From a virus (Duplodnaviria > Caudoviricetes): a DNA stretch of 56,529 nucleotides. Position 1 is the first letter of the stretch; the number at the start of each line of letters is the position of its first letter. The stretch is taken from the IMG/VR virus record IMGVR_UViG_3300032291_001333, positions 1 to 56,529 of that record; one strand, 5' to 3'. The notes under the pieces were generated by a model. It made no database searches and was not told the origin of the DNA. It saw only the letters and a program-made list of their open reading frames with translations. Positions 1 through 56,529 of this stretch are shown here, piece by piece. The position numbers and the translations under genes were made by a program.

Positions 1-123
1 ATTCATCATGGAAATCAAAGCAGTCAGGGAAGCGCCGAGCAAACCCATCACTGCGGCCATCTTTGATTCTTCCAACACGATAGAAGCGCCAACGCCGACG
101 CAGACGATCAGCGTGATGTAAGC
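1..123. repeat. Terminal direct repeat, copy 1 (circular-assembly overlap)
   Basis: 1-123 is identical to 56407-56529; the repeat lies inside a CDS that reads through the junction. Confidence 0.97.
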
Positions 124-183
124 CAAACCCTGCTTGCCAATAGTCTTACCAGCGACTTCCTTAGCTGAATCGTTTTCGCTCAT
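1..183 (-). CDS. 5' part of junction-spanning two-TM membrane protein (holin-like), continues at 56406->56236
   Basis: ATG at 183-181 overlaps the TGA of the upstream gene (ATGA); reads MSENDSAKEVAGKTIGKQGLAYITLIVCVGVGASIVLEESKMAAVMGLLG..., in frame with ORF 56236..56484. Confidence 0.85.
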   Translation of the reverse strand, partial: MSENDSAKEVAGKTIGKQGLAYITLIVCVGVGASIVLEESKMAAVMGLLGASLTALISMMN

Positions 184-464
184 TTCGGAATAGCCTTAAA
201 TAATGCCTGCAATTCATGGGAAACTGCATTGAGAACGAAGAGGATTACAGCACCAAGCGCAACGATTGTTCCGTGCTTGATGACGGCCCTTCGTAACTCA
301 GCGCGTTCTTTCTCTCGTTCTGCCAGAAGCTTTAGATAGGGAAGATATTCATTCGTAAAATTATCCCAAGTTTCTAATATGCAATTGATATCCCTTGTCA
401 TTTCTCTCTGCTTCTCTCTTGCGTTTTGGATATCATTTTCAAGCTTCTGAAGTCGGTCATCCAT
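180..464 (-). CDS. Small coiled-coil protein with C-terminal TM helix (lysis-cassette membrane protein)
   Basis: 94 aa; hydrophobic stretch GTIVALGAVILFVLNAV; lies directly upstream of the holin/endolysin genes. Confidence 0.7.
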   Translation of the reverse strand: MDDRLQKLENDIQNAREKQREMTRDINCILETWDNFTNEYLPYLKLLAEREKERAELRRAVIKHGTIVALGAVILFVLNAVSHELQALFKAIPK

Positions 465-472
465 TTTATTTC

Positions 473-694
473 TTAAATTTTTGCGATAGCTTGATGAAAG
501 GGACTCAGGTCTTCAGTAGTCCAAAAATCTTTGGCAATCATGATTTTCAGATGATCGACGTTTCTCTTGCGACAGTCTACCCACTCGGCATCACTCATGT
601 ATTCCGGCTTGCCAGCATTGATAAGATTTACGCTATCAAGTGCTGCAGAGTAGTGCTTCGCAATTTGTTCAGCACTTGGTTGATCGACGGACAT
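473..694 (-). CDS. Small tail-fibre-associated protein
   Basis: 73 aa, directly downstream of the tail fibre gene, AGGAG RBS. Confidence 0.65.
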   Translation of the reverse strand: MSVDQPSAEQIAKHYSAALDSVNLINAGKPEYMSDAEWVDCRKRNVDHLKIMIAKDFWTTEDLSPFHQAIAKI

Positions 695-695
695 A

Positions 696-2831
696 TTAAG
701 CTCCTTTCAAAGAGGCAAGTTCAGATTTAACAATGTCGAGTTCGCGCTTCAATTCTTGGATTGCTTTAACAAGAACCGGGATAAGAGTTCCGGCAGAAGC
801 CTCAAGTTTCTCAGGATTCTCTTCGGACACAAGATTCGGGACAGTAACACCAGCAGAAGACTGAGCTTCCTGCAGTTCTTGTGCGATAAATCCGAACTCT
901 GGAATACCTACTTTGCCGCCGTCACGCATATTCCAAACGAAGGAAACGGGACGCAGCTTCTCAACAAGATTCAATCCAGCAGGGATATCAACAATATCTT
1001 TTTTATCTCTGCGATCTGACAGTGCAGTTATCGTCGTTACTTGGCAACGCAAAGTTGCAATCGAACTATCGCCTAAAGTAATTGCATTATTTGTCGTAGC
1101 TGAAGCACCTTGAGCATTTGCCCCAATAAATGTGTTGTTAGTTCCGGTAGTGTTTGTTGATCCAGTTGAATAACCTAATGCTGTGTTATTAGCAGCGGTA
1201 TTATTATAAAGTGCTGTCGATCCAACTGCTGTGCTATACGAGTTAACGGTGTTTAACCTATTTGCAGAATCACCAAAAGCTACGTTATTTGCGCCAGTCG
1301 TGTTTGCATTAAGTGCTTGAGTGCCTACTGCGGCGTTATTGCTTCCGGTATTGTTTAAATTAAGTGCCGCATAACCTACTGCAGTGTTATTTGATGCAGT
1401 GTTTGCATAAAGCGCCAAATATCCTAATGCTGCATTATTCGTTCCAGAAATGTTAACGGCAATCGACTGATAACCTACTGCAGTGTTGGAGCTGCCATTC
1501 GTATTTGAATTAAGTGCCGCATAACCTACTGCCGTGTTATTTGATGCAGTGTTTGAAACAAGTGTTGAAGCGCCTACCGATGTGTTATTAGCGCCGGTAA
1601 TGTTACTGGCAAGCGCCTGATAACCAAATGCTGAATTATTATTGGCGGTCGTGTTGGAATCAAGTGCTTGATATCCTACTGCAGTGTTACTATTTCCGGA
1701 AGTATTTGCATAAAGTGCCGCAGAACCTACAGCAGTGTTATTCGATGCAGTGTTTGAAACAAGAGCAGAAGACCCAATCGCCGTATTACTATCGCCAACA
1801 ATATTTGCTAAGAGTGAACGACGTCCTACAGCAGTATTGCCAGAGCCAGTAGTGTTTGATGAAAGTGAAGATTCACCTATTGCAGTGTTTGTGTTTCCGG
1901 TAGATGAAAATCTCAAGGCATATTTACCAAATGCTGAATTAGCGTTGTCCGTGTTTGCGCTAAGTGCTTCTTGACCAAATGCTGTATTTGAATTGCCACC
2001 AACATTACCAAATCCAGCAGTGATATCTCCTATCTTAATATCAGAATTAACTTGAAGAAGGTTAGTTCCTGATGCTGTCGTAGTTCCGACAAGAACGATA
2101 CCAGAGGAGTTGATCCTCATCGCCTCTGCACCACCTTCAGCAAATCCGATGGTGTCAGCAGCAGGGAAGTAAATGCCCGTATTCGGATCGCCTGTGGTCG
2201 TAATGGATGGTAGCGGTGCGGTTCCAGCCGCAAAGGTTGCAGCGCCTGTTGCACTCAGCGTAGTAAACGCACCCGCAGCAGGGGTAGTGGCTCCAATTGA
2301 TGTTCCGTCTATCGTGCCTCCGTTAATATCGACTGTCGTTACGCTACCGAGATTGGCTATCGTTCCAGAGAAGGTCTGCCCGTTGCTCGTTACCGTTCCG
2401 CCAAGCGTAAGCGCAGGTAGCGTCCAAGTAGCCGCCGCAGTCCACGTTCCACCAGCAGCAATAGGGCCGTTGATCGTTCCTGATGCCTGAGTCGTTCCGT
2501 CTATCGTGCCTCCGTTGATGTCTGCAGTCGTAAGCACGGACGATACAATCGTCATCACGCCAGTTGCGTTAGCAATCGATGCGGATGCGGTCCCGTCCTT
2601 CGCCTTGATATTCGTGGCCTCAAGGTTCGTCGTATCGACTGTCGTGAAATTACCGGCTGCAGCGTCTGCGGAAGCAAGTAGCGTTACCGTCCCGCTAGAG
2701 TTCTCCGTGTAGAGCTTCATGTCCGCAATGTTCATCGCAAGCTCACCAGCCTGCAGATTTGCGTTACTCGGCACCGCAGCAGCTACGGTCGAGTGATAAA
2801 GGACAATCGGGGTCTTAGTTGACTGAGCCAT
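696..2831 (-). CDS. Tail fibre/spike with beta-roll repeats and C-terminal intramolecular chaperone (peptidase S74-like)
   Basis: Many NTAVG/NSAFG ~14-aa repeats; SDRRDKKDI autocleavage motif, GFIAQE motif and C-terminal coiled coil LVKAIQELKRE. Confidence 0.9.
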   Translation of the reverse strand: MAQSTKTPIVLYHSTVAAAVPSNANLQAGELAMNIADMKLYTENSSGTVTLLASADAAAGNFTTVDTTNLEATNIKAKDGTASASIANATGVMTIVSSVLTTADINGGTIDGTTQASGTINGPIAAGGTWTAAATWTLPALTLGGTVTSNGQTFSGTIANLGSVTTVDINGGTIDGTSIGATTPAAGAFTTLSATGAATFAAGTAPLPSITTTGDPNTGIYFPAADTIGFAEGGAEAMRINSSGIVLVGTTTASGTNLLQVNSDIKIGDITAGFGNVGGNSNTAFGQEALSANTDNANSAFGKYALRFSSTGNTNTAIGESSLSSNTTGSGNTAVGRRSLLANIVGDSNTAIGSSALVSNTASNNTAVGSAALYANTSGNSNTAVGYQALDSNTTANNNSAFGYQALASNITGANNTSVGASTLVSNTASNNTAVGYAALNSNTNGSSNTAVGYQSIAVNISGTNNAALGYLALYANTASNNTAVGYAALNLNNTGSNNAAVGTQALNANTTGANNVAFGDSANRLNTVNSYSTAVGSTALYNNTAANNTALGYSTGSTNTTGTNNTFIGANAQGASATTNNAITLGDSSIATLRCQVTTITALSDRRDKKDIVDIPAGLNLVEKLRPVSFVWNMRDGGKVGIPEFGFIAQELQEAQSSAGVTVPNLVSEENPEKLEASAGTLIPVLVKAIQELKRELDIVKSELASLKGA
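1100..1995 (-). repeat. Coding tandem repeats (N-T-A-V-G-x-x-A-L units) in tail fibre
   Basis: Repeated gcagtgtt/taacctac units in the DNA; about 20 degenerate protein repeats. Confidence 0.85.
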
Positions 2832-2844
2832 TTCGTTACCTCAT

Positions 2845-3912
2845 CTATGCGGCGACTTCTTCCTCGCCTATGTAAAAACGCAGGTTTCCAGCAAGGCGAG
2901 CATCATCTGGAGCTAGTCTACATGCCTCTTTACCCTGCTGAATAGCAGTATCTTTCAGCCCTAAATGCCAAGCGGAAATTGCCGCCAAGTCGTGAGTCTT
3001 CCATCCCCAAACCTCAGGATCGCAGGTGTAAACCAATTTCTTGTCTTTGATCTGCAAGGCGCTCATCGCAGCAGAATGGCAGTCGTGCCACATCTGTCTG
3101 CGGTAGCAATGCATAGAAAGGTCTACCCAAGGCTCCCTGACGCCGGAATCCTCTGCAATAGCCCGACGAAACCACTTCAAAGCCTCATCCCAAAGGCCAA
3201 GACCTTCGTTCGACTTTCCAAGCAGGCGCATGGCGTAGCAGCGTTCGTTGCCCCATGTAGCCTCAGGCATAGCCAGATACTTATTCAGGGCCTCTACAGC
3301 CTCGTCCCACTTGCTGTAGAACGTAAGCTCTCTGGCGTAATAGAAGGCATTCCGAGGGCAGCGCGGGTCCTCTGTAACGGCCAGCTTCAGCAGGTCCAAA
3401 TACTGCCCTCTCGACTTCGCAGGATCAGGATGATGGCTCACCAGCAGCATGTCGGTGTGCGCATAGACCTCCTGAACCCTAGCATCAGGACGAATATATT
3501 CATGGCATGGATGATGCCAGTGGTAGCCATGACGAGAGTGAACCTTATCAGAGTAAAACAATACTCCGTTGCCCCAATCAAACTTGTAACGAAGGCGCGT
3601 AGTGTTTTCCGTCCATACCCGCTCAATCTCTTCACGCCAGCCCGTCTCCAGAATCTCATCCAGATCAAGGCTGATGCAGACGTCAACGTCGCTTGGAATA
3701 AGCGCCATAGCAGCGTCACGCGCCTTGTCGAAGCGCCAAGGGCTGATGCATATCTCCGAGACGGATATACCCCTTGCGCGAGCCTTCGCAACCGTATCAT
3801 CGGTCGATCCGGTATCGGCAATCATGATCAGATCAGCATCCTTGGCTGAGTCGCAGAACCTATCGACAAACTGCGATTCATTCTTGCTGATAGCGTATAC
3901 GCAGATTTTCAT
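2845..3912 (-). CDS. Glycosyltransferase family 2 with C-terminal TPR repeats
   Basis: N-terminal ICVYAISKNE...DTGSTDDT...FDKARDAA...SLDLDE (DxD) GT-A motifs; TPR-like helices FYYARE..., ALKWFRRAI. Confidence 0.9.
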   Translation of the reverse strand: MKICVYAISKNESQFVDRFCDSAKDADLIMIADTGSTDDTVAKARARGISVSEICISPWRFDKARDAAMALIPSDVDVCISLDLDEILETGWREEIERVWTENTTRLRYKFDWGNGVLFYSDKVHSRHGYHWHHPCHEYIRPDARVQEVYAHTDMLLVSHHPDPAKSRGQYLDLLKLAVTEDPRCPRNAFYYARELTFYSKWDEAVEALNKYLAMPEATWGNERCYAMRLLGKSNEGLGLWDEALKWFRRAIAEDSGVREPWVDLSMHCYRRQMWHDCHSAAMSALQIKDKKLVYTCDPEVWGWKTHDLAAISAWHLGLKDTAIQQGKEACRLAPDDARLAGNLRFYIGEEEVAA

Positions 3913-3918
3913 CTTTAA

Positions 3919-4242
3919 TCAATTCCAAGGATTTGGAAGCGCAACAATTGCGGGAAATAACTTGTCTTTAATTTCTTCTGCAATTGCAGCCTCTACAAAA
4001 TCGCGGTCAAGGCCGTTAGCAAAACACCAAGAAAGAACCTGCTCTTGAGTAAGCTGTTCGTAAGGAGTGAAACTTTCACCGATAAGCGTCGGCAGTTCTG
4101 TTTGACCGATTTGTGTTGCATAAGCCTCACCAGAAGCGCCAACGCAGCGCCAGAAAACAGAAGAGACAAAATTATCGTTACCGTCGAGGTTCTTTATGGC
4201 AAACATTTGGTCAACAAACCAATCGTAAGAAACATCAGCCAT
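3919..4242 (-). CDS. Small tail-associated protein
   Basis: 107 aa, FTPYEQLTQEQVLSW motif typical of small fibre-adjacent phage proteins. Confidence 0.65.
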   Translation of the reverse strand: MADVSYDWFVDQMFAIKNLDGNDNFVSSVFWRCVGASGEAYATQIGQTELPTLIGESFTPYEQLTQEQVLSWCFANGLDRDFVEAAIAEEIKDKLFPAIVALPNPWN

Positions 4243-4251
4243 GATTAAACC

Positions 4252-6267
4252 TTACGTAAGAGTCAGAGCAACAGATCGAATAATACCATCAGAGCCTTTT
4301 GCCTTGATGGTCAATGTTGTGTCGCTTGTTAATTGGAATACAACATCACCGTTATCAACTGGATCAACAGAAGCACCGGGTGTAAATCCAAATGATCCAT
4401 TTACGTCCAGCTTGTAATCAGGGAGAATTTCATTGATGCCAACATTACCAGTGGAAGTAATACGAATTCTTTCCGCACCGTTTGTGGAAGCCGCGATAAT
4501 GTCTGAACCCGGAAACCAAAAACCAGTATTTAAATCAGTCCTAGAAGCAATGGATGGCGCACCTACTGCACCAAGAGAAAATCCAGCAGCACCAAAAACT
4601 GTTAAAGGTGCGGTAATATTTGAATAACTTATAAGGGAACCAATACCGACGTTTTGATTATCGTTTCGTAAAACTATTGCATCGTTTGTTCCAAGTGCAG
4701 TTCCTCTAGCTATTTTCCACGCTTTGTTGTCGCTTCCATCGCAACCAATAGTCCAGTTCGCCGCCGTGGCTGTGTTGTTAGTAAATCTAACTGCCGCGTC
4801 AGCCGATGAAGATGTTCCATAAGTTGATATATCGAGCCTAGCTCCTCCAGTGGTTGCACCAATAGTTGGATTACTAATACTAGCTAAAGAAGGGGCAAGA
4901 GCAGTTCCGCCACTTACTGTCAGACTTCCAGAAGTAAGTGAACTTAAAGACAGCGAATTCATACCTGAAACAGTCAGGTTTGAACCATTTACATATGACC
5001 CGTTATCATCAGCGCCAATATTTAAAGTATTAACATTGCTACCATTATAAGTAAAATACCAAGATGCTCCTGCACTACTAAGTTGCCCTTCTATTTGACT
5101 GCTATAAGTAACTGCGTCAGAATTAAAAAAACTAGCAACATTTGAACCAACCAAACTTGCAGGCGCAACAACATCAAGAACATAATTAGGCGCTGGATCG
5201 TTAATACCGACAAAATTATTTACGCTGTCTACATACAAAGTTCCCGGAGTAATGCTTGCAGGGCCAGTAGGTCCGGTAGGCCCCGTAGGTCCTGTAGGGC
5301 CAGTAGGTCCATCAACGGTCGATGCTGCACCGGTAGGGCCGGTTGGACCTGTCGGTCCTGTAGGACCAGCGACGGTAGATGCTGCACCAGTAGGTCCAGT
5401 GGGACCCGTAGGGCCGGTCGGACCAGTGGGACCAGCGACGGTTGATGCCGCGCCAGTCGGGCCGGTCGGACCAGTGGGACCAGTTGGTCCTGTAGGGCCT
5501 TGAACGGTCGATGCTGCTCCGGTAGGGCCTGTAGGACCCGTAGGGCCTGTCGGGCCGAAGATATCGCGCCATGACCCAGCAACGTAACCCTCGACGGTCT
5601 GATCGTCATCATTGAAGCGGATCATCCCCGGCAGGCCAACAGGACGCTGCGCAGTCGTTCCTGAGGGCAGTGTTACCGAACCAGTCCCCGGCAGGATGGG
5701 ATCATCGGAAATAGATAGGACAGGGCTTCCGCCAACGCCATTGCCGTTTACAACGTCGATCTGATCTGCAGTCCCTTGGATCGCGACGCCGCCGATTGAG
5801 CCTCCGCCTTGAGCGACGAGAATTCCAACGCCTGAGTAATTGGCAAGTCCTTGCACGGTCCCGGACAAGCTCAGTGTCGGATCGCCTGCCTGACCACCTC
5901 CATTCGTAATTGATATCCCCGATCCAGTGACAGCGATCTGTCTCGGCGTGACAGTCGTGCCTCCGGTCTTAACAACAATTCCGTTTCCAGCGTTTTCCAG
6001 TGATTCAGAAGCGCCATTCAATTCGATGGTAATTGCAGCCTGCGCACCGCCATCAACAATTCCAATACCGTTCTGACCTGCAAGCGCCCTGCTGTTCGGT
6101 AGCGTAGGCTCTTGGTTGACCGTAATGAATGTCTGCGTCTGGTTCGGCGCAGTCGATATTGCCTGAGTCGTCGTGCGGACAGTGATGCCACTTTGAACGA
6201 TTGGGACTATCTCTGTGCCATCCAACGGCTGCGCTGCTGGCAGATCGGTGATTCTGGTATTTGCCAT
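4252..6267 (-). CDS. Tail fibre protein with collagen-like (GPT)n segment
   Basis: N-terminal ITDLPAA...EIVPIVQSG; [10 protein letters not shown]...GMIRFN fibre motif; central GPT repeats; C-terminal fibre modules. Confidence 0.85.
5260..5556 (-). repeat. Collagen-like repeat (GPT)3-4-GAASTVx
   Basis: 99 codons of G-P-T triplets interrupted four times by GAASTV(Q/A/D). Confidence 0.95.
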
Positions 6268-6596
6268 TACGGTGTTACCTCAAGGCCATCAAGATTGCCG
6301 TCATTTTCACCCTGCTCAGTCGAGATTACTAAGCCGCCGTAGTCACCCGTAGTCAGATCATTCGGGTCCGTTGCAACACTAATGTCAGGACGAGGAAAAC
6401 GAAGCGCAATCTTCTCGGTTTGACGCGCCGGAAGACGATACGGGTCCTTTTGATCGGCGCATCCTTGGTCACATACGCGAAGACCGGGGAAGTTCGGGTC
6501 ATTCGTCATCGATGCGTAGGGCCTCTTCATCTTGCAGCGATCACAGATTGCTATTGCAAGCGTTTCAAGCCCTCTGGTGTCGAGAAAGCGAGGCAT
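6267..6596 (-). CDS. Conserved virion-region protein with Cys motifs
   Basis: 109 aa, AICDRC...LRVC...DPY..P motif; TAATG overlaps at both ends. Confidence 0.75.
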
Positions 6597-7201
6597 TAAA
6601 CTGTTCTTCCTTGAGCGGCCAATGTAGCGCGACGAGAGGCAACTCGCTTTGCGATTTGCTCAGGAGTTTGTTTTCTTCCTTTTGAAGCTATTGATATTTT
6701 CTTTTTAGTTGCATCACTTGCTTTTTTACCTTTATTTACAGGAGTCAATCCAAACAACCAAGGAGTTTCTCTTTTCTTACCTTTCATTGGGCTTATGTAA
6801 CCATCAGGTTTTTTTGCCCTACCAAGAGCCAAACACCTCAATTGTTCTGAAGTAGCTTTTCTTCCGGTAAGAGCTTTTCTCATTTTTTCAATAGCCTCCG
6901 GAGATTTCTTTTTTCCTTTTGCTGCGGCAGACATTTTTGCTTTTGTCTCAGCAGATTTTGGCTTCCTCAGATACGGCTTCGGAATGCCTTTTTTGTTCGG
7001 AATTAACTCATCTTTCAGCCCATTGATCACTCGATTGTATGCCCAGCCGTCAGCGGGATTACCAAACATCTTATATCGGACTAAATGCGCGATTGCATGA
7101 TCAATAGGATGAAGCAACACAAGATTTTCAGGAGCATCAGTCCCTCCCATACATCTGGGAATAATGTGATGTTTATGAAATCCTGTAAGTAATTGATTCA
7201 T
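6596..7201 (-). CDS. HNH homing endonuclease with NUMOD3 DNA-binding repeats
   Basis: HKHHIIPRCMGG...NLVLL...HAIAH HNH motif; KSAETKAKMS, KSPEAIEKMR, SDATKKKIS NUMOD3-like repeats; lower GC than flanks. Confidence 0.9.
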   Translation of the reverse strand: MNQLLTGFHKHHIIPRCMGGTDAPENLVLLHPIDHAIAHLVRYKMFGNPADGWAYNRVINGLKDELIPNKKGIPKPYLRKPKSAETKAKMSAAAKGKKKSPEAIEKMRKALTGRKATSEQLRCLALGRAKKPDGYISPMKGKKRETPWLFGLTPVNKGKKASDATKKKISIASKGRKQTPEQIAKRVASRRATLAAQGRTV

Positions 7202-8268
7202 CTGGTATATGGCGAAATATTCGGCGAAAAATAAATTGGCGAGCGATCTCGCTCCTCTTGCTCGGCTTCGTAGAGGAATTTTTCGGCCATTTTCTCCAAA
7301 TACGCAACCTTTTCCATCGGCACGGCAGGCAATTCAAGCGACATGCGGTGCGCAAGCATGAAAATCGTTGCCTCATACCATCTTTGAGGCACTTCAAGCT
7401 GATTTTGGAGCGCACCAACGTCCTGAATCTGCCGCGAACACCATACAGTCATCTGAACGAAGGGGTCTGACGGCACCGGCCACAGATAAAGCTTCGGTTG
7501 CGGGATCGTCCGGTCAAACCAGAACTGAAATGGCTGGTTTGCAGTGAAGTTTTTGTTCGGAAGGTTGGTGTAATCGTCTCGGTTCAGCCGCGCCATCGTG
7601 ATTTCAGTGCTGTTGTTGCCAACGTAGAACTCACGAACAATCAAAGTCGCACCGCCAGTCTCGCGCATGCGGTAGTAACGCACATTCTGGCCCGGTTCAA
7701 TGTCATACCAGAGCCATTCATTATTCACCCAAGTCACCTCACCGGGGTCGTAGAGCGTAGACCACGTAGAACCATTGGTCGAATACTCCAAAACCACGTT
7801 GAACGTCCCGCTCACACCCGGCAAGATGCCAATCGATCCGGCATAAATCTCATTGTATTCACCAAAATCGATAGCGATGTTGCCATTCGGAGATGTCTGC
7901 GTCGTCATCGTATCGACGTCGCTGTCGAACGCATTCGCAACAACGCCGGATGATGTCGTGTAACCACCGGTCGAGTTCGGAGTCGGTCGATTCATGCGCC
8001 GATACAGCGCATTCAGGCAATCAACATAACCAACAGGAAGATCGTAGATGTATTGGTTAGCCTTCAGGCCGAAGATTTTCTTCTCAATCGCCCAATACTG
8101 GATGCCTTTGTTGATGAGGCTTGAGAGAAGGAAGAACAGGCTTTCCCTTGCGGACACCTGCTGCTCTGAGGTTAGCTCTTCAGCAAGCTTTCCGCAGCGC
8201 CGCGCACCGTGATCAATCAGTTGTTGGACATCAATTACCGTTGCGCCAACAGTTCCAGACGTAGCCAT
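7198..8268 (-). CDS. Head-tail adaptor/tail tubular-type virion protein
   Basis: 356 aa, MATSGT start, DYTNLPNK...QFWFDR...LYLWPVP motif of podovirus adaptor-like proteins; located in the structural operon. Confidence 0.65.
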   Translation of the reverse strand: MATSGTVGATVIDVQQLIDHGARRCGKLAEELTSEQQVSARESLFFLLSSLINKGIQYWAIEKKIFGLKANQYIYDLPVGYVDCLNALYRRMNRPTPNSTGGYTTSSGVVANAFDSDVDTMTTQTSPNGNIAIDFGEYNEIYAGSIGILPGVSGTFNVVLEYSTNGSTWSTLYDPGEVTWVNNEWLWYDIEPGQNVRYYRMRETGGATLIVREFYVGNNSTEITMARLNRDDYTNLPNKNFTANQPFQFWFDRTIPQPKLYLWPVPSDPFVQMTVWCSRQIQDVGALQNQLEVPQRWYEATIFMLAHRMSLELPAVPMEKVAYLEKMAEKFLYEAEQEERDRSPIYFSPNISPYTR

Positions 8269-8279
8269 TTAACATCCTT

Positions 8280-8801
8280 TCACCAGCCCGGACAATTCCA
8301 CCGCTTCATCGATGCCCTTGCCCTGCTGCCGCGATCACTTTTACGAGCAACTGGCTCCATTCTCGCGCAGAAGGAATCTCTGCGAGGACCGCCTTGCGGT
8401 TGTGGAGCCTTCAAGTTACTTCCAGTCTCACGATTATACTTCTCGCGGCCTTTAGCCGTAAGGCCAGCGCCACGTTCTACCGGCATCTTTTCGCCGCGAC
8501 CGACAGCCAAGCTCGGACCACCATCTTTCATCTTGGCTGTTTTTGCTGCCTGCCGAAAATCTTTAGCAGATGGCGCACCTTCGCTACCAACTTTGCGCAT
8601 CTTTTCGCCAGAACCGCTTGCAATTCTTTCGCGCTTTTTATGGATGTTTTCGTAAAGACCGCCACCCTTAAAATTCTTTTTCTCATCAGCTTTGGCAAAC
8701 TCTTTGCCGACCTTTTGAGAGATGCCTACCTTCTTGGCAAACTCAGGGTTGTGCGCGACCGCTTCCATCAATCGATGCTGGGAAAGTGATTTGCTTGGCA
8801 T
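8280..8801 (-). CDS. Basic internal virion-type protein with GG motifs
   Basis: 173 aa, MPSKS..QHRLMEAVAHNPEFAKKVGI, FKGGG, MKDGG, RRDSFCARM motifs; Lys/Arg-rich. Confidence 0.75.
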   Translation of the reverse strand: MPSKSLSQHRLMEAVAHNPEFAKKVGISQKVGKEFAKADEKKNFKGGGLYENIHKKRERIASGSGEKMRKVGSEGAPSAKDFRQAAKTAKMKDGGPSLAVGRGEKMPVERGAGLTAKGREKYNRETGSNLKAPQPQGGPRRDSFCARMEPVARKSDRGSRARASMKRWNCPGW

Positions 8802-8803
8802 GG

Positions 8804-9583
8804 TTAGTCAGGGTTTTTAATGTAGATGCCTTCAAACTCAGCAGACACATTGGAAGTTCCTGCTGAAGCAATTGCCCTAATTTCAATGTCTGTCTTTTCA
8901 GCAAAAGCAAGCGGTGTGTGCAAATCAACCACGAAGTCTCCGTTGCCGGGGGTACGCGATGAACTTTGTATTCTAAACACACCACCCAATGGGCGTTGAA
9001 TCAATTGAAAGTTGGTTGATGCGTTTGCGGTTGAGTTTGCAGATGTAAAGAAAGTTCCCATTAAATACAAGGTATAACCTGCGGGTACAGTCCAAAATGC
9101 CATTTGCGTTTGGTTTGCACCAATAGCAATCATGCCGTATACAGTTGCTGGTACGCCCGAAGTAACAGTGCCAGTGCCAGCGTAGATAGTTCCTACGGCA
9201 GTTGCACCAGAACCAGCGGTGGTTACATACATACTAGAAATACGCAAGTAACTGTTGCCAGTATTGACTGCTGTTTGCCCATCTAATAGGACAGACTCGC
9301 TAATTTCGTTGTAATTTGCATCAAGACCAAAAATAGCAATTGTTCTTGCGCCAGTTCCAGCAGAAGTATCGTCTGCACTTGAGCTAGAGATTTTCATTAC
9401 AGTGGCAGAAGCGGGGTATGCATACGTTCCGCCTTGTGCCCAAACTGTTTCTACGGATGTGCCGACATCACCGTTGATGCCGAACTTAAATAAGGTTTTG
9501 TGACCATCAACTTGCCCACGGGCTACTTGCAGTTCAAATGGCTCATACGCACCTTGGCGTGTTGCAGAAGAATAAGTTCCCAT
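8804..9583 (-). CDS. Putative structural protein (beta-rich)
   Basis: Likely start MGTYSS at 9583 after GGAG; Thr/Gly/Ser-rich; lower GC than neighbours. Confidence 0.7.
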   Translation of the reverse strand: MGTYSSATRQGAYEPFELQVARGQVDGHKTLFKFGINGDVGTSVETVWAQGGTYAYPASATVMKISSSSADDTSAGTGARTIAIFGLDANYNEISESVLLDGQTAVNTGNSYLRISSMYVTTAGSGATAVGTIYAGTGTVTSGVPATVYGMIAIGANQTQMAFWTVPAGYTLYLMGTFFTSANSTANASTNFQLIQRPLGGVFRIQSSSRTPGNGDFVVDLHTPLAFAEKTDIEIRAIASAGTSNVSAEFEGIYIKNPD

Positions 9584-9600
9584 GTGGGTCTCCAAAATTC

Positions 9601-9627
9601 AAATTAAAAGCAGGGGCCGAAGCCCCC
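9601..9627 (-). terminator. Rho-independent terminator (cUUCGg hairpin plus U-tract)
   Basis: Minus strand GGGGC-TTCG-GCCCC (9613-9626) followed by TGCTTTTAATTT. Confidence 0.7.
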
Positions 9628-9630
9628 ACC

Positions 9631-10413
9631 TTACACACAACCGCCTTTTTTCCGCAGCCGGATGTTTTTCTGAAAGTTCTCTGCGCCCTTCTTCTCCATA
9701 CGGAGAGGACGGTCGTAAGCATCCTCCAGCTTCTTCATCTCTTCTGCAGTAGGGGTGGATACCATTGCCTCTTTCCGCTCGACAGCAGCAGAACGAGTCA
9801 CCGGCATGCCACCATCAGCCTTTTTTACTGCGCCACCCTTCTTGAAGGTGCCTGACAGCTTGCTGATACTCACAGGGGGAGTAGGCTTCTTCTTCCCCTG
9901 CGGCATCTCGACGGCGCGTCCATCATCCTGCACGGACCCACCGTCAGCAAACTTTTTTACAGCACCACCCTTCTTGAAGCCGCCCTGACCTTTAACGACG
10001 CCACCGGTCTTGTAACCACCTTGACCTTTGACTACGCCACCGGTCTTCAGGCCCTTGTGGGCCTTCGATGCAGGCTTGTCGGCATGAGCCTTCAGTTCGG
10101 CTTTGGTCGCTTCCTTGGCATGCATCGCCTTGGATTCAACCTCGCCGCCCTTCTTAGCCATCATCGGAGCAGCCATGCCCTTGCGGCCCATCATTGCGCG
10201 GCGACGCTCAGCCAACGAAGGCTTTGCGGGAGCAGCGGCAGCGGGAGCGGGAGCGGACATGCGCGAACGCATCGCAGGCATTGCGGACATATTACCCATC
10301 GGACCGCCAGCCATCTTCTTCACCGGCTTGCAGACCGAACCACCTTTTTTGAGCTTCAGAACAACCGAAGGTTCGGTCGTCTGCATTTTCACCATCGGCT
10401 TAAATTGGCCCAT
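9631..10413 (-). CDS. Lys/Gly-rich basic protein with about 10 xKxGG-x-V repeats (putative internal head protein)
   Basis: LKKGGSV, AKKGGEV, LKTGGVV, YKTGGVV, FKKGGAV (x2), FADGGSV, KADGG, RKKGGCV. Confidence 0.8.
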   Translation of the reverse strand: MGQFKPMVKMQTTEPSVVLKLKKGGSVCKPVKKMAGGPMGNMSAMPAMRSRMSAPAPAAAAPAKPSLAERRRAMMGRKGMAAPMMAKKGGEVESKAMHAKEATKAELKAHADKPASKAHKGLKTGGVVKGQGGYKTGGVVKGQGGFKKGGAVKKFADGGSVQDDGRAVEMPQGKKKPTPPVSISKLSGTFKKGGAVKKADGGMPVTRSAAVERKEAMVSTPTAEEMKKLEDAYDRPLRMEKKGAENFQKNIRLRKKGGCV

Positions 10414-10415
10414 GA

Positions 10416-11108
10416 TTAACGCTCCTTGGCAGCAAAGATGTAGTCAACGGTCATCGTTTTGGCGACAGCTTCACCATTCTGGATCGCAAACGAAACAGTC
10501 ATGTCTTCGTCGTCAGGCAGGTTAGTGGTGGCAGAAGCGCCGCCAATCACGCCGTTGACAAAGTATTGAATGCTCGACACGCCATCGTAGTAGAAGCCAA
10601 GGCGAATGAAGGTATCACTCACCAGCGTAGCTACAGCAGAGGTCGTGGTTGCAGTGCCGTTCTTCTCGACCAACAGGTTCACCGTAGCGACACCGTCAGC
10701 TTTGATAAAGAACACGCCATCAGAGACATCAAGCGGCGACGAGTCGGTAATCTGCAGGCCGACGACGACATCCGATTGCGTAGCATCACTGACCTTGAGG
10801 CGGGCTTCAAAGAACAGCTTCTTGCCAACTTCAAAGCGGAAAGACTCGCCCACCTTCTGCAGCGCAACCAGATCGTCGTCGGCAGCGGTGTTGGTCAGCA
10901 GGAGCAGACCACCATCGCCATCCGTCAGAGCCTGAGTCGCGCCAGCTTGCGACTCAGTCACGGTCCAATTGGCAGCAGTGTAGTAGTCGAAATCTTCGAA
11001 GTAAGTGTGGAAAAGAGTCGGCACCGGGGCGATGAAGTCGGCAAAGGGCGAACCCTCGCCTACGTTCGTAACGCCTGACGGGAACCGAGTATTAGTGATA
11101 TTAGGCAT
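10416..11108 (-). CDS. Putative capsid-associated (decoration) protein
   Basis: Directly downstream of the major capsid gene; likely ATG at 11108 after GAGGAG; beta-sandwich-like composition. Confidence 0.65.
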   Translation of the reverse strand: MPNITNTRFPSGVTNVGEGSPFADFIAPVPTLFHTYFEDFDYYTAANWTVTESQAGATQALTDGDGGLLLLTNTAADDDLVALQKVGESFRFEVGKKLFFEARLKVSDATQSDVVVGLQITDSSPLDVSDGVFFIKADGVATVNLLVEKNGTATTTSAVATLVSDTFIRLGFYYDGVSSIQYFVNGVIGGASATTNLPDDEDMTVSFAIQNGEAVAKTMTVDYIFAAKER

Positions 11109-11160
11109 AACCAAAACTCCTCAGTGAACGGGAAGGGTGTTACCCCATCCCGTATTCCCG

Positions 11161-12075
11161 TTAGATACCCGGAGTGCCGTAAGCACAACGCGGATCGGTG
11201 AAGCCAACGTCATAACGCTCGGTAGCCTTGTAACGCATGGAGTCGGTTTCAAAATCACCTTCCATCGTTTTTTCAAGCTTCCGACGCATCATCAGCTTCA
11301 GACCTTCCGGCGCATCCGTCTGCACCCACCATGCGGTAGGCGAAGTCAGACGCGACAGAACAGCAGCGCCTTCGTCCAGCAGCCCAATCGATTTGATCGG
11401 GTTGATGTCGTTGTTGGCGTTACCGGCCCGCAGGACGCTCTTCAGCAGAACTTCCGCTTGGAATACGTTGCCCGGAGCAACAACCAGTTGCTTCGGCACC
11501 AGACGGATTTTCTTGCCGTTGTTGTCCACAGCCGAACGGATTTGGATCAGCATCTGCTCCAGCGACGTTTGCGACAGGTTAGCCGCAGTCGTCAGCAGGT
11601 TGCTGAACGTGCCGTTGACAATCGGATGGCTCGCGCTGTTCAGTTGAACGCCGTCGCCGCCCGGATAGGAGCTGTTGAACGCACGGTTCAGGATGTTCGC
11701 GCTCAGCGTCTCCTTGGTTTCAATCAGGGACTGCGCCAAGTGCTTGGCGTAGACCTGACCGATACGGATGTGATCGCCGTCCTCGACCAGAACTTTGGTC
11801 AGCGCGAATGCAAGGCCGTAGACCTTGTAAACGTAACGCTTCAGGAACAGCACACCACCTTGCTGGTAAGTGACCGGGGTGCCGTCCGGAAGCTCCGGAG
11901 CAGCGCCAAAGCCATACAGCACCGGCTCTTCGTGGTAGTTGCGGGGAATGCCGTTCTGCTCGCGGAAAACACGCGACCATTCATCGGCACGTTGATCGTA
12001 AACGCCGTCGAAACACTCGTTGAGGATTGGCTCAACAATCGAACGGAAATCTGTGCTGCGCATCGGGGCTGACAT
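11161..12075 (-). CDS. Major capsid protein (HK97-fold, Mu gpT-like family)
   Basis: 304 aa; YGLAFALT...EDG, NILNRAF...GDGVQL.SASHP, LVVAP, GDFETDSMRYKATERY motifs; strong AAGGAGGG RBS; follows scaffold and cement genes. Confidence 0.88.
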   Translation of the reverse strand: MSAPMRSTDFRSIVEPILNECFDGVYDQRADEWSRVFREQNGIPRNYHEEPVLYGFGAAPELPDGTPVTYQQGGVLFLKRYVYKVYGLAFALTKVLVEDGDHIRIGQVYAKHLAQSLIETKETLSANILNRAFNSSYPGGDGVQLNSASHPIVNGTFSNLLTTAANLSQTSLEQMLIQIRSAVDNNGKKIRLVPKQLVVAPGNVFQAEVLLKSVLRAGNANNDINPIKSIGLLDEGAAVLSRLTSPTAWWVQTDAPEGLKLMMRRKLEKTMEGDFETDSMRYKATERYDVGFTDPRCAYGTPGI

Positions 12076-12090
12076 TTTTTAGCCCTCCTT

Positions 12091-12663
12091 TTAGATCGCG
12101 TTAGCAACAGCAGTGTATTGATGCTCACTGATGGTTGCGCGGACGATGGTGTAAGAATCACCCCAAGCATTGTCGGGGTAGGGAGCGAGGTCAACAATGC
12201 GCATCTGTGCCGGGTTGCCAGCACCCGCTAGGGTCGTGGACAGAGTAGCTTGCGACAGGCCGGTCGTGGTCGAGCCAGCAGTCGTGTTCGACAGATCGGC
12301 CTCGGCACCGATGGCGGTTTGCGCCAGCGAGCCTGCAGCTTGAATCTCATACACGATGTTGGGATCGCTGTAGAAATACGCCACGCACGAACCGGTCTGG
12401 TATGCGGTGTTCGCAGGCCAGTAGTTCGAAACGCGACGACGACCGGTAGTGTCAGTCCACTCGACGCCAGCGAAGGCACCAAGGAACGAATCACCAGCAG
12501 CAGCAATTTGGATTTGACCACTGGTATCCATCTTGACGGGTTGACCCTTCAGGATGTCATTCGTATAGCCACTCAGAATCCCATCAGCAAGCGCCTGTGC
12601 GCGATCCAGACCGGAAGGGTGGAACGCAGGACGCATACCGAAGGGAGCATTAGTCGAAGACAT
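12091..12663 (-). CDS. Capsid cement/decoration-type protein
   Basis: 190 aa, APFGMRP start, GAFAGVEW, DPNIVYEIQ; directly upstream of the capsid gene. Confidence 0.65.
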   Translation of the reverse strand: MSSTNAPFGMRPAFHPSGLDRAQALADGILSGYTNDILKGQPVKMDTSGQIQIAAAGDSFLGAFAGVEWTDTTGRRRVSNYWPANTAYQTGSCVAYFYSDPNIVYEIQAAGSLAQTAIGAEADLSNTTAGSTTTGLSQATLSTTLAGAGNPAQMRIVDLAPYPDNAWGDSYTIVRATISEHQYTAVANAI

Positions 12664-12680
12664 AATTTACTCCTTAATTG

Positions 12681-13220
12681 TTAGCCCTGAAAAATCGGGG
12701 CAGGTATCGGTTTGTCAATTTCGCCAAGTCCTTCGCCTTCTATCGCGCCCAGACGTTTGCCTGAACTGTCGCGGCCTTGAATCTGCTCTGCTTGAACGCG
12801 AATTTTGTTCGCCTCTTCAAGCGGCGCTTCGTGATGCACTTGCGCCATCACATCCTGATAAACATCCATCGGGAGTTTGTAGAGCAGCATTTCATTGCAT
12901 GCAACAAAACCCACATGCTCGCCAGCCTTTACGCGGAAATTGTCGAACCCGGCCACTTCTTCTGCCTTCACAGGCACATAGCCGAGTCGCATCCGCTTGT
13001 CGATGCTGTCATAGCTGTTGGTAGTCGATAACCAGCAAAGGTGCCAGCCCGGAATCTCCGGGATACTTGGCAGCGCACTTTGTGTCCACTCTTCCTTCCA
13101 CATCTTGCGACGTTCTTCAGCAGAGACGAACTGATCTTCTGGGGCCGCACGTTCAGCATCTTCCGACGCACGATTGGTTCGGCCACCAGCAGAAAGATTT
13201 TTCTTAATTCGGGAATCCAT
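12681..13220 (-). CDS. Conserved head-module protein
   Basis: 179 aa, PEIPGWHLCWLST...LGYVPVK...MLLYKLP; lies between scaffold and capsid genes. Confidence 0.7.
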   Translation of the reverse strand: MDSRIKKNLSAGGRTNRASEDAERAAPEDQFVSAEERRKMWKEEWTQSALPSIPEIPGWHLCWLSTTNSYDSIDKRMRLGYVPVKAEEVAGFDNFRVKAGEHVGFVACNEMLLYKLPMDVYQDVMAQVHHEAPLEEANKIRVQAEQIQGRDSSGKRLGAIEGEGLGEIDKPIPAPIFQG

Positions 13221-13223
13221 GTT

Positions 13224-14300
13224 TTAGCTCCTTTGAGTGTTGTTTTTTGCTTCGTTCATGTAGCGACGGATCATGCGTTCGCGTGATTGCGTGTCATCCC
13301 ACATTCCGGCGTCTTTAATCGCCTTCACATGCTCGGCAGAAAGAATGAATCGATTCTTCTTCCCGCTCGATGACGAACTTTCGCGTCCTGATCCCGTAAC
13401 AACACTCCTCGGTCTGCTTTGCCGCGCACCTTCTGTGCGCCGATGAGAATTCCCATCCTCGTCATTAGTATAGTGGTGCGGCAATCGTTTCTGCAAGCGT
13501 GAATCAAGCTCTTCCCAATACTCAGGAGTTTTGGGGTCCCAACCCTCTTTTGCCATGCGACGATCAACCGCCAAAGCGATTGCGGAATCCTCGTCACTCT
13601 CAGCCGGGTCATACCACGGATTGCGCTCCATCCACGACGCAGCAAGTCGTTGCAGCGTCTTGTCCGGACCGGCAGACGCCGCCCTCGGATTGGATGTAGC
13701 AGCTTGCTTCTTCAGATTGGTCAATGCCTCATGAGCGCGACGGGCCTCATACAGCAGGTCCTGCGCATCAGTCATGGAATCGCCGTCCTGATTCTTCGTC
13801 GCCTCGGCAATCTTCATCTTGGCGTAGTTGATGCGGACCTCTTGGTCCTCGATTGCCTTATTAATCCGCCCAAGCTCAGCGCCGTGGGTGCGCTGCTCTA
13901 CAGACTGAAGTCGCTGAGACAGTTCTTGGTTCTGCTTCAGCAACTGATTGAATTTTAAGTCTTTTTCTTTCTGCTGCTGACGCTGGAACTGCTTTTTCGC
14001 CCGACGCCGGTCGCGCTTCGCTTGGCGGATCGCTTCGGTGTCGTCTTCGTGGTCGTCGTCTTCCGCCGCGACTGACGATTCTGAATCGCCTGCTCCGGCA
14101 TCGTCACCAGACCCGTCACCGTCATTGGCAGAGGTGTCGCCAGCTTGACTATCGCCTGCTTTATCGCTTGCCAGATTTTCATCGTTGCTCTCCTGTAAGC
14201 CTTCAACACCATCAACTACGATGCTGCCGTCAGCCTCCTCGATAATGCTCAGAGAGGCGGCATTTTCTTCCTGTGCCGCAGCCTTGTCTGTTGCGTTCAT
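13224..14300 (-). CDS. Putative scaffolding protein
   Basis: Acidic N-terminus, long coiled coil, WMERNPWY...YWEELDSRL motif; head-module position. Confidence 0.7.
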   Translation of the reverse strand: MNATDKAAAQEENAASLSIIEEADGSIVVDGVEGLQESNDENLASDKAGDSQAGDTSANDGDGSGDDAGAGDSESSVAAEDDDHEDDTEAIRQAKRDRRRAKKQFQRQQQKEKDLKFNQLLKQNQELSQRLQSVEQRTHGAELGRINKAIEDQEVRINYAKMKIAEATKNQDGDSMTDAQDLLYEARRAHEALTNLKKQAATSNPRAASAGPDKTLQRLAASWMERNPWYDPAESDEDSAIALAVDRRMAKEGWDPKTPEYWEELDSRLQKRLPHHYTNDEDGNSHRRTEGARQSRPRSVVTGSGRESSSSSGKKNRFILSAEHVKAIKDAGMWDDTQSRERMIRRYMNEAKNNTQRS

Positions 14301-14309
14301 GTCGTCTCC

Positions 14310-14753
14310 TTAGATGAAAGCTTTGATTGCCATCGGATCGCCAGTGAGCTTTCCGATAATTTCATGATCATTCAGAACCATGAAAAGTGCTGGGTCTTCA
14401 AAGTCGTCATCGCCGGGGACGCGAACTTCCCAACGATCACCGCCCCACTTCGGGACGCGAATGAAGTCACCCACTTCACACCATGATCCCTCAGGCCATG
14501 ACTCCATCGTGTCGCGCTTCTTGAATGCCAGCGGACCGATGTCAATGACCTTTGCAACCATGTTGTTCCACTTCTCAGTCTCCTTCGTCTCTTCGACAAG
14601 GATGATTCCTGCAGATGTTGCTTTCTTCTTCGTGCGACGAAGCTGCACAAGAATTCTTGCGCCTAGCGGTTTAACTCCGGGATCAACGCTCGGAAATGCC
14701 CAAGCAATCTCTGCCGCGTTACCGGCTACCGGTTTACTGTTGTCGTTCATCAT
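14310..14753 (-). CDS. groES: GroES/Cpn10-like co-chaperonin
   Basis: VKPLGARILVQ...TSAGIIL (mobile loop)...AKVIDIGP...VGDFI...LNDHEIIG. Confidence 0.85.
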   Translation of the reverse strand: MMNDNSKPVAGNAAEIAWAFPSVDPGVKPLGARILVQLRRTKKKATSAGIILVEETKETEKWNNMVAKVIDIGPLAFKKRDTMESWPEGSWCEVGDFIRVPKWGGDRWEVRVPGDDDFEDPALFMVLNDHEIIGKLTGDPMAIKAFI

Positions 14754-14922
14754 CTTCCTTCAATAAGTTATTCAGGATATTCAGAGCCTTTTCAAGCCCT
14801 TGATGTTCGTAGACCAGCTTCAGGTAAGCCTCGTAATTCGCTGCATTTCCAGCAACCAAGGATGCGGCTATTTCAGCCTGCCTTACTTTGACTTTGCCTA
14901 CGAAGTCTTCAACGTATCTCAT
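14734..14922 (-). CDS. Small conserved protein between portal and GroES
   Basis: 62 aa, helical, overlaps the groES start. Confidence 0.7.
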   Translation of the reverse strand: MRYVEDFVGKVKVRQAEIAASLVAGNAANYEAYLKLVYEHQGLEKALNILNNLLKEDDERQQ

Positions 14923-14925
14923 AGA

Positions 14926-15063
14926 TTAGGCGTTCTTTTTGTCTACCCCCTTGCCGCTCGGCAGTTCAGGTTGCGGGATCGACTTACCATCAGTCGCACC
15001 TTGCGCCAGCCGCTTGTGTTGCGGAATGGCTGCGCTTTGCTGCTCTTTGTCACCGGTTGCCAT
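14926..15063 (-). CDS. 45-aa protein missing from the ORF track
   Basis: AGGAGG RBS, ATG at 15063; MATGDKEQQSAAIPQHKRLAQG...KKNA*; fills the gap after the portal gene. Confidence 0.7.
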   Translation of the reverse strand: MATGDKEQQSAAIPQHKRLAQGATDGKSIPQPELPSGKGVDKKNA

Positions 15064-15072
15064 ATGGCCTCC

Positions 15073-17577
15073 TTATTGAGTCAAACCACGTTGCACTGCG
15101 TTTTGCAGGGCCACAACAGACTCTCCCTGCTCCTTTTTCAGTCTTGCCGCCTCAAGCGTCAATCCCAAAGTTTCCATGCGTTCTTTCGTGAGATTGTTTT
15201 CAGTGTTCATTGCCACATCAATCTCTTGGCCTCTCGACTTCAGCGCATTATCGCTCTGATCTTTCTGAGCGCGAAGGCCCAATTCAGCTTGATCACGCTT
15301 AGCCCTGCGCTCAGTCTCGGCCATCGAAGCCTTCAGGACGGCATGCGCATCCGGCGTCAGTTGCGGCTCCGGCTTCAGTTGCTGAACGATCTGCATCAGT
15401 TGCTGCAAGATCGGCATGAACGCCTGCATGTCTTCATTGGCGTCGATGTTCACATGATCCGCAGCAATCGCCATCGCCTTATCAATCTCCGGCACAAGCT
15501 TGCTGTCGGCGTATTTCTTATCACTGATCCCAGCAGGGACCGTGACGTAACTGCTCATCTTCTGCGTATACCAGAGCATCATGTGCTGCTTCACATGCTC
15601 GATGACCTTCGGCACAAAGGCAGGGGCGATGATCGGATTGGAGCCAAACATCGGATTCTGCGCGAAGGACAGGTGAGCGGCGATGTGCGCAAGATGATCC
15701 TGACGCGGGTAGGCTACAGCGATCCTGCCCATAGCCATCGCAGAGTTCTCATCAGCAGCATGCATCTCAATCGGCTTGCTGTATTCCGGCATCAGTTCCT
15801 GAATGTTCGGGATTTTCATCTGACGCAAGGCTCTTGCAATAGCCGCCCGCTTGCTCATGACGTCCGGATTCTTCTCAGCCAGCGCAAGCACAGCCTGCGT
15901 CTGGGCCATCCGTTGCGTCTCGCTGAAGATGTGCGGATCAGATACCGGCAGGATGTCCGTGTTGCGCTTGAAGTCATCCTTGCTGATCGGCAGATCAATC
16001 ACAACGTCGCCGCGCTTCTGCTCATCCAGATACCAGCGGTTGATACGCTGCAGGATCATCAGCAGGCGACGCTGCGAGTTATGCATGCGGGCATGGATGC
16101 TGGAGAATACAGCCGCACCCTGCTCGATCAGCGCCTGCGTCGTGCCTACCGGCGCATTGCTGTTGATGTCGGCAATCTTCTCTTCAGCCGTGGTCACAAC
16201 ACCCTTTGCCGCACTCGACAGCCAGCCAAGCAGTTGGAACAGCACAGGGCTTGGTGCATTGAACGGGAACGGCATCGCAATCTTACGGATGTCGTCTACC
16301 CCCGGAGCGCCCTCAATCTCCGCGACCTGAGTGACCTCGACCTGCTGGGACTGTCCGGAGATTTTGGCTCCCTTGAGCTTGAGCATAGTGGCCGCATTGT
16401 TAATGTGCGCACTATCAAGCAAAGCACGAAGAGCGCCAGTAAGAGCAGCAGACATACCACCAATAAGGTGGGGCAGGCCAATCGCATACGCACCTCGCCA
16501 CGGAATGAATTTATACTCTACGATCCAGTCCATCTTCTGCATCGTCGTATCTTCTTCTTCCCAATTGCGATACAGGCCAAGAGTGCTGTTGTCGGCCTCA
16601 TCAAGCATCAGGATATATGGAGCAGACTCACCCTTCGTCTTCGGGTCATCCTCAAGCTCCAGCCATGTGTAGATGTGATACACACGACGCGGCACATCGT
16701 CTGCGTCTTGGAACTTCTTGCCTTCAATCTTCTCGTTCGCCTTGGCTGCTGCAGTCTGCTCCGGCTCCATCGTTGACTTGATGTAGCTGGAATCGATATA
16801 CAGGCCACGCGCTACACGGTTCTTGAACTCCCACTCCGAGATGTCCTGCTGCTCGGTCACGCGCTGGGCGGTGTAGAAGTTCGCCGCCGTGTAGGGCAGA
16901 AGGATGTTGTCAATCGGAATGAACTCAGCGACCGGACGCTTCTTCTGGTCGTCCCAATAAAGCTTCAGGAACTGACTACCACCCAGCGGCAACTGCGTCA
17001 GCAACTGCTCCTGCTCGTCACGGAACTCCTCGATCTGGTCGGTCAACTGCCAGTTCATGTAGTCGCGCTTGCGGCTGGCAATCTCTTCCTTCTCGTCGTT
17101 AGTCTCACCGACGATGTTGATCCTTGTCGGACCCTCAGGCGGGAACATCTCCTTCGAAGCGCGGGCAGCGAAGTCGATGCAAGCCTCGGCCATGATCGGA
17201 TGCACAACCTTCGAAGCGCCGGAGAATGAAGCGCCACCGGGGGCATCATTGCCCATACCAGTCCTACGCAAGCCTTCCTCGTATTTCTTGTCGCGCTCTT
17301 CCCTTGCGTCGCGGTCCTTGTCGATCAGGTCGAAGTAGCGGATGGCGATCTTGTCCAGATCGAATGCGTCAACCTTCTCGGCCAGATTGGCATAGAAGTC
17401 GTCGCCGTCATCCTCGGCCTCATCCTCACCTACCGTGACGACTACAGAGCCATCAGCAAGCTCCTCAAGCTCTTGCTCGCCATCCTCGACCTCGACCTCG
17501 ACGTCGATGTCATCAGGCAGATCGCTTATCCCTTCAATGAACCGGTTAAATTCAGGATCAATGGGCATCTCAGCCAT
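15073..17577 (-). CDS. Portal protein (P22-like)
   Basis: 834 aa; FYANLAE, F.GASKVVHP, YMNWQL, LPLGGS.F.KLYWD, GLPHLIGG...ALRALLDSA, PVGTT.ALIE motifs; C-terminal coiled-coil barrel. Confidence 0.9.
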   Translation of the reverse strand: MAEMPIDPEFNRFIEGISDLPDDIDVEVEVEDGEQELEELADGSVVVTVGEDEAEDDGDDFYANLAEKVDAFDLDKIAIRYFDLIDKDRDAREERDKKYEEGLRRTGMGNDAPGGASFSGASKVVHPIMAEACIDFAARASKEMFPPEGPTRINIVGETNDEKEEIASRKRDYMNWQLTDQIEEFRDEQEQLLTQLPLGGSQFLKLYWDDQKKRPVAEFIPIDNILLPYTAANFYTAQRVTEQQDISEWEFKNRVARGLYIDSSYIKSTMEPEQTAAAKANEKIEGKKFQDADDVPRRVYHIYTWLELEDDPKTKGESAPYILMLDEADNSTLGLYRNWEEEDTTMQKMDWIVEYKFIPWRGAYAIGLPHLIGGMSAALTGALRALLDSAHINNAATMLKLKGAKISGQSQQVEVTQVAEIEGAPGVDDIRKIAMPFPFNAPSPVLFQLLGWLSSAAKGVVTTAEEKIADINSNAPVGTTQALIEQGAAVFSSIHARMHNSQRRLLMILQRINRWYLDEQKRGDVVIDLPISKDDFKRNTDILPVSDPHIFSETQRMAQTQAVLALAEKNPDVMSKRAAIARALRQMKIPNIQELMPEYSKPIEMHAADENSAMAMGRIAVAYPRQDHLAHIAAHLSFAQNPMFGSNPIIAPAFVPKVIEHVKQHMMLWYTQKMSSYVTVPAGISDKKYADSKLVPEIDKAMAIAADHVNIDANEDMQAFMPILQQLMQIVQQLKPEPQLTPDAHAVLKASMAETERRAKRDQAELGLRAQKDQSDNALKSRGQEIDVAMNTENNLTKERMETLGLTLEAARLKKEQGESVVALQNAVQRGLTQ

Positions 17578-19111
17578 ATTTGCGCTTCCTCTGTTTATTC
17601 AGTGTGGCGAGTCGCATGGCGTCCATGCTGACCGGCTTGCGGACAACGCCGCCCTTCCTGTATTGCTCTGGCTCCTCTTCGGTCGCCATCATACCCGCAC
17701 CTACCGCACCAGCGACAGGAGCAAGTTGATACAGCGGCTGGCCCTGCGTCGTGATGCTCTCCCGCATCTCCGGCGTGATGTCGAACGAGTGATACGGGAC
17801 GTTGCTCATCTGGTCGGCTGCGGCCTGAGCCTCTTCCATCGTCGGATACTTGGCCACAGTCCCACCGCCCGGACGGATAACGGCAAATCCTTCACCGCGA
17901 TTTTCCCTCACAACCTCAAAATCACGCAGCTTCAGCGGATGCTGACCAACCTCGATGCCGTATTGATTCTTGATGTATGACGGCAGCATCTTGTCATAAA
18001 AGCCCTGCATCCCCTCAAGCAAGTCTTCTTTTCCGTATCGCATCGTTTGCTCAGAACCCGGCGTGATGATCACTCGGTCGTAACCGCCCTTAACCGCGTC
18101 ATCCATCAGACGCTTCATCACAAGCTCATGCCAGTTCTTTTTGAAAGGCGCGTCAGGGACGCCGCCATGCGTTTTTGGCATAGACTCTTGATTTGTAAGC
18201 CGGTTATATTCTTCCGCTTCTTCTGGAGACAACTTGCCTTCGGCCTTTAACTTCGCATCCAGATCATTTAATCGATTCAGGTTAATGTAACCTTCTTTTC
18301 TTCCGCGCTGGTGCCAGTCGGATTGAATCTCATCAATCAACATGATCTTCTCGCCGTTCTGGCCAGTCATATCTTGAACGCGGGCATGAGCTAGAAGATT
18401 CTTGCCTTCACCGCCGAAATGTTTTGAAGAAAACGTCTTGCTCTTGTCGGCGTCTTTTGAAGCAGTGCTTGCGCTATCAATTCCATAATTGATCAGCGCC
18501 TGCTCTGGCGTAGAAACAGGAGCGCCGCTTCTTTGAGATACCCAATTCCCATCTGGACCAATCACCTTGTATTTGGCTTGATGTGTGAATCTGTCATACT
18601 CGAAATCACCTACCGTGTAGCCCTCCTGTTGAAGCTCAGCAAGCGTCTTCGGCCTCACCGGCTTAGCTTTAGGCTCCGGCAAATGGAACAGCACCTCACG
18701 GTAGTTCTCGCCGCCCGGAGTCCTGTAATCACCCCATTCTTCCGCACCATAAAATACACCCGGCTCTCCCGGCTCTCTCTGTAATTCGTCCACTTCAAAA
18801 TATGTATTGCCCTTCACCTGCGGCGGCGGGTTCTCATCGGCAAGCTTCTGAAGGTCGGCACCTGATACTTTGCCCTTCCCCTTCAATGCGACATCAAGCC
18901 CTCGATCCTTCACCTCTGCAGGCTTCACGCCCTTCGTCTTCAGGATCATCGCCAGATACTGATCACCAGTTCCCTTCGGCTGCTTCTCCGTGATCTCTGT
19001 GATTGCCTTATCGACGGCTGAATAGAACGGGCGCTGCATGGCACTCTCCGCAGCCTTTGGTGCCATCTTCTTGATTGCAGAAAGGCCGGGGCGGACCAAT
19101 AAGCTGCTCAT
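17570..19111 (-). CDS. Putative internal virion/polyvalent-type protein (DEIQSDW domain)
   Basis: FYSAV..., PGGENYRE, HF...NLLAHARV, IDEIQSDWHQ, PDAPFK..W, GM.GFYD motifs; C-terminal YRKGGVV tag. Confidence 0.7.
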   Translation of the reverse strand: MSSLLVRPGLSAIKKMAPKAAESAMQRPFYSAVDKAITEITEKQPKGTGDQYLAMILKTKGVKPAEVKDRGLDVALKGKGKVSGADLQKLADENPPPQVKGNTYFEVDELQREPGEPGVFYGAEEWGDYRTPGGENYREVLFHLPEPKAKPVRPKTLAELQQEGYTVGDFEYDRFTHQAKYKVIGPDGNWVSQRSGAPVSTPEQALINYGIDSASTASKDADKSKTFSSKHFGGEGKNLLAHARVQDMTGQNGEKIMLIDEIQSDWHQRGRKEGYINLNRLNDLDAKLKAEGKLSPEEAEEYNRLTNQESMPKTHGGVPDAPFKKNWHELVMKRLMDDAVKGGYDRVIITPGSEQTMRYGKEDLLEGMQGFYDKMLPSYIKNQYGIEVGQHPLKLRDFEVVRENRGEGFAVIRPGGGTVAKYPTMEEAQAAADQMSNVPYHSFDITPEMRESITTQGQPLYQLAPVAGAVGAGMMATEEEPEQYRKGGVVRKPVSMDAMRLATLNKQRKRKYG

Positions 19112-22100
19112 AGCTTGCGCTCCTCGACAACCAAGTCATCTGCGGTGATCTGACCGCCTTCTGCCATGAGCTTGACCTGACCGCCTTTTTTGTATCCGGC
19201 ATCCTCAAGTCGCTGCAAAGTCTCCCTATCAATTTCTTGGGTAACTTTGTTTCTATCCCAATCCATCACTCCGGGCTTTCTGCCCTTTGCTTTCTCAATG
19301 CGACTTACAAAGTCATGCATCAAAAGTTCTCTAGGAGTCATCTCGTAATGAACTCCAACATCCGCACCATGAATCATTTCCGGAAATGCCCGATGCAAGT
19401 CAGGGCGGAATGAAGTATCGCCTGATATTTGGAATGCTCTTGGACCAACCGATCCAGTTGGTGCGTCAGCAAGCATAGGCTCAGTTGATTTAGAGATTAT
19501 TTTGTCGTAATCAATAATCCGTCCCTTCTTACCGCCGACACCTTCGCCACCCAAAACTTCAGCGATAGCGGCCCTTCTTGTAAATGTATTGCCCTCATTA
19601 AATAGATTCGATGTCGATACATCAAAGCCTTCATCAAACAAAGGCAGTCCAGCATCATCCATGTAAAACTTTTGGTTTGTCAGTCGCTCATTGTATGCAT
19701 CACGCAACTCAGGAGTCAGCCTGCCCTCTTTTACAGCCCTATTGAATGCCTTGCGTATGTCGTCGTAAACAACTTGATTGGATCGGTGCATTTGCGCAGA
19801 ACCAATCTGAGGAGTGAATATCACGCCCGGAAACTCTTTCTGCAAATTGATCATCTTCGAAGCTGCCGCCTTACCTTTATTTGCCCACACGACATTTTCA
19901 TAAGCTGGGTCAACGGTAGATAACCAAGGGAAAAGCGGGCCACCCTTCTTTGATCCGGGGCCGGGTATTGCAACCATCCTGTCGGCGGGCGCAGTCAAGG
20001 CAATCCTTTCGCCAAGGAACTGCTCAAAAGCTTTGGATGCCTTTTTAGGCTCAGGAAGTATCTTGGGTATTGTGCTTCTTACATCCGCCTTATCAGCAGG
20101 CTTTGCAACAGACTTGATGCCCTCCCTAATAAGACCGCTTCTACCGCCACCTGCCATGCCACCTACAGCAAGCCTCATCGCGTCGATGGAGACTTGCCCA
20201 CCTTTCTTGTAATTCTTCATGGCGCGGACCAAATCTTCATGAGTTGTTTTTGATCCGCCAGCCTTATCCCATACAGCATGGTGCATCAAATGTTGATAAA
20301 AAGGCTTCAGGGATTCATCTATATCAGCGTTCATCGCCTCTTGCCTTGCAATCAAACGATCAACAGATTCATTCGCGGCAACAGGCTTTCCACCAACAAC
20401 TGGTCTAGTAAATTTTGCAAAATCAGGATGTGAGCTATATTTCCCCGTATGCAGCAAAACCTGCCTTGCATCAAGAGTCGGAAGATCGCCCCTTCCCAAC
20501 ATTGATCCGATAAAACCGCTTTTTGCAGGACCAATACCTTTTATATCCAGCATTAAATCTCTGTATTCAGGTATTGATGATGTTGCAAACTTATTCGCAA
20601 TATCAGAATTTTCTGCTGCGTAATTTATACCCCATCTTAATCTTTCGGTAAGCGCATTCGACATTCCAAACGGACTAAATTGCTCTTTTAATTGCTTTAG
20701 CGCATTTTCGTCAATAATGCCTTGTTCCGCTTTATCCAAAAAACGCTGCCCAGTTTTTGATCCAAGCCATTCAGCAAAGGCACCTTCAGGACGAACATAA
20801 TCTTGTTTAGGCAACTTCAAGCCAGCCTTGGTTGCCGTGCTATACGAACGACCCTCTCTGCCTATGCTTGATTGAGTAATTCCATACGCCTTTAAAAAAT
20901 CCCTAACACTCAAATCTCCAGCATTTGCTTTTTTAAGTTGATCGGCCATTAAACCGCCGAATTCTCCCTGAATATATTCAGGAATTTCTGATATGCCTAA
21001 TTCTTCTTGAACATCACCTAATGGACGCCATTTCCAGTTATTTATCTTTGATGATTTAGGGTCAATGTAATTATCAATATTTTTTGCGCCGCCTTTTGAC
21101 TGCGGAACAACAGGCAGCGCCATTCCTGTGCGCATCATGTATTGCTCGGCAAGCTCTCCAGCCTTCGGGGCTATTGCTTTAGCACCCTTCATCGCGCCCT
21201 TCGCTCCAGTCCCAACTCCGAAGCCTCCGAACAATGTCCCAATCTCTGCGGCACGTTGACCGACTTCATCATCAGCAGCGAACGGAATACGCTTCAGCAT
21301 CTCCTCGCTTGTCGGCAGCACATTCTCTTCGCTCACGCCCGGTATCAACATCCTGCCAATCGACTCGATGTCGCCGGGAAGCCCTGTGGTGCCAGCCGCC
21401 CAACCCCTAGCCAACTGAAGAGGGGAGATTGATACAGGCTTCTCCACCCTCTGCAAACGCTTGCTTCTGCGCAGCATGGCTTCGTTCGAAGTCGCCGCAC
21501 CGCCTTCAGCCTTACGGACTGCGCCGCCGTTCTTAAAAGGGAAGTCTTTGTCGCTTCCGTATTTTGGCTTCTTCGCCAGCACCAGCGGTCCGATCTGAAT
21601 GACTTCATCAGCGCCCAAAATCGGTGCCATCGTCTCGCGGTCGTAGAAGTATCCGTGACGCTCCGGATCGTAGCCAACCTGACGCCAGTCCTTATGCCTC
21701 AGATACTCCTGCGCACGCTTCACCGTTGACTCCTCGTCAAGCGGGTTCCATTCACCACGGATCACCGCGAACGGGGCCTTCGCCGTGTCGCCGGTCGCAA
21801 CCTTCAGTGCTTTATCGGCTGAAGGGATCATCTCAGCATTCTTCACCGCAGAAGTCGATCCATAAACGGTCGGCGCATTCTTACGATGGATGGAGTTCAC
21901 CCACACGCCATGCTGGCTGTATGAAGGAATATCCAAACGAAGATCGGCTCGCTCTCCGGCACCGATTTCGGCGGACTTCCCGAATTGCCCCTTCTTGTTC
22001 GAAGTCAATGCAGCAATAGCCTCTTCAGCGGTCGCAGGCTTCGGAACAAAGTCATATGGCGTTACGGGCTTCACACGGTTCACAAGCTCCGCATACTGCT

Positions 22101-22941
22101 CTCGCGTTAGCTTGCCCTCCCTCAACAGATTCGCAGCCTCGGTCAATGCGGGGATGCGCTTCGTTACATCCTTGAAATTCATATCAATGCGGCTGACCTC
22201 AGGCTTCTTGGCCTTCGCAGCCAACTCAGCGGCCATGTCGGCAACAGACTTGGCTATTCCGACCTTACCCATCCTCACTGCGCCGCCCTTCTGGTAGACG
22301 TCAGGCAACTCAATAGCCGGTCGAATGATCGCGCCCTCAGGGGTTAAATCATTCTCAGGCGTCACCATCCGGCCATGCTTCTCAAGCTCTTCCCTCATGG
22401 CGTCAATGTATTCATCACGATACCTGCGCGGGAAGTCTTCCCTCAGACCTGATCTCGGAAGGAACTGCACAAGACCAGCCTGCTCACCAGCAGCATCAAG
22501 CGCCCTGTTTCTATGCCGACCTTCATGTCCGGTGATAACAAGGCTTGATTTGCCTTTCTTTCCCTGCAGCTTGTTGACGTCAAGGAATGGGACGTCGCTA
22601 AATTTTTGCTTTGCCAGATATTGAAGATATTGCTCTTCAGTGCCGCCCTCCGGGAATCCTTCGGGCTTGCCAAAGAAAAACCTCTTCGCCTCTTTAGGCT
22701 GATAATCCAGAGGCTTTGCGTAACGCTCAAAGTCGCCGGGGCGCATCGTCATGATCCCCTTGGCGTTATCCCCACGGAACAATTGATCCAGCGCATCCTT
22801 CTGATACAGCCGCTCAAGGTTAGGCACCTCATCGGCTGCGCGTTCAAGGCGCTTCGCCTCATATGATCCGCGAGACTGCTTGATCTCCTTGATCATGTCA
22901 GCGATGGACTTGCTGAGAATCTTCCCCTTACTCATGCTCAC
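19108..22941 (-). CDS. Multi-domain polyvalent-type virion protein (ParB/Srx-like, HhH-like and two unknown domains)
   Basis: 1277 aa between terL and portal; domains separated by YQKGGAV, FKNGGAVRKAEGG, YKKGGQV, YKKGGQVKLMAEGG. Confidence 0.7.
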   Translation of the reverse strand: MSMSKGKILSKSIADMIKEIKQSRGSYEAKRLERAADEVPNLERLYQKDALDQLFRGDNAKGIMTMRPGDFERYAKPLDYQPKEAKRFFFGKPEGFPEGGTEEQYLQYLAKQKFSDVPFLDVNKLQGKKGKSSLVITGHEGRHRNRALDAAGEQAGLVQFLPRSGLREDFPRRYRDEYIDAMREELEKHGRMVTPENDLTPEGAIIRPAIELPDVYQKGGAVRMGKVGIAKSVADMAAELAAKAKKPEVSRIDMNFKDVTKRIPALTEAANLLREGKLTREQYAELVNRVKPVTPYDFVPKPATAEEAIAALTSNKKGQFGKSAEIGAGERADLRLDIPSYSQHGVWVNSIHRKNAPTVYGSTSAVKNAEMIPSADKALKVATGDTAKAPFAVIRGEWNPLDEESTVKRAQEYLRHKDWRQVGYDPERHGYFYDRETMAPILGADEVIQIGPLVLAKKPKYGSDKDFPFKNGGAVRKAEGGAATSNEAMLRRSKRLQRVEKPVSISPLQLARGWAAGTTGLPGDIESIGRMLIPGVSEENVLPTSEEMLKRIPFAADDEVGQRAAEIGTLFGGFGVGTGAKGAMKGAKAIAPKAGELAEQYMMRTGMALPVVPQSKGGAKNIDNYIDPKSSKINNWKWRPLGDVQEELGISEIPEYIQGEFGGLMADQLKKANAGDLSVRDFLKAYGITQSSIGREGRSYSTATKAGLKLPKQDYVRPEGAFAEWLGSKTGQRFLDKAEQGIIDENALKQLKEQFSPFGMSNALTERLRWGINYAAENSDIANKFATSSIPEYRDLMLDIKGIGPAKSGFIGSMLGRGDLPTLDARQVLLHTGKYSSHPDFAKFTRPVVGGKPVAANESVDRLIARQEAMNADIDESLKPFYQHLMHHAVWDKAGGSKTTHEDLVRAMKNYKKGGQVSIDAMRLAVGGMAGGGRSGLIREGIKSVAKPADKADVRSTIPKILPEPKKASKAFEQFLGERIALTAPADRMVAIPGPGSKKGGPLFPWLSTVDPAYENVVWANKGKAAASKMINLQKEFPGVIFTPQIGSAQMHRSNQVVYDDIRKAFNRAVKEGRLTPELRDAYNERLTNQKFYMDDAGLPLFDEGFDVSTSNLFNEGNTFTRRAAIAEVLGGEGVGGKKGRIIDYDKIISKSTEPMLADAPTGSVGPRAFQISGDTSFRPDLHRAFPEMIHGADVGVHYEMTPRELLMHDFVSRIEKAKGRKPGVMDWDRNKVTQEIDRETLQRLEDAGYKKGGQVKLMAEGGQITADDLVVEERKL

Positions 22942-24362
22942 ACCGCATATGGATTCTGCCTTGTGTCGTGACCAATCTCTTTGAGGTAGTCGGCGTATTC
23001 TTCTGAGTCATCTTCCCTTGGCGGTGGGTCAATCTCCAAGAATCCCTGATCCTTGAGATATCGCAATGCCTGTGTTGCGCTGTCAACGTAGTCGTCATGC
23101 GTCGAGTCCGGAAATGAACATATCTGGCTCAGGAAACCTTCACACCAGTCTCGCACATATCCCTTCCTCTGGCTACTTTCAGGAAGCCATACGCGCCCAG
23201 CGACGAAGATCGACGCCGTGATCTGCAGCCTCTGCATCTTGTCTGCGCGTCCGGGGTTCCAGCCCATCACCGGCAAATGCGCCTTCCTCAGTTCCTGTAT
23301 CAAGGAAAGCCCTGCCGCCTTCTCTTCGATCAGGATCATGTCGGGTCGCTTAGCATCCTTCCCTTCACCATATACGCAACGGAACTCATCGATGGCCTTC
23401 TGCTTCAGGCCGGGGAACTCCAGATGCTCAGCCCAGCAGTCGATCAGCAGGACGCTCCACGGTCCGTCCTGAGGCTTGAATACGCCCCATGTCGTGTTCG
23501 CTGTGGGATCGTTGTGCTGCTTCTCGGTGTAGGCGCAGTCGTAGGACTGGATAATGTATTCGAAGCGAGGGAAGGGCTTCCCATGAGGCCAGAGCTTGAA
23601 CATATCGCGGTTGACCACCTTCCCTTCTTCAAGGTCGATAATCTCCGCATAAATCTCCTGCCGCCCTAGCTTCGTCCCCTCATACTGCAGAATCTGACGC
23701 TTGAAGTTATCCGCCAGATTGTCGAGGTTCGCGTAGGTCGAGGCCGTGGTCATCACCACATCGTCGCCCTCGCGCTCGGTCAACTCGATGATCACATCCT
23801 TCGGTTGGGGCGTCGTCGTGATCAGGATGCGCGTCTTCGTCCCCAATCGGACGCTGAACTGAATCTGGTCCCATGCCTCGCGCAGATACTCCCATGCAGC
23901 CAACTCGTCGCACCAGCCACCGTGGAACTGTGGACCGCGAAACCGTGAAGGCTCGGACGCCGGTATCCCTTTGATCAGGCTACCGTTGAACAGCATTAGC
24001 TCATGCAGCGCCTTGTTGTAGTCCTTTATCAGTTCCTGAGGGATCACGGACAGCAGTCCTGAGTCGCCCTCAAAGCAGGTGGACCGGACGTCCGAGGATG
24101 TCGGCGCACTGACCAGCCAACGGGTGCCGGGGTTACACCATGCCCACCAGCCAAGCTGCTCTGCCGCCGTCCTTGTCTTACCTGCTCCTCGGCCCGCCAA
24201 CATCATCCAGATCGACCACCATTCGCCTTCCGGCACGATCTGGTGTTGGTGGGCCTTCGCCAGCCAGCCAAGTCTCCAGCTTGATGCTATGCGATCCGTG
24301 ACGGACATCTCACGGAATGCTGCCTGCGTCTCAGGCTTGGCTAGGACCTTGGCTACGTCCAT
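22938..24362 (-). CDS. terL: Terminase large subunit
   Basis: Walker A AGRGAGKT, RGPQF...WCDELAAW (Walker B), TTTP, QSYDCA and HDDYVD RNase-H nuclease motifs. Confidence 0.96.
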   Translation of the reverse strand: MDVAKVLAKPETQAAFREMSVTDRIASSWRLGWLAKAHQHQIVPEGEWWSIWMMLAGRGAGKTRTAAEQLGWWAWCNPGTRWLVSAPTSSDVRSTCFEGDSGLLSVIPQELIKDYNKALHELMLFNGSLIKGIPASEPSRFRGPQFHGGWCDELAAWEYLREAWDQIQFSVRLGTKTRILITTTPQPKDVIIELTEREGDDVVMTTASTYANLDNLADNFKRQILQYEGTKLGRQEIYAEIIDLEEGKVVNRDMFKLWPHGKPFPRFEYIIQSYDCAYTEKQHNDPTANTTWGVFKPQDGPWSVLLIDCWAEHLEFPGLKQKAIDEFRCVYGEGKDAKRPDMILIEEKAAGLSLIQELRKAHLPVMGWNPGRADKMQRLQITASIFVAGRVWLPESSQRKGYVRDWCEGFLSQICSFPDSTHDDYVDSATQALRYLKDQGFLEIDPPPREDDSEEYADYLKEIGHDTRQNPYAV

Positions 24363-24946
24363 CAGGACTTCTTGCGTCTTGCCGCCTCAAGCGCCTCGAT
24401 CACGCCGTCGAACATCTCCTTGGCCTTCAGTTCAGTCTCTAGCCGGAGCGGGTTCTCCTTGTCGCCTGACAGCTTCAGGGCATCCCCATACTTCTTCGGA
24501 TTGAACTTCGCCAGCAGCTTCAGGCGCGTCTCTACCTGCAGTTTGCGGTGGCCCAGCATGTCCACCTTCTTGATGGTCACACGCTTCACGCCATCTTCAT
24601 CTTCAGTCTCAGTTACCTCCTCCCCATACATCGGAGTGTCGGCAATCCTGAAGCAGTCTTCAGCTATTGCGTCCCAGCCTAAGTCTCTGGAGTTCGCGAT
24701 GGCTGCGGTAAGGTCCTCATCCTGATACATCCAATCGTAGACAGTCCTCCATGCTGGCATGCCCGGTTGTCTACAGATTTCACGTAGTGGAATGCCCTCG
24801 GATAGCTGCTCACAGATTGATTCTGCCTTTATGGGATCGTAGGTAGAGGGTCTACCTGTAGGCTTTACCGGCGCGGTGCCTTGGTCTTTCTTTGCGCGGG
24901 AGGGTTTCTTTGGCCGCTCCCGCTTTTCAGCGTCTTGCTTTGCCAT
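24362..24946 (-). CDS. terS: Terminase small subunit
   Basis: GRPSTY...ICEQLSEG.PLREIC...MP...TVYDW HTH; RKLQVETRLKLLAK..PKKYGD; abuts terL. Confidence 0.9.
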   Translation of the reverse strand: MAKQDAEKRERPKKPSRAKKDQGTAPVKPTGRPSTYDPIKAESICEQLSEGIPLREICRQPGMPAWRTVYDWMYQDEDLTAAIANSRDLGWDAIAEDCFRIADTPMYGEEVTETEDEDGVKRVTIKKVDMLGHRKLQVETRLKLLAKFNPKKYGDALKLSGDKENPLRLETELKAKEMFDGVIEALEAARRKKS

Positions 24947-24975
24947 GATTGCTTCCTTGATCGAATGATTGGGTG

Positions 24976-24984
24976 ATTATACCA
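24976..24984 (-). promoter_or_regulatory. Extended -10 promoter (TGGTATAAT) for the late operon
   Basis: TGnTATAAT 30 bp upstream of the terS ATG. Confidence 0.55.
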
Positions 24985-24987
24985 CCC

Positions 24988-25302
24988 TCACATTTTAGCC
25001 ACACATTCGACTATGGCGCGGTTGAGGTCGGGCGATGTCGCGCTGTAAATCGTATTCATTATCCGAATAGATGCCCCACAATGATCATGCCTACCTTGGT
25101 CTATGCAGATATTAAATCGCTTCACCAGCGCCATTGCTTGCGCGTCATCGTGGAGGGGGTCGTAAACTGTGTGGCCGCTCCTATCGTTAATCGCAAGGAT
25201 TGAACAATGGCTTACCTTGTAGGCAACTGATTTCGTCGCCAATCCATCTGGCTTCATGCCCATCTTTTCAGCGCATCGTTTAGTCATCTCCAAATCAGTC
25301 AT
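24988..25302 (-). CDS. Hypothetical protein (possibly NinX-like)
   Basis: YDPLHDDAQAMALV...LNRAIVEC motif; likely ATG at 25302 (ATGA overlap). Confidence 0.6.
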   Translation of the reverse strand: MTDLEMTKRCAEKMGMKPDGLATKSVAYKVSHCSILAINDRSGHTVYDPLHDDAQAMALVKRFNICIDQGRHDHCGASIRIMNTIYSATSPDLNRAIVECVAKM

Positions 25303-25724
25303 GGCTTCTCTCCGGTTTCTTGCGCACATACCTTATCGTCAAAAGCCCCCGGAATAGCAACCCTTGTGCGGATCACTAGGGCGGTATCTCCGGTGCGCTT
25401 TTCATTGGCCTGAACCATCTCGATCCGGTTAGAAAGCCTCCAATAGAGTATCGGGCGGTCTTTGCCGGTGTCCTTGCGAGCTTGGTCAAGAGTCATTGCG
25501 ATCAACTGACATGCCCCAGCGATCCGACCTTTGCGCTCCTGCTCTGGGAAGTGTGTAAGGTCCAAGCCAATCAACGGGACGCGCTCTATGATGGAATGAT
25601 AAGCCAGCATTCTTCCTTCGTGCGGCGCGTTCGGGGCCTGTGCGCCTTGGATGCATTCGAAGTTATATGTCACCCACTCGATCAGGCTTTTGACATCATC
25701 GATTGCTTTAATTTCACGACCCAT
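25299..25724 (-). CDS. Hypothetical protein
   Basis: 141 aa, overlaps neighbours in the operon. Confidence 0.65.
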   Translation of the reverse strand: MGREIKAIDDVKSLIEWVTYNFECIQGAQAPNAPHEGRMLAYHSIIERVPLIGLDLTHFPEQERKGRIAGACQLIAMTLDQARKDTGKDRPILYWRLSNRIEMVQANEKRTGDTALVIRTRVAIPGAFDDKVCAQETGEKP

Positions 25725-25941
25725 TTTTCTTCCCCTTTTCGTTCATCCATTCAAGCATCTTGTGGCTGTCCGGATCATGCAGCGAACGCATCCAAAGCAT
25801 GTGCCGTATTTTACCATTAAGTCGTTGATCCACATCGTTAAAGAAGGAAATAAATTCCTTGCCTGTTGTCAGAGTTCCGCCTATCCAACCAAGCATTCCG
25901 CAGATCAATCCTGCAGCCAGAATGAACCATTCGATATCCAT
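25714..25941 (-). CDS. Small membrane protein
   Basis: 75 aa, N-terminal hydrophobic helix. Confidence 0.6.
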   Translation of the reverse strand: MDIEWFILAAGLICGMLGWIGGTLTTGKEFISFFNDVDQRLNGKIRHMLWMRSLHDPDSHKMLEWMNEKGKKNGS

Positions 25942-26120
25942 CAGAGTTCTCCTCCAGCGTTAAGCATGCCACGGACATCAGCAGCCTCTACACGCTTCAC
26001 CTTGTTTCGCTTCAGAAACTCGCAATACTCAAACGACCAGCGAATTTCCCCAGACATCACCTGACGGTATACGCCCTCAGGGAAAAGCAGCGGCGAGTTT
26101 ACGAATACGGTTTCCATCAT
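25941..26120 (-). CDS. Hypothetical protein
   Basis: Likely start MMETVF at 26120 after GGGGG RBS; ATGA overlap. Confidence 0.55.
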   Translation of the reverse strand: MMETVFVNSPLLFPEGVYRQVMSGEIRWSFEYCEFLKRNKVKRVEAADVRGMLNAGGEL

Positions 26121-26443
26121 TCCCCCTTGGCTTTCTTGATTGCGGCTTTGGCTGTCTTCCAATACTTGTCAATAGCAGAACCTTTGGCGTAATCGACAAT
26201 TCCATTCTTCAAATCTCTGTCATTTACCTCCACCAGCGCCTCAAGCGCCCCTAACAGTTCCGGTGCAGCGGCAATCAAGCGGGCGTTTGCTTCCATCGGC
26301 TTAAAATAACCGCTATCTGTGAATAACATGGTCTGTCCGTTAGCCGCCTCGACAGACATTATTTCCGTGTCATCAGCGTCGCCGGTATATTTGCTTGATC
26401 GAACTATCCGCCACGGTCCCGGTGTGTGTTTATCTTCCATCAC
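26117..26443 (-). CDS. Phage early hypothetical protein (HTPGPW / ANARLIAAAPEL family)
   Basis: Motifs KHTPGPW and ANARLIAAAPELL. Confidence 0.8.
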   Translation of the reverse strand: MMEDKHTPGPWRIVRSSKYTGDADDTEIMSVEAANGQTMLFTDSGYFKPMEANARLIAAAPELLGALEALVEVNDRDLKNGIVDYAKGSAIDKYWKTAKAAIKKAKGE

Positions 26444-26601
26444 AGTTGCTCCACAGCAATGTCAGATACCCTGCCAATCCTTTCGTCTGACCTCAATCGA
26501 TTCATATATGAGTCCAGAGCATCCTCAGATACGCGAAACTTGCCAACAGTGTTGCCGTGAATTTCGTGGTCAAAAGAAAACGTGATTTCATATGTATTCA
26601 T
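26440..26601 (-). CDS. Hypothetical protein
   Basis: Likely start MNTYEITF at 26601 after GGAG. Confidence 0.6.
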   Translation of the reverse strand: MNTYEITFSFDHEIHGNTVGKFRVSEDALDSYMNRLRSDERIGRVSDIAVEQL

Positions 26602-26653
26602 GATCATCTCCAAGTTGATTTCCAGAGGAAGGGGCCGAAGCCCCATGTCGTTT

Positions 26654-26962
26654 TTAGAAGTTGTAGTCGTAAAACTTGACCGGCTCGTCGCTCAGAGCAA
26701 ACCTGCGACCATGCGCATCCTTCCAACCTTTCTTGCCAAGACGGATGCGGATCACGCGGTTCTCTGGATTACTGGTGATAAACCACTTCTGATCACTCTG
26801 GTTGCTGCAGTGGGCGCTGAAACCTCCGGGAATAAACTCCAGCTTCACGCTGTCGTCCCGCTTGGCATCCATCTCTCTAATCTCGATGGTCTTCTCGCTA
26901 ATCACGCGAACCACTTCGTAAGGGTCAACGTCGCTCCAGCCAATATGATTTGCGTAGTTCAT
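26654..26962 (-). CDS. Phage early hypothetical protein
   Basis: 102 aa, AGGAG RBS, WSDVDPYEVV and KFYDYNF motifs. Confidence 0.8.
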   Translation of the reverse strand: MNYANHIGWSDVDPYEVVRVISEKTIEIREMDAKRDDSVKLEFIPGGFSAHCSNQSDQKWFITSNPENRVIRIRLGKKGWKDAHGRRFALSDEPVKFYDYNF

Positions 26963-27003
26963 CTCTCTTCTCCTATTGGGGGCCGTAGCCCCCGTCTGAT
27001 TTA

Positions 27004-27216
27004 TTAGTAAGGGATTTCGTCTTCGGAAGGGACGCCGGGGAGATAAGCGCCGTCATCTTCATCAAAATCTTCATCCTCAGGATGACGGACTTCTGGACCT
27101 TCGTAAAACGGATTACGTTCCCAAGTATCAAAGGGGCTGAGAATCCAAGCGCAATCACGGTTATCACGGCCATGCTCTTGCGCGTATTCTTGAACGGCTT
27201 CTTGAAGGTAGCTCAT
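27004..27216 (-). CDS. Acidic early hypothetical protein
   Basis: GAGGAG RBS; AWILSPFDTWERNPFYEGP motif; first gene after a promoter. Confidence 0.8.
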   Translation of the reverse strand: MSYLQEAVQEYAQEHGRDNRDCAWILSPFDTWERNPFYEGPEVRHPEDEDFDEDDGAYLPGVPSEDEIPY

Positions 27217-27260
27217 CTCTCTTCTCCTCTATTCATCTCACTGCACATGCAGTGATTGAG

Positions 27261-27288
27261 ATAATACGCCTTTCCGTATGCATGTCAA
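27261..27288 (-). promoter_or_regulatory. sigma70 promoter (TTGACA-N16-TATTAT)
   Basis: -35 at 27288-27283, -10 at 27266-27261, preceded by GGCG. Confidence 0.8.
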
Positions 27289-27297
27289 CATTATTTT

Positions 27298-27313
27298 CTT
27301 GACCTAGGTCAAG
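27298..27313. promoter_or_regulatory. Palindromic operator CTTGACCTAGGTCAAG
   Basis: Perfect 16-bp palindrome; 14-bp core repeated at 32816-32829 in the same position relative to a promoter. Confidence 0.7.
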
Positions 27314-27323
27314 TTTCTGAAAA

Positions 27324-28103
27324 TTAGGCAACTTCCAGCATCTTCGGGCGCTGGATCGTGGTTTGGCATACCCCGTCCCGCATGTCGTGGGCCTTGACCG
27401 TAGCCTTCAGCATGACAGCCTCGCCCTGCTGGCCGATGTCGGACAGGCCCTTGTAGACCAGCACGTTACCGGCCTCGTCCCGCAGCAGGGTGATGTAGTT
27501 GACGCCGTAGCCGTAGTCCGGGAGGACGATGATCCGCTCGACCTTCACCATCGTTGTGATCTTGTCGCCTACATTGCCCACAAAGGCGCTGGTTGCATTC
27601 GCCGCCCGCTTGGCTATCTCGCCCTCAACCAGCCCGATCTGACGCGCTGTAGGGGCCATAAGGCGGCGCAGGAAGTCTTTGCAGAATGCGACCCAGAACT
27701 CGCCGTCCAGACTTTCCAGCTTGCGCAGGAACTCGGCGTTCTCTGCGCGGAAGGCAACCAGCTTGGCGGCGCGTTCAACTTCTGCTTTCTCAAAGGCGAT
27801 CCGGCTGGCCTCGGCCTTGCGGGCGGCGCGAGTCTCGGCAGCCTTGTTGATCTGCGCCAGCTTCTCAGCCGTGTAGAGCTTTGCCTCGACATGGCGACGG
27901 ACGCCAGTGTTGCCGCAGGTCCAGCATTCAAAGCCGGTGTGGCTGTAGGGTCTACCGTTGTTTGTCCCCATAATCCACAGGCGCTGTCCGTTGATCACAT
28001 GGCAACGGTCGCAAGTGATTGCCTTGGTGTAGGTCAGACGACCTTTCTCGTCCGTGTTGACGGTGCCGGTGAACTCTTGGCCTTCGCGGGTGAACAGTTT
28101 CAT
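27324..28103 (-). CDS. Early protein with Zn-binding CxxC pairs and C-terminal OB-fold-like domain
   Basis: CDRC...CWTC; FVGNVGDKI...LKATVKAH...QTTIQRPK; likely ATG at 28103. Confidence 0.75.
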   Translation of the reverse strand: MKLFTREGQEFTGTVNTDEKGRLTYTKAITCDRCHVINGQRLWIMGTNNGRPYSHTGFECWTCGNTGVRRHVEAKLYTAEKLAQINKAAETRAARKAEASRIAFEKAEVERAAKLVAFRAENAEFLRKLESLDGEFWVAFCKDFLRRLMAPTARQIGLVEGEIAKRAANATSAFVGNVGDKITTMVKVERIIVLPDYGYGVNYITLLRDEAGNVLVYKGLSDIGQQGEAVMLKATVKAHDMRDGVCQTTIQRPKMLEVA

Positions 28104-28137
28104 CTCTTTTCCTCTCACATCGGTTGAATGTGAGCCA

Positions 28138-28165
28138 ATTATACGCCTTGCCGTATGTCTGTCAA
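28138..28165 (-). promoter_or_regulatory. sigma70 promoter (TTGACA-N16-TATAAT)
   Basis: Consensus hexamers at 28165-28160 and 28143-28138. Confidence 0.85.
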
Positions 28166-28191
28166 CACCCTATTTTTTGAAAGTGCCTTCA

Positions 28192-28241
28192 TTGATTTAT
28201 AAGGCTTTTTTGGCATTTAATTACGCAATTTTGCGTAATTA
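28192..28241. repeat. 50-bp palindrome-containing element, copy A
   Basis: Its reverse complement matches 38392-38441 at 47/50; core TTAATTACGCAA-tt-TTGCGTAATTAA. Confidence 0.9.
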
Positions 28242-28273
28242 ATTTCAAATTCATACGGAAAGGCGCACAGGTT

Positions 28274-28741
28274 TTAAATTGGCGGAGAAAGCTGGTTTAA
28301 CTCCGTGAACACAGGAATCATAACTGCCTCTTTTTTAGGCAGTATCTTGACCTTTTGGAAGTTTTTTAAAACCTTGGGCCGGTTAGCCATTAACTTCACA
28401 TACTGCAGATGATTCCATCGAAATACTCTGCGCTGCGACTCGTCAATCGTGACGTTGAAGTAGCCTGTGTCGCCTTGACCTTCCATCGCATCGAGCAGCT
28501 TGGACCTAAAGTGATCCGGATGCATGTCGAGCAGCGCCATGTATAGATCGAAGGTCTTGTTGTCTCCGAACAGGAACTCAATCGCATCAAGAGCAACCTC
28601 TGATTGATTCTTGCCACCGAACTCTTCCAGCTTCATCTTTGACTCACGATCTACCGGGGGGAGGCATGCGTCGCGGATAGCCTGAAGGATCACTGATGCA
28701 AATAGTCGTGTGCAGGCGCGATTCTGTGCGTTCTCATCCAT
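28274..28741 (-). CDS. Conserved phage hypothetical protein
   Basis: 155 aa, LFASVILQAIRDAC...AIEFLF motif; GGAG RBS. Confidence 0.75.
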   Translation of the reverse strand: MDENAQNRACTRLFASVILQAIRDACLPPVDRESKMKLEEFGGKNQSEVALDAIEFLFGDNKTFDLYMALLDMHPDHFRSKLLDAMEGQGDTGYFNVTIDESQRRVFRWNHLQYVKLMANRPKVLKNFQKVKILPKKEAVMIPVFTELNQLSPPI

Positions 28742-28743
28742 GA

Positions 28744-28950
28744 TTATCTCCAGATGTATTCTTTAGGTGGTGCGACCTCAGTCTTGTGGCCGCATACGTC
28801 GCACTTGTTGTGTGACCACTTCATGTCTATCCAGCTAAAAATCTTTCCGCCAAGCTTACCGGCGCATGACACGCAGACAAACTCGTTCTCCATCGGAGGC
28901 TTTACTTCTCGCGCTTCTTTTTCGTAGTAAGACTTCATGAATAATTTCAT
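28744..28950 (-). CDS. Small zinc-ribbon protein
   Basis: CVSC...CDVC; GGAG RBS. Confidence 0.7.
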   Translation of the reverse strand: MKLFMKSYYEKEAREVKPPMENEFVCVSCAGKLGGKIFSWIDMKWSHNKCDVCGHKTEVAPPKEYIWR

Positions 28951-28989
28951 AACTTCAACTCCTTTTATCGGCCAAGGGACATATTCATT

Positions 28990-29217
28990 TCAACCATTGT
29001 TTTTCTCCTTCAGTTTTTCTTGAACAATTCGCACATCTCTAGCACAACAGCCAAGGGACATTCCATCCAGTAATTCATCAATCTCTTCATCCGTCAGAAA
29101 GACCCACTTCTTCTTCTCAACCAGCGTGTCCACTATCGTCTGCTGATTGTCCAGCATACCCCGCATCTGCTCGGTGTTGGTGGCGAAGGTCTTCAGAAGG
29201 AATTCAAGTCTGGTCAT
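28990..29217 (-). CDS. Hypothetical protein
   Basis: WVFLTDEEI...EKLKEKNNG motif common in phage early proteins. Confidence 0.7.
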   Translation of the reverse strand: MTRLEFLLKTFATNTEQMRGMLDNQQTIVDTLVEKKKWVFLTDEEIDELLDGMSLGCCARDVRIVQEKLKEKNNG

Positions 29218-29438
29218 GATTGATCCTTTATTGGCTCAAAATTTTCAGAGAAATAATCGGCGGCAACCAGCCACTTGTCATCATGGTTAAACGGATTTCT
29301 TGCAATCTTGTCGCCCAGCTTTGGTGAGCCAGCCTCCGCATCGACAACGCTTATTGATACCCTCGTCATATCAAAGCCTTCGTGCCAATCCGCAAGTTCA
29401 GCTATTTTCTTGCGACGATATTGTTTGTATTCACTCAC
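29214..29438 (-). CDS. Hypothetical protein
   Basis: Likely GTG start at 29438 (GTGA overlap); GSPKLGDKIARNP.NHDDKWLV motif. Confidence 0.7.
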   Translation of the reverse strand: MSEYKQYRRKKIAELADWHEGFDMTRVSISVVDAEAGSPKLGDKIARNPFNHDDKWLVAADYFSENFEPIKDQS

Positions 29439-29611
29439 GATTGCTCCACGACTTTCTCGGATGGTTGCATTTTCTCCGTAGCACAGTAAAAGCCATGACA
29501 GAATGCAGCCTCGTAAATATCCCTTAACGTCATTTGATCTAAATCCCAAACTTGCCGCCAGCATTCGTATGCGGATTCAATTTCTACTTTTATGTCAATT
29601 TCGTCATCCAT
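29435..29611 (-). CDS. 58-aa protein missing from the ORF track
   Basis: AGGAG RBS; MDDEIDIKVEIESAYECW...EQS*; fills the gap between neighbours. Confidence 0.65.
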   Translation of the reverse strand: MDDEIDIKVEIESAYECWRQVWDLDQMTLRDIYEAAFCHGFYCATEKMQPSEKVVEQS

Positions 29612-29924
29612 TAGATTGCTCCTTATTCAGCGCGGCGAGGGCTTCAAATACTCGCGTCGTTGCCTGTTCAGTGTGATACCGGCCCTTGCAGTCGCGCATG
29701 TTCTCCGCCGCCACCACCAGATTGATTATTTCTTTGGCGTGGTTGCGGAAAAAAGCGATTAGCTCGGCGTTTTGCTTATCGTTTTCCTGCGAAGTCGTAA
29801 CAATGAACTCAAATGCGCTATTGGGGCCAATAACAGCCCATTGCGGGTCTTGCCATTCAGTAGCACCCCACGGCCCATCCGTCGCCTTCGCTTCTAACTC
29901 TTTAAGAGTGTCTGTGAATTTCAT
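29604..29924 (-). CDS. Hypothetical protein (ATDGPW / NAELIA family)
   Basis: KATDGPW...QNAELIAFFRN motif; GGAGG RBS. Confidence 0.75.
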   Translation of the reverse strand: MKFTDTLKELEAKATDGPWGATEWQDPQWAVIGPNSAFEFIVTTSQENDKQNAELIAFFRNHAKEIINLVVAAENMRDCKGRYHTEQATTRVFEALAALNKEQSNG

Positions 29925-30143
29925 TTACCCTCCGCTGCGCGGATATGTTTGTAAGAAAACAAGCAGTTCCAGCACCCCCTCCCGCCTTCCTTCTTCACGC
30001 GCTTGGGTGAGGGCGGATTCGGGGTAGAGGGGTAGGTTATAGCTAATCTTTGCCGCGCTAGGCATACCTTCTTGTGTTTTGTTCATCGCCACTCGTCCGT
30101 CATCAGTCATCCACGCCACCGGCTTAATCTTCTCGTCAGTCAT
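29925..30143 (-). CDS. Hypothetical protein (PVAWM family)
   Basis: KPVAWM...PLY motif. Confidence 0.7.
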   Translation of the reverse strand: MTDEKIKPVAWMTDDGRVAMNKTQEGMPSAAKISYNLPLYPESALTQAREEGRREGVLELLVFLQTYPRSGG

Positions 30144-30478
30144 TTCAGTTCCTTTATCGCGGAGTCGATTGCGGAATCTAGTTTTTCAAGGCTTGCAATT
30201 TCCATTTCCGTTCCTCTGTTAGCTGGAACATATATCCTTGCTCTTGTGCCAAACTCACGCAGCCACCGATACCGTTCCGCATCCTTACTCGCCTCCGCCA
30301 GCAGCCGCGTCTTTTCTGCGAGTTCGCGTTCAAGCTGACGCGCAAAGTCAATATTTACAGTGCGTGTCTGTGCTATTCCAGTCTTGTAGGTTGGCTCTGC
30401 ATCAGTCCTCGGTGTATCGCTCATTTCTTTCCTCGCTTCCATGCGTCGCATAATTCCATCAAGAAACGGATCGCTCAT
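30140..30478 (-). CDS. Hypothetical protein (SDTPRTDA / DAERYRWLR family)
   Basis: MSDTPRTDA, FARQLEREL, KDAERYRWLR motifs. Confidence 0.75.
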   Translation of the reverse strand: MSDPFLDGIMRRMEARKEMSDTPRTDAEPTYKTGIAQTRTVNIDFARQLERELAEKTRLLAEASKDAERYRWLREFGTRARIYVPANRGTEMEIASLEKLDSAIDSAIKELK

Positions 30479-30987
30479 TTCTTCACCCCCGCTTGCTCGA
30501 TAAGTTTGGCGAACAACACACTAAACAGAGCAATGCCGTCAGCGCAAGTTTTTACAGTGGATATGTTTAAAATGCCCGCTGCGATTTTCCGCATTTCCTC
30601 GCTCGGCTCCTCGCCAAGTTTCAGCATCGCGGCTATGGTGGCTTCTGCTGCTTCGGCGCGTGATTGCCAATGCTGGCTAGTGTTTTCCCAAGCAACACCG
30701 TTTGCCTTTTCCTCTTTCAGCAGGTCGCGCAGGGTGTCGATGTGTTTTGCAAAAACAGCCAGCACAGGAACTCCAAACGGCTTCCATCCTGTTTTCAATG
30801 CTTCTCGGTAGCCGACCAACTCAATAGGTTCATCCGGCACCTGCACATCATCAATACGCTTGAGGCGCTCAAGGCTGGCGAGGATGGCGCGGAATTCCTT
30901 GCTTTCCAGATGAATGCGCGTAACAGCTACGCTATTTCCAGACGTTGATTTCTTTATCAGCAGTTCAATCTGCTCGTCAATCGTCAT
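30475..30987 (-). CDS. Hypothetical protein
   Basis: 170 aa, ATGA overlaps at both ends. Confidence 0.7.
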   Translation of the reverse strand: MTIDEQIELLIKKSTSGNSVAVTRIHLESKEFRAILASLERLKRIDDVQVPDEPIELVGYREALKTGWKPFGVPVLAVFAKHIDTLRDLLKEEKANGVAWENTSQHWQSRAEAAEATIAAMLKLGEEPSEEMRKIAAGILNISTVKTCADGIALFSVLFAKLIEQAGVKK

Positions 30988-31277
30988 TTAATCACCTCCG
31001 CAGATTTAAGTTTTTTGGTTTCACCGTCGAAAGTTACTCGTAGATCATGCGGGTCTTCGCAAGGACCAATTGTTTTCTTGCACTTAATTAGCTCTCCGTC
31101 ATCGACGTAATACAGATGCACCACATCCGGCTTCGGCGTGGGCTTGATGCGGTATTTGCAAGCAGCGTAAAAGGTCGGATGACGACTTGGTTTCCACTGG
31201 TCAACGCAAAGATCATAAATCTCAATCTCCGCACCCTCCGCCCATGCGTGGATCAGGTCTGCGTGTTTGTGTCTCAT
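30984..31277 (-). CDS. Hypothetical protein (HKHADLIHAWAEG family)
   Basis: HKHADLIHAWAEGAEIE...YRIKP motif. Confidence 0.8.
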   Translation of the reverse strand: MRHKHADLIHAWAEGAEIEIYDLCVDQWKPSRHPTFYAACKYRIKPTPKPDVVHLYYVDDGELIKCKKTIGPCEDPHDLRVTFDGETKKLKSAEVIK

Positions 31278-31453
31278 TTTCGCTTCCTCATCACCGCAGG
31301 AAACGGTTGATCCAAGACTTCCCGACGATACCGTGCGAACGTCACAGCAATGTCCGTATGCGCAGCGTCAGTCGGCAGAAACTTGTTGCCAGCATCAAGA
31401 ATGTAGATGCCTCGATTCCGTAGATACTGAACAGCATTCTCCAATTTCTTCAT
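31274..31453 (-). CDS. Hypothetical protein
   Basis: Likely start MKKLEN at 31453 after GAGGA. Confidence 0.65.
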   Translation of the reverse strand: MKKLENAVQYLRNRGIYILDAGNKFLPTDAAHTDIAVTFARYRREVLDQPFPAVMRKRK

Positions 31454-31629
31454 GTCCTCTCCCATTTTCCGTTGTCAGCACTGCCGATTACTTGCGACTG
31501 ATCGAAAATTAAATACAATGCATCCTCATCGCAAGCGTGATACTCGCCATCGTGGAAAACAACGTAGTAGAGACTACGCCGCTCCCCACTGTCCTTGATT
31601 GCCTGTCTAATCGCCTGATTCAGTTTCAT
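31450..31629 (-). CDS. Hypothetical protein
   Basis: Likely start MKLNQA at 31629. Confidence 0.55.
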   Translation of the reverse strand: MKLNQAIRQAIKDSGERRSLYYVVFHDGEYHACDEDALYLIFDQSQVIGSADNGKWERT

Positions 31630-31798
31630 CGTTAATCTCGTTGAATGCTGATTGGTCTTCCATAAAAAACCAGAGTTCGGAAACGCTGCCGTGCCGATCC
31701 ACAATCTCCATGCGAACATACGGACCTGCAGCGCCGTCTTCGTTTTTGTTCTTTACAACACGGTTGATTTTGACGCCGTGGAATGTCATGTCAAACAT
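31607..31798 (-). CDS. Hypothetical protein
   Basis: 63 aa, GGAG RBS after a UUCG hairpin. Confidence 0.65.
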   Translation of the reverse strand: MFDMTFHGVKINRVVKNKNEDGAAGPYVRMEIVDRHGSVSELWFFMEDQSAFNEINDETESGD

Positions 31799-31837
31799 AA
31801 TTCTTCTCCATTAAATCGGGGCCGAAGCCCCTGTTGA

Positions 31838-32104
31838 TTACTTGCTGGTGACGCGCACCGTGATGACGGCAGCGACCTTAGTGTTTTTGCTGATGACTTC
31901 AGCCGGAATGTTGCACTCAGCAGCAACAGCTTTCCAGTCAACCGTGTTGCGATTGGCGAGGATCACGTTAGCGCGAAACAGTTCGCCGTCATGCTTGCCA
32001 TCACCAAGGTCGATTACCTGCGCCTTCAGAGCTTTGATTTCAGCATCCAGTGCATCCTGTTGAGCCAGCAACACACCAAGGCGATCAATTTGTTCGGTCT
32101 TCAT
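31838..32104 (-). CDS. Early hypothetical protein
   Basis: AAGGAG RBS; IDRLG.L...VDWKAVA motif; first gene after a promoter. Confidence 0.8.
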   Translation of the reverse strand: MKTEQIDRLGVLLAQQDALDAEIKALKAQVIDLGDGKHDGELFRANVILANRNTVDWKAVAAECNIPAEVISKNTKVAAVITVRVTSK

Positions 32105-32147
32105 TTGTCTTCTCCTTTTATCTCGTAGCGTTCTTGCTACAGTTCAA

Positions 32148-32175
32148 ATAATACGCTTTTCAGAACAAAAAACAA
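32148..32175 (-). promoter_or_regulatory. sigma70-like promoter (TTGTTT-N16-TATTAT)
   Basis: Shares GCGTATTAT with the other early promoters; weaker -35. Confidence 0.6.
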
Positions 32176-32183
32176 CTGGTTTT

Positions 32184-32399
32184 TTATACAGTAGTAACTT
32201 TTTTTTCTACTTTGAATGCTGTTATTTTGCTCACCTCGGCCAAGACACGCACAACACCGTCATCGCTCTGTGCCGTGTGCTTCGATCCACGGCTTCCGGT
32301 GCATCGTGCAAAGGCAATAGCGTTCAGAGCCTCTTCCTTCGATACAGCCTCTGTCACCAGCCATTTGCTGCCATCGACTTCAATGATTTCGCTTTTCAT
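32184..32399 (-). CDS. Hypothetical protein
   Basis: 71 aa, AGGAG RBS. Confidence 0.7.
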   Translation of the reverse strand: MKSEIIEVDGSKWLVTEAVSKEEALNAIAFARCTGSRGSKHTAQSDDGVVRVLAEVSKITAFKVEKKVTTV

Positions 32400-32452
32400 T
32401 ATTAGCTCCTAAACTGTTTAGATTGCTGCTGGATGCGGTTCATGGTTGGCTC

Positions 32453-32734
32453 CTAAGCGGCAGCTTTTTCGTATTTACGAATAAACGTGCGGAGCTTTTT
32501 AACCTCTCGCCGCGCCCATGCCGCGTTGCATCCGTCATGCTCCATTTCACCAATCAGAGCATCGTTGTTCATGTGTCCGCCTTCGTAGAAGCAGGACAAA
32601 ACGTATTTGGCTTCGTGAACAATCTCGGCATCGGTGTAATCCTCAATTGCCTTGTGATCGTCCTCGCTGATGTTGTTAAGCGTAGAAGCAAGCTCATCAA
32701 TTGCCATCGCTGCTTTAATGATTGCTCTGCTCAT
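32453..32734 (-). CDS. Early hypothetical protein
   Basis: Likely start MSRAII at 32734 after AAGGAG; first gene after a promoter. Confidence 0.7.
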   Translation of the reverse strand: MSRAIIKAAMAIDELASTLNNISEDDHKAIEDYTDAEIVHEAKYVLSCFYEGGHMNNDALIGEMEHDGCNAAWARREVKKLRTFIRKYEKAAA

Positions 32735-32777
32735 CTCACTCTCCTTTTCACTCACCGCCCCATGCGGTATGGGAGTG

Positions 32778-32805
32778 ATAATACGCCTTTCCGAACACCT
32801 GTCAA
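32778..32805 (-). promoter_or_regulatory. sigma70 promoter (TTGACA-N16-TATTAT)
   Basis: Near-copy of the 27261-27288 promoter. Confidence 0.8.
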
Positions 32806-32815
32806 CACTATTTTC

Positions 32816-32829
32816 TTGACCTAGGTCAA
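32816..32829. promoter_or_regulatory. Palindromic operator TTGACCTAGGTCAA
   Basis: Perfect 14-bp palindrome, identical to 27299-27312. Confidence 0.7.
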
Positions 32830-32836
32830 TTTTTTC

Positions 32837-32862
32837 AAAAAAAACCCCCGAATTAACGGGGG
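32837..32862 (-). terminator. Rho-independent terminator ending the replication/modification operon
   Basis: CCCCCG-TTAATT-CGGGGG followed by T8 on the minus strand. Confidence 0.75.
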
Positions 32863-32905
32863 GAAAGAGGGAGAAGACCGGCAGGGGTATACCGGCAGTC
32901 TTAGT

Positions 32906-33223
32906 TTAGAGCTTCTTGGTATCCACAACAAGTAACTCCCGCTCAATCAGTTCTCGCATAGTGCTTCGATGAGCCATGTCCCAGACGATCCGCTTCTCCT
33001 CGCGGGTCATGCTCTTGCCGTAGTCGATCTGGTAGTGGCAGGCGCAGCATAGAGCGGCCAGCATTGAATCGGAAGTCTTGTGCCCTATGCCCCTGCCATC
33101 CGATAGCTGGTTGCTGTGGGAAGCCTGCGTAGAGCCTTCCAGACCGCAGTTCTGGCAGGGAAGGCTTGCCACCGCTCGGCGCAGTTTCTCGTTGCGATAG
33201 GGCTTTTCTTTAGGGATTAGCAT
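32906..33223 (-). CDS. HNH-like Zn-binding protein (DUF968/DUF1364-like)
   Basis: LPCQNCG...QASHSN...G.G.K.SD...LCCACH...D; likely ATG at 33223. Confidence 0.75.
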   Translation of the reverse strand: MLIPKEKPYRNEKLRRAVASLPCQNCGLEGSTQASHSNQLSDGRGIGHKTSDSMLAALCCACHYQIDYGKSMTREEKRIVWDMAHRSTMRELIERELLVVDTKKL

Positions 33224-34079
33224 GATTGCTATAAACCATTCCGTAATTGTTAATGCCAGCAGGCACATGCGCCTCAGGTTTTCTGATCAATTCATTTTTG
33301 AAAACCTTGTAATTCACATGATGATGCCAACGATTAAATCGCCAAACCACGCGAGCTACATCAGGATGCAAATCAGCAAGCATTTTGCTTTTTGGCATTG
33401 TTCCTTCTGCAGAATAAAAGTCTTTAGTGTTACCACCAGACATTCTTTGCGTAGTAACTTTGCCGCACAAAAACGCATTGAATTGAACAGTTACCAATCC
33501 ATCCTTTAATACACGCAAAGAAAGATCAGTATCCTCGTTATATCTGCCTCGCCATCTGTAAGGAATATCATTTCTAATCAATAAACATGAATATATGCGG
33601 GTGTTTAGAATGAATGCTGGCAATGCATCGGTTGATTTTGCAAACGAATAATAATTTGGACCTGCTATTGCTACGTTTTCATACCGCTCAACAAAATCTT
33701 CCATTGCACGAAGCGTAGCGCCAGTTCGAACTTCGTCTTTGGTGTTTTTGTATAATCGGTGAAACGCATCGAGGTTGTCGTCCATTACCCAATGCCATTT
33801 AGCGCCAGATGCGACTGCGTGATCCCAGCAGAAATTCCTTGCTGCGCCGGGACCCACACTTTTTGTTCTGCCAAGATCATCGCAAGTATCGTATTGATTC
33901 AAGTATTCTTCAGGCAAAACCATGATCTTATTCCGGCGAATTACTGAGGCATATTGCTCAAGCTCATGGCCCTCAACAACAATGAAGAAAGGAACTCCCA
34001 TCGCATCAAGCGCCTTTGCGGTAAGCCTGCTCTCCCACCGACCTTTTGAGACTATGTAAACAGGATGTTTAGGATTCAT
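33210..34079 (-). CDS. TET-associated/GREB1-like glycosyltransferase (TAGT), putative DNA-base glycosyltransferase
   Basis: PVYIVSKGR, ARNFCWD, HWVMDDN, RIYSCLLI, WRGRYNEDTDLSL, GGNT motifs; likely ATG at 34079. Confidence 0.8.
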   Translation of the reverse strand: MNPKHPVYIVSKGRWESRLTAKALDAMGVPFFIVVEGHELEQYASVIRRNKIMVLPEEYLNQYDTCDDLGRTKSVGPGAARNFCWDHAVASGAKWHWVMDDNLDAFHRLYKNTKDEVRTGATLRAMEDFVERYENVAIAGPNYYSFAKSTDALPAFILNTRIYSCLLIRNDIPYRWRGRYNEDTDLSLRVLKDGLVTVQFNAFLCGKVTTQRMSGGNTKDFYSAEGTMPKSKMLADLHPDVARVVWRFNRWHHHVNYKVFKNELIRKPEAHVPAGINNYGMVYSNHANP

Positions 34080-34293
34080 AATCAACCCACAATCCACGTT
34101 GACGCTTTTCTAACTCTGGAAACCAAATAGCTTTTGTTTTTGGCGTTAATTTTTGACCAATCAATGTTGCAAACTTTTCCAAGTCCTCTTGATTTCTGAA
34201 CCGTATATTTATTGCTGCAAACGGTTTTTTTTCATCTTGGACAAATTCAGGCATTCCTACCCACTCACCGCGCCAATCAAAATTGTTTTCCAT
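34069..34293 (-). CDS. Small protein coupled to the TAGT gene
   Basis: EWVGMPEFVQ...IRFRNQEDLEKFA.LIGQ.LT.KTK.IWFP; overlaps the TAGT start. Confidence 0.75.
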   Translation of the reverse strand: MENNFDWRGEWVGMPEFVQDEKKPFAAINIRFRNQEDLEKFATLIGQKLTPKTKAIWFPELEKRQRGLWVDYES

Positions 34294-34298
34294 GATTT

Positions 34299-34631
34299 TT
34301 ATTTAAGCATCTTATCGACGTTGCGGTTCGTCGCCTCTTGGCTGCGCCAGATTTCGATACGAGCCTGCGCGGCAATCATGTCCCATCGAAGCTTCTCTTC
34401 AATCTCGACAGCCTCTCGGATGCCTTTGAGCAGGTCCTGATACTCAGGGTGCGCGTATGCCCAATGCTCGCGCTCGGCTATGGTCTTTTCCGGAGACTCA
34501 CGGAACAGGATCGCCTTCTTCGACTTGCGAAACTCTTCCAGATAAATTCGTTCTGCTCGCGCCTTTGCATACTTCGGTGCGTTCTTCAGGATGTAATTCA
34601 CTGCGTCATTCGGATCAATATCAAAACTCAT
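34299..34631 (-). CDS. Conserved helical phage protein
   Basis: Likely ATG at 34631; YLEEFRKSKKA...EREH.AYAHPEY...IEIWRS motif. Confidence 0.75.
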   Translation of the reverse strand: MSFDIDPNDAVNYILKNAPKYAKARAERIYLEEFRKSKKAILFRESPEKTIAEREHWAYAHPEYQDLLKGIREAVEIEEKLRWDMIAAQARIEIWRSQEATNRNVDKMLK

Positions 34632-34942
34632 TTCATCACCTCTCTCAGTAGTTGTATTGCATTTCCACTCTTGACCATCTTCCCGGTAAACCGGAACACC
34701 GTCCAACCTATCGCTGCAGCTTCATTGTATTTCTCACAATCCGCCTCAAATCCGCTTCCTCTCGTATGCCTCCCTCCGCTCCATGTCCCACCTTCAATCT
34801 CGACCGCAATCGACTGATCCAGCCATGCAAAGTCAAATCGCCACTTTCTCACCGGATGGAAGCGATGCTCAGTCACGTAGCCTCCGATCCCAACCATCTT
34901 CAACTGAGACTCAAACAGGACTTCTAGCTGACTACGCTCCAC
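34628..34942 (-). CDS. PD-(D/E)XK / Vsr-like (DUF559-type) endonuclease
   Basis: EHRFHPVRKWRFDFAW...IAVEIEGG...GRH...DCEKYNEA..IGW.V.RFT; likely GTG start at 34942. Confidence 0.85.
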   Translation of the reverse strand: MERSQLEVLFESQLKMVGIGGYVTEHRFHPVRKWRFDFAWLDQSIAVEIEGGTWSGGRHTRGSGFEADCEKYNEAAAIGWTVFRFTGKMVKSGNAIQLLREVMK

Positions 34943-35136
34943 ATGCCGCGCTGCCCCTTGTTTCCCGCCGTCCACTGCTGGCGGATGTCTCGCTCCAGAT
35001 TCTGCCTTCGCGGCTGGTGTAGCTTTACTAGATAGCCTTGCAGCCACACCTTCCCATCCGGTCCGCGTCGAATTCTTTCTGCGATTAGGTGTCTTACTTC
35101 GCATCGGTGTCTGTATTCTTCTGATTGATTATCCAT
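34924..35136 (-). CDS. Hypothetical protein
   Basis: SEEYRHRCEVR...QW..GN.G..G.W motif. Confidence 0.7.
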   Translation of the reverse strand: MDNQSEEYRHRCEVRHLIAERIRRGPDGKVWLQGYLVKLHQPRRQNLERDIRQQWTAGNKGQRGMWSVVS

Positions 35137-35148
35137 CTCGTCACCTTA

Positions 35149-35355
35149 TCAGGTATTCGCTGTTGCGTATACCACTATTTGCTTTGCGTAGTTTATTTCG
35201 CACATTGCGCAGACTCGACGGCCATCGTGGTTGTCGTGCAAAACTTTCTTGCCAACTTTAAAACCGCCAGTGCTAAACATCTTGCAGGCAGTGTCATTGC
35301 CTATCCAGATGTGCGCCGCAGTATTCTTACGCTTCTGATTAAATAGATATTTCAT
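35149..35355 (-). CDS. Small Cys/His zinc-binding protein
   Basis: AHIW...DTAC...VCAMC. Confidence 0.7.
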   Translation of the reverse strand: MKYLFNQKRKNTAAHIWIGNDTACKMFSTGGFKVGKKVLHDNHDGRRVCAMCEINYAKQIVVYATANT

Positions 35356-35398
35356 GAGGGTTTCCTATACCAACCGAGGGAGTAAGGGAGCAGAGGAG

Positions 35399-35750
35399 CC
35401 AAAACATCCCCAACCCATAATTAAATGAGTTAGGGAGTCTTGGCGTCACCAACGTCGGTCGTTCGGTCGCTGTTGTCGCCAGAAGAGAGAGCATCATCTC
35501 TTCATAAATCGGGGATTTTGACGTTGATGCGTCAAGTCTGTCTGCCCCCGATTGACTGTCAGTTTTATCCTGTGATGTTATCTAGGGAACCTTCAGCCAA
35601 CTTCCGCAGATTGCCGTTCAGCAGCCTTCTTGTCGGCACGACCAATACGAGTAAGAACGTAACGGGGATGCGATCCGGACAGTTTGCACTGGAGCCATCT
35701 TCTCTACCTCCCCTACACCGATAAAACCTCGTATCGGCCCGTTCAAAAGA
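35399..35750 (-). ncRNA. Candidate structured non-coding RNA region
   Basis: No long credible ORF; several stems (35399-35443 with G-U pairs on the minus strand; 35507-35553 enclosing 35518-35535; 35718-35737). Confidence 0.4.
35618..35698 (-). CDS. Possible 26-aa peptide
   Basis: GGAGGT RBS, then MAPVQTVRIASPLRSYSYWSCRQEGC*. Confidence 0.35.
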   Translation of the reverse strand: MAPVQTVRIASPLRSYSYWSCRQEGC

Positions 35751-35900
35751 AAAAATCATACGGCTTGGGTTTCAGGTCGCGGTGATGATGGGCGCAAGCA
35801 ATACGAGCAGTCGCTCATCAAGACCGAAACCCAATGCGTATGATTTCGTCGTATTGCTTTACGCTCCACCGCTGAAGCGACCCGTCTTTTTCACAGGCAG
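35745..35900 (-). ncRNA. C4/CI-like antisense-attenuator RNA
   Basis: Long stem 35753-35846 followed by a U-tract; loop 35796-35806 and bulge 35779-35784 are complementary to upstream 35849-35859 and 35867-35872. Confidence 0.6.
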
Positions 35901-35904
35901 GTGA

Positions 35905-35933
35905 ATCTTAAATCGTGCATCACCCAATGTCAA
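35905..35933 (-). promoter_or_regulatory. sigma70 promoter (TTGACA-N17-TAAGAT)
   Basis: -35 at 35933-35928, -10 at 35910-35905, directly upstream of the structured RNA. Confidence 0.7.
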
Positions 35934-35979
35934 GCAGTATCGGGCAATAACTACCAACCACTTATGACCAAAAACGAAA

Positions 35980-36828
35980 TCATTTCGTATTTGACATCAA
36001 CTCTCGCAGCAACTTGACCGCCGCCCAAAGCCCTTCCCGCTGGTAATAGTCGTTGAAATCGTCGCCCTCGACCGGAGACATCAACCAAGGCAGTCCCGTC
36101 GATCTGGCGGCGTTCTGGCCCGTCCTTGAGGCATCATTGTCGGCCACCACAACCCGATCACCACCGATCCGCTCGGCCACGTAGACCAGATTGGATGCCG
36201 AAAAGCATACCCACACCTCGCAGGACTTGTGCATGGCGTCGGCAGCAGCCTTGATGGACAGCGCCGTCGCGTAGCCTTCGCAGAGGATTTTGACTGCCGG
36301 ATACCGCTTCTTCCCCATGATAAACACCGCGCCCTTCGTTTCGCCTCCGGCCAGAAACTTCTTCTCCCCATGACCGTTGATCCGCTGGATGCTGGTCAGC
36401 TTGTTGGTCTTGAAATTCCTCATCGGGACGATCAACTCGTTCTCCAATACCATCGCAATCGCGTCAGGAAAGCCTTTGCGCTCAAGATAGGGGTGATTTG
36501 AGGGCTTGGCCCTACCGACCGCGCTCTGAGCGATTATGGAGGCCCTGTGACGCCTTCCGGCCTCTTCCCTGTCGGCCTTCTCCCGCTCCATCCGCAGCTT
36601 CAGGGGATCGACAATTTCAATCCGCTCTCCCTTCGGAGGCCATGTCGCGTAGCCTTCCATCGTCGCCCAATTCCGGACGACTCCCTTGCTGCCGTCGAAC
36701 AGGTAGGCCCCGTTGCGCTTGCGAGGCTTGTCCGTGGTCGGCACCCGGTGCCACCTTCCATCTGAAATCAGGTGATTGATGCTCAGCCCGTAGGCTGATG
36801 CATGTTGTAAAAAGTCCATGTCAGCCAT
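35980..36828 (-). CDS. Toprim-domain DNA primase
   Basis: DGRWHRV, HPYLERKG, SIQRI...GEKKFL.GG, CEGYATALS, ADND, DFND motifs. Confidence 0.9.
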   Translation of the reverse strand: MADMDFLQHASAYGLSINHLISDGRWHRVPTTDKPRKRNGAYLFDGSKGVVRNWATMEGYATWPPKGERIEIVDPLKLRMEREKADREEAGRRHRASIIAQSAVGRAKPSNHPYLERKGFPDAIAMVLENELIVPMRNFKTNKLTSIQRINGHGEKKFLAGGETKGAVFIMGKKRYPAVKILCEGYATALSIKAAADAMHKSCEVWVCFSASNLVYVAERIGGDRVVVADNDASRTGQNAARSTGLPWLMSPVEGDDFNDYYQREGLWAAVKLLRELMSNTK

Positions 36829-38359
36829 CCGCCAGTTTAGTGAATTTCTGCTTAGCTACCCGGTGCCGGTAAGCAATCAACATGCGTCGGACATTATTCC
36901 GGACGACCTCACGCGGCACAACATTCGTGTCGATGTGATACGCGGACCTAGGCCAAGTCCCGTAGACGTTCCGATACTGAGCCAAGGCAAACTTCTCAGC
37001 GCCGAAACGGTCAGCCCCTTTGATGTCTGCAGCGATGTGGCAAATTTCCTTCCAGACCAGCTTCTTGTCCTTCTGCCAGTCGTTCTTTGCCTTCATCCAC
37101 ATGTCGAGTTCGGACAGTTGACCGGCCCGCTCCTCGACCGTGCTGCGACGGACAGGACGCTCAGCGCCGCATGCAGGGCAAATCTTCTGCGTATGAATAA
37201 ACCCGCAGGAGTGACACTTGCTGTCCTTCTTCTCTTCGGGAGTCTTTTCCTTGCGCAGCTTTGCATCCAAGGCACCTGAGTCAAGTTCGGCAATACCGTT
37301 CTCAAATACAGTCTGCGTGTCATCCATAAACCGCAGCATGTTGCCCGCGTGATCCAGCCACAGAGCGAATTCCTTGCCGGGGTGCGAACGCATCACACGG
37401 CCTAGCTGCTGGATGTGACCCGACAGAGACTTGCGATACGGACGCGCACCGATGCCAATCTTGATGTCCGTGACGTCAAAGCCCTTCGCCAGAGCCTCGC
37501 AGGAAATCAGCCCGACAATCTCGGAATCAGCCTTGCGAAACTCTTCGATCAGTTCACGGCGGCGATCATTATTCCCATCCTTGTAGCTAATCTGCTGGAA
37601 GTTAAAGCCTCGCGCCTGAAACTGACGGCAAAGCTCCTCACCGTGAGCGACGGTCGCAGAGAATGCAATGGTCTTCGCCGGTCCACCGAAATACTGCGAC
37701 GACTTCTGCATCCACTCTTCTACAACGTCACCGACGATCTGGATGCCGCGCTTCTCCATCTCAGCGTCCTTCCACTCGCCGTCGAACTTCACTTCAGCGC
37801 CGGTCATGTCAATCTCTTTTGCCGCATAGGCTTTCAACGGCACCAGCCAGCCCTGCTCGATCAGGCGATTGGTCGTCGTGCTGTTGACGACATTGGTGAA
37901 TATTTTGTCCATGCCCTTCGTGAATGGAGTCGCCGTCAGCCCGATGACGCGGATGTCAGTTCCCTCGACAAAATTCAGGACGCTCTGATACAGCGTGTGA
38001 CACTCGTCCCAAAGCACAAGCTTCGGCATGTCCTCGATCTTGCGCCGCGCCAGAGTCTGCGCAGATACAACCTGAATATGCTCCCACGGACGCGCCCGCC
38101 AGTGGTCGGCCTGCATGACGCCGTGCTGAATGCCGTAGCGGTCCAGCGTAGTCGAAGTCTGGTCAACCAGTGCCACTCGGTCGCACACAAAGAATGCGCG
38201 TGAAGATTTTTTCTGAGCTTCACCAAGCAAGTGAGACGCCGTTACCGTCTTACCGCTGCCTGTCGGAGCCACCAAAATCTGTGACTGATGACCCCCACGA
38301 AACCCTTCCCTCAAATCCTCTACGCTCTTCTCTTGATAGTCCCTCAAATCAATAATCAC
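36821..38359 (-). CDS. Superfamily 2 DEAH-box helicase with C-terminal Zn finger
   Basis: LRDYQ (Q motif), APTGSGKT, DECH, GLTATP, GFD, QQLGRVMR; CHSC...CPAC. Confidence 0.93.
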   Translation of the reverse strand: MIIDLRDYQEKSVEDLREGFRGGHQSQILVAPTGSGKTVTASHLLGEAQKKSSRAFFVCDRVALVDQTSTTLDRYGIQHGVMQADHWRARPWEHIQVVSAQTLARRKIEDMPKLVLWDECHTLYQSVLNFVEGTDIRVIGLTATPFTKGMDKIFTNVVNSTTTNRLIEQGWLVPLKAYAAKEIDMTGAEVKFDGEWKDAEMEKRGIQIVGDVVEEWMQKSSQYFGGPAKTIAFSATVAHGEELCRQFQARGFNFQQISYKDGNNDRRRELIEEFRKADSEIVGLISCEALAKGFDVTDIKIGIGARPYRKSLSGHIQQLGRVMRSHPGKEFALWLDHAGNMLRFMDDTQTVFENGIAELDSGALDAKLRKEKTPEEKKDSKCHSCGFIHTQKICPACGAERPVRRSTVEERAGQLSELDMWMKAKNDWQKDKKLVWKEICHIAADIKGADRFGAEKFALAQYRNVYGTWPRSAYHIDTNVVPREVVRNNVRRMLIAYRHRVAKQKFTKLADG

Positions 38360-38391
38360 TCATTTTCTCCACGATTAAAAATCTAATCAGA

Positions 38392-38441
38392 TAATTACGC
38401 AAAATTGCGTAATTAAATATCAAAAAAACCTTATAAATCAA
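38392..38441. repeat. 50-bp palindrome-containing element, copy B (inverted relative to copy A)
   Basis: 47/50 identical to the reverse complement of 28192-28241. Confidence 0.9.
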
Positions 38442-38446
38442 CGATG

Positions 38447-39262
38447 CTACTTCTCAGATTTCTTCATTTTGTTGGAAAGATAATTTAACTGTCTGGTCTG
38501 CTCGGCGCACTTGTTTTGCCACTCGTCCCGCGATTGCGTCAGGGACATGATCTGATCGTGCAGCTTCTTAAATTCGGCAACCTGCACACCGTTTCTGACA
38601 GCCTCGCAGGCAGAAAGCTCAACCGACAGGGCATGGTAGTTCTGCGAAAGCTCCTCGTATTCCTTCTGCAGCTTGGTGTATTGCGACAGGGGGACAGTCT
38701 CCTCGCGCTTTACTGGTGCCTTGGGTTCAGGCTTATTCACGGCCTCGCGCTGCTTATCCGGAGACTGCTTGGCAAGCTTAGCGGCCTTTGATACCGGCAT
38801 CTCGCCCTTCATGACTGCATTTTGAATCTCAGGGACTGCAGTGGTTGCGGCCTTCGCGTCAGTCATCGTCCTCGCGGATACACCGGCAATTGCAGCAGCC
38901 TTCATGACTGACATCTTCAGGGCGGAAGCAACGCTTACTGATGGGCGTCCTGATGCTTCAACCCAATCCGCCATCTTCGCAATAGCAAAGGCTACCTGAC
39001 TCTGTGATCCATGACGGCGGTGCAGGTTCATTGACAGCACAAAGCCTGCAGGATCGCCGCCGTCATACTCGATCATCGGAGGCTTTTTGACGTTCAGTTC
39101 TGCGCAGGCGCGATAGCGGTGCCAGCCGTCAAGAATCTTGCCTTCATACAGGACAATCGGATTGCGGACGCCATTCGCGTCGATGTCATCAATCAGAGCC
39201 TTGAAAGACTCTTCGTCCATCGCGGACCATGACGCACTCAGAGGATGCTGTTGATATTTCAT
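38447..39262 (-). CDS. ParB/Srx-like N-terminal domain protein with HTH and coiled coil
   Basis: LIDDI.ANGVRNPI...ILDGWHRYRAC, NLHRRH, AAAIAGVSART; likely ATG at 39262. Confidence 0.85.
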   Translation of the reverse strand: MKYQQHPLSASWSAMDEESFKALIDDIDANGVRNPIVLYEGKILDGWHRYRACAELNVKKPPMIEYDGGDPAGFVLSMNLHRRHGSQSQVAFAIAKMADWVEASGRPSVSVASALKMSVMKAAAIAGVSARTMTDAKAATTAVPEIQNAVMKGEMPVSKAAKLAKQSPDKQREAVNKPEPKAPVKREETVPLSQYTKLQKEYEELSQNYHALSVELSACEAVRNGVQVAEFKKLHDQIMSLTQSRDEWQNKCAEQTRQLNYLSNKMKKSEK

Positions 39263-39498
39263 TTTTCGTCTCTCAGTTCGGGCCAAATCTGCGCCCATGT
39301 TTTCGGGAATAGTTCTTTGCGGCCAATCTTGCCGCTAGTTGTTACTTCCATCGGGTAGGCCAGCAGCACCAGCTTTCCATCAGGAATCCGCTTCATCTTC
39401 CGCCAGTCGCTGACGGTAGACCACGCACAGTCGGCCAAGGTGGCAGTGTTTGCCGTCCCGCCCAAAGTGTCGATGATTTTGCTAGGGGTGATGCGCAC
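39259..39498 (-). CDS. Cro/YdaS-like HTH transcriptional regulator
   Basis: IIDTLGGTANTATLA...STVSDWR...IP...IWPEL motif; at the divergent promoter region. Confidence 0.75.
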   Translation of the reverse strand: MRITPSKIIDTLGGTANTATLADCAWSTVSDWRKMKRIPDGKLVLLAYPMEVTTSGKIGRKELFPKTWAQIWPELRDEK

Positions 39499-39524
39499 TT
39501 TTTGACTCCGGTTGTTTTAAGGTG

Positions 39525-39553
39525 TTGACATCATATCCGTGTTGGCGTATATT
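39525..39553 (+). promoter_or_regulatory. sigma70 promoter (TTGACA-N17-TATATT) for the rightward operon
   Basis: Shares GGCGTAT with the early promoters; upstream of an AGGAG RBS and the ATG at 39591. Confidence 0.75.
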
Positions 39554-39590
39554 CGCAACTGCCAATAACGGCGAGAGGAAAGGAGTAGCA

Positions 39591-39812
39591 ATGACTACGA
39601 TGTTGAACAAAGCAGTGAAGCGCAAGTCGGTCGGATCACACAGGGGCAGACGGTTTATCGTGACCCTTGAGCCGGGTGATGTGATTGGCTTTCGGGCCGA
39701 GAGGACCCGCAAGACGTTTTACACCACCCTCGCGGCCTGTTACGACATGGCGGTTCGCCAGCATGTCTTGGCAGAGAAGGCGGCAAAGAAGAAAAAGAAG
39801 GGCGGTGCATGA
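39591..39812 (+). CDS. Small basic hypothetical protein
   Basis: Likely start MTTMLNK at 39591 after AAGGAG. Confidence 0.7.
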   Translation: MTTMLNKAVKRKSVGSHRGRRFIVTLEPGDVIGFRAERTRKTFYTTLAACYDMAVRQHVLAEKAAKKKKKGGA

Positions 39813-39973
39813 TGGACGCTTGGCATCATCAACTGATGCTTGAACGTGAGCAGCAACTGCAGGAGGCGCTACTTCGCGCCGAGACGAGCCAAGCCTCGCA
39901 AGAGGATTGGGAAATTATCTACTTTGAATGTGGACTGAAAAGGAAAACTGAAAATGAGCTTAACCGTAGCTAA
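39812..39973 (+). CDS. 53-aa protein missing from the ORF track
   Basis: TGATG coupling; MDAWHHQLMLEREQQL...NRS*. Confidence 0.6.
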   Translation: MDAWHHQLMLEREQQLQEALLRAETSQASQEDWEIIYFECGLKRKTENELNRS

Positions 39974-40598
39974 CACTGGCGGGGATTTCAAACCCGCGCC
40001 CGCAGGTAGCCATCTCGCACGATGCTACCGGATCATCGACCTCGGCACCCAGAAAGTCGTCTGGAAGGGGACCGAGAAGGCGATGAAAAAGATCATCATC
40101 GGCTGGGAGCTTCATGGCGATGATGCCGAAGGTAATCCGCTCCTGACTGAAGACGGTCGCCCGCTGGTTGTCTCGCGCAAGTTCACGCCGTCGCTGGCCG
40201 ACAAGGCTGCTCTCCGTGCGTTCTTGGTTGCATGGCGCGGCAAGCAGTTCACCAACGATGAACTGATGGGCTTCAGCCTGAAGAACATCATTGGCGCATG
40301 GTGCATGATCAACATCAGCCATGAGGATCGTGATGGCAAGACCTACGCCAACATCACCGGAGTCTCCGGCGTCCCTTCGGCCATCAAGAAAGCCGGTCTG
40401 CCTGAGGGTGTAAACCCTGAGGTCATGTTCGACATCGATGAGCCGAACATGGAGGTCTTTGAGTCGTTCACCGACTACATCAAAGATCAGATCATGTCTT
40501 CGCCGGAATGGCAGATGAAGAACGGCGAGCATAAGCCTCAGGGCAGCAAAAAGTCCTCTGGCAATAGCTTTGAAGACGATGACGATATTCCTTTCTAA
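39954..40598 (+). CDS. Putative single-stranded DNA-binding/replication protein
   Basis: PAGSHLARCYRIIDLGTQ N-terminus and acidic DDDDIPF C-terminal tail typical of SSBs. Confidence 0.75.
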   Translation: MSLTVANTGGDFKPAPAGSHLARCYRIIDLGTQKVVWKGTEKAMKKIIIGWELHGDDAEGNPLLTEDGRPLVVSRKFTPSLADKAALRAFLVAWRGKQFTNDELMGFSLKNIIGAWCMINISHEDRDGKTYANITGVSGVPSAIKKAGLPEGVNPEVMFDIDEPNMEVFESFTDYIKDQIMSSPEWQMKNGEHKPQGSKKSSGNSFEDDDDIPF

Positions 40599-40639
40599 TC
40601 AATGACTTGCTTCAACTGCCGATGGAGCAAATGGCATCA

Positions 40640-40673
40640 GAGGGGGCTGGTTTGCAGCCGGTTCCCTCGTTTT
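40640..40673 (+). terminator. Possible terminator or stem-loop after the SSB gene
   Basis: GAGGGGGCTGG/CCGGTTCCCTC stem (G-U pairs on plus strand), then GTTTT. Confidence 0.45.
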
Positions 40674-40732
40674 GCCGTGAAGCTCTGTCCTTATTTTGAA
40701 TACGAACCGGGAACAGACAAAGGGGACTAAAA

Positions 40733-41080
40733 ATGAAACCTGCTACGAGAAAAGCATTGGAAGGAAGCATCAAAAAATGGGAAAAGATTGCTGAAGGAAC
40801 TAAATCAGACAAAGCAACTGACAATTGCTCTTTATGCAAAAGATTTATTTCCAGCAGATTTGATTACTGCCAAAGAGATAACGGAGAAAAATGCCCTGTT
40901 TACGAGGCAACGGGAAAAAAATATTGCATAAATACTCCGTATCAGGACTGGTCAATGTCGGTAAAGAAGCGAGATAAAACCTTTTGCACATACGGAGCCA
41001 AGGCAACTGACGATGAGACGGTGATGTGCGCCGTTCTTGAGGTTGAGTTTCTCAAATCACTTCGACCGGCAAAAGATTAA
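40733..41080 (+). CDS. Cys-rich hypothetical protein
   Basis: ALEGSIKKWEKI...CSLC...C...CPV...C; AT-rich. Confidence 0.75.
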   Translation: MKPATRKALEGSIKKWEKIAEGTKSDKATDNCSLCKRFISSRFDYCQRDNGEKCPVYEATGKKYCINTPYQDWSMSVKKRDKTFCTYGAKATDDETVMCAVLEVEFLKSLRPAKD

Positions 41081-41081
41081 C

Positions 41082-41855
41082 ATGACGCTAATGACATCAA
41101 AGCCTGTGCATGCTGCAGAATCTCAGCATTGGTATACCAAGGACGGATATCCAGCCTACGAAGTGATGTCCCAGAAAGGCACCATGCGGCCTACAACGCT
41201 TCGGGACGCCCGCAAGATGGGTCTGGTGCCATCCGTGACCACGATCATCAGGCAGGCCGCTTCTCCGGGCCTTGACGCATGGAAACAGCAGCAGGTTCTC
41301 CACGCCGCCCTGACCCTGCCGTTGATCCAAGGCGAGTCCGAGGAGGATTACCTCGACCGGATTATGAAGGACAGCAAGGAAACCGCCAAGAAAGCCTCAG
41401 AACGCGGCACAGCACTCCACGCTGCAGTCGAAGGGCATTACGCCGGGGCGCTGGTTTCTGGCGAGTATTTCGGCCATATTGAAGGTGTGAGGATTTCTAT
41501 GGATTCCCACTTCGGCCATCACCAATGGATACCGGAGAAGTCGTTCGCTACCAAGCTTGGATTCGGTGGCAAGCTGGACCTGTGCGGACCCGGAGGCGTG
41601 ATCGATATCAAGTCGAAGGAGTTCGGTCCGGACAACCTCCCCAAAGGCTATGACGAGCATTTGATGCAGCTTGCGGCCTATCGCATGGGCATCGACCTAC
41701 CTTCGGCACGGTGCGCAAACGTCTTCGTCAGCGTCACGAAGCCGGGACTGGTGCATATTGTAGAATGGTCGGAAGAAGACCTGCAGCGAGGCTGGAAGAT
41801 GTTCTGCGGACTGCTTGATTTTTGGTATGCCAAAACCGGACTTCAAAGGGGATAA
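41082..41855 (+). CDS. PD-(D/E)XK exonuclease (Cas4/RecB-like phage nuclease)
   Basis: PSVTTI, RGTALH, E...GGKLDL...IDIKSK, QLAAY motifs; likely ATG at 41082. Confidence 0.88.
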   Translation: MTLMTSKPVHAAESQHWYTKDGYPAYEVMSQKGTMRPTTLRDARKMGLVPSVTTIIRQAASPGLDAWKQQQVLHAALTLPLIQGESEEDYLDRIMKDSKETAKKASERGTALHAAVEGHYAGALVSGEYFGHIEGVRISMDSHFGHHQWIPEKSFATKLGFGGKLDLCGPGGVIDIKSKEFGPDNLPKGYDEHLMQLAAYRMGIDLPSARCANVFVSVTKPGLVHIVEWSEEDLQRGWKMFCGLLDFWYAKTGLQRG

Positions 41856-41856
41856 A

Positions 41857-42039
41857 ATGGTCGGACTGATCAAAATGAATGGCGTGTATGCAATCACGTT
41901 TCAGGAGTCTGACAAGGAAAAGATGATCAAGCTCTTTAATCGCGCCCTAAACACTTGGCATCCCACGCCGCCGCAAGACCTGATCGATACTCATGAGGAC
42001 CTGAAAAATGATGATTTACCGTCAGCAACTGCAGGCTAA
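41857..42039 (+). CDS. Hypothetical protein
   Basis: Likely ATG at 41857; NRALNTW motif. Confidence 0.6.
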   Translation: MVGLIKMNGVYAITFQESDKEKMIKLFNRALNTWHPTPPQDLIDTHEDLKNDDLPSATAG

Positions 42040-42163
42040 ATTCCAGAAAGTCTCAAAACACTTCAAGCTATCCAAGGAAGAGCATGCCGCCGCTTGGAAG
42101 TGGGCTGTCGCTGATCCGGTCAACGCATATCGCTGCTATTCCGCGATTGTCAGGACTCTATGA
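42008..42163 (+). CDS. 51-aa protein missing from the ORF track
   Basis: MMIYRQQLQAKF...VRTL*; ATGA-coupled to the next ORF. Confidence 0.5.
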   Translation: MMIYRQQLQAKFQKVSKHFKLSKEEHAAAWKWAVADPVNAYRCYSAIVRTL

Positions 42164-42321
42164 CCGGCAAGTTATGCCAAAGCTGTCAACGCCGGGAAGC
42201 CGTGAAGCTTGTCCCGATGACTAGGATCAAGCGCAATTTATGGAAGTGCCAAGTCTGCATCGACAGGCAGAACGCTCCCGGCGAAGGTGTGGGAAATTTT
42301 AAAAGGAAAAGTCATGATTGA
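42160..42321 (+). CDS. 53-aa zinc-finger protein missing from the ORF track
   Basis: MTGKLCQSC...WKCQVC...; two CxxC motifs. Confidence 0.6.
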   Translation: MTGKLCQSCQRREAVKLVPMTRIKRNLWKCQVCIDRQNAPGEGVGNFKRKSHD

Positions 42322-42541
42322 ATGGGCTGAAGTAAACGAGAAGGGCGACCTTGTGATCGACTGGAATGAAGTCTTCGATAACTCACAAGACTACGACCAC
42401 GGACTGAAGACCTACGGGACCTCCCTTGGGAAGCTCATTGCCTTAGTCCAGAAAGATGCGTTCGAAAAGGGATTCTTGGCGGGCATCGACGCAAAGCATC
42501 CGGACCACAGACTACTTGCCTACACCGGAGGAAACTCATGA
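42314..42541 (+). CDS. Hypothetical protein
   Basis: Likely ATG at 42314 (MIEWAEV). Confidence 0.65.
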   Translation: MIEWAEVNEKGDLVIDWNEVFDNSQDYDHGLKTYGTSLGKLIALVQKDAFEKGFLAGIDAKHPDHRLLAYTGGNS

Positions 42542-42735
42542 CAAAGAATGAATTTGAAGACCTCGTAAAGCAGGTTTACTTCTACTGCGAAAACAGGGAC
42601 CCGAACGGTCTATACCCAGACAGAGACATCGACCTGCGCGAGTTTGCGTCGAAGCTGATTGCGGTCTATGAGGCGAAGATCAAGGCCGAAAGCCAAGTCC
42701 CTGTCTGCTCGTTGCTGTCAAAATCAAATAAATAA
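42538..42735 (+). CDS. Hypothetical protein
   Basis: GGAGG RBS, ATGA overlap; converges on the end of the late operon. Confidence 0.65.
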   Translation: MTKNEFEDLVKQVYFYCENRDPNGLYPDRDIDLREFASKLIAVYEAKIKAESQVPVCSLLSKSNK

Positions 42736-42736
42736 A

Positions 42737-43906
42737 TTATTGAATTTGGCGTAGGCCACCAGCAATTTGAGTTTGTTGTGGAACACTTAAATTCATTGCA
42801 CTAATGGCTGGACCAGCATATCTTGCGGCCATAATTTCCTGCTTAGAAGGTTGCACAGGCAAAGCTTCAAATCTTTTCCTTGCGGAGACGTTTTCCATTC
42901 TCTCCTTGGGAATACCTTTAATCGCCTCATATAAAAATTGAGCAGGAATTGATGCAGCCGCAGCACCACCGCCAATAAGTCTTGGCAATGCTTTTGGTAT
43001 CAATGTCGCAAGCGACCCTAGTCCACCAACACCTTGAATTGCAGCGGTTGGAATATCTCCCTCTTTTGCTGCGCGAGCGGCTTCAGCAACTTGAAGGCCA
43101 CCAAGTCCACCCATGATCGCGCCAGTGATTGGACCACCACCAAATAAACTAGACAGCCTACTAATTGCCTCAGACTTCTTGCCCTTAGAAATTAAATCTT
43201 CAATTTCTTGAATTTTTTTTGAAAAATTAATTTCAGTTGTTTGTGTGGTCGCAGCTTTTGAAGATGAAAGTTCATCCGCAACTTTTGACGGAATCATTAT
43301 TTGTCCGGGCTTGGCATCCGTTAATTTGTAATCACCATAACCAAGATTGCCAATTATTTTTATATTTTTTATATCTTTTTCAATTAAGCCCTTACCGCCA
43401 GTTGGAGATTCTTTTGTTTTATCTGTTGCAATATCAAGAACTGCTTCAGGAAGTTGATGTTTTTGACCGGCCTCAGCCTTCATCCAATTTTTTACGCCAG
43501 AATCACCTTCAATTTTAGGGCCGGAAGCTCTTTGATATAAATCAAAAATATCTTGAACGCTAGATTCTTTTATACCACCTCCCAATTTAATTTGGGCAAG
43601 AAGTGAAGCCTCTTGAATTTTTCCTGCTGCGCGAAGATTATTTATTTCATTGATAACAGAAGAAATTGACTCTTTCTTGGGAAGACGTTTTTCTCCAATT
43701 CCTGCAGCCAAACCAGCGCCAGCACCTAAAATTGGATAAGTAACTTTATCAAAAACAGACCGCATTGATCCCGTCTTTCCACTAGATTGCGGAAGATTAA
43801 ATTCATCCGAAAGGAATGGATTATCTTTTGACAAATCCTCTTCCTTGCTTTCATTTTCAGCAAAAAATGGATTATTTACAGATAAGTCTTCTTGAATGTC
43901 GCTCAT
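42737..43906 (-). CDS. Putative DNA ejection/internal virion protein
   Basis: N-terminal NPF repeats; Gly/Ala hydrophobic stretches; last gene of the ejection cluster. Confidence 0.6.
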   Translation of the reverse strand: MSDIQEDLSVNNPFFAENESKEEDLSKDNPFLSDEFNLPQSSGKTGSMRSVFDKVTYPILGAGAGLAAGIGEKRLPKKESISSVINEINNLRAAGKIQEASLLAQIKLGGGIKESSVQDIFDLYQRASGPKIEGDSGVKNWMKAEAGQKHQLPEAVLDIATDKTKESPTGGKGLIEKDIKNIKIIGNLGYGDYKLTDAKPGQIMIPSKVADELSSSKAATTQTTEINFSKKIQEIEDLISKGKKSEAISRLSSLFGGGPITGAIMGGLGGLQVAEAARAAKEGDIPTAAIQGVGGLGSLATLIPKALPRLIGGGAAAASIPAQFLYEAIKGIPKERMENVSARKRFEALPVQPSKQEIMAARYAGPAISAMNLSVPQQTQIAGGLRQIQ

Positions 43907-45588
43907 TTTTTCATGGCTCCCAATGATTTTTGGGCGGCAGATTCAACGGCAAACTCAAACTGTTTTTGCAATTTTTTTGCACTATCAGACATCGCAAAAT
44001 CTTTATAAAGTAATTTTGGATTTTTTTGATGTTCTTCGTAGAACGCAGAAGCAATCATTTTATCGTATTCATTCTGAAGTCTAAGTTTTCTAGCGGTATA
44101 AGCCAAAAATTCAGGAGAATTTTTTTCGTTACCTCTTACCGCTTGAACCATTTGATCTTCATAATTAGATACAGACCCCTTTAATTTTGAGGCCTGCTCA
44201 AGAGACATTTCCATTAACATTGATCTGACATTTTGAATAACTAATTGCTGTTCTTTAGGCAGATTTTTTTCAACAACCTCTTCTATTGGAAGTCTTGCCC
44301 TCCAATTACCAAGATGAAATCCTTCATTAAGATAATTTGCAATAGTTTTTCCAACAAATTCTTGACGCATAAGACCTATTGCCTCAGGATTTTTAGTTAC
44401 ATAATCTTCTAGTCTCTTTGCAATAGATATATTTTTATCTGCATCTTTAATAACATTCGGAATGTTGCTAACAATTTTATTGTTTTCTCTTTCATTAGTC
44501 GCCGCTGTTTCAACATCAGTTCTAGCTTTTGTTTCTGCGGAGGCCCTTTCTGCAGCAATTTGAGTTGTAGTCTTGGCTGTAAAAGGTTTTTCTTGAACAG
44601 CCTGTTGAGTAGATTTCTGTTCAGACAATTGGCGAATATAAGCCTGCCTCATTTCTTCACGTATCTTAGGGTCTGGATGCTGATCAATTTGAGCAAAAAT
44701 ATTTCGCGGATCGCCTTTTAAATTTGCAGAAGGTAGATTTGCAGGAGTTGAAGGCGCGGATGATGCGGCAGAAGGAGCGCCTTGACCACGGAGGCTTGCT
44801 ATTCTTGCATTACCTTCTTCCGGACTAATTCGTTCATCAGCAACCAATTCACGAATGGTTTTTTCTGCAGCAACTATATCTGTCTCCCTGCCGTAGATGT
44901 TCGAACGTGCGGCAAACGCTCTTGCACCGGCTTGCTGCTCAGGAGGAAGCATTGAAATGTAAGCGTTTAAAGCCTTAGTAGCTTCAGCACTCTTTGACTC
45001 GTCAAGCTGGAATTTAAGCAAATTAGTTATTGCTGACTTCGGATCAAGGACAGATGCTATGTCAAGCATTTGAAGAGCCTGCGGGGACAGATTCATACCG
45101 CCTTGACCACCCGAACTGCCTTGCCCTCTTAACTGGCTGATCGCACCCCTGAGCATGTTATCTTTGCTTTGCTCAAGCTCTTTTAAATTAAGATCAAGCT
45201 TCATCTTTGCAAGATCAGTCTCAATTCCGCGACGCTCTTTCTGGACAGCACTTACCCCACCCAACGCATTGCTCAGAGACTCACCAAAACTGCCGCCGCG
45301 AGTAGGTGCGCCAAAGCCCTGCGCCAAGGCCATGAAGAGGTCCTGAGGGCCGGAGATACGCGCCTCAAGACTTTCAATAAGCCGTCTGCTAATTGCATTA
45401 ACTTCGCGCCTTTGCTCATCGTATTCAATTCTTGCCTTAGTCAGAGGGTCCATAGCCTCCTTCGTGACCATCTGCTCCGGAGATGGTTGTCCCAGAGGAG
45501 GAGGCGGCGACCCTTGAGGATCATATCCAATATCATAAATTGGATTTGAAACTAACGCATCAAGACCACCTTGATTTTTATCGGCCAT
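43903..45588 (-). CDS. Putative DNA ejection/internal virion protein
   Basis: LAQGFGAPTRGGSFGESL motif; helical; C-terminal GSVSNYE motif. Confidence 0.65.
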   Translation of the reverse strand: MADKNQGGLDALVSNPIYDIGYDPQGSPPPPLGQPSPEQMVTKEAMDPLTKARIEYDEQRREVNAISRRLIESLEARISGPQDLFMALAQGFGAPTRGGSFGESLSNALGGVSAVQKERRGIETDLAKMKLDLNLKELEQSKDNMLRGAISQLRGQGSSGGQGGMNLSPQALQMLDIASVLDPKSAITNLLKFQLDESKSAEATKALNAYISMLPPEQQAGARAFAARSNIYGRETDIVAAEKTIRELVADERISPEEGNARIASLRGQGAPSAASSAPSTPANLPSANLKGDPRNIFAQIDQHPDPKIREEMRQAYIRQLSEQKSTQQAVQEKPFTAKTTTQIAAERASAETKARTDVETAATNERENNKIVSNIPNVIKDADKNISIAKRLEDYVTKNPEAIGLMRQEFVGKTIANYLNEGFHLGNWRARLPIEEVVEKNLPKEQQLVIQNVRSMLMEMSLEQASKLKGSVSNYEDQMVQAVRGNEKNSPEFLAYTARKLRLQNEYDKMIASAFYEEHQKNPKLLYKDFAMSDSAKKLQKQFEFAVESAAQKSLGAMKK

Positions 45589-45596
45589 AATTTTTC

Positions 45597-46679
45597 TCAG
45601 TAATCATAGATTTCATTTACAAGATCAGAGAGATCATCACCAATATCATAAATTGGATTGGAGACGTCATCAATAATTGGACTGGAGCCACCACCGGTAG
45701 TGTCTCCACCAGTAGTCCCGCTGGGAGGGGCTGGTAATGGCGGGACATTAGGGGCGGGACGTAATGGTGGAAAATCAGGGTTTCTTCCTCTAATAATATC
45801 AAGGAGTCCCTGATATAAGTTGCCACCAGCAGAAGGACCGGTTCCATCCCTACCCGTAGGACTTGCAAGAAGGCCAGCGGTAGAAAGAACTTGAAGCAAC
45901 TGAGAAAGACCGGACTGCTGATACGCCCCCGGCATCGGACCCTTGAACGTCTGAGTTTGAGATGTCGGCACCTGAATTCCTCTCATCACGTTCGAAGCCT
46001 TCGTCAGTGCGCTCATCGGGTAATCAAGCTGCGCCTGCTCCTGCGCCTGCTGTTGAGCGCCAAGCTTAGACATCACATCAAGGCCACCCACACCTTGCTC
46101 ATAAGCGCGGCCACTGAGTTCGCCAAGCGTCTTTGATGCATTGAGATTAAGCTCAGCCTGCGCCTTCGCTGCAGCCGTTGCAGCGTCAAAGCCTTGCGCC
46201 AGATACTTAGCCTGAAGGCCACTGGTATCGAGCGCGGATTCACGCGCCACGTTGCCGTAGACCTGCATGCCTCGCTTCGATCCGAACTGACCCGATCCTA
46301 CCGCACCGGCAGTCGCTGCAGGAGCCAGCCTATTCTGGAAGTTCTGAAGGCCAGTTCGACCAATCTCACTGATGACCCGCTGCGTGTAGGGGTTCATGTA
46401 TTGATCGATGTTCTGCATGAACGGCTGAGTCGCCACGTTCGTAGCGGTCTGCGTCGCCTGAGCCAATGCAGGTTGACCCGCCTGAATGGCTGTAGGCGCA
46501 TTGGCAAAATTCTGAGTCTGCAGGGGGCTAAAGCCAGCAACACCACCGGTATCGACGGCATTCATCGCACCACTGGCAAGCAGACTTTGATAGTTGTTAT
46601 ACCATTCCGGAGCAGTCGTCGCAGTGGTCTGCGTCGTCTGAACATCCGGCATCGGATCGCCTTGAGTGAAACTAGCCAT
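45597..46679 (-). CDS. Putative DNA ejection (pilot) protein
   Basis: VAGFSPLQ, YMNPY, A...GQFGSKRG, GAQQQAQEQAQLD motifs. Confidence 0.7.
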   Translation of the reverse strand: MASFTQGDPMPDVQTTQTTATTAPEWYNNYQSLLASGAMNAVDTGGVAGFSPLQTQNFANAPTAIQAGQPALAQATQTATNVATQPFMQNIDQYMNPYTQRVISEIGRTGLQNFQNRLAPAATAGAVGSGQFGSKRGMQVYGNVARESALDTSGLQAKYLAQGFDAATAAAKAQAELNLNASKTLGELSGRAYEQGVGGLDVMSKLGAQQQAQEQAQLDYPMSALTKASNVMRGIQVPTSQTQTFKGPMPGAYQQSGLSQLLQVLSTAGLLASPTGRDGTGPSAGGNLYQGLLDIIRGRNPDFPPLRPAPNVPPLPAPPSGTTGGDTTGGGSSPIIDDVSNPIYDIGDDLSDLVNEIYDY

Positions 46680-49600
46680 TTTTACTTCCTTTCGGCTTTT
46701 GCGCCATTTTCAGGTATTCCAAAGGGCTTTTGGCCTTCGGGGGTATTTTATCAGTAGGCGCTGATCTTTTATGCGCCCGAATATTTTCACGAAACTTGTC
46801 CAAAATCTCTGCGCCAGCCTTGGAAGAGCCATCCCCAAGGGCGGCAACCGTATCCGCGTCGATCACGTATTCGCCGTCTGCAAGCATCGTAGGAATGTCG
46901 TCCGACTGACCCGTCCCCGGACCATTCACCGCAAAGCCTCTCTTCATGTGGCGAGCGTAGTATCGATCCTCAGGGCCGGGAATGAACTCTACAGGATTGT
47001 GTTCGGCATGAACCTCGCCGCCGACCTTGTAGCCGCGCTTACCGAGGACCGAAGCAAGCTCACCAATAATCTGAGAGTAGTCTTTTTCCTGAGACGGCTG
47101 AGCCTGACCTGAATTAACAAAACTCGGCTGGAGATAAGACTTTAAAGGACTGTCATATTTCTGATTAGGCTCGGCTAAAATTTTTCCAAGCTTTTCCATC
47201 GTGTTTTGGTAATTTATGCCTTCAAGTTGCCTCTGAGTTTCAGCCTGTCCAGTCGCAACATTTTGCGAAAGTCCTGAAACAGTTCCGCCCAAATTAGAAA
47301 CACTTCCAAGTAAACCGGAAACGGTCCCACCCAAACCTGAAACACTTCCAAGTAAACCGGAAACGGTCCCGCCCAAATTACTTATTTGATTGCCGACCTC
47401 TTCAAACTGAGTTCCGGTATCAAGACCAAGCTCAGTCAGTTGACGGTTAATGTCTTCATTGGACTGAGTGACATCTTCACTCAAGTCATCGATTGCCATT
47501 CTCGTCGCTGTATCTCTGTCAAGCCCTGACTGCATGTAGGCATTGATGTTTGTTTGAAGAGCATTAATTTGAGTATTAACATCTTCAAACTGAGTGCCGG
47601 TATCAAGACCAAGTTCTGACAGTTGACGGTTGATGTCTTCATTAGACTGAGTGAAATCATTGCTAAGATCATCAATCGCCAATTGCAATGCGGTATCTCT
47701 ATCGATACCAGACTGCATATAGGCATTCACGTTTGTTTCAAGAGAATTGATGCCGGTTTGAAACTGCTCAGTCAAACCTGTCTGGACGTCACTAATAGCC
47801 TGCTCAAGAGTTTTACCTTGGCTCAATAGAGCCAATGCCTGATCTTTTTGAGTGTCGCTTAATTGGTCAAATTGAGACTGAAAGCTTTCCTGAACTCCAG
47901 TCAATTGATTGGTAAGCCCCGTTCTAACGTCACCAATTTGCTCAGTCAAACCTGTTCGAACGTCACTAATAGCTTGATTAGTATTTAGTCCAAGTTCCGT
48001 CAGTTGACGATTAATGTCTTCATTTGACTTAGTGACATCTTCACTCAAGTCATCGATTGCTAATTGAGTAGCAGTGTCTCTATCAATTCCTGACTGAATA
48101 TAAGAATTAATTTTTGTATCTAGTTCATTAATTCCTGTTTGAAACTGCTCAGTCAAGCCAGTCTGAACGTCACTAATAGCTTGCTCAAGCGTTTTACCTT
48201 GGCTCAATAAAGCCAATGCCTGATCTTTTTGTGCGTCACTTAATTGGTCAAATTGAGTCTGAAAGCTTTCCTGAACTCCAGTCAATTGATTGGTAAGCCC
48301 CGTTCTAACGTCACCAATTTGCTCAGTCAAACCTGTTCGAACGTCACCAATCTGATCAGTCAAACCTGTTCGAACGTCACTAATTGCTTGATTAGTATTT
48401 AGTCCAAGTTCCGTCAGTTGACGATTGATATCTTCATTAGACTGAGTGAAATCATTGCTAAGATCATCAATTGCTAATTGAGTCGCAGTATCTCTGTCAA
48501 TACCTGATTGAATATAAGAATTAATTTTTGTATCTAAATCATTAATTCCTGTTTGAAGTTGACCGGTCAGTTCTGTCTTAACACTGTCAATAGCACTTTC
48601 AAGTGACTGACCCTGACTAACTAACGCAAGAGCTTGATCTTTTTGAGCGTCGTTCAATTGATCAAACTGAGCTTGGAAATTACTTTCAAGACCTGTGATT
48701 TTATCAGTCAAGCCTGTTCTAACGTCACCAATCTGCTCAGTCAAACCTGCTTGAACGCTACTTATGGCACTCTCAAGTGACTGCCCTTGGCTCAATAGAG
48801 CCAACGCCTGATCTTTTTGTGCGTCGCTTAATTGATCAAATTGCGTCTGAAAGCTTTGCTGAACTCCAGTCAATTCATTAGAAAATTGGGAACCAAGATT
48901 TTCAAGTCCAGTTTGGAATTGATTCGTAAGTCCTGTTTGAACGCCAGTAAGTTGATCGGTAAGTCCTGTTTGAACATTGGCAATAGCTTGCTCCAAAGAT
49001 TCACCTTGAGCAATTCGATCACTTATTTCTTGCTGCTGTAAAGCAGTCAAGTTGGATATCTGGTCGTTTAACATTGACTGATCCGGAGTGTTGTTGACTG
49101 CATCTAGCGGAGGCAAAAAATTTTGCGTTTGCCCCCCAACTGGCGGTTCTGTCGGAGGATTAACAATATTGTTTATTGCTTCATCGACAAAAAGAGACTC
49201 AGGAGATTGAGTATTTTCTTGAACCTCAGGAGTAATAACAGGGGCTTCTGTAGAAGTAGGCGGTGGCGATTCATCCGGAACCATGAATGCCATAGTTCCA
49301 TCAGGAAGTGTTGTTGCCTCAATACCACCTTGGTTAGCCTCATCGTAGGTGGCAAGACGCATTCCCTTTGGTGCCTGAATTGTTTCAGAGCCTTCCATTC
49401 CCTGATAAAAAGGAGAGCCTGCAACATCAATTCTGGTCCCGCCTACATTAGATGTGTCGGCATATTGAAGCGGCGACAAGTCGTTACCAGCTACAACGGG
49501 AGGAGCTATGGTAGTCGGTGCTGCTCCACCGTAATATCCGCCAGCCTGAGCTTCAACGTCCCTTGAGTTCGGATCAGATAAAAGATTAGTTGCCAAAGAC

Positions 49601-50958
49601 ACGCCGTTTTTTAGCAGCGAATTTGCCAACGCAGTTTCAACATCACCACCCTGAATTGCTGTCGATATCACAGGTGTGGCAATGCTTGTTATTGATTTAA
49701 CAATGTCAGGAGAAATTCCTGAGTCAGAAAGACCGCCAGATACAGCGCCACCGACGCCAGAATTCACAAGGCTACCGATGATCGCCTGCTCGACATCGCC
49801 ACCGGAAGCGCCGACCCTAACTGCCGTTGCAGCAGCTTTTGTTATGGCATCTGCAACAGATTTTGGAACTTCAAGCGCCTGCGCAACCTCTGATGAAATC
49901 CCAGAAAGCCCTCCAGTTAATCCTGCGCCGACGCCACCAGTCAGCGCACCCTTCAAAAAGTCGCCACCGCCAATCTCTGCGGTCGTGCCGCCGATCAAAG
50001 CGCCAGCCAACGCATTACCAGCAAGGCCACCACCGAATGCGCCAGCCATAGGGCCAAGCGCCATGCCGCCGATGATCATCGGAATCAGGGAGCCAAGGTT
50101 AAATCCGCTGCTATAGCCTTGCTGCTCAAATGTTTGCCAAGTCGGGACACCTGCTTGATGCGCAGTTCCAAACGCATCAATGTCAGCCATCTTCGCCTGA
50201 GGCGTCTGGTATGTTGTTCCTCGCGCTTGAATTACGTCCGGACTATTCAGGAATTGATGCTTTACAGCCTCAGTGATTAAAGCGGTATTTGCGCCCGGTC
50301 CGTAGCCGAATGTATTGCCGTTAGGACCTACGTTCTTGACGTAAAAATCAAGAGCTACTTCATCGGGATTCTTCGCTGGACGCTTACCCTCTGCAGCAAG
50401 CTTGTCATACTCATTCCAAAGCTCGTTACGAGTATTCGCAGCAATGTAGTTTGCTTGGTATTGAGTGGGATCAAGGTGCGACCAATCAGTAACGCGACCT
50501 TGCGCATACTGAGTTCCACCCCACAGCGCATTCAGGTTAAAGTGCTGACGATTGGAAAGACCCTCGTAAACATTATCGATGTTCCAAGGCACATAACCAG
50601 ACGAATAAGTATTTTTTGCGTCTTGATAAGAACTAAATCCATAATCTTGATCATTACCAATATTAAGACCAATAGATTTTTTTGTTATCGGATTTCCAGA
50701 TGTATCACGCAGAATAGTAAATTCACTATCATCTTCACTACCGCTGTTGTATCCCAATACGCCATTTTGTTCAGACAAGAACGGCATCAATCCATTAGGA
50801 GCAAAATACCTTAAATAGCCGCCACCTCCATCGCTATCAGTGCCATATTGAATGCCGCCGCCACCCTGAACACCAACATTCGCCCATCCAATAGATTCAG
50901 GAGTAATTAGATTTAATGCCTTACCAGAGTAAGAAACACGCTGATCATTAAGAGCCAT
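46672..50958 (-). CDS. Large internal virion/ejection protein with amphipathic helical repeats
   Basis: 1428 aa; Gly-zipper hydrophobic region; long 11-aa and 127-aa repeats; C-terminal GPGTGQSDDIPTMLADGEYV...LGDGS..AGA motif. Confidence 0.75.
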   Translation of the reverse strand: MALNDQRVSYSGKALNLITPESIGWANVGVQGGGGIQYGTDSDGGGGYLRYFAPNGLMPFLSEQNGVLGYNSGSEDDSEFTILRDTSGNPITKKSIGLNIGNDQDYGFSSYQDAKNTYSSGYVPWNIDNVYEGLSNRQHFNLNALWGGTQYAQGRVTDWSHLDPTQYQANYIAANTRNELWNEYDKLAAEGKRPAKNPDEVALDFYVKNVGPNGNTFGYGPGANTALITEAVKHQFLNSPDVIQARGTTYQTPQAKMADIDAFGTAHQAGVPTWQTFEQQGYSSGFNLGSLIPMIIGGMALGPMAGAFGGGLAGNALAGALIGGTTAEIGGGDFLKGALTGGVGAGLTGGLSGISSEVAQALEVPKSVADAITKAAATAVRVGASGGDVEQAIIGSLVNSGVGGAVSGGLSDSGISPDIVKSITSIATPVISTAIQGGDVETALANSLLKNGVSLATNLLSDPNSRDVEAQAGGYYGGAAPTTIAPPVVAGNDLSPLQYADTSNVGGTRIDVAGSPFYQGMEGSETIQAPKGMRLATYDEANQGGIEATTLPDGTMAFMVPDESPPPTSTEAPVITPEVQENTQSPESLFVDEAINNIVNPPTEPPVGGQTQNFLPPLDAVNNTPDQSMLNDQISNLTALQQQEISDRIAQGESLEQAIANVQTGLTDQLTGVQTGLTNQFQTGLENLGSQFSNELTGVQQSFQTQFDQLSDAQKDQALALLSQGQSLESAISSVQAGLTEQIGDVRTGLTDKITGLESNFQAQFDQLNDAQKDQALALVSQGQSLESAIDSVKTELTGQLQTGINDLDTKINSYIQSGIDRDTATQLAIDDLSNDFTQSNEDINRQLTELGLNTNQAISDVRTGLTDQIGDVRTGLTEQIGDVRTGLTNQLTGVQESFQTQFDQLSDAQKDQALALLSQGKTLEQAISDVQTGLTEQFQTGINELDTKINSYIQSGIDRDTATQLAIDDLSEDVTKSNEDINRQLTELGLNTNQAISDVRTGLTEQIGDVRTGLTNQLTGVQESFQSQFDQLSDTQKDQALALLSQGKTLEQAISDVQTGLTEQFQTGINSLETNVNAYMQSGIDRDTALQLAIDDLSNDFTQSNEDINRQLSELGLDTGTQFEDVNTQINALQTNINAYMQSGLDRDTATRMAIDDLSEDVTQSNEDINRQLTELGLDTGTQFEEVGNQISNLGGTVSGLLGSVSGLGGTVSGLLGSVSNLGGTVSGLSQNVATGQAETQRQLEGINYQNTMEKLGKILAEPNQKYDSPLKSYLQPSFVNSGQAQPSQEKDYSQIIGELASVLGKRGYKVGGEVHAEHNPVEFIPGPEDRYYARHMKRGFAVNGPGTGQSDDIPTMLADGEYVIDADTVAALGDGSSKAGAEILDKFRENIRAHKRSAPTDKIPPKAKSPLEYLKMAQKPKGSKNG
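47270..48975 (-). repeat. Nested coding repeats (33-bp units within ~381-bp duplications)
   Basis: Near-identical blocks starting at 47878 and 48259 (offset 381); TEQIGDVRTGL and QSGIDRDTA.QLAIDDLS units. Confidence 0.9.
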
Positions 50959-50959
50959 A

Positions 50960-51211
50960 TTAATTCCTCGGACTTATCGCGCCAATCATGGCGGTCGCCC
51001 AGCCCTGCCAATCCTCATACAAAGCAGGGTTCGGCATAGCGTCATTTTGAAATACGTCAATCGCCATAAGACCTGACGCCCAATCCTTCCACTGATCTTC
51101 AGGGACTCCAATCTGCAGTTGCTGGCCCGCATAAGCTTCAACCATAAGACTAGACCAATTATCCCAAGTCTGGTATCTCGGATCGTAGATAAGTGGAAGC
51201 TGGTCGTCCAT
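50960..51211 (-). CDS. Small Trp-rich virion-region protein
   Basis: 83 aa, YDPR...W..W...WKDWA...P.P..YEDWQGWA. Confidence 0.75.
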   Translation of the reverse strand: MDDQLPLIYDPRYQTWDNWSSLMVEAYAGQQLQIGVPEDQWKDWASGLMAIDVFQNDAMPNPALYEDWQGWATAMIGAISPRN

Positions 51212-53469
51212 CAGTAACCCCTTACGTCGCCAACGTCTGCGCTCAAAAGCAAGTTACCAAGCTGATAATTGCCGCCCTGCTCATTGCTTACGAAAATCAA
51301 GCGAAGCTGCCGACGCTGCTCCTTCATGTCAATCTTGTCCGTGGTCGAGTCAAATACATACGGATCGGAAACCTTGTCCTCGGACTGAGCGTAAGGGCGT
51401 CCTGTAACATATAGAGACATCTCCCCTTCCATGATGAAGTCAGGCTCAATTCTCTCAAGTCTTAGCCAGTTGTTCTGACCTACCGGGGAAGGCTGCGTAG
51501 GACCTCCCGTAACAAGGCCAAGGTCATTTGTTTCAAATGAGCTATAGATTGCGCTTTCAACCTGCCCCTGAATCTTGTTTACGCCAATCTCATGCTGCCA
51601 GAGGCTGATCTTGTTCGGCTGAGTTTCAAAACTGGCAGACACCGTAGCACTCGCCGTGCAGGCAGCAGACAGCAAAATATTGTAGAAACCGGCATACAAG
51701 CTGTTGATCGTGACAGGAGCCGCTACCGTCTGACTGGTATCAAGCGTATACGTTCCAACGCCACCAGTTCCAGTGCCATAGGCGGTGATCGTCGTGTTTG
51801 CTGTTATGCCAGTCCCAGAGATGTCTTGATTGACTTTTATCGTCCCTGACGTCACCGCAGATACGGTCAAAGTTGTTCCGGCAATCGTTCCGGTAAACAC
51901 AGCAGAGCAAGGCTGAATATCAGCAATTTCAGTGTCGTCAGGGACGCCGGTAGCAATAACCAACTGCTGAGTCTGAAGCTGCGAACTGATCGATGTGACA
52001 ACGACGTTGCTGGTATTCAGCGTCGTTATGTTCTGAGTCAAAACAACATCCTGCTCAGTTAAATCCTCTCCAGCCATAATAGGGAAGGCAAATACCTGAG
52101 AGAAGTATCCAGCAGTCCTGCGCGATCCAAGCGCCTCGCCAGCGTCATACCATGTCTGCTCACGAATGTTGTAGATGATCGCGTCATTGCATTCTTCCGA
52201 ATCACCCCTCGGATAGAACCACCATATTTCACCGAAGCGCGGGACCTTTGTAGCCCACACCTTCTCACGCTGCGAGTAGTTAAGGTTGTCGAAGAACCAG
52301 TTCTGGTTCATCGTGTTCGGCACCTCTTTGATCGTGCCGTTGTATAGCAAGAACCTATCAACGCCAATCCAGTAATAGATGCCGTCATACTCAATGATGC
52401 ACTGGCTAGACAGGACAGAAGTCCCGCCGATGATGTCGTAACGCCAAAAAATTGTATCTTCACCAATAGTGGTCGGTGCGTAGCTCACACGGATCAAAGA
52501 GTCCAAAGACCAGAAAAGACCAGAAGGAGAGTTTGATCCGCCGCGAACAGGAAGACCCTTTACAATCTTTTGGCTTGATATGTTTACTTCATTCGCGTCA
52601 GGACTGTTCCAATCGAATACATTGCCTGCTGAACAATTCTTGATAAGGCCATTATCTCCAAACGCAAAAACATATGGATGAAGTGACACAAAACCACCAG
52701 AGACTGAAATGTAATCATTTGTCGGAGAAGTGCCTTGTGAGTCGCGCAGAGGATAGACAATATCGCCAGCAGGATCACCGGCAAGAATTACTGTGGCAGT
52801 TGTCCCGTCGATCTGGACAAGGTTCTGACCCGGATGCGCAAGAAGCAAGTTATTGTTTCCACCGGTAGAGTCAAAGAATCCGTCAAATTGCCACAGGTTC
52901 TTATCGCTTTGGATGAAATTAGAATTTACAGTTGCAACCGTAACGCTGAATCCAGAGCCAGTCCCGCCGATACTTGCAGCAGCAGCAGAGAGGATATCGC
53001 CAACGATATACCCGTTGCCTTGGGTCGTTATGGTGACTGCGGTCACTACAGCGCCTGCAACAGTTATCGTAGCTAACGCACTGAACCCACTGCCACCAGT
53101 CAACGTGACACTGGTATAGGTGCCGTTCGTATAAGACGATCCGCCAACAAGGCCGGATGTCGTAAGAATTGGACCACCAAACCGATATTCAGTGATGCCG
53201 GAGCCAATGCCGTTGTTGTCGCAAAGAAACCTTTGAAGACCGTTGTTATACCCGTTGAAAATTCTGTTGTATCCATCCTCGGACTCAACGAAAATTCCTC
53301 TGGAGTATCCGTCGAATTGATTGCTCATCTCGCGGTATCCGCCGATCTTCCTCGGACGCCCGCGCTGAAACCTCACCCACTCGCCATCGTTGTAAAACTG
53401 CTTGTCGAGTATGGTCCCGTCCCGTTGAATGCCGGGCTTGGTATCAATCGATAATACTTTTTCGGTCAC
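51211..53469 (-). CDS. Tail nozzle / tail tubular protein B-like (P22 gp10-like)
   Basis: KPGIQRDGT...[32 protein letters not shown] motifs; position before the ejection genes. Confidence 0.75.
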
Positions 53470-54719
53470 GTAAACGTGCCTCCAGATACGCCACTGGTGA
53501 AGTTGCCTACTCCAGTAACATCAATCCCGGCAGCTTCAACCGTCAAAACATTAACGCCAAGAACGCTGACATTGAATTTACCAGCGCCACTACGATATAC
53601 GCCAGTCGAAGCTTCGCTACCAAAGTTCAATGCTGGAGCGCCTACAGTTCCATTGGAAAGGCTTATTGATGTATTACCCGCCTGAAAGGTATTGGCATTT
53701 ACAAGATTTACGGAATCACAGATTAGTGTAGCCTGCTGAGCGGCAGGAATAATTGCGTTTGCACCGCCAGCAACTCCAGTGCTAAGAGTAACCGTAAAGT
53801 TACTTGCGCTTCCTGATGTGGCATTTTGGACGTAATAAACTTGAATTGTCGGAGGAACAATGATCGTCACGTTACCCGTAAGATCACCGACGCTCACATA
53901 TTTCTGAATGACGTTAGAAGCCTCAGAGCTAGTAAGCGTGTATGTCCCTGTGCTTACGGTTTTGACTAACTGCGAGAAGTTAAACTGAGTATTCTTTCCA
54001 AGGCCAACGGTAAAAAACTCAGAGCCAGAGCAGGCAATAAAACAAGAGTCAGAAGGCTGAAGGCCAATTGAGTTTGAGTCATTGATTGTATCTGAGCCAC
54101 CGCAAGCAATAGTCAGAAGACCTGTCCCTGAGTTCCTGACCTGAACAAACCAATTGTTACCAAGCGTAGCTGCAAGAGTAAGAGTTAAAGTTCCTGCGCC
54201 ACCAATCCATGAAAGAAGCGAAGCTCTGTCGGTATCTATCGCTGTTCTGGCATTTGAAAACGAAGTAACCGGGGAAGACTGATTCAGCGTAAGACCCGAA
54301 GCAAGTAGACCATAACCTGCAAGAGTCGCCGCATCAGCACTGGAAGTCCCGGTCCCAAAAGAAATAATTCCCCAAGTTCCTTCTTCATCCGGATTGTCGG
54401 TGACGTAGATGTATTTCGCTTCACCAGCAGCGATTGAGATGATCGTCCCTACTCCAGCGTAGTCCTTTACCACAAACGTATTTGCGCCTACGTTGCGGAT
54501 CAGCGCGTCGTTACCAACGGACGTCTGATTTGCTGGAGGCATCCAAAGCTCAAGGCCAGCAGTGCTTGCCGTGACCTCCATGATCCGCGCAGAGTAGTCG
54601 TCAGTCGCGTTCCCGTTGATCGGCCACTGAAGCTGAGTGTCTGCCGTAATCGTAAACGCACGATACGAAACGTCAGTCGGCTGGATTGTATTTCCGGTGA
54701 AGGGGGAGTTATAGCTCAT
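53466..54719 (-). CDS. Tail structural/fibre-like protein
   Basis: Likely ATG at 54719 (MSYNSPF); Thr/Ser/Gly-rich beta protein with C-terminal GTVGAPAL.F...TGVYR fibre module. Confidence 0.7.
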
Positions 54720-54720
54720 G

Positions 54721-55356
54721 TTATGTATCCAATACGTTTGCCTGACGATCAGCAATACGCTGAACGTCTTCGGTCTTCAGTGAGGCAACAATCGCGCTAT
54801 ATTGCGCCTGCCACATGGGAAGCCTTGCATCGTTCTTCAGGAAGGGCATCGCCTGCAGCAGTGAGCCGTATAGCAGCGCCTGAGGAGCGTAGATCGTGAA
54901 CCAGTTGGTTTGATTCGAAGAGTCGAGCGGCTGGACGCGCTCGTAATAAACCACTTCGAAGGGATAATCGCCTGCAGGAGTCGGAGCCACCAGCCAGTGC
55001 GTGTAGTCGTAATCGCAGTAGAACTTCGGCGTCCCCGTTGCTGTAGGGTCCGGAGCGTATTCCCGCAGATATTCATACTTGCGCAGGAAGACAGGATATC
55101 GTTGACCGGCCACGGTCACGTTCATCGATACCGTCTTGCGCCATCTGGCGGGCTTGTCGATGACCGGCTGGTTTAACGTCAACGTGCTGGTCTGGACTGT
55201 AAGATTACCGAGAAACTTGATGTCGGCGGCGATGGTCTGCTCGGCCAGCATGATGAAGCTGGGAATCTTCTCGATGGTCGCGGTGTCGGTCCGTTCAAGG
55301 TAGGACTGGATGTCAGCAACCAAGCTATCGTAAGTCATTACTGCGGCGACTGTCAT
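54721..55356 (-). CDS. Tail adaptor / tail tubular protein A-like
   Basis: MTYDSL...IPSFIMLAE, G.PKFY, VAPTP, NW...APQALLYGSL.QA.PFLKND motifs. Confidence 0.75.
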   Translation of the reverse strand: MTVAAVMTYDSLVADIQSYLERTDTATIEKIPSFIMLAEQTIAADIKFLGNLTVQTSTLTLNQPVIDKPARWRKTVSMNVTVAGQRYPVFLRKYEYLREYAPDPTATGTPKFYCDYDYTHWLVAPTPAGDYPFEVVYYERVQPLDSSNQTNWFTIYAPQALLYGSLLQAMPFLKNDARLPMWQAQYSAIVASLKTEDVQRIADRQANVLDT

Positions 55357-55400
55357 AACACAAATCCTCTTGATTTCACTGCATTTTCGCTATGTTAGCA

Positions 55401-55841
55401 TTATGCGAATGGACGCGCCCCATTTCGGTCAATGATCAATTTCGATCCTCTTGGCTTGAATTCCGGCGTATTCGGCACCGAGATGTGGGTCCATGAGTCG
55501 AACTCAAGGATGATCTGGTCGAAAGGCACTTCCGCCGCAATACAGGCTTCCACCACCTCGCGGGGCTTCATCCCCGGCACACGGATATCAGCAGCACAAC
55601 CAAGCCTGTGCTGACTGCTGTCCTTCGATCCTACGGCGTCATTGACTTTTTTAGACCGGAATCCGGAATTGATCATGACCGGCTTACCGCCTACCGCCGT
55701 TTTAACCTGCTGCAGAAGGGCCGCAAGACGCCTCAGGTTCGCTATCTCCTGCTCGTTAGGGGTGTTGTCCCATCCGTTACGATCCGCAGCCTCTGAGCGC
55801 GTCAGTTCCTCAAGGGAGAAGTTTGCGGTCAGTTGGGTCAT
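55401..55841 (-). CDS. Endolysin, peptidase M15A family
   Basis: LTANFSLEELT, INSGFRS..VN.AVG...SQH..G.AADI, FDQIILEF..W.HIS. Confidence 0.92.
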   Translation of the reverse strand: MTQLTANFSLEELTRSEAADRNGWDNTPNEQEIANLRRLAALLQQVKTAVGGKPVMINSGFRSKKVNDAVGSKDSSQHRLGCAADIRVPGMKPREVVEACIAAEVPFDQIILEFDSWTHISVPNTPEFKPRGSKLIIDRNGARPFA

Positions 55842-56239
55842 TCTTTGGCCTTCTTCATGCCCATGATCTTCTCAAGTGTGCGCCCGCCAAAGTAGAAACT
55901 CATAATGAGCATACCCCACTGCCCAAGAAGCTCGACATAGTTGTTGTTCACCTCAATATCCCACGCAGACATTAAGCCGAATACAGTATAAGTAATCAGG
56001 ATAAAAACCAGAGTCATGGGCCGAATATTCTTCGACAGCCAGCTATCGCTGCCCATGTCAGCCTTCAGACGCTCGGTAAGCTCATGCTGCTCGGTTACAT
56101 CTGCGTTCAGTTGAGCAAGCTCGCCGTTTTGCTGCATTTCCAGCAATTTCAACTTTGCCTGTTCAGCAGCCTGTGCATCAGGAAAGAACTTGTCGATAAG
56201 TTTGGCACCGACAGAAAGAAGTGCGGGGATTGGAATCAT
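55838..56239 (-). CDS. Holin (3TM, GTA-holin-like)
   Basis: DSWLSKNIRP, two TM helices, FYFGGRTLEK motif; adjacent to the endolysin. Confidence 0.85.
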   Translation of the reverse strand: MIPIPALLSVGAKLIDKFFPDAQAAEQAKLKLLEMQQNGELAQLNADVTEQHELTERLKADMGSDSWLSKNIRPMTLVFILITYTVFGLMSAWDIEVNNNYVELLGQWGMLIMSFYFGGRTLEKIMGMKKAKE

Positions 56240-56529
56240 TGCTCATCCTTTTTCATGGTTACGGTGTCGTGACCCTTGGATACGGTGACACGGCCTTCCT
56301 CGACGTCCACCTTCATTGGAGGCTCTTTCTGATCAAGGCGGTCGATCAAACCTTTGATGACTTCAAACTCCGGCTTCTCCTGCTTCGGGGTAGCGCCAGC
56401 GATGCCATTCATCATGGAAATCAAAGCAGTCAGGGAAGCGCCGAGCAAACCCATCACTGCGGCCATCTTTGATTCTTCCAACACGATAGAAGCGCCAACG
56501 CCGACGCAGACGATCAGCGTGATGTAAGC
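56236..56529 (-). CDS. 3' part of junction-spanning two-TM membrane protein (117 aa in total)
   Basis: Frame stays open through the terminal overlap to the ATG at 183; TGA overlaps the holin ATG. Confidence 0.85.
   Translation of the reverse strand, partial: AYITLIVCVGVGASIVLEESKMAAVMGLLGASLTALISMMNGIAGATPKQEKPEFEVIKGLIDRLDQKEPPMKVDVEEGRVTVSKGHDTVTMKKDEQ
56407..56529. repeat. Terminal direct repeat, copy 2
   Basis: Identical to 1-123. Confidence 0.97.

Follow-up and report, generated by a model that had tools for sequence, protein, structure and literature searches.

Plasmid counter-transcript systems combine copy-number feedback with type specificity, and the C4 RNAs of phages P1 and P7 reportedly use two unpaired regions that match two boxes on their own transcript, with matching changes where related phages differ. 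C4 RNA blocks translation at a downstream ribosome site. The CI RNA of phage P4, as set out in the passages of PMC4825925 that deal with it, pairs with seqA and seqC on its own transcript, which leads to premature termination and turns the P4 replication genes off. In the same article, the portion on IsrK from the Salmonella prophage Gifsy-1 describes a single promoter giving a terminated short form and a read-through form, with the short form acting on the long one in trans; IsrK base-pairs further down the read-through message, which opens a ribosome site, and a stable non-coding RNA downstream is processed from the read-through transcript (PMC4825925). Antisense-induced attenuation is also employed in the replication control of plasmids pT181 and pIP501; according to the relevant section of PMC2879508, a small RNA acts on the nascent leader to induce termination, and the leader has alternative terminator and anti-terminator folds.

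The window analysed here, the whole stretch of DNA under study, is a complete virus record of 56,529 bases with direct terminal repeats, in which nearly all genes lie on the minus strand. The locus of interest is an RNA unit placed directly behind a helicase and a primase; downstream of it, a stretch of about 390 nt with no convincing ORF ends in a second terminator-like hairpin, after which small ORFs begin. The neighbouring genes are as follows.

39298-38447, minus strand: ParB-like gene, upstream of the element
38359-36821, minus strand: helicase, upstream of the element
36828-35980, minus strand: Toprim primase, upstream, between the helicase and the element
From 35355, minus strand: small ORFs, then a DUF559-like protein, a TET-associated glycosyltransferase and an HNH endonuclease

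The terminase and structural genes are found further along, past the HNH endonuclease. A preliminary description of this DNA had placed the element in a phage without a visible CI repressor or integrase, and this is borne out; none of the 41 window ORFs of at least 100 aa matched an integrase or repressor family in a PHROGs scan, and a six-frame search of the window's complete genome returned no PF00589 tyrosine integrase. A divergent intergenic region at 39300-39950 separates the minus-strand operon of the ParB-like protein, helicase and primase from a plus-strand operon encoding a phrog_862 protein and an exonuclease, and is likely the early control region of this phage. The TET-associated glycosyltransferase (PF20691, E = 7e-47; 33210-34097, minus strand) lies beside the HNH endonuclease (32906-33268, minus strand), a neighbourhood that suggests a modified-base DNA system. 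A small hairpin (ACGAAAT-G-ATTTCGT) followed by a T run overlaps the primase stop codon (35970-35988, minus strand) and is kept in a related phage fragment, L002 (3865-3890); it is likely a terminator dividing the primase from the promoter of the RNA unit.

The unit itself is composed of a promoter, a leader with two small hairpins, and a long interrupted hairpin ending in a U tract; its parts are listed in order of transcription, apart from the arms of the long hairpin, which are given together.

35905-35933, minus strand: sigma-70-like promoter, TTGACA (35933-35928), 17 nt, TAAGAT (35910-35905)
35745-35898, minus strand: conserved RNA unit, about 150 nt long; its inferred start is the first G of hairpin 1 and its end that of the U tract
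35880-35898, minus strand: leader hairpin 1 (GCCUGU/ACGGGU), with 100% of cells paired and one compensatory pair
35862-35879, minus strand: leader hairpin 2, whose loop holds box A
35872-35867, minus strand: box A, GCGGTG, in the loop of hairpin 2
35859-35849, minus strand: box B, AAGCAATACGA, the hypervariable specificity box, in a single-stranded linker
35753-35846, minus strand: long interrupted hairpin with stems C, D, E and F, intrinsic-terminator-like with the U tract
35846-35837 and 35762-35753, minus strand: arms of the outer stem, AAATCATACG/CGTATGATTT
Inward of these, minus strand: further stem arms TTGGGTTTC/GAAACCCAA, GGTC/GACC and GATGAGCG/CGCCCATC
35806-35796, minus strand: loop box B', TCGTATTGCTT, apical loop, exact reverse complement of box B
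35784-35779, minus strand: box A', CACCGC, internal-loop bulge, exact reverse complement of box A
35755-35745, minus strand: U tract, TTTTTTCTTTT, at the end of the hairpin

The promoter, the two upstream boxes, the loop and the bulge all lie where the preliminary description had put them, and the complements A/A' and B/B' stand in nested order. The arms of the stem were likewise as described, and ViennaRNA returns the same hairpin; the innermost stem has one A-C mismatch that had gone unmentioned. Over 111 nt the hairpin folds at -45.3 kcal/mol (z = -6.30, equalled by 0/200 shuffles), and with the leader included, where two small hairpins form ahead of it, at -61.1 kcal/mol (z = -4.86). A stable hairpin followed by a U tract is what defines an intrinsic terminator, and at least five terminal T are present in 13/13 variants of the unit (see below). 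In a consensus scan of both strands over 34500-37000 the promoter at 35933-35905 scores 10/12 matches and is the sole site; since one promoter-like site per 2.5 kb is not above the shuffled expectation (2.2 ± 1.4), the promoter call rests instead on conserved position. All 13 variants have a TTGnnn hexamer paired at 17 or 18 nt with a -10 hexamer that ends exactly 6 nt ahead of hairpin 1, while the promoter sequences differ; seven of these pairs were picked by script and six by eye from the upstream sequences. The promoter and terminator are predictions by sigma-70-type and intrinsic criteria. An RNA element with its own predicted promoter and terminator, as had been proposed, is what the variants have in common. 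A coding reading was rejected; the longest sense ORF in the unit is 15-46 codons, its start and frame vary among variants, and the variants differ in length by 1-3 bases.

The 13 distinct variants are the window and 12 relatives from viral and metagenome contigs, with identical copies and re-fetched contigs removed. Similarity to the relatives starts at the promoter or at the RNA start and ends after the U tract. In L002 the primase is 95% identical to that of the window and the element 85.6% identical, as a block from promoter to U tract; between the primase and the RNA unit L002 has an additional inserted gene of roughly 160 codons (L002:3906-4380), which is absent in the window. L002 lacks the window's TAGT gene region (about 34347-33216), and the blocks on either side of it are contiguous there. 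Scans of metagenomes with a conserved-core pattern found eight homologous loci among nine hits, the ninth (L024) being chance, and a second pattern found five more homologues in viral contigs; a 17-base viral scan added six matches, all chance, and a viral scan with the window's own B...B' boxes gave one unrelated AT-rich match only (L004). The search patterns required stems D, E and F, so the invariance of these stems is partly built in and the family may exceed the sample. B and B' were in no pattern that recovered a homologue, and their covariation is therefore not an ascertainment effect. An nhmmer profile of the 13 variants scores true homologues at 115-152 bits and chance matches at no more than 21 bits, with a single copy in the window (134 bits).

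Three pattern scans of bacterial and archaeal genomes, one for each of 185,579 species, gave 15, 0 and 18 matches, of which 0/33 were true; these 33 have pattern-only likeness and are mostly GC-rich unrelated sequence. A blastn search of GenBank phages with 35400-36100 found no match, and a non-exhaustive full-text search of the literature found no published description of such an RNA. Analysis of the whole window with cmscan and Rfam 15 gave no match at gathering scores, and, with the limit at E = 10, just six weak matches of eukaryotic type over 35300-36100 (four microRNA precursors and two snoRNAs, best E = 0.98); the relatives likewise gave no Rfam match for the element, the lone match being a tRNA elsewhere in L031. 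By these searches the element, first described as C4/CI-like, is no member of the Rfam C4-type family, to which the window gave no match.

Across the 13 variants the terminator fold and the A:A' helix are 98% paired over 612 cells, with 8 pairs changed on both sides, a result reached by 0/500 column shuffles; shifting the partners by 1-3 columns lowers pairing to 35-50%. The A:A' helix has 5 pairs, 100% paired in the 13 sequences, with one position that is U-A in 9 and C-G in 4. G-U pairs are frequent (13/13 at two positions, 7/13 in A:A'), which marks the minus strand as the RNA strand. B and B' have a different sequence in each variant, yet own B matches own B' in 13/13; the cognate B:B' helix is 6-12 bp long (mean 9.2, against a mean of 5.0 in the 156 non-cognate combinations) and the cognate duplex energy is -11.9 kcal/mol, against -3.5 (sd 2.2) kcal/mol for the non-cognate. 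The cognate partner is strictly the best in 13/13 rows and 12/13 columns, which 0/100,000 permutations match. Through this covariation the complementarity exceeds chance, and the pairing of loop and target first noticed in the window is conserved in all 13 loci through complete sequence turnover.

In the 78 pairwise comparisons the median identity of B is 50% and of B' 56%, values to be set against 50-53% for unrelated flanks and 87-92% for the remaining RNA; identity here is a full global measure, a free-end-gap version having been discarded because it gave 75-80% for unrelated flanks. L033 and L037 are 100% identical in the 45 nt that separate the boxes and throughout the tail, down to a stem variant seen in these two alone, and 94% identical over the downstream 200 nt, yet their B boxes are 50% and their B' boxes 67% identical. 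The same replacement pattern is found in L023/L034, L029/L039, L022/L037 and window/L002. Neutral drift of a helix cannot produce such a swap, since B and B' are replaced amid 94-100% identical sequence; to judge from these alignments, new box pairs are either selected or exchanged as patches.

The hairpin, approximately 35 bp long, has box B 2-5 nt from its base and B' at the tip, and as long as it is intact B and B' are kept from pairing. Fold T is the long hairpin with its U tract, in which B' occupies the apical loop, A' the internal loop, and box B is single-stranded; fold A is a single long helix in which the leader segments GGUCGC, box A, GCGU and box B are paired with B', the 3' arm of F, A' and the 3' arm of E, while stems C and D contribute a local pairing between their 5' arms. 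Nascent transcripts were truncated at three points, past the loop, past A' and past the 3' arm of stem D, and their minimum-energy structure is fold A in 13/13 variants. At full length the energy of fold A minus that of fold T ranges from -14.8 to +9.9 kcal/mol; 9/13 variants favour fold T and 4/13 fold A, and if B or B' is made unavailable fold T becomes the minimum in 13/13. The leader therefore has mutually exclusive terminator and anti-terminator folds, as counter-transcript attenuators do, and on these computed energies the unit has the anatomy of a terminator/anti-terminator switch with B:B' as the predicted deciding helix.

It is proposed, with moderate confidence, that this phage RNA of about 150 nt, expressed from its own promoter, is a two-state attenuator with a type-specific address that acts in trans on nascent leaders. 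Since transcription reaches B' ahead of the terminator's 3' arms, fold A would form first and the default outcome would be read-through into the non-coding RNA and possibly into the genes beyond. In the window variant, where fold T is favoured over fold A by up to 9.9 kcal/mol at full length, default read-through would rest on folding kinetics. Short terminated or processed copies may pair through B'/A' (or B) with the matching box of a nascent same-type transcript; such pairing in trans would block fold A and force termination, giving an RNA-only negative feedback that would grow with template number and time and act only between genomes of the same B/B' type. As a terminated RNA carries both B and B', two such molecules could bind one another and leave nascent leaders untouched. 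The analysis shows the anatomy of the unit, its covariation, two folds that exclude each other with their energy balance, and the exchange of B/B' among nearly identical phages. We infer the action in trans, the direction of regulation and the biological role, the first from the diversification of the boxes, as B:B' pairing is also needed by a switch that acts in cis only.

Such a cis-only leader is a possible but rather unlikely alternative. Here the two states would be set by a protein, polymerase speed, temperature or a small molecule, and B:B' would be a structural helix; two folds of nearly equal energy need no partner in trans, the invariant core (stems D, E and F, hairpins 1 and 2) could serve as a binding site, and there is no second cognate target downstream. 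A helix required for pairing alone should, however, change slowly and by rare double mutations, whereas both strands are replaced here in a context that is 94-100% identical; selection for new specificities would have no purpose in a device confined to cis. This diversification of B/B' is the main reason for which the trans-acting, type-specific attenuator is preferred.

What the attenuator would control is considered from its position in the relatives. In L021, L022, L031, L033, L035, L037 and L039 the unit lies in a divergent region, as it does in L027, where blastp clustering of the upstream ORFs with those of L021 was used. A recombination operon (Erf-like protein, RecE-like exonuclease, SSB) leads away in one direction; in the other come the RNA unit, 200-650 nt of non-coding sequence and genes for winged-helix proteins, replication-initiation-type proteins or primase/helicase. 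Replication genes stand behind the unit in 9/12 relatives (L021, L023, L029, L031, L033, L034, L035, L037 and L039), the followers being replication-initiation or primosomal-type proteins, winged-helix proteins or primase/helicase; the context of L037 was assigned by shared ORF layout. In the window and L002 the unit instead follows the helicase and primase, and a position upstream of replication-initiation genes is not found. The proposed attenuator may serve to time a replication-linked unit or to hold its copy number in check, or it may act in competition among related phages that infect the same cell. A GIY-YIG-domain ORF between the non-coding RNA and the replication-initiation-type gene of L029 (L029:1077-1583, minus strand of the locus), present in that variant only, is probably a homing endonuclease.

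The sequence directly behind the terminator may itself be transcribed as an RNA; in the window it is bounded as follows.

35434-35741, minus strand: non-coding stretch of about 300 nt behind the terminator, a candidate read-through or processed RNA with no convincing ORF
35407-35436, minus strand: second terminator-like hairpin

The stretch in the window folds with z = -3.75. Contigs from three river-water RNA libraries (three studies), 90-95% alike to it, lie wholly inside 35434-35741; one of 309 nt spans exactly 35434-35741 and a second, assembled in a different study, has the same end at 35741, 4 nt beyond the U tract; neither has loose ends. These data are assembled contigs on 35300-36000 together with one DNA run, in which strand and true ends are invisible and DNA carry-over is possible; in the DNA run no contig bridged the 35434-35741 place, and taken together they hint weakly at a separate RNA downstream of the terminator. 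The three libraries have no contig over 35750-35898, which in assembled contigs is uninformative either way on a 150-nt RNA. The window's downstream domain is closed by a 12-bp helix, GGCCGAUACGAG/CUCGUAUUGGUC (35727-35738 with 35640-35651, minus strand), whose 3' strand has 9 bases in common with loop B'. As a target of B' this helix was rejected, ranking 6th of 13 and no better than chance; the common bases could be a duplication remnant.

Behind the unit each variant has 200-650 nt without an ORF; by sequence these stretches form no fewer than four or five groups unrelated to each other. The four members of one group share a multi-branch fold of about 225 nt, with 17/64 pairs changed on both sides and no Rfam match, at these places.

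L029:1724-1983: multi-branch group
L031:1732-1981: multi-branch group
L035:1730-1964: multi-branch group
L039:2071-2325: multi-branch group

In L031 and L022 a further promoter-like sequence stands ahead of the first protein gene, and the direct object of the attenuator may therefore be the non-coding RNA and not the genes. The preliminary description had the switch gate a nuclease/TAGT operon; the anatomy of an RNA switch is upheld, but about 390 nt without a convincing ORF and the second hairpin intervene before that operon. It is improbable that the unit is mainly a 5' leader or processing scaffold, whose hairpin would serve in processing or stabilising a downstream RNA that is the functional product. 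Non-coding sequence behind every variant, the multi-branch fold, and library contigs found only on the downstream stretch, two of them ending 4 nt past the U tract, would all suit a scaffold; the downstream RNAs, however, belong to unrelated groups while the front unit is conserved, and the pairing and diversification of B/B' would go unexplained.

An ordinary trans-acting small RNA, with loop B' as the seed for other phage or host messages and box B as self-masking, is highly improbable, even though an exposed apical loop of 11-15 nt on a terminator hairpin is typical of regulatory RNAs; within the phage sequences compared, the sole partner that tracks B' across the 13 variants is box B of the same RNA. 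Within 450 nt downstream the cognate loops or linkers have no pairing advantage over the 12 non-cognate ones (ranks scattered, 1-11), the energy scans for a second target in the window and seven relatives' loci being noisy, and in the window many equally good matches elsewhere are at chance level. That the nested inverted repeats are a DNA-level element, an origin or protein-binding site beside the replication genes that adjoin them in the window (helicase and primase upstream) and in relatives, is scarcely credible, as the conserved G-U pairs would be A-C mismatches in DNA and on the other strand, and in 13/13 the unit has a promoter at a constant distance on one side and a U tract on the other.

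The proposed attenuator shares features with each of the systems described above. The C4-type arrangement, unpaired regions complementary to upstream boxes on the same transcript, is found as B:B' and A:A' in 13/13; as reportedly in P1 and P7, two unpaired regions face two such boxes and related phages differ with matching changes, whereas here the sole cognate partner is upstream, in the leader, and no Rfam family matches. The likeness to P4 CI that the preliminary description saw, an RNA pairing with boxes of its own transcript to control termination, does exist at the level of logic; as far as the P4 passages of PMC4825925 go, both systems have an untranslated leader giving a short RNA complementary to an upstream box on the same transcript (here box B upstream of B'), and pairing decides termination and replication genes are controlled in P4, as is proposed here. 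Unlike P4 CI, there is no second downstream target of the seqC kind, and the boxes form an anti-terminator in cis. In addition, no PF00589 integrase was found in two complete carriers (the window and G001) or in four partial ones, and representative bacterial genomes hold no copy of the unit. IsrK, in the portion of PMC4825925 devoted to it, resembles the proposed attenuator in its choice between stopping and read-through from one promoter and in the non-coding RNA downstream; it differs in that no cognate downstream site was found here and the proposed effect is on termination. Alternative terminator and anti-terminator folds are also found in the leaders of pT181, pIP501 and pAMbeta1, which precede replication functions (PMC2879508), as the unit does in 9/12 relatives; in these plasmids, however, the regulator comes from the opposite strand and complementarity is obtained for free, whereas here both boxes are on the same strand and paired changes are needed. 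The consensus scan over 34500-37000, a simple one that weak promoters could escape, found no opposite-strand promoter. The present RNA thus has the logic of known systems and differs in family, target and strand arrangement, and in belonging to phages that show no PF00589 integrase; the earlier interpretation is partly supported, being right in spirit and wrong in family and target.

A wider possibility, offered tentatively and considered unlikely, is that virulent freshwater phages carry an RNA-only self/non-self system in which same-strand boxes sense genome copy number or hit co-infecting relatives, gating an origin-associated non-coding RNA and replication. If true, this would place ColE1-like incompatibility logic in lytic dsDNA phages, with diversity kept by selection for new pairs; to our knowledge, RNA-based 'immunity' has so far been no theme in virulent phages. 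The unit would be an unlisted RNA family in which termination is controlled purely via RNA-RNA recognition, in phages that appear virulent, and it marks further unlisted structured RNAs beside phage replication genes. The 13 natural box pairs are apparently orthogonal switch addresses, and the question of trans versus cis action is open to swaps between them; if the trans-acting attenuator is the true reading, competition between related phages or the sensing of copy number would be decided by a dozen RNA bases.
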